IMG/VR virus record: IMGVR_UViG_2541047931_000009 | Source: a virus | Lineage: Duplodnaviria > Heunggongvirae > Uroviricota > Caudoviricetes | Strand: one strand, 5' to 3' | Length of the DNA: 15,450 bases | Shown here: positions 1 to 15,450 of the stretch, piece after piece | How the letters are laid out: each line of letters opens with the position of its first letter | How positions within the stretch are numbered: the first letter of the stretch is position 1 | Notes under the pieces: generated by a model | Database searches by the model: none | What the model was told of the DNA's origin: nothing | The model's input: only the letters and a program-made list of their open reading frames with translations | Program-made: the position numbers and the translations under genes

Positions 1-71
1 ACCAAAGCATGACATCTCTGTTTCGCACCGAAGGTGACACTTCTGCTTTGCGTTGACAGGAGAAGCAGGCT

Positions 72-227
72 ATGAAGCAGCAAAAGGCGATGTTAATCGC
101 CCTGATCGTCATCTGTTTAACCGTCATAGTGACGGCACTGGTAACGAGGAAAGACCTCTGCGAGGTACGAATCCGAACCGGCCAGACGGAGGTCGCTGTC
201 TTCACAGCTTACGAACCTGAGGAGTAA
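72..227 (+). CDS. hokD: Hok/Gef family small membrane toxin, 51 aa
   Basis: ATG 72 to TAA 225-227 translates to MKQQKAMLIALIVICLTVIVTALVTRKDLCEVRIRTGQTEVAVFTAYEPEE: one TM helix plus the conserved Hok C-terminal tail. Below the 60-aa cutoff of the ORF track. Confidence 0.9.
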   Translation: MKQQKAMLIALIVICLTVIVTALVTRKDLCEVRIRTGQTEVAVFTAYEPEE

Positions 228-295
228 GAGACCCGGCGGGGGAGAAATCCCTCGCCACCTCTGATGTGGCAGGCATCCTCAACGCACCCGCACTT

Positions 296-320
296 AACCC
301 GCTTCGGCGGGTTTTTGTTT
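296..320 (+). terminator. Rho-independent terminator after hokD
   Basis: Stem AACCCGC / GCGGGTT with TTCG loop (296-313) followed by TTTTGTTTTTATTTT. Confidence 0.6.
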
Positions 321-425
321 TTATTTTCAACGCGTTTGAAGTTCTGGACGGTGCCGGAATAGAATCAAAAATCTTGCGCGGGGCTGAACTCCCGCTGAGT
401 AACACCGTGCCACCGGAGAAAACCG

Positions 426-704
426 ATGGCACGCAACGCAAAATATTACAATTCTGATAATTCGCCCGTTCTTGCCTGCACGCACGGGCGGTATTCTCAC
501 GCATTCAAGTCTGAATGGTTCCAGCACCCTCCATGCACTGCAGAACAGGCCGAATGGCTGATTCATTCTTACCGCAGGCGCGGGTTCGAGGTTAAGAAAG
601 CTCTCAGTCTCGACTATCGGCACTGGATAATCTCTGTCAGGCTGCCTTATTCCGAACGCCCACCACGTGCGTCCCGCACTTTCCAGCAACGGATCTGGAG
701 GTAA
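426..704 (+). CDS. rem: Small prophage protein, 92 aa (rem-like position between hokD and ydfU)
   Basis: ATG 426 preceded by GGAGAAAA 6 nt upstream; stop TAA 702-704 lies 1 nt before the ydfU GTG start, suggesting translational coupling. Name assigned from position, from memory. Confidence 0.5.
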   Translation: MARNAKYYNSDNSPVLACTHGRYSHAFKSEWFQHPPCTAEQAEWLIHSYRRRGFEVKKALSLDYRHWIISVRLPYSERPPRASRTFQQRIWR

Positions 705-705
705 C

Positions 706-1755
706 GTGCGGGTATTACTTAGACCTGTTCTGGTGCCTGAGCTTGGGCTGGTGGTCCTTAAGCCGGGCCGTGAATCCATACAGATATTTCATAATCCTCG
801 AGTGCTGGTGGAACCGGAACCAAAAAGCATGCGTAATCTGCCATCCGGAGTCGTTCCTGCCGTTCGCCAGCCGCTGGCGGAAGACAAAACATTGCTGCCG
901 TTTTTTAGTAACGAACGGGTGATTCGTGCTGCTGGCGGCGTTGGCGCATTGTCCGACTGGCTATTACGTCATGTTACATCCTGCCAGTGGCCTAATGGCG
1001 ATTACCATCACACTGAAACAGTCATTCACCGTTATGGTACCGGCGCAATGGTGTTGTGCTGGCACTGCGACAACCAACTGCGTGACCAGACATCGGAATC
1101 ACTGGAGCTGCTTGCTCAACAAAATCTGACAGCATGGGTGATTGACGTCATCCGTCACGCAATAAGCGGTACGCAGGAGCGGGAATTATCTTTGGCTGAA
1201 TTATCCTGGTGGGCGGTCTGCAATCAGGTGGTGGATGCACTACCTGAGGCTGTATCGCGTCGTTCGCTGGGATTACCAGCGGAAAAAATCTGCTCGGTGT
1301 ACCGCGAAAGCGACATCGTACCGGGAGAGCAGACCGCCACCAGCATATTGAAACAACGCACAAAAAATCTTGCACCGTTGCCTTACGCCCACCAGCAACA
1401 AAAATCACCACAGGAAAAGACGGTGGTAAGCATCACCGTTGATCCAGAGTCTCCGGAATCTTTCATGAAGCTGCCTAAACGTCGCCGCTGGGTTAAGGAG
1501 AAATACACACGTTGGGTTAAGACACAGCCGTGTGCTTGCTGCGGTATGCCAGCCGACGATCCGCATCATCTGATTGGTCACGGGCAGGGCGGAATGGGAA
1601 CAAAAGCACATGATCTCTTTGTGTTGCCTTTGTGCAGAAAGCATCACAACGAGCTGCATACGGATACAGTGGCATTTGAAGATAAGTATGGCTCCCAACT
1701 GGAGCTGATATTTCGTTTTATCGATCGCGCGCTGGCAATTGGCGTACTGGCGTAA
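706..1755 (+). CDS. ydfU: DUF968 prophage protein with C-terminal HNH-like Cys/His motif, 349 aa
   Basis: GTG 706 with SD GGAGGT at 695-700, in frame with the 667 ORF of the track. C-terminal CACCG...DPHHLIGHG...CRKHHNELH motif. Length matches recalled YdfU. Confidence 0.8.
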   Translation: MRVLLRPVLVPELGLVVLKPGRESIQIFHNPRVLVEPEPKSMRNLPSGVVPAVRQPLAEDKTLLPFFSNERVIRAAGGVGALSDWLLRHVTSCQWPNGDYHHTETVIHRYGTGAMVLCWHCDNQLRDQTSESLELLAQQNLTAWVIDVIRHAISGTQERELSLAELSWWAVCNQVVDALPEAVSRRSLGLPAEKICSVYRESDIVPGEQTATSILKQRTKNLAPLPYAHQQQKSPQEKTVVSITVDPESPESFMKLPKRRRWVKEKYTRWVKTQPCACCGMPADDPHHLIGHGQGGMGTKAHDLFVLPLCRKHHNELHTDTVAFEDKYGSQLELIFRFIDRALAIGVLA

Positions 1756-1768
1756 GTGGAGAACGAGC

Positions 1769-2521
1769 ATGAACCTTGAAGCCTTACCAAAATATTACTC
1801 CCCAAAATCTCCAAAATTGAGCGATGACGCTCCAGCGACAGGCACCGGTTGTTTAACAATTACGGATGTAATGGCAGCGCAGGGGATGGTGCAGTCGAAA
1901 GCACCACTTGGGTTGGCCTTATTTCTGGCAAAAGTTGGTGTTCAGGACCCTCAGTTTGCGATTGAAGGCCTGCTAAATTACGCGATGGCACTGGATAACC
2001 CGACATTGAACAAATTGAGTGAAGAAATCCGGTTACAGATTATTCCTTACCTCGTGAGTTTTGCCTTTGCTGATTACTCCAGGTCTGCGGCAAGTAAGGC
2101 TCGCTGTGAGCATTGTTCAGGTACGGGATTTTATAATGTATTGCGCGAAGTGGTGAAACACTACAGACGCGGGGAATCTGTAATCAAGGAAGAATGGGTG
2201 AAGGAACTATGTCAGCATTGCCATGGTAAGGGCGAAGCCAGTACAGCGTGCAGAGGGTGTAAGGGTAAAGGGATTGTTCTGGATGAAAAAAGAACCCGGT
2301 TTCATGGCGTACCGGTATATAAGATTTGTGGGCGTTGTAATGGAAACCGGTTTAGTCGTTTACCGACCACGCTGGCACGACGTCATGTCCAGAAGCTGGT
2401 ACCAGACCTGACCGATTATCAGTGGTATAAGGGGTATGCGGACGTCATTGGTAAACTGGTAACAAAGTGCTGGCAGGAAGAAGCATACGCGGAAGCGCAA
2501 TTGAGGAAGGTGACGAGATAA
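1769..2521 (+). CDS. quuQ: Late-gene antiterminator Q family protein, 250 aa
   Basis: ATG 1769 with GGAG at 1758-1761; four Cys-pair motifs (CEHCSGTG, CQHCHGKG, CRGCKGKG, CGRCNGNR) suggest Zn binding; immediately followed by a promoter-like site and a strong terminator, as expected for Q. Confidence 0.8.
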   Translation: MNLEALPKYYSPKSPKLSDDAPATGTGCLTITDVMAAQGMVQSKAPLGLALFLAKVGVQDPQFAIEGLLNYAMALDNPTLNKLSEEIRLQIIPYLVSFAFADYSRSAASKARCEHCSGTGFYNVLREVVKHYRRGESVIKEEWVKELCQHCHGKGEASTACRGCKGKGIVLDEKRTRFHGVPVYKICGRCNGNRFSRLPTTLARRHVQKLVPDLTDYQWYKGYADVIGKLVTKCWQEEAYAEAQLRKVTR

Positions 2522-2552
2522 ATGATTTTTGCTGAAGATGGCGACATGATGT

Positions 2553-2581
2553 TTGCATTTTTCAAAAAATATGGATAAAAT
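2553..2581 (+). promoter_or_regulatory. Putative late promoter (PR-prime-like) downstream of Q
   Basis: TTGCAT (2553-2558), 17-nt spacer, TAAAAT (2576-2581); position analogous to lambda PR-prime/qut after the Q gene. Confidence 0.35.
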
Positions 2582-2626
2582 TTTTTCAACGATGGGCTTT
2601 GTATACCCGACGTTAAGAAAAAGTAG

Positions 2627-2650
2627 AAAACCCGCTGATGAGCGGGTTTT
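2627..2650 (+). terminator. Rho-independent terminator (tR-prime-like)
   Basis: Perfect 10-bp stem AAAACCCGCT / AGCGGGTTTT with GATG loop, then TTTTGTGCTTT. Confidence 0.7.
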
Positions 2651-2942
2651 GTGCTTTAAATGGGGCAATGGTAATGTTGAATCTCATCCCGGGACTCATG
2701 TCTGTTAACTTATTATTTAGCTGGTGACTTGGTTATTTGCCTGATGTTTAAAATGTTTTCTTCCAGTACAATGTCCCTAAACACAATGAGTCTGCTTATT
2801 ATATTATTAGCAGAGCTATTACGGCCAAAGTACAGCATAAGCTTTTAAAGCCAATCAACCAGTCATCAAGACAGACGGGGTTATTCATAAAAACTCTCCA
2901 TGTGTGATCCGATGGGGCCTGAAATTAAAGCTTTAATATAGC

Positions 2943-3155
2943 TCATGAAAGGTAAACATTGGCAGTTGAAGGGCCACGCAGACCATTTATCCGGCAAAAT
3001 TCCACGCGTAATCCGGTGGTAATTTCTTCTGCATCGCGGAGATTGAGCGCTGAAACATGAAGCTGGACATCGATACGACCATCGGATGGGGTGATAAGAC
3101 CCTTGCCGCTTTTGCCGTCAAAGGTTTTGACAATTCCTGTCATTTTACGGGACAA
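2943..3155 (-). CDS. cspF: Cold-shock protein family (CspA paralog), 70 aa
   Basis: Translation [39 protein letters not shown]... has the cold-shock-domain fold pattern; divergent from cspB. Confidence 0.9.
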
Positions 3156-3279
3156 AAAAATTCCTTAATACTGATAACTTGGCGCACTATACACACGTTC
3201 CTGAAGAAAGCTATAGTTTTTTGATGGGGTTGAAGATGGCTGGATGTCTAAAATAAACATTGCTTCATATGTTCAACTA

Positions 3280-3455
3280 TGCGTTAATGATTGCGTCGGT
3301 TTGAAGAACAGACGATATACGAAGTAGTTTACTAAAGCAGTTCTCATTTCAGGTGTTATTCACTTATTCCTTCTTTGAGTCTCTCCAATTAAGTACGAAG
3401 TCGTTTCTGTTATGCAAACCATTTATGCCGAAAGGCTCAAGTTAAGGAATGTAGA
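3280..3455 (+). promoter_or_regulatory. cspB promoter and long cold-shock 5-prime UTR (cold-box-like and upstream-box elements)
   Basis: ATGCGTTAATG core (3278-3290) shared with the cspI upstream region; CGGTTTGAAGAACAGACG (3297-3314) resembles the cspA cold box; GCCGAAAGGC (3427-3436) matches the cspA upstream box just 5-prime of SD AAGGA. Confidence 0.55.
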
Positions 3456-3671
3456 ATGTCAAATAAAATGACTGGTTTAGTAAAATGGTTTAACGCTGAT
3501 AAAGGTTTCGGCTTTATTTCTCCTGTTGATGGTAGTAAAGATGTGTTTGTGCATTTTTCTGCGATTCAGAATGATAATTATCGAACCTTATTTGAAGGTC
3601 AAAAGGTTACCTTCTCTATAGAGAGTGGTGCTAAAGGTCCTGCAGCAGCAAATGTCATCATTACTGATTAA
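3456..3671 (+). CDS. cspB: Cold-shock protein CspB, 71 aa
   Basis: [38 protein letters not shown]... with RNP1-like KGFGFI and RNP2-like VFVHF motifs. Confidence 0.93.
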
Positions 3672-3952
3672 AATTCATCGCTCGTCTGTATACGATAACG
3701 AAGAAGGCTGATGCCTGAGTAGAGATACGGACAGAGTAGTGAATATTGGATCTCTTTAATAAAAAGTAAGGAGGTCCAATACATGAAACAATGGCTAGCA
3801 TATTTGGCAAAATCTTAATCAGGAAAAGTATGCTAACCATTGTGGTGAAGTGCAGGTTTGCTGCATGAATAGTTTTACAGCAGAAGCTAACTGCTGGCAT
3901 GGCAAAACAAAGTGCGTAAGTGGATGACTCCCACAAAAAGCACCACAATCTC

Positions 3953-3975
3953 AAACCCGCTCAGGCGGGTTTTTT
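3953..3975 (+). terminator. Rho-independent terminator about 280 nt downstream of cspB
   Basis: Stem AAACCCGC / GCGGGTTT with TCAG loop, followed by TTTTTATTAT. Confidence 0.6.
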
Positions 3976-4034
3976 ATTATCTGCTTTAAATATATTATTA
4001 AAATATAAAAAATACTTGTTACTAATAAAATCAA

Positions 4035-4205
4035 TCAGGCTACAGCTTTAAGATTTGTCTGGAATACTTTGTTGCAATGAGGGCAGATCAAAAGGGCACC
4101 TTTTTGTACTCTTGAAAAACTGTGTTCTGACTCTTGGGTGCAGTTTGGGCAGGAACATTTAACGAGATAATTACGGCGTGATTTTGAGTTTTTACGTTCT
4201 GACAT
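4035..4205 (-). CDS. Small basic Zn-ribbon protein, 56 aa (CxxC...CxxC), unknown function
   Basis: Minus-strand ATG at 4205 preceded by SD AGGAAAAG at about 6 nt; MSERKNSKSRRNYLVKCSCPNCTQESEHSFSRVQKGALLICPHCNKVFQTNLKAVA. The track ORF (73 aa from 4256) has no SD at its start. Confidence 0.5.
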   Translation of the reverse strand: MSERKNSKSRRNYLVKCSCPNCTQESEHSFSRVQKGALLICPHCNKVFQTNLKAVA

Positions 4206-4424
4206 AGGCTTTTCCTGTATAAATGGCCGTATACAGTACACTAAATATGAAAACATTTCTCGTATTATTATTTTATATATGACTTTCTTTCAAAATAATT
4301 ACCCACATTTTTAATGTGTATGTTTTTTTAGCGCCGTTGAGAACAACGTGTGCTGTCAAAACTACCCCGTAGACTCCGATCTTTTCAAACATATTGCACC
4401 ATCCGTGTACATCGGGGTGAGGAT

Positions 4425-4640
4425 ATGAAATCAATGGATAAGTTAACAACAGGTGTTGCCTATGGCACATCGGCGGGTAATGCTGGTTTCTGGGCATTGC
4501 AGTTACTCGATAAAGTAACTCCGTCACAGTGGGCTGCAATCGGTGTGCTGGGTAGCCTGGTTTTTGGCCTGCTGACGTATCTGACAAATCTTTATTTCAA
4601 GATTAAAGAAGACAGGCGTAAGGCTGCGAGAGGAGAGTAA
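4425..4640 (+). CDS. essQ: Phage-21-type class II holin (pinholin) with dual-start motif, 71 aa
   Basis: [31 protein letters not shown]...: two TM segments, Met1-Lys-Ser-Met4 dual start, charged C-terminus; sits directly upstream of the endolysin. Confidence 0.85.
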
Positions 4641-4644
4641 TCCA

Positions 4645-4952
4645 ATGACTCAAGACTATGAACTGGTTGTGAAAGGAGTCCGTAATTTTGAGAATAAAGT
4701 TACGGTAACTGTAGCCTTACAGGACAAAGAACGCTTTGACGGTGAAATTTTTGACCTGGATGTCGCCATGGACCGTGTTGAAGGAGCTGCGCTGGAGTTT
4801 TATGAGGCAGCAGCCAGAAGGAGCGTCCGGCAAGTCTTCCTGGAAGTAGCAGAAAAATTGTCAGAAAAAGTTGAGTCTTATCTGCAGCATCAGTACTCCT
4901 TTAAGATTGAAAATCCTGCCAATAAGCACGAGCGTCCTCATCATAAATATCT

Positions 4953-4956
<4 letters not shown>
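4645..4956 (+). CDS. ydfR: DUF1327-type prophage protein, 103 aa
   Basis: ATG 4645 with SD GGAGAG; stop overlaps the rrrQ start (ATGA at 4953-4956). Confidence 0.8.
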
Positions 4957-5980
<1,024 letters not shown>

Positions 5981-6182
5981 GGTAATATTAAATCGGAACA
6001 TTTACATCGCGGAATGTAAAATTTAAATAAAAAGGACTCTTCCATGAGCCAAAATTCCTGAAATCTTAAGGGTAAGATAAAAGGTCTTAATCAGAATGAC
6101 ACGTTTTATTAATAAATAAAGCTATTCTTTCATTGCTGTGTTTTTCTTTACAAAAGTAATCCTTGCTATGGGTGGTTAATCA

Positions 6183-6343
6183 TGCGTTAATGGTGTTCTG
6201 GTTTGTTACAAATTTATCTGAAGCAGTCATTGTTATAATTTTATTATTTGTACCTCTTGAGATTTCCTTGTTGGTTTTTCTCTCTGATATTTTTTTTTCG
6301 GACCATTCTGCCCAAGGGCTAATTTCTTCAAAAGGTAATAATT
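6183..6343 (+). promoter_or_regulatory. cspI promoter and long 5-prime UTR
   Basis: Same ATGCGTTAATG core (6182-6192) as upstream of cspB; about 150-nt AT-rich leader; degenerate upstream-box-like GCCCAAGGGC near 6311-6320. Confidence 0.45.
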
Positions 6344-6556
6344 ATGTCTAACAAAATGACTGGTTTAGTGAAATGGTTTAACCCTGAAAAAGGTTTTGGT
6401 TTCATCACGCCGAAAGATGGCAGCAAAGATGTGTTTGTCCATTTCTCAGCAATTCAGAGCAACGATTTCAAAACATTAACTGAGAATCAGGAAGTTGAAT
6501 TTGGTATTGAGAACGGACCTAAAGGTCCTGCCGCTGTTCATGTTGTGGCGCTTTGA
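6344..6556 (+). CDS. cspI: Cold-shock protein CspI, 70 aa
   Basis: [38 protein letters not shown]...; paralog of cspB (first 13 codons nearly identical at nucleotide level). Confidence 0.93.
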
Positions 6557-6755
6557 GGTAGACAATATTACAAACCATATTCACTTTAGATGCCCGTGTT
6601 GTCATGGTTCCCAGTATAGAACATCATCTTTTGATGTTTCTGACATGAATCCTTTCGGGGCAAAATGTATCTTTTGTAAATCAATGATGATTACATTTGA
6701 TAATATTTCACAATACTTAAATGCCAGCCGTCTGTCGTTGGATTTAAAAAAGTGA
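6540..6755 (+). CDS. ynfQ: Small Zn-ribbon protein (CPCC...C..C), YmcF/YnfQ-like position next to a csp gene
   Basis: In-frame ATG 6540 overlaps the last 17 nt of cspI; [33 protein letters not shown] motif; strong terminator immediately downstream. Exact start uncertain. Confidence 0.4.
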
Positions 6756-6760
6756 AAATG

Positions 6761-6784
6761 AAGGCTCCTTCGGGAGCTTTTTTG
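6761..6784 (+). terminator. Rho-independent terminator with UUCG tetraloop
   Basis: Stem AAGGCTCC / GGGAGCTT around TTCG loop, followed by TTTTTT. Confidence 0.7.
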
Positions 6785-6903
6785 CTTGGTGTCTATTCGA
6801 TGGATACTCACATACTACGGTAACATCATGAAAAAAATCATAGTTTTTTTTTAACTCTGAACCAGCAGTGGTAGTGCCAGCGATGACTGGAGTTAACACC
6901 ATC

Positions 6904-7059
6904 ATGCGTGAATATCCAAATGGCGAAAAAACACACCTTACTGTAATGGCCGCAGGGTTTCCATCTCTGACCGGAGATCATAAAGTCATTTATGTAGCCG
7001 CGGATCGACATGTTACTTCAGAAGAAATTCTGGAAGCAGCAATAAGGCTCTTGAGTTGA
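6904..7059 (+). CDS. ynfN: Small prophage protein, 51 aa
   Basis: ATG 6904 gives MREYPNGEKTHLTVMAAGFPSLTGDHKVIYVAADRHVTSEEILEAAIRLLS; matches recalled YnfN length and sequence. The track ORF starts upstream at 6868. Confidence 0.6.
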   Translation: MREYPNGEKTHLTVMAAGFPSLTGDHKVIYVAADRHVTSEEILEAAIRLLS

Positions 7060-7230
7060 TTTGATGCTATTGCATTGATAATTCAGGAAAATTCTCTTTG
7101 TCTGTTTGTGTAAAATTTAGACTATCGTATGTTGATTATTGCGATGTTTCATCTTATCTTTTACACGTTTGCACCATATAATCGACTTACTGTGTAACTG
7201 GAAAGTCATAACAGACTAAAAGAGGAAATG

Positions 7231-7404
7231 ATGAATATTGAAAACTTAAAAACAAAAGCAGAAGCAGATATTTCTGAATATATAACAAAAAAAATTATTG
7301 AACTTAAGAAAAAGACCGGGAAAGAAGTTACCAGTATTCAGTTTACCGCACGGGAAAAAATGACGGGTCTTGAAAGCTATGATGTCAAGATTAATTTAAT
7401 CTGA
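7231..7404 (+). CDS. gnsB: GnsA/GnsB family small protein, 57 aa
   Basis: ATG 7231 preceded by AGAGGAAA; MNIENLKTKAEADISEYITKKIIELKKKTGKEVTSIQFTAREKMTGLESYDVKINLI; below the track cutoff. Confidence 0.85.
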   Translation: MNIENLKTKAEADISEYITKKIIELKKKTGKEVTSIQFTAREKMTGLESYDVKINLI

Positions 7405-7433
7405 TGTATTCAATAATAAAATTTATCCATAAA

Positions 7434-7453
7434 CCTCGTTTTTACGGGGTTTT
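7434..7453 (+). terminator. Rho-independent terminator after gnsB
   Basis: Stem CCTCGT / ACGGGG with TTTT loop, followed by TTTTGTT. Confidence 0.5.
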
Positions 7454-7555
7454 GTTATATTTGAATGGTTCCGAATATCTAAATCACAATTGTTGATGGT
7501 TTTTATTAAACCAATGCAGTCCGGCTCAGGAGTGAGAGAAGCCGGACGTTATGGT

Positions 7556-7966
7556 TTAGCGTGGTAAGATCTGTGTAGTTTTCTGGATGCTTTCAGTAAA
7601 TAGTAATGAATTATCAAAGGTATAGTAATATCTTTTTTGTTCGTGGATATTTGTAACCCACCGAAAAACTCCTGCTTTAGCAAGGTTTCTTCTGTATTCC
7701 TGAAATGTGATCTCTCTGGATTTCAGCTTATTAGAGGTCGTTTCTATAAGATGCCTATCCTTTGAAAATTTGACAGACACAATGTTTTTTAGGCCCTTTA
7801 ATAACACTGTATTATCATTTTTTAATACAATATGAACATTCTCTGTGGCTAAATAGTAAATGTAATGTGAGACATTGTGACGTTTTAGCTCAGAATAAAA
7901 CCATTGATAGTTTAAATCGTTTCGAACTTTATCAAATATTTGTTTAAAAATGACTACCTGATCCAT
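7556..7966 (-). CDS. ydfO: DUF1398 (YbcV/YdfO family) prophage protein, 136 aa
   Basis: Minus-strand ATG at 7966 (MDQVVIFKQ...) preceded by GGAAGG; the track start at 7981 adds 5 codons without a better SD. Confidence 0.8.
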
Positions 7967-8023
7967 AGATAAACCTTCCATGTGATATGAGGGGGCGTAG
8001 TCTGCACGATTATCTAAATTGCT

Positions 8024-8197
8024 TCAATCTGGTCTGACCTGTTTTCTGAGCAATTCAGTAATGTCACTCTTTTCTTTGTTTGCTTCAGAAGAAACTCTTT
8101 TTTCTGAGCACAGTCTCCGGCGGCAGGCTTCAATGACCCAGGCTGAGAAATTCCCGGACCCTTTTTGCTCAAGAGCGATGTTAATTTGTTCAATCAT
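8024..8197 (-). pseudogene. ynfO: Small ORF (57 aa from internal ATG) whose 5-prime region is replaced by the IS5 end; ynfO-like by position
   Basis: The 83-aa track ORF draws its first 23 codons from IS5 terminal sequence (8206-8275); the native part starts at the IS5 junction. Upstream region and possibly the N-terminus are lost. Confidence 0.4.
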
Positions 8198-8205
8198 TTG
8201 GTTAG

Positions 8206-9400
<1,195 letters not shown>

Positions 9401-9417
9401 TTAACGATTCACTGGAT

Positions 9418-10671
9418 ATGCTTGCTGGCTTTTCGCCTGGTTATAAGCAAATAACTGTAGGTGATGATGTTATTAAAATGCCATCCGATAAGGTTGTTAG
9501 CTTCAAACGCGCATCAGGTGCAACATACATTAATAAATCAGGAGTATTAACCGTTGCTGAAGTTGACGAACCGCGATTTGAACGAGAAGGTTTGCTGATT
9601 GAAGGACAAAGAACCAACTATCATCTTAATTCACTTACGCCATCTAAGTGGGGAGCTACAACAAGTGTAACTATAACAGAAAGTGGTGTTGATGAGTTTG
9701 GCTTTACTTATGGGCGGTTTCAAATAAAGGACGAAAAAATTGGGACAAATACGACAATGAATATCGCTGCGGTTTCAGGAGGAAGAGGTGTCGATGTTAC
9801 TGGAACTGAAAAGTATGTTACAACATCATGTCGTGTAAAAAGCGATAGTGCTAATATACAATGTCGTATAAGATTTGAAAGATATGACGGGTCCGCATAT
9901 TTTTATCTGGCAGATGCATATCTTAATATAACAGATATGTCCATTAGGAAAACGGGAGGAGGGGCTGCAAGAATAACCGCCCGAGCGGAGAAAGAATCTA
10001 ATGGATGGATTTATTTCGAGGTTACATATCAATCTGAAGCTATTGATAATATGGTTGGCTCTCAGATCCAAATTGCTCCACCTGTTTCACCTGGAACTTA
10101 TTTGGGCGGGGAATATTTGGATGTTACGACACCACAATTTGAAGGCGGCTCATGCGCATCATCTTTTATCATTTCCGATACAGTTGCATCAACGCGAGCA
10201 AGCGATATTGTTACATTGCCTTGTAAAAATAACATGGCCAGCAAACCTTTAACCTGCATGGTTGAAGTGAATAAAAATTGGTCTATAGCACCAAATTCCG
10301 CGCCTAGAATTTATGATATAACAGGATTTAAAACAAAAGACGACGCTTTTGTTTTTGCATTCAGAAATACAGCAGGTAGTGTAGGAACTCCATATGTTCA
10401 ATTTGGTAATCCAATATCATTTCCACCTGGAAATTACCCAAGAAAGATTATCGCTGTATATAGAATAAAAAGCGATGGCAAGTTTCAGGCTGGCTGCAAT
10501 GGGGTTTTATCAACACCAGCATCAACAACGTGGAAGAGTGTTAGTGGTGCTACAGGTATAAGGATTGGAGGCCAGACTACAGCCGGCTTACGTCATTTAT
10601 TTGGTTATATCAGGAATTTTAGAATATGGCATAAAGAATTAACCGATGCGCAAATGGGAGAGATAATATAA
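9418..10671 (+). CDS. Tail-fibre distal (receptor-binding) segment with C-terminal LamG/concanavalin-like domain; 5-prime truncated by IS5 (417 aa remain)
   Basis: Reading frame is open from the IS5 junction (stop at 9403-9405 lies in the flank); C-terminus ...GLRHLFGYIRNFRIWHKELTDAQMGEII is a typical LamG-domain ending; sits in the tail-fibre position before tfa and pin. Confidence 0.55.
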   Translation: MLAGFSPGYKQITVGDDVIKMPSDKVVSFKRASGATYINKSGVLTVAEVDEPRFEREGLLIEGQRTNYHLNSLTPSKWGATTSVTITESGVDEFGFTYGRFQIKDEKIGTNTTMNIAAVSGGRGVDVTGTEKYVTTSCRVKSDSANIQCRIRFERYDGSAYFYLADAYLNITDMSIRKTGGGAARITARAEKESNGWIYFEVTYQSEAIDNMVGSQIQIAPPVSPGTYLGGEYLDVTTPQFEGGSCASSFIISDTVASTRASDIVTLPCKNNMASKPLTCMVEVNKNWSIAPNSAPRIYDITGFKTKDDAFVFAFRNTAGSVGTPYVQFGNPISFPPGNYPRKIIAVYRIKSDGKFQAGCNGVLSTPASTTWKSVSGATGIRIGGQTTAGLRHLFGYIRNFRIWHKELTDAQMGEII

Positions 10672-10952
10672 TGCGAGATTTAATTATCAAATTCACAGAC
10701 AAGGCCGACTTTTCGGCCTTTATGAAGAGTGCTGGCTATTATGATGACGAGTCGATGCAGGATGATATTCTTATTGACGTGATAGGTAACGTGTACAAAG
10801 AAACCGGAGAACTTACTGAAGATGGCGAGCCGGTATGTGTTAAGGAAGACGGATATTTTGTAAACGTGCGCATCATTAATGATGCAAAAAAATCGTCAAT
10901 ATTCGATAAATACGCGGTTGTTGTTGAGCATCAACTTCGTGGCTGGATGTGA
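10671..10952 (+). CDS. Hypothetical acidic protein, 93 aa, translationally coupled to the fibre gene
   Basis: ATG overlaps the upstream stop (TAATG at 10669-10673); MRDLIIKFTDKADFSAFMKSAGYYDDESMQDD...; no recognisable motif. Confidence 0.5.
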   Translation: MRDLIIKFTDKADFSAFMKSAGYYDDESMQDDILIDVIGNVYKETGELTEDGEPVCVKEDGYFVNVRIINDAKKSSIFDKYAVVVEHQLRGWM

Positions 10953-10961
10953 GGCAGGAAA

Positions 10962-11666
10962 ATGGCTACATCGACAGTAATTCCAGGAGATATCACCAAG
11001 CTAAAGGGGGATGTCAGTAAAGCTAAGGAAGATATTTCATCAATTAGCAGAAAAGTATCAACGCTTCAGACTGAGATGACCAGTGCAAAGCAGGATATCA
11101 GCTCCAGATACACAAAAACTGAAGTTGATAATAAGCTGAAAAACAAAGTGGAAGTGAACGATCTGGAAAGTGGTCGTTATGGCGGAGATTTTTATCCACT
11201 GACAGGTCGTGAAGCGTTTTATTTATGGAATTTGGCCACGACTACAGCGGCGGCAAACCTTTATCTTAATCCTGACCGTGCAATTTCGTCTGTGCTGCGG
11301 TCAACATCGTCTATCCGCTATAAACATTCAGTAGAGACAATAGATTCAGAGCACGCCGATCTCATTTTCAGGATGCGCCCTGTGTGGTACAGGTCGCAAT
11401 GCGAAAATGACAGGCGTGACTGGGGATTCTACGGATTGATTGCCGAGGAAGTAGGAGAAATTGCTCCTCAGTTTGTACACTGGCGACCAGCTAACGAAGA
11501 TGATGCTCCTGAAGCTATTTCCAGCAATGGCCTTGTTGCCGAAGGTGTAATGTACGAACGTCTGGTTGTTCCACTGATTCACCATATCCAGAAACTGACT
11601 GAAAGAGTTGATGAACTTGAGTCAGAATTAAAGTTGTTATTAACTTCCCGAAGCGATATTAGATAA
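10962..11666 (+). CDS. Short fibre-like protein: N-terminal coiled coil plus C-terminal peptidase-S74-like intramolecular chaperone domain, 234 aa
   Basis: Heptad-like N-terminus (DITKLKGDVSKAKEDISSISRKVSTLQTEMTSAKQDIS); C-terminal block SIRYKHS...FRMRPVWY...GFYGLIAEEVGEIAPQFV...YERLVVPLIHHIQKLTERVDELESEL resembles the self-cleaving chaperone domain of endosialidase and T5-type fibres. Confidence 0.6.
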   Translation: MATSTVIPGDITKLKGDVSKAKEDISSISRKVSTLQTEMTSAKQDISSRYTKTEVDNKLKNKVEVNDLESGRYGGDFYPLTGREAFYLWNLATTTAAANLYLNPDRAISSVLRSTSSIRYKHSVETIDSEHADLIFRMRPVWYRSQCENDRRDWGFYGLIAEEVGEIAPQFVHWRPANEDDAPEAISSNGLVAEGVMYERLVVPLIHHIQKLTERVDELESELKLLLTSRSDIR

Positions 11667-11676
11667 AGGAGGAGTA

Positions 11677-11970
11677 ATGGATATAACACCTTTTCTTCAT
11701 GCGCTTTGTGCTGTGGCTGCGCAGACACTGGTTGGTCTTTTTACCGGAAACTGGGCTTATGGGGCGATAGCTGGTTGTACGTTCTTCATTGCGCGTGAAC
11801 ACACCCAGGCAGAATATCGCTGGATTGAAATGTTCGGGCATGGCAAGCGGATTAACATGCCGTGGTGGGGCGGTTTTGATCCGCGTGTTTGGGATGTGGC
11901 AAGCCTGATGGATTTTGCTGTGCCGGTGGTGGCGTGTCTGCTGATCTGGCTGTTGGTTAATCGTGGGTGA
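11677..11970 (+). CDS. Small integral membrane protein, 97 aa, about 3 TM segments, unknown function
   Basis: Strong SD AAGGAGGAG 5 nt before ATG 11677; hydrophobic segments FLHALCAVAAQTLVGLF, WAYGAIAGCTFFIA, LMDFAVPVVACLLIWLLV. Confidence 0.6.
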   Translation: MDITPFLHALCAVAAQTLVGLFTGNWAYGAIAGCTFFIAREHTQAEYRWIEMFGHGKRINMPWWGGFDPRVWDVASLMDFAVPVVACLLIWLLVNRG

Positions 11971-11980
11971 AAAAAGGTGA

Positions 11981-12100
11981 GCTGTATATGCAACGGAGGA
12001 AGAAACCCCGTTGCTGGAAGCCAGGAAAAAGTATCGGGTGTTGCTGAACCGTGTTGATACGTCAACTGCACAGGATATTGAATGGCCAGCACTGCCGTAG
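11981..12100 (+). pseudogene. Relic 3-prime end of a tail-fibre assembly (tfa) gene, last ~39 codons only
   Basis: Frame from 11981 to TAG 12098-12100 reads [39 protein letters not shown], closely matching the recalled lambda Tfa C-terminus (...[29 protein letters not shown]); an in-frame TGA lies at 11978-11980 just upstream. Confidence 0.6.
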
Positions 12101-12197
12101 GGTAAAACATATAAATTCTATAATTAGATGTATCTTTCCATTTACGGCAAGGAAGGGGGCTTGGAAGACGTAAAGCATCTCACACCGAGATTATTTT

Positions 12198-12788
12198 TTA
12201 TATGTCAGGTGTCTGAAGTTTTGCTTTGGCTCTTAAAATGGTTTGCCGCGAGGTTTTGAATTCCCGGGCAATGGCACTTATACTTACACCTGACTTAATC
12301 CGTTCGAATACCACCTGTTTCTGTTCTTCATTTAACACAGGTGGTCGACCAAAACGTTTCCCTGCGCCCCGGGCTCTTACTATCCCGGAATGAGTGCGTT
12401 CAAGTAAAAGGTCTCGTTCAAATTCAGCGACTGCTGAAATTACTTGCATCATCATTTTTCCTGTTGGACTGGTCAGGTCAATGCCCCCCAATGCTAAGCA
12501 ATGCACTCTGATACCTGTTTCGGTCAGTTGTTCCACTGTTTTCCTGATATCCATTGCATTACAACCAAGGCGATCCAATTTTGTCACAATCAATTGATCA
12601 CCACATTTCAGGCGAGCAAGCAACCGGTTAAAACCAGGACGCTCACTGGTTGCTGCTGAGCCGCTAATGTGTTCTTCGATTATTTGCTGAGGTTTGATTT
12701 TAAAACCTGCACTTTCGATTTCCCGGCGTTGATTTTCGGTGGTCTGATCCAGCGTTGATATCCGACAGTAAGCAAAAATTCGAGACAT
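12198..12788 (-). CDS. pinQ: Serine recombinase (resolvase/invertase family), 196 aa
   Basis: N-terminal catalytic region [15 protein letters not shown]... (active-site Ser context), LDRLGCN motif, C-terminal HTH ([20 protein letters not shown]); convergent with the fibre module. Confidence 0.88.
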
Positions 12789-13103
12789 AGTGAGACTCTA
12801 TACGAAATTGGTGTTCATATCATAATGCATCTCAGAAAATAATTTTGATTATTTTTGTGCATATTTGTATGTACACGTTCGAAAATAAACGAATGCGTAT
12901 GCAACCCCGTAATTTTGGTGAGACCCAAAATCGATTTTGTGAAAAATGGCTTTAACTCGGTTTGTTTTTCGAGTTCCAGGCGGACTCAAGGAAGAAGAAT
13001 AGTGTTGCGTGTTATTTTAACCAGATTTCAAGTTGTTTGGTCGTGGAAAAGTGGAGCAAAATGTTGTTAAAGTGGAAAATGATAAAAAAGTAAGTTAATT
13101 ATA

Positions 13104-13337
13104 TTACATTTTACCATTTAAATTTTGGTTGTCTTTAAGAACTGATATCGCTGTTTGTAATAATTCTTTGTTATCCAGCCATGATTTTTTCTTTATGTTT
13201 CCTTCAATGTAATCAAGCAATGTTCTGGTATTGATAGGTCTTCCCTGTTTTGCTACTTCCACTACAGCATCCCCTAGGATAATTCTTACTTCAGGAAGCT
13301 GCGCAGGGAACCACTTTAGGGTGTCTTTTGATTTCAT
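13104..13337 (-). CDS. ydfK: Small prophage protein (YdfK/YnaE family), 77 aa
   Basis: Minus-strand ATG at 13337 (MKSKDTLKWF...) preceded by AAGGAA 7 nt upstream; the track ORF start at 13370 has no SD. Confidence 0.7.
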   Translation of the reverse strand: MKSKDTLKWFPAQLPEVRIILGDAVVEVAKQGRPINTRTLLDYIEGNIKKKSWLDNKELLQTAISVLKDNQNLNGKM

Positions 13338-14034
13338 GAAGATATTCCTTAAAATATTATTGATTTTCATTGCGATATTGTATGTCTGATTCAGGATATG
13401 TTGACTTATACATCGGTTTTGTCTGGGTTATTGGATATGCCAATCCCTAATTTTATTAGGGCATGACTAAAAATGCTGAATATGATAAGGAGAGAAGTGA
13501 TTATCAGTATGCTGTTCATATAGCCTCGAATTAGTAATGTGTTATATATGATATAGTTGACGATTTTTATCTTGGGTGTTCTTAAAGTTCGTAGATAAAC
13601 ATTGTCGTTTCAGGTATACAGGAATGCTAACAGGTGGCAGCAAAAATCAGGCGGTTTATGGCGCAAGCTGAAGCGGCAACTGCAAACTATCTTATGCAGA
13701 GACTCTACACGGATTGGGTTTAAAAGTATACATAGATAACAGTTTTTATCTGAAGAAGAAAAATATCAAGGTGATATAGCCTATATGCCTTTGATGCGGA
13801 GGAATGAATGTGATGGGAGTGATGTATCTGAATAGTTGAAAAACCGCAGACACGCCTTATGCAAGAACGTGCTGCGGTTGGCTGGTAAATTTTTCGATAG
13901 TGTGTGTATTGAATGATTTCCAGCCGTTCTTGATTTTACGCATAAATCCATGAAAAAACCACTTATCTGTTGGGGAGTTTTTTTGGGGCATATATGGGAC
14001 AGAAATAGGCCCCAGATAGACACTGAGATCGAAC

Positions 14035-14122
14035 TCAGGATGCTTTTTAAAAAATGCAACTATCTGAAAAAACCTAGATCAGGATGCTTTTTAAAAAATG
14101 CAACTATCTGAAAAAACCTAGA
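14035..14122. repeat. Perfect tandem direct repeat, 2 x 44 bp
   Basis: TCAGGATGCTTTTTAAAAAATGCAACTATCTGAAAAAACCTAGA occurs at 14035-14078 and again at 14079-14122; a degenerate third CAGGATGGG follows near 14139. Confidence 0.9.
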
Positions 14123-14166
14123 AAACGCCAAGGGAACCACAGGATGGGAAAAAACACCTGTGAATT

Positions 14167-15450
14167 ATGGATTTCCAGTTATATTCGCTCGGCGCAGCGT
14201 TAGTGTTTCATGAAATATTTTTTCCTGAATCATCAACGGCAATGGCGTTAATTCTGGCAATGGGAACCTACGGTGCAGGTTATGTGGCGCGTATTGTCGG
14301 AGCATTTATTTTCGGCAAAATGGGCGACAGAATAGGGCGTAAAAAAGTGCTCTTTATTACCATCACCATGATGGGGATCTGTACCACCTTAATTGGTGTG
14401 TTACCGACCTATGCACAGATTGGTGTTTTTGCACCCATCTTGCTGGTGACGTTGCGTATTATTCAGGGGTTGGGTGCAGGTGCGGAAATTTCCGGTGCCG
14501 GTACGATGCTGGCGGAATATGCGCCAAAAGGTAAGCGCGGAATTATCTCCTCATTTGTGGCTATGGGAACTAACTGCGGAACCTTGAGCGCAACGGCAAT
14601 CTGGGCCTTTATGTTCTTCATTCTCAGTAAAGAGGAACTGCTGGCGTGGGGATGGCGTATACCGTTCCTGGCGAGCGTTGTCGTGATGGTCTTTGCTATC
14701 TGGTTGCGTATGAATCTGAAAGAAAGCCCGGTCTTTGAGAAGGTTAACGACAGTAACCAACCGACAGCAAAACCTGCACCTGCTGGTAGCATGTTCCAGA
14801 GCAAATCCTTCTGGCTGGCAACAGGGCTGCGTTTTGGTCAGGCGGGTAACTCCGGGTTAATTCAGACTTTCCTTGCAGGCTATTTAGTGCAGACGTTATT
14901 GTTTAACAAAGCAATTCCAACAGATGCATTGATGATCAGTTCGATTCTCGGCTTTATGACCATTCCGTTCCTTGGTTGGTTATCCGATAAAATTGGTCGC
15001 CGGATCCCGTATATTATTATGAATACCTCCGCGATTGTGCTGGCATGGCCAATGCTTTCTATCATTGTAGATAAAAGCTATGCCCCGAGCACCATTATGG
15101 TTGCACTGATTGTGATTCATAACTGTGCGGTGCTGGGATTATTTGCTCTGGAAAACATTACCATGGCAGAAATGTTCGGCTGTAAAAACCGCTTTACCCG
15201 GATGGCTATTTCTAAAGAAATTGGTGGTCTTATCGCTTCCGGTTTTGGTCCTATCCTGGCGGGTATTTTCTGCACCATGACGGAATCCTGGTATCCGATC
15301 GCCATTATGATCATGGCATATTCAGTGATTGGTTTAATCTCTGCGCTGAAAATGCCAGAGGTGAAAGACCGTGATTTAAGTGCGCTGGAAGACGCTGCGG
15401 AAGATCAACCGCGTGTTGTAAGAGCTGCGCAACCTTCCAGAAGTCTGTAA
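14167..15450 (+). CDS. ydfJ: MFS transporter (metabolite:H+ symporter family), N-terminally truncated host gene, 427 aa
   Basis: 12-TM-type hydropathy and the MFS loop motif GKMGDRIGRKK; the ORF begins inside what should be TM1 (MDFQLYSLGAALVFHEIFFP aligns with internal residues of ShiA-type transporters), so about 30 N-terminal residues are missing. Confidence 0.85.
   Translation: MDFQLYSLGAALVFHEIFFPESSTAMALILAMGTYGAGYVARIVGAFIFGKMGDRIGRKKVLFITITMMGICTTLIGVLPTYAQIGVFAPILLVTLRIIQGLGAGAEISGAGTMLAEYAPKGKRGIISSFVAMGTNCGTLSATAIWAFMFFILSKEELLAWGWRIPFLASVVVMVFAIWLRMNLKESPVFEKVNDSNQPTAKPAPAGSMFQSKSFWLATGLRFGQAGNSGLIQTFLAGYLVQTLLFNKAIPTDALMISSILGFMTIPFLGWLSDKIGRRIPYIIMNTSAIVLAWPMLSIIVDKSYAPSTIMVALIVIHNCAVLGLFALENITMAEMFGCKNRFTRMAISKEIGGLIASGFGPILAGIFCTMTESWYPIAIMIMAYSVIGLISALKMPEVKDRDLSALEDAAEDQPRVVRAAQPSRSL

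Follow-up and report, generated by a model that had tools for sequence, protein, structure and literature searches.

The window, i.e., the whole 15,450-nucleotide stretch of DNA that was analyzed, carries the gene ynfU on its minus strand between cspB and the lysis genes (Table 1). The ATG start codon of ynfU occupies positions 4205..4203, the TGA stop codon occupies positions 4037..4035, and the product is MSERKNSKSRRNYLVKCSCPNCTQESEHSFSRVQKGALLICPHCNKVFQTNLKAVA. The initial annotation had described a minus-strand ORF of 56 amino acids with a good Shine-Dalgarno (SD) sequence at this place, and both the coordinates and the sequence are as claimed, and the SD reads CAGGA. By contrast, its description of the ORF as unannotated-looking does not hold; RefSeq already names the ORF "ynfU: putative zinc-binding protein YnfU". 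YnfU gives full-length matches above the curated cut-offs to both family models, i.e., Pfam PF23499 "YnfU" (107.3 bits, cut-off 27, E = 3.5e-31, residues 1-49 of the 49-position model) and NCBIfam NF038384 "YnfU family zinc-binding protein" (79.4 bits, cut-off 36, E = 1.1e-22), and thus belongs to this family. The gene in the window is identical to the K-12 MG1655 record, does not differ from ynfU of the Qin prophage of E. coli K-12, and has in common with it the two CPxC knuckles and the SEHSF motif. Also, the surrounding ORFs and their annotation mark the window as an E. coli Qin-type lambdoid prophage. A megablast search places the ynfU region in 1,653 of 5,426 complete E. coli genomes, in which RefSeq carries the ynfU name; searched by itself, the CDS has matches in 1,649 E. 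coli genomes, of which 1,639 match over its full length and all but one with at least 95% identity. Altogether, we consider it practically certain that the ORF is ynfU, a real translated gene of the E. coli Qin prophage. This identity is already known: the gene has been named, is represented in Pfam and NCBIfam, and has been shown to be translated since 2019. A 73-residue alternative reading from an ATG at 4256 was rejected because its N-terminal extension is not conserved, and a short ORF of 11 codons, preceded by a strong SD and located between cspB and ynfU, is confined to Escherichia and Shigella.

Genes and signals around ynfU

Beyond the holin gene, the window continues with ydfR, the lysozyme gene rrrQ, and rzpQ, followed by cspI and its small neighbors. 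The GC content is 0.40 for ynfU, 0.35-0.37 for its flanks, and 0.47 for the lysis genes. Downstream of quuQ, a consensus scan identified a pR'-like promoter followed by a hairpin terminator and, by analogy with the pR'/tR' layout of lambdoid phages, the segment 2552..2650 is likely the start of the Q-dependent late transcript. Given this unit, the late transcript would cross cspF antisense, cspB sense, and ynfU antisense on its way to the holin gene. The statement that ynfU is antisense to the late transcript is, therefore, correct in that the gene lies on the strand opposite the lysis genes, while late read-through is plausible in view of the pR'/tR'-like unit. This antisense position is what is normally seen for morons in the slot between Q and S. 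Lambdoid Q-S morons, e.g., stx and the csp genes of Qin, are AT-rich units between Q and the holin gene that have their own promoter and are expressed in the lysogen; ynfU resembles them in position, AT content, and expression, and has a putative promoter of its own. The term moron describes a layout and not a function, and ynfU is also found outside phages.

Table 1. Features of the window in and around ynfU
Feature	Position	Strand	Description
quuQ	1769-2521		Stop at 2521
pR'-like promoter	2552-2581	+	Candidate from consensus scan, just downstream of quuQ
Hairpin terminator	2627-2650	+	10-bp hairpin, flanking T-runs, ∼45 nt past the pR'-like promoter
cspF	2943-3155	−	ORF and annotation; third member of the cspF-cspB-ynfU cassette
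cspB with cspA-type thermoregulator leader	3295..3671	+	Rfam RF01766, 158.8 bits; convergent neighbor of ynfU
cspB CDS	3456-3671	+	
G+C-rich hairpin	3953..3972		Between convergent cspB and ynfU; intrinsic terminator of cspB, T-run on the plus strand
ynfU CDS	4035..4205	−	56 codons plus TGA stop; ORF list and sequence
SD CAGGA	4213..4217	−	7 nt upstream of the ynfU ATG
-10-like hexamer TACTGT	4233..4238	−	∼27 nt upstream of the ATG; family pattern TAnnnT
Second sigma-70-like match	4264..4293	−	TTGAAA-18-AATAAT, 10/12; Escherichia-type copies only
Holin gene essQ (annotated essD)	4425..4640	+	Divergent from ynfU, 219-bp spacer
YmcF-like gene	6495-6755		

Conservation and expression of ynfU

For the comparison, we used one locus per species from 80 species together with three phage copies, giving 83 copies of ynfU. 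The frame is open in all 83 copies and starts at the same codon (81 ATG, 2 GTG), and a CAGGA(A/G) SD stands at the same distance from the start in nearly all of them. The encoded proteins are 51-60 residues long. The Nei-Gojobori dN/dS for the 605 pairs with dS between 0.1 and 1.5 has a median of 0.109, a mean of 0.124, and a maximum of 0.55, while each of the five alternative frames is interrupted by stops in 76-80 of the 80 species. Thus, ynfU is under strong purifying selection, and the frameshifts or stops in relatives that had been named as the observation that would speak against the gene are absent from all 83 copies. The YnfU family is small and confined to Enterobacterales. A profile search of 1.84 billion cluster representatives returned only 37 matches at E ≤ 1e-3, a word-indexed search returned 49 matches, of which every named one is from Enterobacteriaceae, and a Pantoea genome paper lists a chromosomal "YnfU family" gene.

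An alignment of 46 ynfU upstream regions contains a block that is conserved between genera and has the form AAGCWAT-N13-(C)GTG-TAnnnT-N6-CC-ATT-N4-CAGGA-N7-ATG, in which T38, A39, and T43 of TAnnnT are invariant. The invariant T, A, and T correspond to the three most conserved positions of the sigma-70 -10 hexamer. The AAGCWAT block and an A-rich tract stand upstream of TAnnnT in the place of a good -35 element, and conservation ends ∼65 nt before the ATG, whatever DNA lies beyond. From its sequence, we read the TAnnnT block as the putative ynfU promoter with a weak -35 element and a leader of ∼22 nt; this leader is short, unlike the long leaders of csp genes. The second sigma-70-like match (Table 1) is not conserved outside Escherichia, and promoter-like matches of this kind are as frequent in the region as expected from shuffled sequence. 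An RNA leader or thermosensor was also considered for ynfU because a hairpin in the E. coli sequence could mask the SD. It was rejected because the conservation is that of an invariant TAnnnT instead of covarying arms and because the predicted transcription start would leave part of the hairpin outside the transcript. In addition, no family overlapped ynfU in the Rfam scan. In the terminator scan, the hairpin between cspB and ynfU was the only candidate stop signal for ynfU; it lies 63 nt past the stop codon and has a poor U-tract when read in the direction of ynfU.

Ribosome profiling and tagged expression, which had been proposed as checks on the gene, are both positive in the literature. 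In E. coli K-12, ynfU was detected by Ribo-Ret, i.e., ribosome profiling of stalled initiation complexes, and western blotting with a chromosomal SPA tag confirmed the protein, which was the most abundant among the newly found small proteins by this assay (Weaver et al. 2019). PIRT-Seq independently detects ynfU. YnfU-SPA was seen in uninduced cells grown in LB at 37 °C in both exponential and stationary phase and is thus expressed in the lysogen, as is the case for prophage morons. Because YnfU is made in uninduced cells, in which the late operon of the defective prophage is silent, ynfU is expressed independently of the Q-dependent late operon. Our literature search found no functional experiment on YnfU and no cold-shock or other functional data on ynfU, and the papers that it returned stop at "zinc-binding motif". 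A polymorphism in the ynfU/cspB intergenic region is listed for a silver-nanoparticle evolution line without functional evidence.

The predicted zinc ribbon of YnfU and its likeness to other proteins

YnfU is a 6.4-kDa protein with a pI of 9.6 and a net charge of about +7, and the pI across the family is 9.4-10.0. It consists of a basic tail (residues 1-12) and a predicted zinc ribbon (residues 14-49) in which two CPxC knuckles, C19-P-N-C22 and C41-P-H-C44, are spaced by ∼18 residues and have S26, E27, H28, S29, and F30 between them. The knuckles and SEHSF are invariant or nearly so in 28-34 aligned family members, and the alignment contains an invariant SEHSF-x-R-x-QKG motif between the two knuckles. 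By contrast, C17 is replaced by Ser or Asn in Atlantibacter and is missing in a distant branch of the family. Because C17 is not conserved, the predicted zinc ligands are C19/C22 and C41/C44. The pattern CSCPNC...CPHC, which the initial annotation had taken as a zinc ribbon, is therefore borne out for the two CPxC knuckles but not for the first Cys of CSC. Not all microproteins with CPxC motifs bind zinc.

AlphaFold with the 28-sequence alignment modeled YnfU with a pLDDT of 66; after addition of the distant branch, the AlphaFold2 model reached a pLDDT of 76.8, with values of 82-88 over residues 11-50. The model comprises a strand (14-18), knuckle 1, a strand (25-29), a helix (30-35), a strand (38-40), knuckle 2, and a strand (47-49), and is flanked by disordered tails at residues 1-12, which are Lys/Arg-rich, and 50-56. 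Two beta-hairpins and the CxxC knuckles bring the four Cys residues together in the model, and YnfU is thus predicted to have the classical C4 zinc ribbon fold. Altogether, the Lys/Arg-rich N terminus and zinc-ribbon core noted in the initial annotation are supported by the matches to PF23499 and NF038384 and by the AlphaFold model.

Outside the YnfU family, none of the likenesses in sequence and structure reaches statistical significance, and they are of the kind that any zinc ribbon shows. With the pLDDT 66 model, fold searches returned generic zinc ribbons only. With the better model, Foldseek repeatedly ranked HVO_2753/aS21-like zinc-knuckle proteins of archaeal 30S/70S ribosomes first, at scores that are not significant (E = 0.095-1, probability up to 0.97, TM 0.43-0.50; TM 0.46-0.50 for the top matches). 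In archaea, aS21 is part of the 30S subunit and contains two zinc knuckles. Like YnfU, aS21/HVO_2753 (PDB 9o17_AZ, 9fhl_C, 7zhg_C, and 6ydh) are basic proteins of 50-65 residues with a zinc-knuckle beta-ribbon topology, and they are the best and most consistent structural matches of YnfU, yet with E ≥ 0.095. However, HVO_2753 has four C(P)XCG motifs whereas YnfU has two CPxC motifs without the Gly, and aS21/HVO_2753 are archaeal whereas YnfU is enterobacterial. Weak matches to HVO_2753 and to the "Zn-ribbon RNA-binding protein" model PRK14890 were also seen. The window YnfU did not match the HVO_2753/aS21 family models NF041909 and PF07754, and the distant member P0068 scored 17.7 bits against a cut-off of 80 for NF041909 and E = 0.0039, below the gathering score, for PF07754. 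Thus, aS21 might serve as an analog of a possible mode of action of YnfU and not as a family assignment.

Three further groups of small zinc proteins resemble YnfU. The N-terminal zinc ribbon of PhnA/YjdM (PF08274; P. aeruginosa PA0128, PDB 2akl) is the best non-self Pfam match (E = 1.3e-4, found with 21 of 28 members), and this similarity had already been noted by the discoverers of YnfU. However, YnfU scores 22.4 bits against a gathering score of 30.8 bits and matches PDB 2akl at E = 0.55, so it falls outside this family; moreover, YjdM has an extra C-terminal domain that YnfU lacks. In a sequence profile search of the PDB, YnfU matched Tim15 best (E = 0.021), followed by L44e (0.045) and PA0128 (0.55). 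Tim15 belongs with the DNL fingers (PF05180; Tim15/Zim17/Hep1, the mitochondrial Hsp70 escort protein), which share with YnfU a C-x2-C-x3-4-S-x-H-S/T-x-S...KG-x2-L-I-x-CPxC core. The DNL zinc finger is defined by a D(N/H)L motif after the second CxxC. YnfU has no D(N/H)L at the required spacing, and its C terminus after F48 is variable; moreover, PF05180 gives 13.5 bits against 27, and the 7 of 28 members with a match at E ≤ 1 (best 0.013) are all below threshold. YnfU was, therefore, rejected as a DNL finger. Finally, the YmcF-like proteins (PF23641; ymcF and the gene beside cspI that PGAP calls ynfQ) are also small CxxC...CxxC proteins encoded next to csp genes; homology between these proteins and YnfU was rejected based on an hhalign probability of 3.1%. 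YnfU had no meaningful match in PHROGs, and none of the PADLOC defense models matched it at E ≤ 1.

Gene neighborhood and possible function of YnfU

To describe the neighborhood of ynfU, the 80 loci were searched with the window's own proteins, and the neighboring ORFs were also clustered de novo. In 57 of the 80 species, a csp gene lies within 600 bp of ynfU. Within 1.5 kb, a YnfN-like gene, usually divergent and upstream, is present in 23 species, a gene for a YmcF-like Cys-rich protein (PF23641) in 15, and at least one of Csp, YnfN, YmcF, and Gns in 64. A gene for holin, lysozyme, Rz, or Q is found within 3 kb in 10 species, and a holin gene lies near ynfU in 7; the ten loci with lysis or Q genes, which belong to Escherichia, Shigella, two Citrobacter, one Superficieibacter, and one Yokenella, all have a csp gene as well. 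Of the nearest csp genes, 39 lie downstream and converge with ynfU, 10 lie downstream in the same orientation, and 8 lie upstream. The four arrangements of csp and ynfU indicate that the linkage has outlasted rearrangement. In all 12 loci tested, which come from about ten genera, the adjacent csp gene carries the RF01766 cspA thermoregulator.

The wider setting of ynfU varies. The cspF-cspB-ynfU trio of the window recurs at other loci, one of them in a phage: in PHB10, ynfU and the cspB-like and cspF-like genes lie between the tail-fibre/umuDC genes and the integrase gene, far from the lysis genes. In the Klebsiella phage ST13-OXA48phi12.4, ynfU is divergent from the holin gene, and no csp gene accompanies it. 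In many Enterobacter genomes, ynfU is in the core chromosome between genes for a GST and a tautomerase on one side and an ArsR-type HTH protein and an EF-G paralog on the other, and in Klebsiella, a CSD gene follows ynfU among metabolic genes of the chromosome. Of four distant members checked, three are chromosomal (beside Usp/ABM/ydhR, lldPRD/OYE, and MFS/TetR genes), and the fourth is antisense between Rz and Nu1 in a prophage. ynfU has been captured into prophage moron slots more than once. No csp gene is near ynfU in the four distant members, and none is near it in 23 of the 80 species. Altogether, linkage to csp genes is strong, yet limited to the Enterobacteriaceae clade. Because the 80 species share ancestry and do not count as independent cases, the linkage could reflect residence in the same flexible AT-rich islands or common descent of a cassette and not a shared function. 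A link between ynfU and cold-shock genes, as raised in the initial annotation, is thus seen at the level of gene linkage. New here are the linkage to csp genes, the presence of ynfU on the chromosome in other genera, and the conserved block of the putative promoter and leader; these are modest additions.

We suggest that Qin-like phages carry cspF-cspB-ynfU as a moron cassette in the Q-S slot, and that its expression in the lysogen does not depend on the late operon. In this model, nucleic acid would be bound by the zinc ribbon and the disordered Lys/Arg-rich tails of YnfU, our best guess for the ligand being RNA or the small ribosomal subunit, and YnfU would act in the same stress and cold adaptation of RNA and translation as the neighboring Csp RNA chaperones. 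The guess of RNA or the ribosome is made because of the csp neighbors and the ranking of aS21-like proteins in Foldseek. We regard a lysogen-expressed, Csp-linked YnfU that binds nucleic acid or the ribosome as the best overall explanation, and we hold it tentatively; the nucleic acid-binding, Csp-linked mechanism in itself is put forward with slightly greater reserve. cspB and cspI have been reported to be upregulated and important in long-term stationary phase, and several csp genes have been reported to be induced after inhibition of replication. Against a role in the cold, YnfU is already abundant at 37 °C, and the predicted ynfU leader does not resemble the long leaders of csp genes. A more specific version, which we consider improbable, is that YnfU is the bacterial counterpart of aS21/HVO_2753, by convergence or very distant descent, that it binds the 30S subunit or structured mRNA and works together with cold-inducible Csp proteins, and that lambdoid phages captured csp-ynfU as a translation-adaptation cassette that improves fitness of the lysogen in the cold or in long-term stationary phase.

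The main rival is that YnfU binds and modulates a larger protein and not nucleic acid, with the csp neighborhood being incidental or the target being a cold or stress protein. Many bacterial microproteins and small zinc ribbons act in this way, including the gyrase inhibitor YacG, the Hsp70 escort protein Tim15/Zim17, Trm112, ZitP, and LysW. However, the matches of YnfU to protein-binding zinc ribbons are below significance, including those to the DNL finger in 7 of 28 members with their best E of 0.013 and the missing D(N/H)L, and the net charge of +7 together with the Lys/Arg-rich tails favors a polyanionic partner over a protein. We consider this rival unlikely. Less likely again is that YnfU is a generic accessory gene unrelated to csp genes or RNA, e.g., one for zinc handling, superinfection exclusion, or anti-phage defense, and that it shares islands with csp genes by co-residence. 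The highly varied contexts of ynfU and its repeated capture into moron slots fit this possibility, as do the low GC content of ynfU and its flanks compared to the lysis genes and the missing csp link in the distant branch. By contrast, YnfU matches no PADLOC model, a single C4 site in a protein of 56 residues is a poor zinc store, and the csp linkage persists through four arrangements in prophage and chromosomal settings, which is more than co-residence predicts. That the ORF is a chance open frame or gives rise to an antisense transcript only, without a protein, has its small size alone in its favor and is already refuted by its detection in ribosome profiling, tagging, and PIRT-Seq, by a dN/dS of 0.11, and by the conservation of start and SD in 83 of 83 copies.

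The initial annotation had proposed that YnfU regulates late or lysis genes of the phage, and such regulation could be exerted by the protein itself or by convergent antisense transcription that opposes the late transcript. In Qin-type phages and in ST13-OXA48phi12.4, ynfU does occupy the interval between Q and the holin gene, in opposite orientation and with 190-220 bp to the start of the holin gene; given the pR'/tR'-like unit that follows quuQ, late transcripts would read through ynfU in antisense; and the prophage-borne distant member between Rz and Nu1 is likewise antisense. However, the consistent association across homologs that is expected of such a regulator is not seen: lysis or Q genes are close to ynfU in only the 10 species described above, many copies are in the core chromosome without phage genes, and the PHB10 copy is far from the lysis cassette. 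Moreover, uninduced cells with a defective prophage contain abundant YnfU at 37 °C, lysogen-expressed morons usually stand in the opposite orientation and have a promoter of their own, YnfU has no PHROG family match, and the strong purifying selection acting on the protein speaks against an antisense role at the RNA level alone. We therefore consider regulation of late or lysis genes by YnfU to be very unlikely and are confident that YnfU is not a dedicated lysis regulator.

The comparative result narrows the search for the function of YnfU to the csp genes and the YnfN-like and YmcF-like genes around cspI and cspG and away from the lysis cassette. If YnfU does not prove to be a partner of Csp proteins, it simply adds to the number of conserved microproteins. 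If, on the other hand, YnfU is a ribosome or RNA partner of Csp proteins, it would be a new component of the cold-shock and stationary-phase translation response of E. coli, and this partnership would explain why phages carry csp cassettes.

Candidate regulatory and coding elements around ynfU

The features considered here are collected in the table. The arrangement downstream of the antiterminator gene quuQ, in which a promoter-like site is followed by a G+C-rich hairpin with T-runs on either side, is as expected of the late promoter pR' and terminator tR' of Qin, with a short 6S-like RNA.

Candidate features in the window and at ynfU-family loci (L-numbers) of other genomes and phages
Feature	Location	Strand	Position
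Promoter-like site TTTGCA-18-TAAAAT	window, within 2552-2650	+	30 nt past quuQ stop
10-bp G+C-rich hairpin	window, within 2552-2650	+	~45 nt past promoter-like site
11-codon ORF MKQWLAYLAKS	window 3783-3818	+	cspB 3' region, 5' of terminator hairpin
isrK match	window 3897-3975	+	overlaps cspB terminator
YmcF-like Cys-rich ORF (PF23641), ynfR, ynfN	window 6495-7059	+	directly 3' of cspI
STnc100 match (RF02076)	L033 5740-5869	-	~130 bp upstream of ynfU, opposite strand
HannyBb extra region	L004 5105-8145		between cspF and Q gene
P0065	L096 3501-3674	opposite to late genes	between Rz-like gene and Nu1

The 11-codon ORF is preceded by a near-perfect Shine-Dalgarno sequence (TAAGGAGGT) at a spacing of 7 nt. 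Copies with 1-3 substitutions were found only in Escherichia and Shigella, and among the ynfU loci compared, the ORF is missing from every other genus having a convergent csp gene.

The Hfq-binding sRNA isrK is carried on a prophage in Salmonella. Its Rfam match in the window is weak: at 18.3 bits it falls short of the gathering score, which is 50, and it is probably due to chance. Separately, in Superficieibacter sp. (L033), a match to the sRNA family STnc100 scored 68.4 bits, which is above the gathering score.

Small-protein genes next to cspI

The YmcF-like ORF, which PGAP names "ynfQ, cold-shock protein", has no detectable homology to YnfU. In other species, ynfU has neighbors of the YmcF-like family in 15 of 80 cases and of the YnfN-like family in 23 of 80, suggesting that these small proteins belong to a recurring "cold-shock island" gene set.

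Variation of the locus among genomes, phages and prophages

In several E. coli genomes (hits H1-H6), IS1 or IS200C is inserted inside the 551-bp stretch corresponding to window 3900-4450. In one of them, NZ_CP074754.1, two YnfU-family features are annotated beneath the match, a sign that IS1 may have interrupted the ynfU gene itself.

Compared to K-12, the Escherichia phage HannyBb (PP925841.1) carries ~3 kb of extra DNA, annotated as ~20 consecutive "hypothetical proteins" of ~30-55 aa each, nearly all on the same strand. This run of small ORFs represents either over-annotation or an unrecognized noncoding or repeat feature.

The distant YnfU-family member P0065 (36% identical) is encoded on the prophage contig DBBACT010000095.1, in a different prophage, where the flanking Rz-like gene encodes a DUF2514 protein and Nu1 is the terminase small subunit. 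Its position in a different prophage and its orientation, once again antisense to the late genes, indicate a second, independent capture of a YnfU-family gene into a moron slot, i.e., a site for accessory genes that are expressed in the lysogen from their own signals.

Follow-up and report, generated by a model that had tools for sequence, protein, structure and literature searches.

The region between positions 9401 and 12100 of the window (the whole 15,450-nt stretch of DNA analysed, IMG/VR record IMGVR_UViG_2541047931_000009) is an IS5-truncated remnant of a common two-part side-tail-fibre module in the Qin cryptic prophage of E. coli. Taking together its anatomy, homology, distribution, purifying selection and recombination boundary, the explanation that we favour, with moderate confidence, is that a Qin-type lambdoid prophage has decayed here and that the region is its right arm, with two separable parts, the fibre module and an independent gene for a 97-aa membrane protein. 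The fibre, 93-aa and 234-aa ORFs form one module, which consists of a proximal fibre with a LamG/galectin-like tip, its cognate partner and a distal fibre of the autocleaving-chaperone type. The order of features proposed by the sequence-only reading (a clipped fibre, the 93-aa protein, the 234-aa S74 protein, the 97-aa protein and the end of tfa) was confirmed, coordinates included (Table 1). Its view of the four ORFs as accessory proteins was only partly right, as three of them belong to the fibre module and only the 97-aa gene is separate. About three-quarters of the cassette can be matched to one known fibre operon, and the 97-aa gene stays a legitimate candidate for an accessory function.

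Table 1. Features in and around the fibre region, with positions in the window
Feature	Position	Strand	Basis or remark
IS5, transposase ORF 8238-9254	8206..9400	+	Inverted-repeat pair 8201-8222 / 9384-9405; sequence read directly
Side-tail (proximal) fibre, 3' 422 codons	9401..10671	+	100% identical to residues 371-792 of E. coli C Stf
93-aa acidic alpha/beta protein (phrog_1361)	10671..10952	+	Start overlaps the fibre stop as TAATG
234-aa predicted short distal fibre: anchor motif, coiled coil, short tip, Peptidase_S74	10962..11666	+	PF13884 match
97-aa three-helix membrane protein (PHROG 1443; UniRef Ybl63)	11677..11970	+	AF2 model; adjoins receptor-binding-protein (RBP) genes in relatives
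tfa remnant (tail-fibre assembly), last 36 codons	11990..12100	+	PHROG tail-fibre-assembly families matched; RefSeq: partial tfa in BL21 and C
pinQ serine invertase, convergent with the cassette	12198..12788	-	Resolvase and HTH_7 domains; annotated pinQ

Layout of the region and the recombination boundary

Matches to PHROG families with E-values from 1e-44 to 1e-168 rule out chance ORFs in all four cases and, together with dN/dS values below 0.5 in most comparisons, indicate that the four ORFs are real genes. The cassette is not the unusual arrangement that had been suspected, since it is 100% identical in E. coli B/BL21/REL606 and E. coli C and common in sequenced phages. Over longer distances, window 1-8210 is 99.9% K-12 Qin and window 9401-14078 is 99.9% E. 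coli B/C, and the live phage HannyBb matches 11676-14078 at 98%, reaching the prophage end. Comparison with K-12 bore out that the layout differs from the stfQ-tfaQ arrangement of its Qin prophage. Homology to K-12 ends at 8210 and restarts at 11989 (L003 4422), inside tfaQ and 111 nt before the tfaQ stop, which supports the proposed module swap with a boundary inside the conserved 3' end of tfa. What is left of tfa is, as had been read, the 3' end only, although it comprises 36 codons plus the stop rather than about 39, and this remnant is where the recombination boundary towards the K-12-type stfQ-tfaQ layout lies. No Pin-invertible segment was detected, as no flanking inverted repeats of at least 14 nt were plausible as crossover sites, and no Rfam RNAs were found in the region.

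IS5 is the left boundary of the cassette, its right inverted repeat ending at 9400 (..CTTATTCGCACCTTCC), and it cuts into ynfO to its left and into the fibre gene to its right. With TTAG before the element and TTAA behind it, the adjoining tetranucleotides are unlike, and a target-site duplication is therefore absent. The fibre frame is open from 9401/9403, with its first ATG at 9418, and has lost the N-terminal 370 of the 792 codons of the intact E. coli C gene, which correspond to tail attachment. The remaining part matches phrog_1419 ('tail protein') at E 3.5e-168 and scores over the cut-off for the GTA/head-spike-fibre domain (NF048003); its residues 331-412 match LamG PF13385 at E 2e-5 with 25.2 bits, just under the gathering score of 27.6 bits. 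Because the tail genes are absent and the fibre is headless, the module is non-working in the window, a dead relic. The fibre part is ordinary, one more case of tail-fibre exchange at conserved tfa or chaperone sequences followed by IS erosion.

It is a substantial possibility that the whole cassette, the 97-aa gene included, is prophage debris that is inert and serves no function in the host at present. This would agree with the IS5 cut in the fibre, with a prophage devoid of head and tail genes, with the IS elements that struck the same fibre gene independently in other strains, and with the lack of a promoter-like site before the 97-aa gene. The three small ORFs, however, are intact and 100% identical in several lineages, and the 97-aa family is under purifying selection, although this selection may act in live phages and not in this host.

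The fibre module and its small partner protein

Lambdoid phages carry the module as well, as do virulent T1-like and T5-like phages, and the same gene order occurs in PhiR49_1, IdasGreatGrand, HannyBb, phage 21 (without the S74 gene), PhiR41_1, tuinn and IrisVonRoten. The gene for the 93-aa protein lies directly 3' of a LamG-tipped fibre in all eight phages and prophages checked, including the virulent T1-like tuinn and T5-like IrisVonRoten, which argues against the earlier suggestion of a free-standing moron. It was present in 988 of the 5426 complete E. coli genomes. The protein has a pI of 4.45 (19 Asp and Glu residues versus 11 Lys and Arg) and an AF2 model with a pLDDT of 79 that shows no recognisable chaperone fold. 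Neither a family nor a fold match was found for it in Pfam, NCBIfam or structure comparison, and it displays no profile similarity to TfaQ. The 93-aa protein is probably the cognate partner of the LamG-tipped fibre, either an assembly chaperone or a small fibre subunit. It is translationally coupled to the fibre, with which it always travels, and may act as its dedicated folding or assembly partner, in the role that Tfa has for lambda Stf. A published study of these fibres (PMC11990801) leaves the small partner undiscussed; the partner is kept from lambdoid to T1-like and T5-like phages and is probably needed for engineering or expressing such fibres.

The 234-aa protein contains a Peptidase_S74 domain (PF13884) at residues 116-172, scoring 27.5 bits against a cut-off of 22 bits and flanked by weak coiled-coil-type matches, and it also matches the C-terminal end of the phrog_3299 profile. 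Its best PDB relative is DT57C LtfA (8hqz_d), and the assignment of its C-terminus as a chaperone follows from the S74 domain and from the alignment to this protein. The N-terminus MATSTVIPGDITKLK is common to the 234-aa protein, the 343-aa protein of HannyBb and the corresponding proteins of tuinn and IrisVonRoten (Gp24). By its sequence, the 234-aa protein is classed as a short distal fibre, and its N-terminal anchor motif is also that of IrisVonRoten Gp24. A predicted Ser116/Lys121 dyad with the S-x-x-R-x-K pattern is present (T-S116-S-I-R-Y-K121), and its counterparts are T-S-G-I-E-Y-K in LtfA, SDRDLK in the HannyBb protein and SDSRLK in Gp24. Such a fibre would dock on the proximal fibre through the conserved N-terminal motif and trimerise with the help of the C-terminal S74 chaperone domain, which might then be self-cleaved off at the predicted Ser116. 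As it lacks the receptor-binding domains of its longer relatives, the 234-aa protein could also be a degenerate stub.

The 93-aa and 97-aa proteins, possibly with the S74 protein, had been proposed to make up one cassette, accessory or for superinfection exclusion, that arrived beside the fibre in a single swap, which we now consider unlikely. Small proteins lacking an assigned function, the replacement of K-12 stfQ-tfaQ and the tight packing of the four genes are all compatible with such a cassette, but the 93-aa and S74 genes are kept in order in the lateral-fibre loci of virulent T1-like and T5-like phages, the 97-aa gene is passed on separately from both, and phage 21 combines the 93-aa and 97-aa genes without an S74 gene.

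Distribution and possible role of the 97-aa membrane protein

Upstream of the 97-aa ORF lies a Shine-Dalgarno sequence, AGGAGG (TAAAGGAGGAGTAATG). The AF2 model of the protein has a pLDDT of 92.5, with helices at residues 4-23, 26-53 and 74-96. The family comprises 579 homologues, and a search among 50%-identity cluster representatives returned 435 clusters at E <= 0.001. Of its 25 invariant residues, about 20 are in a 34-residue polar loop; dN/dS values of 0.14-0.35 reveal strong constraint, and about 60% identity is conserved across Escherichia, Aeromonas and Comamonas. The gene was detected in 1900 of the 5426 complete E. coli genomes (about 35%), often in several copies, and is roughly twice as common as the 93-aa gene. 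Few uncharacterised prophage genes of E. coli are more common, and laboratory B strains such as BL21 and REL606 carry it. That the protein has no assignable motif was borne out by searches of Pfam, NCBIfam, PADLOC and PDB. No matches to known defence or exclusion models (PADLOC, Pfam, NCBIfam) were obtained for the 97-aa or the 93-aa protein, and structure comparison gave no informative match for either. A PDB profile search with the 97-aa family returned no hits, a BFVD fold search recovered only family members or noise, and a Pfam scan of 31 diverse members yielded no consistent family (PhoR in four members, 21 other families in one member each). A literature search on the RefSeq accessions and 'Ybl63' found nothing.

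Gene contexts bear out the suggestion that the 97-aa gene occupies a classic moron/exclusion position. Siphoviruses, myoviruses and podoviruses alike have it behind receptor-binding genes that are unrelated, these upstream RBPs belonging to phages or prophages of Leclercia, Aeromonas, Salmonella, E. coli, Comamonas, Halomonas and Cobetia. Its placements include the tailspike-integrase gap in P22-like phages, where it once adjoins an OafA O-acetylase, sites behind the fibre genes of P2/HP1-like phages and, in lambdoid phages, the last position of the stf operon. The gap in P22-like phages is the seroconversion slot described in PMC8787464. One Aeromonas copy is chromosomal and stand-alone, outside any recognisable prophage. 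The 97-aa gene is absent from tuinn and IrisVonRoten, and in phage 21 it is present without the S74 gene. From these contexts, the 97-aa gene is a unit separate from the fibre module, and it has spread among phages attached to the 3' ends of receptor-binding genes. Two other candidates were considered and rejected. A 45-aa ORF of tuinn, taken as a possible shortened homologue, was placed by BLAST at the C-terminal end of the tuinn S74 gene, which is split by one in-frame stop. Kapi1 hyp24, which lies between tailspike and integrase and has been tested as a seroconversion candidate, is no homologue of the 97-aa gene, being an ORF of 34 aa on the opposite strand.

The sequence of the protein is steady while the upstream RBPs are unrelated, which suggests that it acts on a conserved host envelope component and not on a phage-specific receptor. 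We infer that the cell envelope is the target of the 97-aa protein, whether in exclusion or in lysogenic conversion, and its likeliest role would be superinfection exclusion or modulation of surface-glycan biogenesis. We tentatively propose, as a possibility worth stating, that it is the founder of an unrecognised and very widespread class of small inner-membrane proteins (PHROG 1443 / Ybl63) located at the ends of receptor-binding blocks, which would manipulate a conserved process of the envelope (for example the ligation or polymerisation of O-antigen, Und-P-linked glycan synthesis or the entry of phage DNA) and so lead to exclusion or conversion regardless of receptor type. If the protein excludes phages or alters LPS, this would explain why it keeps company with so many unrelated receptor-binding genes.

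The timing of its expression bears on another explanation, namely that the protein is an RBP-linked factor of the lytic cycle and not a moron expressed in the lysogen, serving in late shut-down or alteration of surface glycans that spares the progeny from debris, or as a membrane platform for fibre or tailspike maturation. In JEP4, in the Leclercia and Aeromonas HP1-like prophages and in phiHAP-1, the start of the 97-aa gene abuts or overlaps the stop of the upstream fibre or fibre-assembly gene, which suggests that it is expressed late, along with the virion genes, and not in the lysogen. Such a role would also fit with our consensus scan, which revealed no promoter-like or terminator-like site around 11677-11970 in the window, with the homologues located between tailspike genes in the 154-kb Cobetia phage Carin-5 and in a Salmonella element, and with the recurrent link of the gene to S74-bearing RBPs or their 3' remnants. 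We nevertheless find a lytic-cycle role rather doubtful, as the gene is missing from virulent phages with the same fibre module, the upstream RBPs have no common domain to recognise, the P22-like homologues lie in the seroconversion slot, and a copy stands alone in an Aeromonas chromosome. In phage Gally, moreover, a consensus scan placed a terminator-like hairpin with a 9-bp stem and a promoter-like site upstream of the homologue.

Size and three predicted helices recall class I holins, and in one E. coli prophage the gene lies directly upstream of a holin-holin-endolysin-Rz cassette; one distant family member also has a weak Phage_holin_8 match (E 0.0036). That the 97-aa protein is a holin or another membrane protein of lysis timing is nonetheless very improbable. 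The window protein has no holin family match, the gene is not beside lysis genes in 14 of the 15 contexts, both the Qin prophage analysed here and that of K-12 have their own holin, lysozyme and Rz elsewhere (window 4645-5980), and the polar loop with its many invariant residues is unlike the weakly conserved holins.

Comparison with known systems

The T5-like phage IrisVonRoten (Bas32, Tequintavirus) shows the same order of a fibre, a small protein of about 92 aa (Gp23, 92 aa) and an S74 fibre. AlphaFold models, and not experiment, predict Gp22 to be a proximal fibre whose C-terminal domain is galectin-like, and Gp24 to be a distal fibre attached to Gp22, with an intramolecular chaperone (PMC11990801). 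Over 424 residues, the window fibre has 76% identity to the last 423 residues at the C-terminus of Gp22, the galectin-like end included, and the 93-aa protein is 40% identical to Gp23. The 234-aa protein and Gp24 both have the N-terminal motif M-x-T-x-TVIP-x-DITKLK and a C-terminal intramolecular chaperone, and only the N-terminal 15-20 or so residues and the chaperone region align. Gp24 is a T-shaped protein of 574 aa with two receptor-binding domains (a Gp12-like RBD1 and a T5-like RBD2), whereas the 234-aa protein lacks both and has no counterpart of Gp24 residues from about 30 to 455. IrisVonRoten also differs in having no 97-aa membrane gene, and the window copy of the module is truncated and lies in a cryptic prophage. 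The LtfA/LtfB system of DT57C (PMC4728585; PDB 8hqz) is likewise a two-protein fibre, branched and L-shaped, in which each distal part ends in an autocleaving Peptidase_S74 chaperone, and the 234-aa protein aligns to the chaperone region of LtfA and to its YTKTEVD coiled-coil repeats. In DT57C, however, S74 is present in both fibre proteins with no small gene between them, while in the window the proximal fibre has a LamG-type domain at its end and the 93-aa gene comes next.

With stfQ-tfaQ of K-12 Qin and stf-tfa of lambda, the window has in common the prophage, the place before pinQ, the last 111 nt of tfa and the layout, in which a small coupled gene comes after a fibre gene. It differs in its fibre tip, which has no relation to that of stfQ-tfaQ, and in having an additional distal fibre and a membrane gene. 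No intact Tfa follows the fibre, as only the 36 tfa codons within 11990-12100 are present, and thus the genes do not constitute a lambda-type Stf/Tfa pair. Phage 21 is a live phage in which the products of CPT_21_22 to 24, a side tail fibre, a 92-aa protein and a 'putative membrane protein', have 48%, 51% and 94% identity to those of the window, with DNA homology from 11665 into the tfa remnant; it lacks the S74 distal fibre gene. The Tai tail-assembly-inhibition systems were rejected as a parallel, as they lie upstream of packaging genes and target gpJ.

Small envelope proteins are encoded beside adsorption genes in several phages, such as llp in T5, cor in T1 and phi80, Z/fun in P2 and gp15 in HK97. 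Iap of phage D3 is reported to be a small membrane inhibitor of O-antigen polymerase (PMC4815439). Neither in sequence nor in fold does the 97-aa protein resemble the products of llp, cor, Z/fun, gp15 and Iap; its sequence reads without a lipobox and, unlike that of Llp and Cor, does not co-vary with the neighbouring RBP. What it has in common with all of them is that a small envelope protein is encoded beside or at the end of an adsorption-gene block. The P22-like homologues are in the seroconversion slot, and the phiHAP-1 homologue takes exactly the place of Z/fun in P2, with the fibre-assembly gene on one side and the sheath gene on the other.

Mosaic structure of the prophage

By comparison with complete genomes, the window corresponds to the right-hand half of a cryptic Qin-type lambdoid prophage of E. 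coli, adjoining a truncated ydfJ. Positions 1-8210, which extend from rem/hokD past cspB, the lysis genes and cspI as far as ynfO, match Qin of K-12 MG1655 at 99.9% identity; over positions 9401-14078 the 99.9% match is with E. coli C and with E. coli B (BL21, REL606). To the right of IS5, K-12 is matched only from 11989 on; where K-12 carries nohA-stfQ-tfaQ, the window has IS5 and the cassette. The module-swap boundary that the sequence-only reading had placed inside the 3' end of tfa is real, because the K-12 match begins again 111 nt short of the tfaQ stop. The live phage HannyBb shares the tfa stub, the pin gene and the right arm with the window at 98% identity, as far as the attachment-site end at 14078; the stub is therefore long established in this phage lineage and did not arise by accident in the window strain.

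Features of the window and of the comparison loci (positions are those of each sequence)
Feature	Position	Strand	Description
cspA-type RNA elements	3295-3687; 6197-6583		Above the Rfam gathering score
Truncated ynfO ORF	8024-8275	-	Continues into IS5
IS5	right end 9400		Inverted repeats 8201-8222 and 9384-9405
Fibre	9401-10671	+	Sequence reading: frame open from the IS5 end, stop at 10671
93-aa ORF	10671-10952	+	Start within TAATG; acidic, pI 4.45
234-aa ORF	10962-11666	+	Peptidase_S74 above the Pfam cut-off, coiled-coil-like sequence on either side
97-aa ORF	11677-11970	+	AGGAGG upstream; three helices predicted with high confidence
tfa remnant	11990-12100	+	36 codons
pinQ	12198-12788		Intact serine invertase
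44-bp tandem duplication	14035-14122		Perfect; spans 14078, the end of HannyBb homology
L005 (phage tuinn), S74 distal-fibre gene	6565-7302		One frame with a single in-frame stop
L007 (Aeromonas rivipollensis chromosome), 97-aa homologue	6001-6309		102 aa, 57% identical to the membrane protein
L008 (Comamonas prophage), run of ORFs with the 97-aa homologue	5766-7521		Homologue within a co-directional series of five small ORFs that follows a 2520-aa gpJ
L023 (phage Gally), S74 fibre remnant	3426-3500		65-75 nt of 3' end
L024 (611R6), S74 fibre remnant	3345-3458		37 codons of 3' end

The four bases flanking IS5 are unlike (left TTAG, right TTAA; window 8201-8210 and 9401-9404), and the element therefore lacks a target-site duplication. 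It also has a K-12-like arm on its left and a B/C-like arm on its right, so that a deletion mediated by IS5, or recombination between two copies of the element, is suggested in preference to a simple insertion. This exact junction, with K-12-type Qin on the left, IS5, and the fibre cut at this point, was found in none of 5,426 complete E. coli genomes. The same fibre region was struck independently by IS3 in B and C strains (upstream in B strains) and by IS5 in strain 300490, where it lies at another position of the same fibre gene.

Several other features of the prophage were observed. The two cspA-type thermoregulator elements accompany the Qin cold-shock genes that resemble cspB and cspI. 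The convergent pinQ has its 3' end, not its 5' end, toward the fibre genes, and no inverted repeats able to bound an invertible segment near it were found within 7000-14200. The truncated ydfJ ORF is preceded, at a distance of about 45 bp, by two tandem copies of the unit TCAGGATGCTTTTTAAAAAATGCAACTATCTGAAAAAACCTAGA; K-12, BL21 and E. coli C have one copy.

The 97-aa membrane gene and its contexts

All the features that the sequence-only reading described are present at the cassette, and each of the four proteins matches a PHROG family with a very low E-value. Its broader interpretation is supported in part: the cassette is mostly an ordinary, already sequenced fibre module, and one gene stands as a well-founded candidate for an undescribed function: that of the 97-aa protein (PHROG 1443, UniRef name Ybl63), far more widespread than could be known from that reading. 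The protein has no match in Pfam, NCBIfam or PADLOC, no relative in the PDB and no informative fold match. Searches gave 579 homologues and 435 clusters at 50% identity, every one of them stand-alone and of about 90-120 aa; in a 37-sequence set extending to Aeromonas and Comamonas, 25 residues are invariant, and the core motif is G/A-R-E-H-x-Q-A-E-Y-R-W-I ... M-P-W-W-G-G-F-D-x-R-x-W ... L-D-x-x-x-P. Conserved residues include H8, E41, E46, W72 and D79. The gene is strongly conserved, with a dN/dS of 0.14 against a P22-like copy (dS 0.9), and occurs in 1900 of the 5426 complete E. coli genomes (median two copies), about twice the frequency of the 93-aa gene.

The gene is a unit separate from the fibre module. 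It is absent from phages tuinn and IrisVonRoten. Homologues follow S74 fibres in HP1/P2-like prophages of Leclercia, a fibre without S74 in Aeromonas, pectate-lyase tailspikes in Salmonella, a GDSL-esterase tailspike in E. coli, gpJ in Comamonas and tailspikes in Cobetia phage Carin-5. In P22-like coliphages the homologue lies after the tailspike and immediately ahead of the integrase gene, in one case with an OafA O-acetylase as neighbour, and in Halomonas phage phiHAP-1 it follows the fibre-assembly gene, at the site that Z/fun occupies in P2. In 611R6 and Gally, 3' remnants of a lambdoid S74 fibre gene directly precede the membrane gene. The membrane gene thus arrived by recombination along with the end of such a gene, and the pair passed between siphovirus and podovirus genomes. 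In Gally, the tailspike and membrane genes are also separated by a terminator-like hairpin and a promoter-like site.

Two further contexts were recorded. Four of the five small ORFs in the Comamonas run are without any PHROG match. The A. rivipollensis homologue is a lone copy whose neighbours are housekeeping genes (Pirin, RIO1 kinase and two lipid A acyltransferases), with no phage genes within 6 kb.

In a three-span model the K+R count places a conserved 34-residue loop in the cytoplasm, whereas the TMHMM prediction of the phage 21 annotators has two spans with both ends inside. The protein is about 60% identical across hosts while the adjoining receptor-binding proteins are unrelated, and a receptor-specific mask of the Llp/Cor kind is therefore ruled out; it would more likely act on a conserved envelope component. 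We tentatively favour envelope-directed exclusion or conversion, since the gene occurs at sites where conversion and exclusion genes classically lie. A late lytic-cycle role tied to the adsorption proteins comes second and seems rather unlikely; on its side, and against an envelope-directed function, the start codon abuts or overlaps the upstream fibre-gene stop in four contexts, the window has no promoter-like sites around the gene, and a homologue occurs in a large phage of unknown lifestyle.

The fibre module and its relatives

The first three genes of the cassette form one fibre module. The order of fibre, protein of about 92-93 aa and S74 protein recurs in the lambdoid phages PhiR49_1, IdasGreatGrand and HannyBb, and also in the virulent T1-like tuinn and T5-like IrisVonRoten. 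Compared with the intact 792-aa Stf of E. coli C, the window fibre is missing the first 370 codons, and the prophage is without tail genes; the module is therefore a relic in this strain, but the three small ORFs of the cassette are intact.

The 93-aa protein shows 40-87% identity to its counterparts and is unrelated to Tfa, and its predicted alpha/beta fold gave no informative match in the fold search. In phage 21 and PhiR41_1 the gene of the LamG-tipped fibre is accompanied by one for a 92-aa homologue and by the membrane gene; no S74 gene is annotated between them, an absence confirmed by BLAST in phage 21 only. The 93-aa protein thus belongs with the proximal fibre and not the distal one. 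It may be a dedicated assembly partner or a small fibre subunit, because its start is coupled to the fibre stop and it is kept in virulent phages.

Annotation splits the S74 gene of tuinn into two ORFs, of 166 and 45 aa; the in-frame stop between them may reflect a nonsense mutation, a sequencing error or readthrough.

AlphaFold predictions for IrisVonRoten describe Gp22 as a proximal fibre from which a galectin-like C-terminal domain protrudes, and Gp24 as a distal fibre attached to Gp22 with a C-terminal intramolecular chaperone (PMC11990801, BASEL-II). The C-terminal 423 residues of Gp22 are 76% identical to the window fibre. Gp24, the 234-aa protein, the 343-aa protein of HannyBb and the tuinn protein have in common the N-terminal motif MATSTVIPxDITKLK and a chaperone domain with a Ser-x4-Lys dyad. 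Without the receptor-binding domains found in its longer counterparts, the 234-aa protein would be a minimal distal fibre; among solved structures, the one nearest to it is the chaperone end of DT57C LtfA.

Follow-up and report, generated by a model that had tools for sequence, protein, structure and literature searches.

Genes and features of the locus

The window, by which we mean the whole stretch of DNA analysed (15,450 nt, IMG/VR virus record IMGVR_UViG_2541047931_000009, class Caudoviricetes), was identified as the right end of a defective Qin-type Escherichia coli prophage integrated in ydfJ. The genomes of E. coli B/BL21 and E. coli C match positions 9300–12200 at 100 % identity, and in their RefSeq annotation the protein considered here, WP_000235975.1, adjoins pinQ, ydfK and a truncated ydfJ. 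Its reading frame is complete at 234 aa, with a GAGG Shine–Dalgarno sequence, rated good, 7 nt before the start. A truncation artefact was ruled out, since all homologues share a conserved start and N-terminus. A promoter and terminator scan of positions 9300–12300 gave none above shuffle expectation, and a literature search found no published description of the 234-aa mini-protein. The features of the locus are listed in Table 1.

Table 1. Features in the right-hand part of the window, with strand and basis of assignment
Feature	Position	Strand	Basis or remark
IS5 element, approximate ends	8203..9402	+	338-aa transposase ORF 8238-9254; terminal inverted repeats 8201-8222 and 9384-9405
Proximal side tail fibre gene, C-terminal 417 codons (GTA_spike_fiber and LamG)	9418..10671	+	Identity to the E. 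coli C 792-aa protein
93-aa protein (phrog_1361)	10671..10952	+	Start overlaps the fibre gene stop by one base
234-aa ORF, putative minimal distal side-tail-fibre subunit with C-terminal S74 intramolecular chaperone (IMC)	10962..11666	+	RefSeq WP_000235975.1, 'tail fiber domain-containing protein'
N-terminal motif, residues 1-16, MATSTVIPGDITKLKG	10962..11009	+	M[AV]TxT[VIN]IPxDIxxLK, common to all third-gene products
Coiled coil, residues 11-47	10992..11102	+	AF2 helix 11-47; hydrophobic 3-4 spacing
YTKTEVD motif and conserved ~68-aa tip, residues 48-115 (GGDFYPLTG...TTTAAANLYLNP...VLRSTS)	11103..11306	+	dN/dS; identity to Warwickvirus; ends of longer fibres
S74 intramolecular chaperone/autoprotease domain, residues 116-234	11307..11663	+	Pfam, predicted fold, dyad
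Ser116 codon (TCG), predicted nucleophile, scissile bond directly before it	11307..11309	+	Invariance and alignment
Lys121 codon (AAA), predicted general base, 5 residues past Ser116	11322..11324	+	Invariance and MYRF spacing
97-aa hydrophobic membrane protein (phrog_1443)	11677-11970	+	At least 2 strongly hydrophobic stretches
Tail-fibre-assembly (tfa) gene remnant, N-terminus missing	11990-12100	+	
pinQ invertase gene, intact	12198-12788	-	

The remnant of the proximal fibre gene is identical to residues 376–792 of the intact 792-aa fibre of E. coli C (WP_112843490.1), which carries the Pfam 'prophage tail fibre N-terminal' domain. The IS5 element separates these 417 codons from the N-terminal half of the gene, so that the fibre cassette is orphaned in the window. 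An IS3 element is found upstream of the fibre region instead in BL21(DE3) and E. coli C; the fibre gene is truncated at that point in the former and intact in the latter. The presence of different IS elements at the locus indicates that insertion sequences have struck it more than once.

The family of the 93-aa protein comprises 186 phage records from six or more groups, among them lambdoid, T5-like and rV5-like phages, Drexlerviridae, Dhillonvirus and Queuovirinae. In all 11 phage fibres compared, the 93-aa protein follows the GTA-spike-fibre/LamG C-terminus whether or not a distal gene is present, and this C-terminus (~417 aa) is homologous across them at 40–76 % identity. The protein had no Pfam or NCBIfam match, and its AF2 model (mean pLDDT 52.7) was too poor for a fold search because the alignment contained only sequences at least 81 % identical. 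We infer that it is an accessory protein or a chaperone. The 93-aa and 234-aa ORFs lie in the same frame, separated by a TGA and 9 nt, and this gap is probably a conserved short ribosome-binding spacer rather than a site of read-through fusion. The same-frame arrangement was also observed in PeterMerian (with a 12-nt spacer), SLUR29, SECphi27, Tritos and IrisVonRoten and not in KarlBarth, while in ev243 it is the 97-aa gene that comes next in the same frame.

Downstream, the gene for the 97-aa membrane protein comes after the cassette in lambdoid phages and prophages with or without a distal gene (Tritos, ev243, ev207, 4A7), and the Warwickvirus cassette lacks it. Its product could be an exclusion factor, or the gene could be an accessory one expressed by the lysogen. 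Since pinQ adjoins the cassette, inverted crossover sites were looked for: no convincing inverted-repeat pair was found around the cassette, and a search for the AAACCNNGGTTT core gave one off-target match at chance level. With neither an invertible segment nor a crossover-site pair, and with tfa reduced to a remnant, the S74 cassette appears to have taken the place of an ancestral invertible stf/tfa segment.

Architecture of the 234-residue protein

The original prediction of an S74-type self-cleaving chaperone domain in the C-terminal part was borne out by sequence and by predicted structure. In Pfam, PF13884 (Peptidase_S74) matched residues 116–172 with 27.5 bits (E 3.9e-6), against a gathering cut-off of 22 bits. 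Residues 116–234 of the AF2 model form a beta core and a long C-terminal helix (198–233) with block-mean pLDDT of ~77–91. A Foldseek search with the 234-aa model, which bears on the similarity to S74 structures that had been expected, ranked the MyRF ICA domain, the GA-1 IMC and the endoNF IMC first, and the structural matches of the C-terminal domain also include the T5 pb1 domain. A profile of 32 homologues matched the C-terminus of 8hqz_d, a 1076-aa 'L-shaped tail fiber assembly' chain.

Ser116 and Lys121 were invariant in 32 of the 32 sequences aligned, and in alignments they fall on the S and K of the canonical SDxRxK motif in IrisVonRoten Gp24 and on the dyad of 8hqz_d. Their spacing of five residues is that of S587/K592 in MYRF, a dyad established by mutagenesis (PMC3742440). 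Taken together, the sequence, the predicted fold and the invariant dyad place the C-terminal domain in the S74 IMC family. Ser116 was assigned as the nucleophile on account of the SDxRxK alignment, its invariance and the MYRF-like spacing. A Ser/Lys dyad was thus located as had been anticipated, with the nucleophile one residue before the 'S-I-R-Y-K' that had been put forward. Self-cleavage is predicted to fall directly before Ser116, and the predicted masses are 26.5 kDa for the precursor, 12.7 kDa for residues 1–115 and 13.9 kDa for residues 116–234.

The part that would remain after cleavage had been described as about 100 aa of coiled coil with no receptor-binding domain. Its extreme shortness and lack of a recognisable receptor-binding domain were confirmed, at 115 residues with no family match for the tip in Pfam or NCBIfam; the coiled coil proved to be confined to residues 11–47, and about half of the mature part is instead a conserved fibre tip of ~68 aa. 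Within the coiled coil the 3-4 hydrophobic spacing is unbroken over five heptads (I11 L14 V18 A21 I25 I28 V32 L35 M39 A42 I46). This is the variable part of the protein, and its gaps among homologues are exactly 14 and 21 residues, i.e. whole heptads. Residues 48–115 would form the C-terminus of the mature protein and look strand-rich as judged by eye; the tip has no fold in the AF2 monomer model, with pLDDT below 50 for residues 59–101 and 106–115. For residues 1–16 we infer a docking function on the proximal fibre.

One database protein (P0184) is 116 aa long, is 93 % identical to residues 1–116 and has as its last residue the serine before which cleavage is predicted (...VLRSTS). This may be a fragment from the end of a contig or a naturally truncated form without the chaperone domain.

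An exhaustive phmmer search returned 3507 relatives of the 234-aa protein. From residue ~44–49 to the C-terminus, the query matched the C-termini of proteins of 539–1243 aa at 51–60 % identity, and from residue ~85 onward it matched hundreds more. An example is the 735-aa protein P0185, a fibre of the lambda-Stf type that starts with the prophage tail-fibre N-terminus and ends in the same tip and chaperone domain (YTKTEV...TTTxxAN...RSTSSxRYK). As the tip and IMC close single-chain Stf fibres, the mini-protein is, from these alignments, best described as the detached terminal module of a classical side tail fibre, to which an N-terminal motif and a short coiled coil are added. Short S74 proteins of 183–242 aa were also seen in unrelated lineages, and some of these may be gene fragments.

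An exchangeable third gene in lateral-fibre cassettes

Comparison across phages revealed a cassette in the order proximal fibre (with GTA-spike-fibre and LamG C-terminus), 92/93-aa gene and an optional, exchangeable distal gene, common to lambdoid phages and prophages and to virulent Warwickvirus, T5-like, Nonagvirus and Dhillonvirus phages. In the virulent Warwickvirus phages (Drexlerviridae) PeterMerian, SLUR29, SECphi27 and swan01, the order of fibre gene, 92/93-aa gene and S74 gene of ~224–245 aa (a size class represented here by its 231-aa family members) is kept, and the homologues of the 234-aa protein are 54–61 % identical to it. The cassette is also carried by the plaque-forming lambdoid phages IdasGreatGrand and PhiR49_1, with a mini-fibre 92–94 % identical. 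Spacers around the mini-fibre gene in the tail-fibre operon are 9–10 nt, virulent phages included. Among 80 IMG/VR loci, the third slot mostly holds the 234-aa allele, and about one-third have a 346-aa allele; the 234-aa ORF is intact in most of the loci with that allele, and some carry broken copies of 157, 189 or 90 aa.

Other occupants of the third slot are a 351-aa protein in JenP1, the 574-aa Gp24 of IrisVonRoten and a different fibre in KarlBarth. In ev243, ev207 and 4A7 no third gene follows the 92/93-aa gene, and its absence from ev243 and ev207 indicates that the distal subunit is dispensable for that fibre type. All third-gene products (234, 346, 351 and 574 aa, and that of KarlBarth too) start with M[AV]TxT[VIN]IPxDIxxLK. 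An S74 domain is the last element of the 234-, 346-, 351- and 574-aa alleles, with a PF13884 match in Pfam for the last three as well, and the 234-aa allele keeps only the N-terminal motif, the five-heptad coiled coil, the ~68-aa tip and the IMC. The protein had been described as a short stand-alone product; it is indeed a separate ORF, but one that represents a single allele among those occupying the conserved third position of a modular cassette for side tail fibres, and its N-terminal motif is common to longer S74-bearing distal fibres. The 234-aa gene is a conserved and fairly ordinary phage part, a minimal architecture within a known type of modular lateral-fibre cassette.

In KarlBarth (Dhillonvirus) the third gene is annotated as two overlapping ORFs of 98 and 196 aa in different frames (gp30/gp31, L011 4270-5149), and SDxRxK was not visible in it by eye. 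Another type of distal fibre, made in two parts and either frameshifted or programmed, may be encoded there.

The closest published description to the mini-fibre cassette is the Gp22/Gp24 model of IrisVonRoten (Bas32, Tequintavirus), in which AlphaFold-Multimer places a T-shaped distal Gp24 on the proximal Gp22 and the lectin-like domain of Gp22 protrudes at its C-terminus (10.1101/2024.09.12.612763). The two loci share the same three-gene order (Gp22, the 92-aa Gp23 and distal Gp24). Gp22 is 76 % identical to the C-terminus of the window's fibre over 419 residues, and Gp23 is homologous to the 93-aa protein at ~40 % identity. Gp24 resembles the mini-fibre in its N-terminal motif MVTKTVIPTDITKLK and in its terminal S74 IMC with an SDxRxK dyad, but its mature part is 463 residues long and is predicted to contain two receptor-binding domains, one Gp12-like and one T5-like, against 115 mature residues in the mini-fibre. 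A proximal fibre similar to that of the window is thus paired with a very different distal protein, yet IdasGreatGrand combines a fibre only 53 % identical to the window's with a mini-fibre 94 % identical. As judged from these identities, proximal and distal parts are shuffled independently by recombination.

The alleles of Tritos (lambdoid, gp21, 346 aa) and JenP1 (Nonagvirus, 351 aa) likewise occupy the slot after the 93-aa gene and end in an S74 domain, and their first 32 residues are 63 % identical to those of the mini-fibre. When found in E. coli prophages, the 346/351-aa alleles are followed, like the window's gene, by the 97-aa membrane protein gene and then pin. They differ from the mini-fibre in having a middle region of ~190 aa and an IMC of a different, more distant subtype.

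Proposed role and alternative explanations

We consider it probable that the 234-aa protein is a minimal distal fibre subunit, which attaches to the proximal fibre, relies on its own IMC for folding and, after cleavage before Ser116, remains as a 12.7-kDa chain. This mechanism draws on the anatomy of the protein, its comparative context and what is established for the S74 family. Three copies would form a trimer, in which the IMC (residues 116–234) would nucleate folding within its own polypeptide, both of the short, beta-rich tip (~66–115) and of the coiled coil (11–47). The Ser116/Lys121 dyad would then cut before Ser116, releasing the 13.9-kDa chaperone, and the mature 12.7-kDa chains would constitute a trimeric stalk with a small knob. 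The conserved motif MATSTVIPGDITKLK would hold the mature trimer on the end of the proximal fibre, a protein with an Stf-type N-terminus and a GTA-spike-fibre/LamG C-terminus, where the knob might either bind a conserved surface structure or merely cap the fibre. The LamG and GTA-spike-fibre domains of the proximal fibre are more obvious candidates for binding than the small knob. In the window itself the mini-fibre carries no physiological weight, since its cassette lies orphaned within a defective prophage.

The suggestion in the original prediction of a mini-fibre or fibre adaptor comes close to this reading. Several observations count against a distal subunit. The tip shows conservation instead of hypervariability, unusual if it determines host range; no receptor-binding domain is recognisable; ev243 and ev207 do without the subunit; and the PeterMerian orthologue was annotated 'putative lateral tail fiber chaperone' by the BASEL authors. 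Published virion proteomics of swan01, the one such data set found, lists five abundant proteins only and is too shallow to judge the mini-fibre (PMC6563131, Table S5a).

The domain fold and the Ser–Lys dyad with its two residues 5 apart are shared with endoNF (K1F), the GA-1 neck appendage, T5 pb1, DT57C-type LtfA and the MYRF ICA domain. In these proteins the S74 domain lies at the extreme C-terminus of a trimeric fibre; the domain of the mini-fibre is likewise C-terminal, and its trimer is a predicted one. Unlike the mini-fibre, endoNF, GA-1, T5 pb1 and LtfA have hundreds of mature residues, forming beta-helix stalks and enzymatic or binding domains. With 115 residues for the chaperone to act on, the mini-fibre is one of the smallest complete cases encountered. 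Attachment of one fibre protein to another has a precedent in the branched LtfA/LtfB fibres of DT57C, where the second fibre protein is present on the virion only via the tail-anchored first (PMC4728585, PMC10713586). The principle is the same, although attachment of LtfB to LtfA is backed genetically, whereas that of the mini-fibre is proposed from comparison, and DT57C has no 92-aa gene context as far as examined.

The annotation of the PeterMerian orthologue, together with that of 'chaperone of endosialidase' in SECphi27 and Jahat_MG145, raises the alternative of a trans-acting assembly factor, which would dock on the proximal fibre C-terminus, clamp or nucleate that trimer by IMC-driven trimerisation, and then be removed or persist as an inert stub with no host-binding role. 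Such a function would fit the gene position downstream of the fibre gene, the usual place of Tfa-type chaperone genes, as well as the tiny and conserved mature part and the lack of any IMC in the proximal fibre itself (Pfam). It is nevertheless weakened by the nature of the other alleles: the longer ones in the same slot, with the same motif, have bulky mature parts (226 and 463 residues) before their own IMC, and for one of them a T-shaped receptor-binding fibre has been modelled. It is also weakened by the presence of the same proximal fibre type without a third gene in ev243 and ev207, and by the occurrence of the tip and IMC at the end of single-chain fibres, where their target must be their own chain. 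In addition, the 234-aa protein had no Pfam or NCBIfam match to the tail-fibre-assembly family (Tfa/gpU/gp38 types), and in PHROG it matched tail fibre families and others of unknown function. Schwarzer et al. reportedly found in 2007 that the endosialidase chaperone domain supplied in trans fails to rescue folding. Overall, we regard a trans-acting chaperone as unlikely.

A related idea, to which we attach a rather small probability, is that of a detachable trimerisation cap. The protein would dock non-covalently via its N-terminal motif, and the energy gained as its own chaperone-driven trimer folds would fix the register in which a different protein trimerises. If true, this would account for the retention, in virulent and temperate phages alike, of an allele that has no binding domain. 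It would amount to an S74 chaperone acting across polypeptides, which is not known to occur.

The protein might also be a decayed stub, derived from a longer distal fibre by a deletion that took away the receptor-binding domain, and functionless at least in prophages like this one. The interrupted partner fibre gene and the defective state of the Qin-type prophage are consistent with decay, as are the broken copies (157, 189 and 90 aa) at some loci and the longer alleles in the same slot. The pattern of substitution across phages argues otherwise. Between the lambdoid gene and its homologues in virulent Warwickvirus phages (54–58 % identity), synonymous sites are saturated, yet length and all four segments are kept and the tip is still 64–68 % identical. 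In the two comparisons with Warwickvirus for which dS could be estimated, dN/dS was 0.10–0.16 overall, and it was 0.07–0.10 for residues 1–16. Relative to IdasGreatGrand it was 0.23 overall, 0.044 in residues 66–115 (the tip) and 0.13 in the chaperone core. These ratios indicate that the 234-aa gene is under purifying selection, and the ORF is intact in plaque-forming phages as well as in most IMG/VR loci with the allele. A decayed stub is therefore improbable.

Lastly, an exported trimeric decoy had been offered as an option; secreted or released by a lysogen, it would block receptors or incoming phages. Nothing beyond small size and prophage location speaks for it, and it can be set aside almost entirely, since the N-terminus has no hydrophobic, signal-peptide-like segment (the highest 15-aa Kyte–Doolittle window, 1.19, is in the C-terminal domain) and the gene, with its fibre N-terminal motif and fibre tip, is conserved inside the lateral-fibre operon of strictly virulent phages.

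If the reading as a minimal distal fibre subunit is true, the annotations 'chaperone of endosialidase' and 'lateral tail fiber chaperone' are probably misleading for the mini-fibre family. Its 115 mature residues would then place the mini-fibre among the smallest substrates that S74 self-cleaving chaperones have in nature, and it would offer a convenient minimal system in which to study how a chaperone assists the folding of a trimer. The N-terminal motif would act as a plug-in interface through which distal modules are exchanged among lambdoid, Drexlerviridae, T5-like, Queuovirinae and Dhillonvirus phages, and this interface could serve host-range engineering.

Follow-up and report, generated by a model that had tools for sequence, protein, structure and literature searches.

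We identified the 3′ end of a tail-fibre assembly (tfa) gene at the edge of a side-fibre cassette in a lambdoid prophage, and we consider it highly probable that this stub is a non-functional fossil left by a cassette replacement that later spread through homology. The window that we analysed is the whole 15,450-nt stretch of DNA from IMG/VR record IMGVR_UViG_2541047931_000009. Within it, the unambiguous tfa remnant occupies positions 11990-12100 on the plus strand and consists of 36 codons followed by a TAG stop, as established by Pfam, nucleotide identity and the annotation produced by PGAP. The identity of the stub, the position of the junction to its left, the wide sharing of this junction among genomes, the mixture of right-hand flanks and the relaxed constraint on the encoded protein were all observed directly.

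Identity and extent of the tfa remnant

The first-pass annotation had called an unmistakable Tfa C-terminus of about 39 codons at positions 11981-12100. This call was borne out by translation of 11969-12100, by matches in Pfam and PHROG and by nucleotide identity. A 39-amino-acid read matched the Pfam family Caudo_TAP (PF02413) with an E-value of 6.1e-14 and a score of 52.7 bits (cut-off 22.1), with residues 4-39 aligned to positions 95-130 of the 131-position profile. PHROG tail-fibre-assembly families were also matched by the stub peptide. The conserved C-terminal domain of Tfa (...EEE..LL.AWK.YRV.LNRVD....PDIEWP) is present, and PGAP labels the equivalent of 11990-12100 in E. coli B REL606 as "tail fiber assembly protein, incomplete, missing N-terminus". 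The length needed a small correction. The 36 codons and stop of 11990-12100 are clear, but the first three of the 39 (AVY, 11981-11989) lie in a decayed stretch.

Nucleotide alignment against lambdoid tfa genes was positive. Identity to tfaQ-type genes was 98-99%: positions 11990-12299 are 99.0% identical to the tfa-recombinase region of phage PhiR42_1, and 11989-12299 are 98.4% identical to tfaQ-pinQ of K-12. The match to lambda tfa extends over 11989-12090 at 92.2% identity. This nucleotide-level similarity to tfa genes clearly contradicts a coincidental peptide match. At the protein level, the stub peptide is 86-94% identical to the C-termini of lambdoid Tfa proteins, and relatives with 44-94% amino acid identity occur in lambdoid, P2-like, APSE, Klebsiella, Yersinia and Erwinia phages. 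Tfa proteins consist of a variable N-terminal domain, which binds the fibre, and a C-terminal domain that is conserved (PMC9608196). The stub corresponds to the conserved domain, which explains why its DNA is alike even in otherwise unrelated phages.

The N-terminal fibre-binding domain is missing, as is a complete open reading frame of ~175-195 codons. Homology ends at 11989, or at ~11976 if the decayed stretch is included. An in-frame TGA precedes the stub at 11978-11980, as had been described. The end of homology, this TGA and the presence upstream of the stop codon of an unrelated gene indicate that the stub is a gene fragment and not a functional member of the family.

The junction upstream of the stub

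We located the point at which tfa-derived DNA gives way to the upstream cassette. Clear homology to every tfa allele begins at 11989/11990. The adjoining stretch at 11976-11989 on the plus strand appears to be a decayed continuation of tfa. Its sequence, GGTGAGCTGTATAT, was aligned in a fixed register with GTTGAGCTGGAAATC from the tfa allele of mEp460/Ayreon; 11 of 14 positions agree (binomial P ~4e-5), and the window is one nucleotide shorter. BLAST carried the mEp460 match back to 11978, and the layout that is shorter by one base was also seen in a diverged IMG/VR copy (L024). The tfa-derived DNA most likely begins near 11976. The TGA at 11978-11980 falls in the Tfa frame because of the 1-nt deletion in this decayed stretch, which spans about four codons.

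The junction proper is a run of A residues at 11971-11975 on the plus strand. It lies between the stop codon of a 97-aa gene (11968-11970) and the first recognisable tfa-derived base, and it is identical among all carriers examined. We found no similarity to any tfa allele to the left of 11976 and none between the cassette end and tfa across the join. From these alignments we infer that the first join was a single, old, non-homologous event, and we do so only because nothing tfa-like is visible to the left of ~11976. Alternatively, the donor may have carried a tfa-like flank that is now unrecognisable. The first-pass annotation proposed that the cassette was acquired by recombination within tfa. 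Our analysis did not uphold this proposal: the join shows no homology and looks non-homologous, and homologous exchange is instead seen to the right of the junction, inside the stub. A search of the literature yielded nothing specific on this junction or on the fibre cassette of phage 21.

A fusion of the 97-aa open reading frame to Tfa by read-through or frameshifting was considered and rejected, as the +1 frame stops at the TGA at 11978-11980 after three codons. Several IMG/VR loci, namely L052, L062, L063, L067 (CGA) and L077 (GGA), have a sense codon where the 97-aa gene otherwise ends in TGA. In these loci the 97-aa frame continues into the stub in the third frame. Longer variants of 101-146 aa occur among homologues of the 97-aa protein.

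The fibre cassette upstream of the junction

The genes that precede the stub had been described as unrelated. They are unrelated to tfa, but they form another fibre cassette, and all of its genes lie on the plus strand. The first, at 9418-10671, encodes the C-terminal half of a shaft protein of ~790 aa; it matches positions 375-793 of the 793 positions of phrog_1419 and an NCBIfam spike-fibre domain. It is followed at 10671-10952 by a 93-aa gene of PHROG 1361 (phrog_1361, E=1.3e-44), which is also found in the cassettes of HannyBb, PhiR49_1 and phage 21. A distal fibre protein of 234 aa is encoded at 10962-11666. It resembles the C-termini of long tail-fibre PHROGs, and its residues 116-172 match the intramolecular chaperone domain Peptidase_S74 (PF13884) with an E-value of 3.9e-6 and 27.5 bits (cut-off 22). 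The last gene of the cassette, at 11677-11970, encodes the 97-aa membrane protein, a member of PHROG 1443 (phrog_1443, E=2.7e-58).

We examined the 97-aa protein further. Its AF2 model has a pLDDT of 92.5 and consists of three helices. The protein had no match in Pfam, NCBIfam or PADLOC, and Foldseek returned no significant match in the PDB or BFVD. A loop motif (AREHTQAEYRWI...G.R..MPWWGGFD) is nearly invariant in homologues from Escherichia, Salmonella, Leclercia, Aeromonas and Comamonas. In unrelated prophages the gene immediately follows S74-type fibre or tailspike genes, and it is found in about one third of E. coli genomes. One can only speculate that it acts in superinfection exclusion.

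In E. coli lambdoid phages, the stub always accompanies the 97-aa gene. Complete cassettes are present in the isolated phages HannyBb, Tritos, PhiR49_1 and phage 21, none of which has an annotated full-length tfa. HannyBb, Tritos and phage 21 form plaques. Tfa is plausibly dispensable here through the chaperone domain built into the S74 protein, judging from its domain family. We compared lambda with HannyBb, phage 21, PhiR49_1, mEp460 and REL606 and found two matches in the fibre region, the 5′ ~350 nt of stf and the 3′ ~100 nt of tfa. These sole matches indicate that the cassette is bracketed by conserved patches, ~350 nt at the start of stf and ~110 nt at the end of tfa. The stub had been taken to mark a junction where fibre modules were exchanged. 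It does form the right-hand boundary of a replaced cassette, but the replacement was not an event of this prophage.

Prophage context of the window

The window comes from a cryptic lambdoid prophage of E. coli that resembles Qin; it is the right-hand part of this prophage and adjoins ydfJ. E. coli B strains (REL606 and BL21) are 100% identical to it at 11600-12300. An IS5 copy on the plus strand at 8202-9404 (DDE_Tnp_1 transposase, 99.6% identity to IS5) is bounded by terminal inverted repeats (8201-8222 and 9384-9405). To the left of IS5 the window is 99.8% identical to K-12, and to the right it resembles E. coli B, which makes it a hybrid. No complete genome in the collection was collinear with the whole window; the best coverage was 85%.

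With IS5 as the link, K-12-like Qin DNA near ynfO leads into the middle of the shaft gene; REL606 homology begins directly after the IS5 copy, at 9401. The 4-mers that flank IS5 are unequal (TTAG at 8198-8201 and TTAA at 9405-9408), which indicates a deletion or an IS5-IS5 recombination at this site. These features suggest that an IS5-associated deletion took out the region from the packaging genes to stf. The left homology patch and the front half of the shaft gene are absent from the window.

Just inside the prophage end, upstream of the truncated ydfJ, we observed a perfect 44-bp tandem duplication at 14035-14122 (TCAGGATGCTTTTTAAAAAATGCAACTATCTGAAAAAACCTAGA, two copies). The unit is present as a single copy in REL606 and has no exact match in the K-12 locus.

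Distribution of the junction

We measured how widely the junction is shared, requiring at least 80% coverage for the 91-nt and the longer junction probe. The 91-nt probe across the junction (11945-12035) was found in 1737 of 5426 complete E. coli genomes, at 2703 places, and in 36 phage records that include the classical phage 21. A longer probe that covers the whole stub (11945-12100) was found in 950 genomes, and the full arrangement with pinQ (11600-12300) in 460. The junction is conserved at 99% or more in 1015 records.

The 97-aa protein is encoded at 80 loci in IMG/VR, 53 of which have enough downstream sequence to judge. Approximately 49 of these 53 carry the same spacer and stub. Three are diverged, and in one the spacer is interrupted by an insertion sequence. 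No tfa remnant follows the distant homologues of the 97-aa gene in Leclercia, Salmonella and Aeromonas; these homologues lie after an S74 fibre gene in a P2-like prophage of Leclercia, after a tailspike gene in Salmonella and alone on the chromosome in Aeromonas. This distribution fits a single ancestral event in which a foreign cassette was inserted into a lambdoid tfa gene. The prophage in our window inherited or imported the junction ready-made. The strong conservation of the junction could reflect selection on the stub instead of recent spread.

Right-hand flanks and continued recombination

The left junction is invariant, and the right side varies. We distinguished at least eight or nine right-hand contexts, with the classes drawn from only about a dozen phages and 53 IMG/VR loci. 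The window, REL606 and HannyBb carry a tfaQ-type 3′ end followed by pinQ, and PhiR49_1 and ev243 carry a DLP12 tfaD-type 3′ end followed by ybcY. A lambda-type flank was found in L024. In phage 21, 4C10 and D2, a second cut at 12046/12047 is joined to the sitABCD operon. Further contexts switch at about 12012, about 12055 and about 12088. The switch points fall inside the stub or at its end. In the window, the spacer from the tfa stop to the convergent pinQ stop (12101-12197) is 99% identical to PhiR42_1 and 98% to K-12, and it was inherited along with the tfaQ-type 3′ end.

Individual bases of the stub follow the same logic. Positions 12061, 12072-73 and 12082 track the right flank, and positions 12008, 12023 and 12028 assort independently of them. 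As far as the alignments go, this is the pattern expected if the stub kept recombining with intact tfa alleles by homologous exchange or gene conversion. Exchange of this kind has been measured: lambda recombines with Rac and Qin within the stf/tfa homology at ~2e-6, and one third of the Rac recombinants had their crossover in a tfa patch of 95% identity (PMC3945230).

Three related IMG/VR loci (L024-L026) differ from the other copies. Their stub (1792-1950 in L024) is much more diverged from the window than the regions on either side of it, and a stop replaces the Trp codon in the C-terminal motif of Tfa. Identity is still 96% for the 97-aa protein. The right flank resembles the lambda type. 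These features suggest that the stub was swapped for a distant tfa allele and did not decay in place.

A model for the origin of the stub

We propose the following model, in which we infer the order of events, the non-homologous first join and the part played by the S74 domain in making Tfa dispensable. In an ancestral lambdoid phage, a foreign side-fibre cassette would have taken the place of the distal stf region and of ~80% of tfa, counted from its 5′ end. The incoming cassette would have comprised the shaft protein, the 93-aa protein, the S74 distal fibre protein and the 97-aa membrane protein. Its right end would have been joined non-homologously inside tfa, a few bases past the stop of the 97-aa gene and before the DNA for the conserved domain. 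A fibre chaperoned by its own S74 domain would no longer have needed Tfa, and the stub alone would have stayed.

The stub (~110 nt, 92-99% identical to the tfa genes compared) and the 5′ end of stf would then provide two patches for RecA or lambda Red. Through both patches the whole cassette could move between lambdoid phages and prophages, and new right-hand accessory regions could become attached. In our window the junction would have arrived ready-made with the tfaQ-pinQ right side, and an IS5-associated deletion would later have removed the front half of the fibre gene.

The stub as a possible homology arm

The stub might have been retained by selection as a portable homology arm, or linker, for the transfer of cassettes into lambdoid genomes that bear tfa. 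We consider this unlikely. Lineages that keep the stub would be predicted to spread their cassette more often than lineages that lose it. Several observations agree with such a role. The invariant junction is found in a third of E. coli genomes with at least eight or nine right-hand contexts, and crossovers in the tfa patch have been demonstrated experimentally (PMC3945230). Unrelated cassettes, such as the single long fibre gene of mEp460/Ayreon and tfaX of DLP12, also end in tfa 3′ stubs, and their breakpoints precede the same conserved domain by between a few and a few tens of bases.

Against this, the half-stubs of the phage 21 type are still very common (~790 genomes bear the junction without the long stub, from 1737 minus 950), which argues against a strong requirement for the stub. 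In one IMG/VR locus (L084) the stub is only ~22 nt long. Survivorship alone would give the same pattern, as a neutral 110 nt beside a successful gene would hitch-hike with it. Hitch-hiking accounts for the data equally well. If the stub did serve as a homology arm, this would explain why several unrelated cassettes that are independent of Tfa keep a stub broken before the conserved domain.

Coding potential of the stub

We asked whether the stub region encodes a functional small protein, either a 19-aa peptide in another frame or a 29-aa peptide initiated at TTG, and we regard this as very improbable. Both open reading frames exist. The 19-aa frame is on the plus strand at 11988-12047, with its ATG at 11988 and its TGA at 12045-12047, and lies inside a 26-aa frame that starts at GTG. 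Its ATG is part of a decayed TATATG at the left edge of the stub. A Shine-Dalgarno-like sequence, AAGGTGAG, is found at 11974-11981, 8 nt ahead of this ATG, so that the first-pass description of a 19-aa frame with a ribosome-binding site matches the sequence. The frame is open in the window, HannyBb, PhiR49_1 and ev243. The 29-aa frame, at 12011-12100, corresponds to the C-terminal helix of Tfa.

The remaining evidence on the 19-aa peptide points the other way. Its frame is also open in lambda tfa, without an ATG there, which suggests that the open frame simply follows from the codon usage of tfa. In ev243, 8 of the 19 residues of the peptide are different, and in phage 21 the stop is lost and the frame extends to 25 aa. 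Neither the 19-aa nor the 29-aa peptide matched any family. The earlier suggestion that the 19-aa frame is fortuitous fits these findings, since the frame is open in lambda tfa, the peptide varies among carriers and the stop is lost in copies of the phage 21 type.

The Tfa frame itself is altered at residues that were judged invariant by comparison with the intact Tfa proteins of lambda and PhiR42_1 and K-12 TfaD, a small sample. The window has S to P (12008) and W to R (12023). Among the other carriers, HannyBb has L to R and ev243 has four changes. In copies of the phage 21 type, the stub is cut at 12046, which leaves only its first 19 codons and halves the peptide. Changes at invariant residues argue against a functional peptide in the Tfa frame and indicate that constraint has been relaxed. 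Thus, the protein-level evidence agrees with a non-functional fossil.

RNA features and regulatory signals

We searched the region for signals and structures at the RNA level. No intrinsic terminator was called in 11600-13000, the spacer at 12101-12197 included. Promoter-like sequences in the same interval numbered 5 against 2.4 expected, which is unremarkable. The plus strand of 11960-12200 folds no better than shuffled sequences (z=-1.26). The minus strand gave z=-2.33, with 6 of 200 shuffles as stable, and is not convincing.

It is extremely unlikely that the stub is, or belongs to, a small regulatory RNA of the Rfam family IS009. The family (RF02111) was the only Rfam match, reported by cmscan at 11968-12066 with 63.1 bits and an E-value of ~1e-13. 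This score falls short of the gathering score of 117, and 122 of the 199 model positions are skipped. The stretch of the model that does align contains no base pairs, and the plus strand shows no unusual stability over 11960-12200, as noted above. The full-length match in K-12 lies within the tfaD coding sequence, which indicates that the match in the window only re-detects tfa homology. RF02111 is listed as an sRNA gene, and its K-12 copy falls entirely within the tfaD coding sequence (7857-8055 of locus L011). The IS009 family looks like a model of tfa coding DNA and not of a structured RNA.

The adjacent DNA invertase

The stub converges on pinQ, which is encoded on the minus strand at 12198-12788. 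The predicted product is a 196-aa serine DNA invertase (Resolvase, E=2.5e-36, with HTH_7; PHROG 125), and pinQ is annotated in REL606 and K-12. The gene is intact, and the same arrangement is present in HannyBb and Tritos, both plaque-forming, and in PhiR42_1.

We give next to no credence to the idea that PinQ made the junction at a crossover-like site and that the stub is a relic of an invertible segment such as Mu G, P1 C or e14 P. The position of pinQ, 98 nt downstream of the stub, is in keeping with it, and earlier authors, as cited in PMC3945230, have proposed that invertases drive the exchange of fibre segments. Our scan with a loose Din-type pattern (TNNAAACCNNGGTTTNNA, at most 3 mismatches; a divergent site could escape) gave 4 matches, compared with 10 expected by chance, and none lay in 9400-13000, around the stub and pinQ. 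Inverted repeats around the region occur at chance level only. There is one tfa piece, on the plus strand, and the minus strand has no opposed fibre C-terminus or Caudo_TAP-like frame. The same junction also occurs in phage 21, PhiR49_1 and 4C10, which have no invertase. The crossover scan, the repeats and the carriers without an invertase make an invertase origin unlikely.

Meaning of the stub

The stub is a known kind of scar. It is a pseudogene fragment at a mosaic boundary, of a type already present in annotation (by PGAP; compare tfaX). Its significance lies mainly in annotation, where it provides a clean, datable marker of one fibre-cassette replacement. It also illustrates how the short, conserved end of a gene can act as a patch through which host-range modules recombine. 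This is of use in the design of chimeric lambda side fibres and in tracing prophage mosaicism; the principles involved are known ones, and none is new.

Comparison with known systems

We compared the window with related loci. The closest are tfaQ in the Qin prophage of K-12 and tfa of PhiR42_1, which share with it the 3′ 111 nt, the spacer and the convergent pinQ at 98-99% nucleotide identity. Qin also resembles the window in its type of chromosomal locus, at ydfJ. K-12 tfaQ differs in being complete, with 191 codons directly after stfQ, whereas everything before the last 36 codons has been replaced in the window.

The tfaX gene of the K-12 prophage DLP12, near tfaD and ybcY, resembles the stub: both are short pieces of tfa at mosaic boundaries of cryptic lambdoid prophages. 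PhiR49_1 and ev243 connect the two arrangements, with the junction of the window followed by exactly the DLP12-type flank. Unlike the stub, tfaX is a middle piece with a premature stop inside the conserved domain; the stub retains the whole domain and the natural stop.

In phages mEp460 and Ayreon, too, a fibre gene is followed directly by a tfa 3′ stub. This stub is unannotated, and neither phage has a complete tfa in its annotation. Their cassette is different: it encodes one fibre protein of ~1200 aa and lacks the 97-aa gene, and its break in tfa is at least 25 nt further upstream. These differences in cassette and breakpoint point to an independent truncation.

As in the Tfa chaperones (lambda Tfa and Mu U; PF02413), the conserved C-terminal domain is encoded in the window. 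The stub differs from them in lacking the N-terminal domain and a sensible start, and in carrying substitutions at conserved residues.

Lambdoid mosaicism is understood as the product of rare non-homologous joins followed by homologous exchange through flanking homology. The window differs in no essential way from other lambdoid module boundaries; like them, it has one novel joint that is fixed, highly identical patches on its flanks and a large number of partner modules.

Follow-up and report, generated by a model that had tools for sequence, protein, structure and literature searches.

A probable recent, strain-private 44-bp tandem duplication in the predicted attR P arm of a decayed Qin-type prophage

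Why does a 44-bp segment stand twice, head to tail, in front of the truncated transporter gene ydfJ' at the boundary between a prophage and its host? The window, by which we mean the whole 15,450-bp stretch of DNA that was analysed, ends in this gene. The preliminary description of the locus offered three readings of the repeat: a duplicated operator or promoter element of ydfJ, a recombination-site relic at the prophage-host junction, or a tract of variable copy number. Tandem Repeats Finder returned 14035-14122 as the sole array in the whole window, with a period of 44, 2.0 copies, 100% matches and no indels, and direct string comparison showed that copy 1 and copy 2 agree letter for letter. 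The perfect head-to-tail duplication that had been described is therefore borne out. The copies are:

14035..14078, + strand: copy 1 of the 44-bp unit TCAGGATGCTTTTTAAAAAATGCAACTATCTGAAAAAACCTAGA (Tandem Repeats Finder and pattern search)
14079..14122, + strand: copy 2, identical to copy 1 (Tandem Repeats Finder, pattern search and string comparison)

Either of the two could be the ancestral copy. Comparing the bases at the borders (C at 14034 against A at 14078; A at 14123 against T at 14079), we found that the repeat can be extended by 0 bases on either side, so that its borders are blunt, with zero microhomology and exactly 2.0 copies. In single-copy relatives, the unit is flanked by GATCGAAC on the left and by AAACGCC on the right. 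The preliminary description had proposed searching for further copies of the unit; allowing up to 3 mismatches, only the two known copies were recovered in the window, against 0.00 expected from 200 dinucleotide-preserving shuffles. It had also reported a degenerate third copy downstream. The sequence CAGGATGG is indeed present at 14140-14147, but it is a mere 8-nt echo of the first bases of the unit and does not amount to a third copy. The near-palindrome GCTTTTTAAAAAATGC (14042-14057) and the inverted pair formed by CAGATAG (14014-14020) and CTATCTG (14060-14066 and again 14104-14110) are both present as well. Divergent arms carry CAAATAA/CCATCTG at the positions of the inverted pair, without covariation, and the pair was rejected as a conserved structure. 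As a side observation, a GATC (Dam methylation) site that single-copy relatives do not have arises at 14077-14080, where the two copies meet. The gap between the end of the repeat and the ATG of ydfJ' at 14167 measures 44 nt.

Pfam matches, together with the RefSeq annotation of near-identical genomes, identify the window as the late half of a lambdoid prophage of the Qin type, which gives way to the host gene ydfJ. The gene order begins with ydfU (DUF968), the antiterminator Q, cspB/cspI with cspA-type thermoregulators, a lysis cassette and ydfO, and continues with an IS5 transposase, a truncated tail-fibre gene, further tail-fibre segments, pinQ, ydfK, ynfT and ydfJ'. Two of these genes matter for what follows:

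8238-9254: IS5 transposase open reading frame, between ydfO and the truncated tail-fibre gene, with the IS5/tail-fibre junction near 9400
14167..15450, + strand: truncated ydfJ' (MHS-family MFS transporter without its N-terminal 28 codons; from the list of open reading frames)

No terminase, head or tail genes were found in the prophage of the window by Pfam search and annotation. Because these genes are gone and IS5 stands in place of the morphogenesis genes, the prophage is regarded as defective. The IS5/tail-fibre junction has no match in 5,426 complete E. coli genomes, which indicates a deletion architecture of Qin that is private to the source strain. That strain is not in the set, and the best coverage of the whole window by any genome in it is 85%. 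Over the segment 9401-14078 (approximately 4.7 kb), identity to E. coli B REL606, a genome with one copy of the unit, reaches 99.94%; over the ydfJ' part it is just 99.3%. The truncation of ydfJ was confirmed. The product has 427 aa here, against 455 aa for intact ydfJ in strain AR_0150, where rspB, ydfJ and ydfI are contiguous. RefSeq describes ydfJ' as 'incomplete; missing N-terminus' in FDAARGOS_1285, REL606 and C, and marks it as a pseudogene. The YdfJ' protein, listed in 70,537 blocks, is so common that it does not point to a particular source strain, and a search for the open reading frame that runs across the repeat returned no recorded match. The Rfam gathering scan of the whole window returned only two cspA thermoregulators and no match at the repeat. 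Both thermoregulators are on the + strand (3295-3687, 158.8 bits; 6197-6583, 109.5 bits) and precede the cold-shock genes of the prophage (cspB-like and cspI-like); counting ydfK and ynfT as well, the remnant has a cargo rich in cold-shock functions.

The position of the repeat relative to the prophage end was defined by a four-way alignment of the ydfJ gene of AR_0150 (attB), the intQ side of K-12 (attL), the window (attR), and the phages HannyBb and mEp460_ev081 (attP); the other end of Qin in K-12 MG1655 was aligned as well. The four att sequences share one short core:

14165..14175: crossover core TTATGGATTTC, 11 bp, common to attB, attP, attL and attR (four-way comparison)

Around this core, attB reads ...GCGCTTGAATTT ATGGATTTC CAGTTATATTCGC and attP of HannyBb and mEp460_ev081 reads ...ACACCTGTGAATT ATGGATTTC AAGAGTCATGCG. 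The window combines the left flank of attP with the right flank of attB, and attL of K-12 MG1655 combines the left flank of attB with the right flank of attP, so that the flanks are swapped exactly as predicted. The phage Tritos carries one substitution in the core. The core sits in the ydfJ coding sequence, and the ATG that serves as the start codon of ydfJ' falls within it. An exact inverted copy of ATGGATTT, the part of the core at 14167-14174, occurs as AAATCCAT at 13944-13951, which in single-copy numbering is approximately 180 bp to the left of the core; it could be a chance 8-mer or a secondary core-type site. Nakamura et al. 2021 sequenced the attP of an excised ydfJ prophage and gave the att as 18-19 bp (PMC8112680, S7 Fig). 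The core obtained from our alignment is consistent with that published sequence.

To place the unit within the attachment site, a single-copy version of 13830-14175 was used as blastn query against 50,697 phage records. The complete temperate phages PhiR42_1, mEp460_ev081, HannyBb and Tritos match over the full 302 bp with 97-99% identity, and each has one copy of the unit. In the annotations of HannyBb, Tritos and mEp460_ev081, this region occupies a mid-genome place, with the ydfK-like and DNA-invertase (pin) genes on one side and the integrase-excisionase genes on the other. In the same three phages, the integrase gene reads toward the core and ends approximately 38 bp past it, with the excisionase gene upstream of int. 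The HannyBb integrase has matches to PF12167 Arm-DNA-bind_2 (E = 1.6e-23) and PF00589 Phage_integrase (E = 4e-18), and the excisionase belongs to DUF1233. Since the integrase joins an Arm-DNA-bind_2 domain to a tyrosine-recombinase catalytic domain, an arm-dependent, lambda-like intasome is expected. By analogy with lambda, the arm to the left of the core is designated the P arm, the one that would be retained in attR:

13962..14164: P arm of attR, approximately 204 bp here and approximately 160 bp in single-copy relatives (arm homology)

In single-copy numbering, the unit spans -86 to -43 from the 11-bp core, between the putative arm-type sites and the core. Judged by these alignments, we assign the 44-bp unit to the P-arm DNA of attR, the phage being a Qin-type lambdoid one with ydfJ as its integration site. 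The proposed recombination-site relic at the prophage-host junction was essentially right, in that the unit belongs to the P arm of attR and to attP in free phages; as a description it was imprecise.

The arm is shared beyond the Qin-type phages. The arms of Qin-type and Stx/O157-type ydfJ prophages are approximately 78% identical, and the homology runs from approximately 165 bp left of the core up to the core itself. Further left, beyond the arm, the two types are unrelated; the Stx/O157 type has a dinI gene there. What looked like a break in homology at the left edge of the unit (as in GZEC065) was traced to megablast fragmentation, the full alignment being continuous. The Stx2a phage record LC727840 starts with unrelated host DNA and was of no use as a divergent P' arm. 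Two small open reading frames over the arm were considered as genes and rejected: one at 13950-14111 (+ strand) is frame-shifted by the duplication relative to the frame annotated in HannyBb, and one at 13857-13991 (- strand) has no Pfam match. The conserved P-arm block also turned up at two separate places on the 96-kb viral contig IMGVR_UViG_2654588054_000006, which suggests tandem or nested ydfJ-type prophages; such arrangements have been described for STEC (PMC8112680). Exact matches to the block in assemblies from unrelated phyla, a Caldithrix MAG and a 271-bp Alkalicoccobacillus contig, most likely reflect contamination of those assemblies by E. coli or phage DNA.

Comparison of the two phage groups then allowed candidate protein sites to be placed in the arm. 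The features to the left of and within the repeat are:

13837..13879, - strand: terminator-like hairpin followed by UUUUU (RNA fold -20.7 kcal/mol, z = -3.3)
13981..14001, + strand: putative integrase arm-type pair TTTTGGGGCATATATGGGACA, two TGGGRCA half-sites 11 bp apart
14049..14078 and again 14093-14122, - strand: best-conserved block AAAAAATGCAACTATCTGAAAAAACCTAGA, near-invariant between the two phage groups

Within the HannyBb attP, the longest direct repeat pairs TTTTGGGGCATATATGGGACA in the P arm (-140) with TTATGGGGCATGGTTGGGGCA in the P' arm (approximately +60), over 21 nt with 76% identity. The double TGGGRCA, a motif picked after the fact, would be a candidate for the arm-type sites that the integrase putatively binds. 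In the HannyBb stretch it is found at 3152-3172 and 3359-3379. The block TGGGGCATATATGGGACA, inside the putative arm-type pair, is invariant across both phage groups. So is AAAAAAT.CAAC.ATCTGAAAAAAC.TAGAAA, which makes up the 3' two-thirds of the 44-bp unit, and further invariant blocks read CCACAG.AT. and AAAAAACA.CT.TGAATTATGGATTTC. The minus strand of the best-conserved block holds an IHF-like element, TTTCAGATAGTTG. The element has 2 mismatches to WATCAANNNNTTR and, read as AACTATCTGAAA, agrees at 10 of 12 positions with the site of perfect IHF consensus that the same attP carries in its P' arm. Within the element, the substitutions found in relatives fall at N positions or keep the final R of TTR, with one more just outside the motif. 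IHF-like matches in this AT-rich region are not enriched over shuffles. The conservation of the block supports a function, and the conserved 3' two-thirds of the unit are most likely a site for an accessory bending protein, for which IHF would be a candidate by sequence. The perfect IHF consensus, TATCAAATAGTTA, is flanked by AT-rich DNA on its 5' side and lies in the P' arm, 16 bp to the right of the core, a position that may be called H'-like by analogy. It occupies 3318-3330 in the HannyBb stretch and is identical in attL of K-12, on the minus strand. The hairpin marks the outer edge of the P arm and is also present in phage Tritos. It is possibly a terminator or a retroregulation element for int transcripts, since circularisation of the phage would place it past attP, downstream of int, and its place presumably resembles that of lambda tI/sib.

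The arm can be compared feature by feature with that of lambda. As in the P arm of lambda attP/attR (P1, H1, P2, X1, X2, F, H2), a phage-side arm of approximately 160 bp adjoins a short core. In the ydfJ phages, too, the arm has the late/tail-fibre end on one side and int-xis on the other, and int is oriented toward the core. Their integrase, a heterobivalent one, has a domain for arm binding, one motif recurs in the P and P' arms, a consensus IHF site would lie between the core and the putative P' arm-type sites, and a terminator-like hairpin lies beyond the P arm, as we take tI/sib to do in lambda. In lambda, the interval that corresponds to the unit holds Xis, Fis and IHF (H2) sites. Unlike lambda, the ydfJ phages show no sequence similarity to lambda att, and their 11-bp core falls within coding sequence of ydfJ. 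By Pfam family, the arm domain of their integrase is Arm-DNA-bind_2 and their Xis is DUF1233, and the ydfJ-phage sites are predicted from sequence. One 44-bp arm segment is present twice in the window. Also close are Qin of K-12 (with its ydfJ'/ynfP junctions) and the ydfJ prophages of STEC, with which the window shares the integration site, the core and the right-end genes pinQ, ydfK and ynfT. The K-12 Qin arm is approximately 98% identical to that of the window; it reads TTAGGATG, and its A-run is one A longer. The unit is single in K-12 and in every other carrier, whereas the window has it twice. The remnant in the window also differs from K-12 Qin in its deletion architecture, with IS5 between ydfO and the tail-fibre gene. 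As a lambda-type att arm from the Qin/ydfJ prophages, a family already described, the element is of a familiar kind.

We then compared copy number across relatives. The unit with its arm occurs in approximately 2,045 of the 5,426 complete E. coli genomes. The copy-copy junction, represented by a 50-nt query (14054-14103), was found in 0 of the 5,426 by megablast or by word-11 blastn at E<=1e-5. With this junction-centred query, single-copy genomes can match only as two 25-nt halves. In a control with word-11 blastn at E<=10, both 25-nt halves were recovered, spanning 44 nt in the record, in 2,045 genomes, so that low-complexity masking does not lie behind the negative junction search. Queries of 181 nt and 451 nt gave, among the matches listed, two overlapping pieces spanning 137 and 406-408 nt, respectively, as expected for one copy. 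Scanned for as an exact pattern, the junction has no occurrence in the GTDB species representatives, in IMG/VR or in the JGI metagenomes. Each of 104 IMG/VR and 5 GTDB stretches (109 in total) contains the conserved 32-nt block a single time, and all ten of ten contigs that encode a YdfJ' identical to that of the window have one copy. The duplication is unique to this sequence among the collections searched. A small clade of closest relatives might share it, given that the source strain is not among the complete genomes. These counts refute the idea of a copy-number-variable tract, the junction being found in none of the 5,426 genomes (approximately 2,045 of them with the unit) and absent from GTDB, IMG/VR and JGI. 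Like bacterial intergenic VNTR loci and short tandem duplications, the repeat consists of exact head-to-tail copies in non-coding DNA; unlike VNTR loci, the unit shows no copy-number variation across its approximately 2,045 carriers, which argues for a single mutational event and not a hypervariable locus. It had been suggested beforehand that a single copy in all relatives, without a difference in expression, would point to a neutral recent duplication. The copy-number half of that suggestion agrees with our result, the unit being single-copy everywhere examined.

We consider it probable that the repeat is a recent, strain-private and selectively neutral duplication of 44 bp, located in the attR P arm of a Qin-type prophage that has decayed. 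An error of replication or repair would have copied the 44 bp head to tail, recently and in this genome alone. Copies that are perfectly identical and borders that lack microhomology would suit either a very recent event or an artefact. The change is most likely neutral, a judgement made from its context, because the prophage is a decayed remnant and no promoter directed at ydfJ' results from the duplication.

An assembly or sequencing artefact, or an introduced or engineered change, with a true sequence of one copy, is unlikely but is the alternative that fares best. The absence of the junction from every collection searched would be expected of it, as would perfect copies whose borders lack microhomology and flanks of 4.7 kb that are 99.94% identical to the single-copy E. 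coli B. Zero microhomology is unusual in slippage-type duplications in E. coli, and for that reason some room is left for an artefact or an engineered change. Assemblers, however, collapse short tandem repeats more often than they create them, and long-read errors are mainly homopolymer indels, not exact 44-bp copies. The rest of the window also speaks against an artefact, being a natural-looking mosaic that has an IS5 insertion and a ydfJ allele of its own.

A functional role for the host, in which the duplication would have made or strengthened a promoter or operator for ydfJ' or for the divergent ynfT-ydfK cold-shock operon, appears very improbable. The repeat does lie 44 bp upstream of the ydfJ' ATG, and the unit is AT-rich with A-tracts that might serve as UP-like or bending elements. 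A standard scan of the + strand from 13900 to 14166 nevertheless found no sigma-70-like promoter at 9/12. A relaxed scan of the same interval found no -35/-10 match at 8/12 or better, either in the two-copy sequence or in a reconstructed one-copy version. The duplication thus creates no promoter facing ydfJ'. Upstream of ynfT, the sole promoter-like site (13725-13754, minus strand) is approximately 280 bp away. The sequence is conserved in free phages, where int and not ydfJ is next to it, ydfJ' lacks its N-terminus and is a RefSeq pseudogene, and the two-copy allele is in no other genome searched. The duplicated ydfJ operator or promoter suggested in the preliminary description accordingly finds no support: the repeat is phage DNA that is followed by int in the phages, and no sigma-70-like promoter faces ydfJ'.

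The duplication could alternatively have been selected as a lock on the prophage, in which the disturbed P-arm geometry of attR would block Int/Xis excision and so keep beneficial cargo, for example the cold-shock and toxin-antitoxin genes, in place. The repeat does lie exactly between the putative arm-type sites and the core, an interval in which lambda recombination is sensitive to spacing and helical phase, as work from the Landy laboratory reportedly established; we hold this reading to be highly doubtful all the same, as the phage is already immobilised by the IS5-associated loss of its morphogenesis genes, the Qin integrase is a pseudogene in K-12, the allele is unique and not clade-wide in the genomes searched, and the change of phase would be small, 44 bp being close to four helical turns.

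If the duplication is the recent neutral event that we favour, its only predicted mechanistic effect concerns prophage excision, through a second putative accessory-protein site in attR. The putative arm-type sites would be shifted 44 bp (approximately 4.2 helical turns) farther from the core, and excision could be impaired if int and xis, which belong to the other prophage end outside the window, still work. With inactive int/xis, of which K-12 intQ gives an example, the effect would be irrelevant, and to a prophage unable to form particles it would matter little. There is only a slim chance that the duplication is a grounding mutation that blocks excision of a prophage with host-beneficial cargo, or that it alters expression of the ydfJ' remnant; were either true, the locus would be a natural example of att-arm architecture tuned by tandem duplication.

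The finding itself is ordinary and of little consequence: a repeat that had been taken as a possible regulatory element of ydfJ is reassigned. Its by-product is a sketch, with putative sites, of the attP anatomy of phages that integrate in ydfJ. The sketch comprises the 11-bp core, the double TGGGRCA in both arms, an H'-like IHF site, an A-tract/IHF-like block and a tI/sib-like hairpin, and could guide work on the excision of Qin-type and STEC ydfJ prophages. The two-copy allele, if real, would offer a ready-made natural spacing mutant of such an arm.
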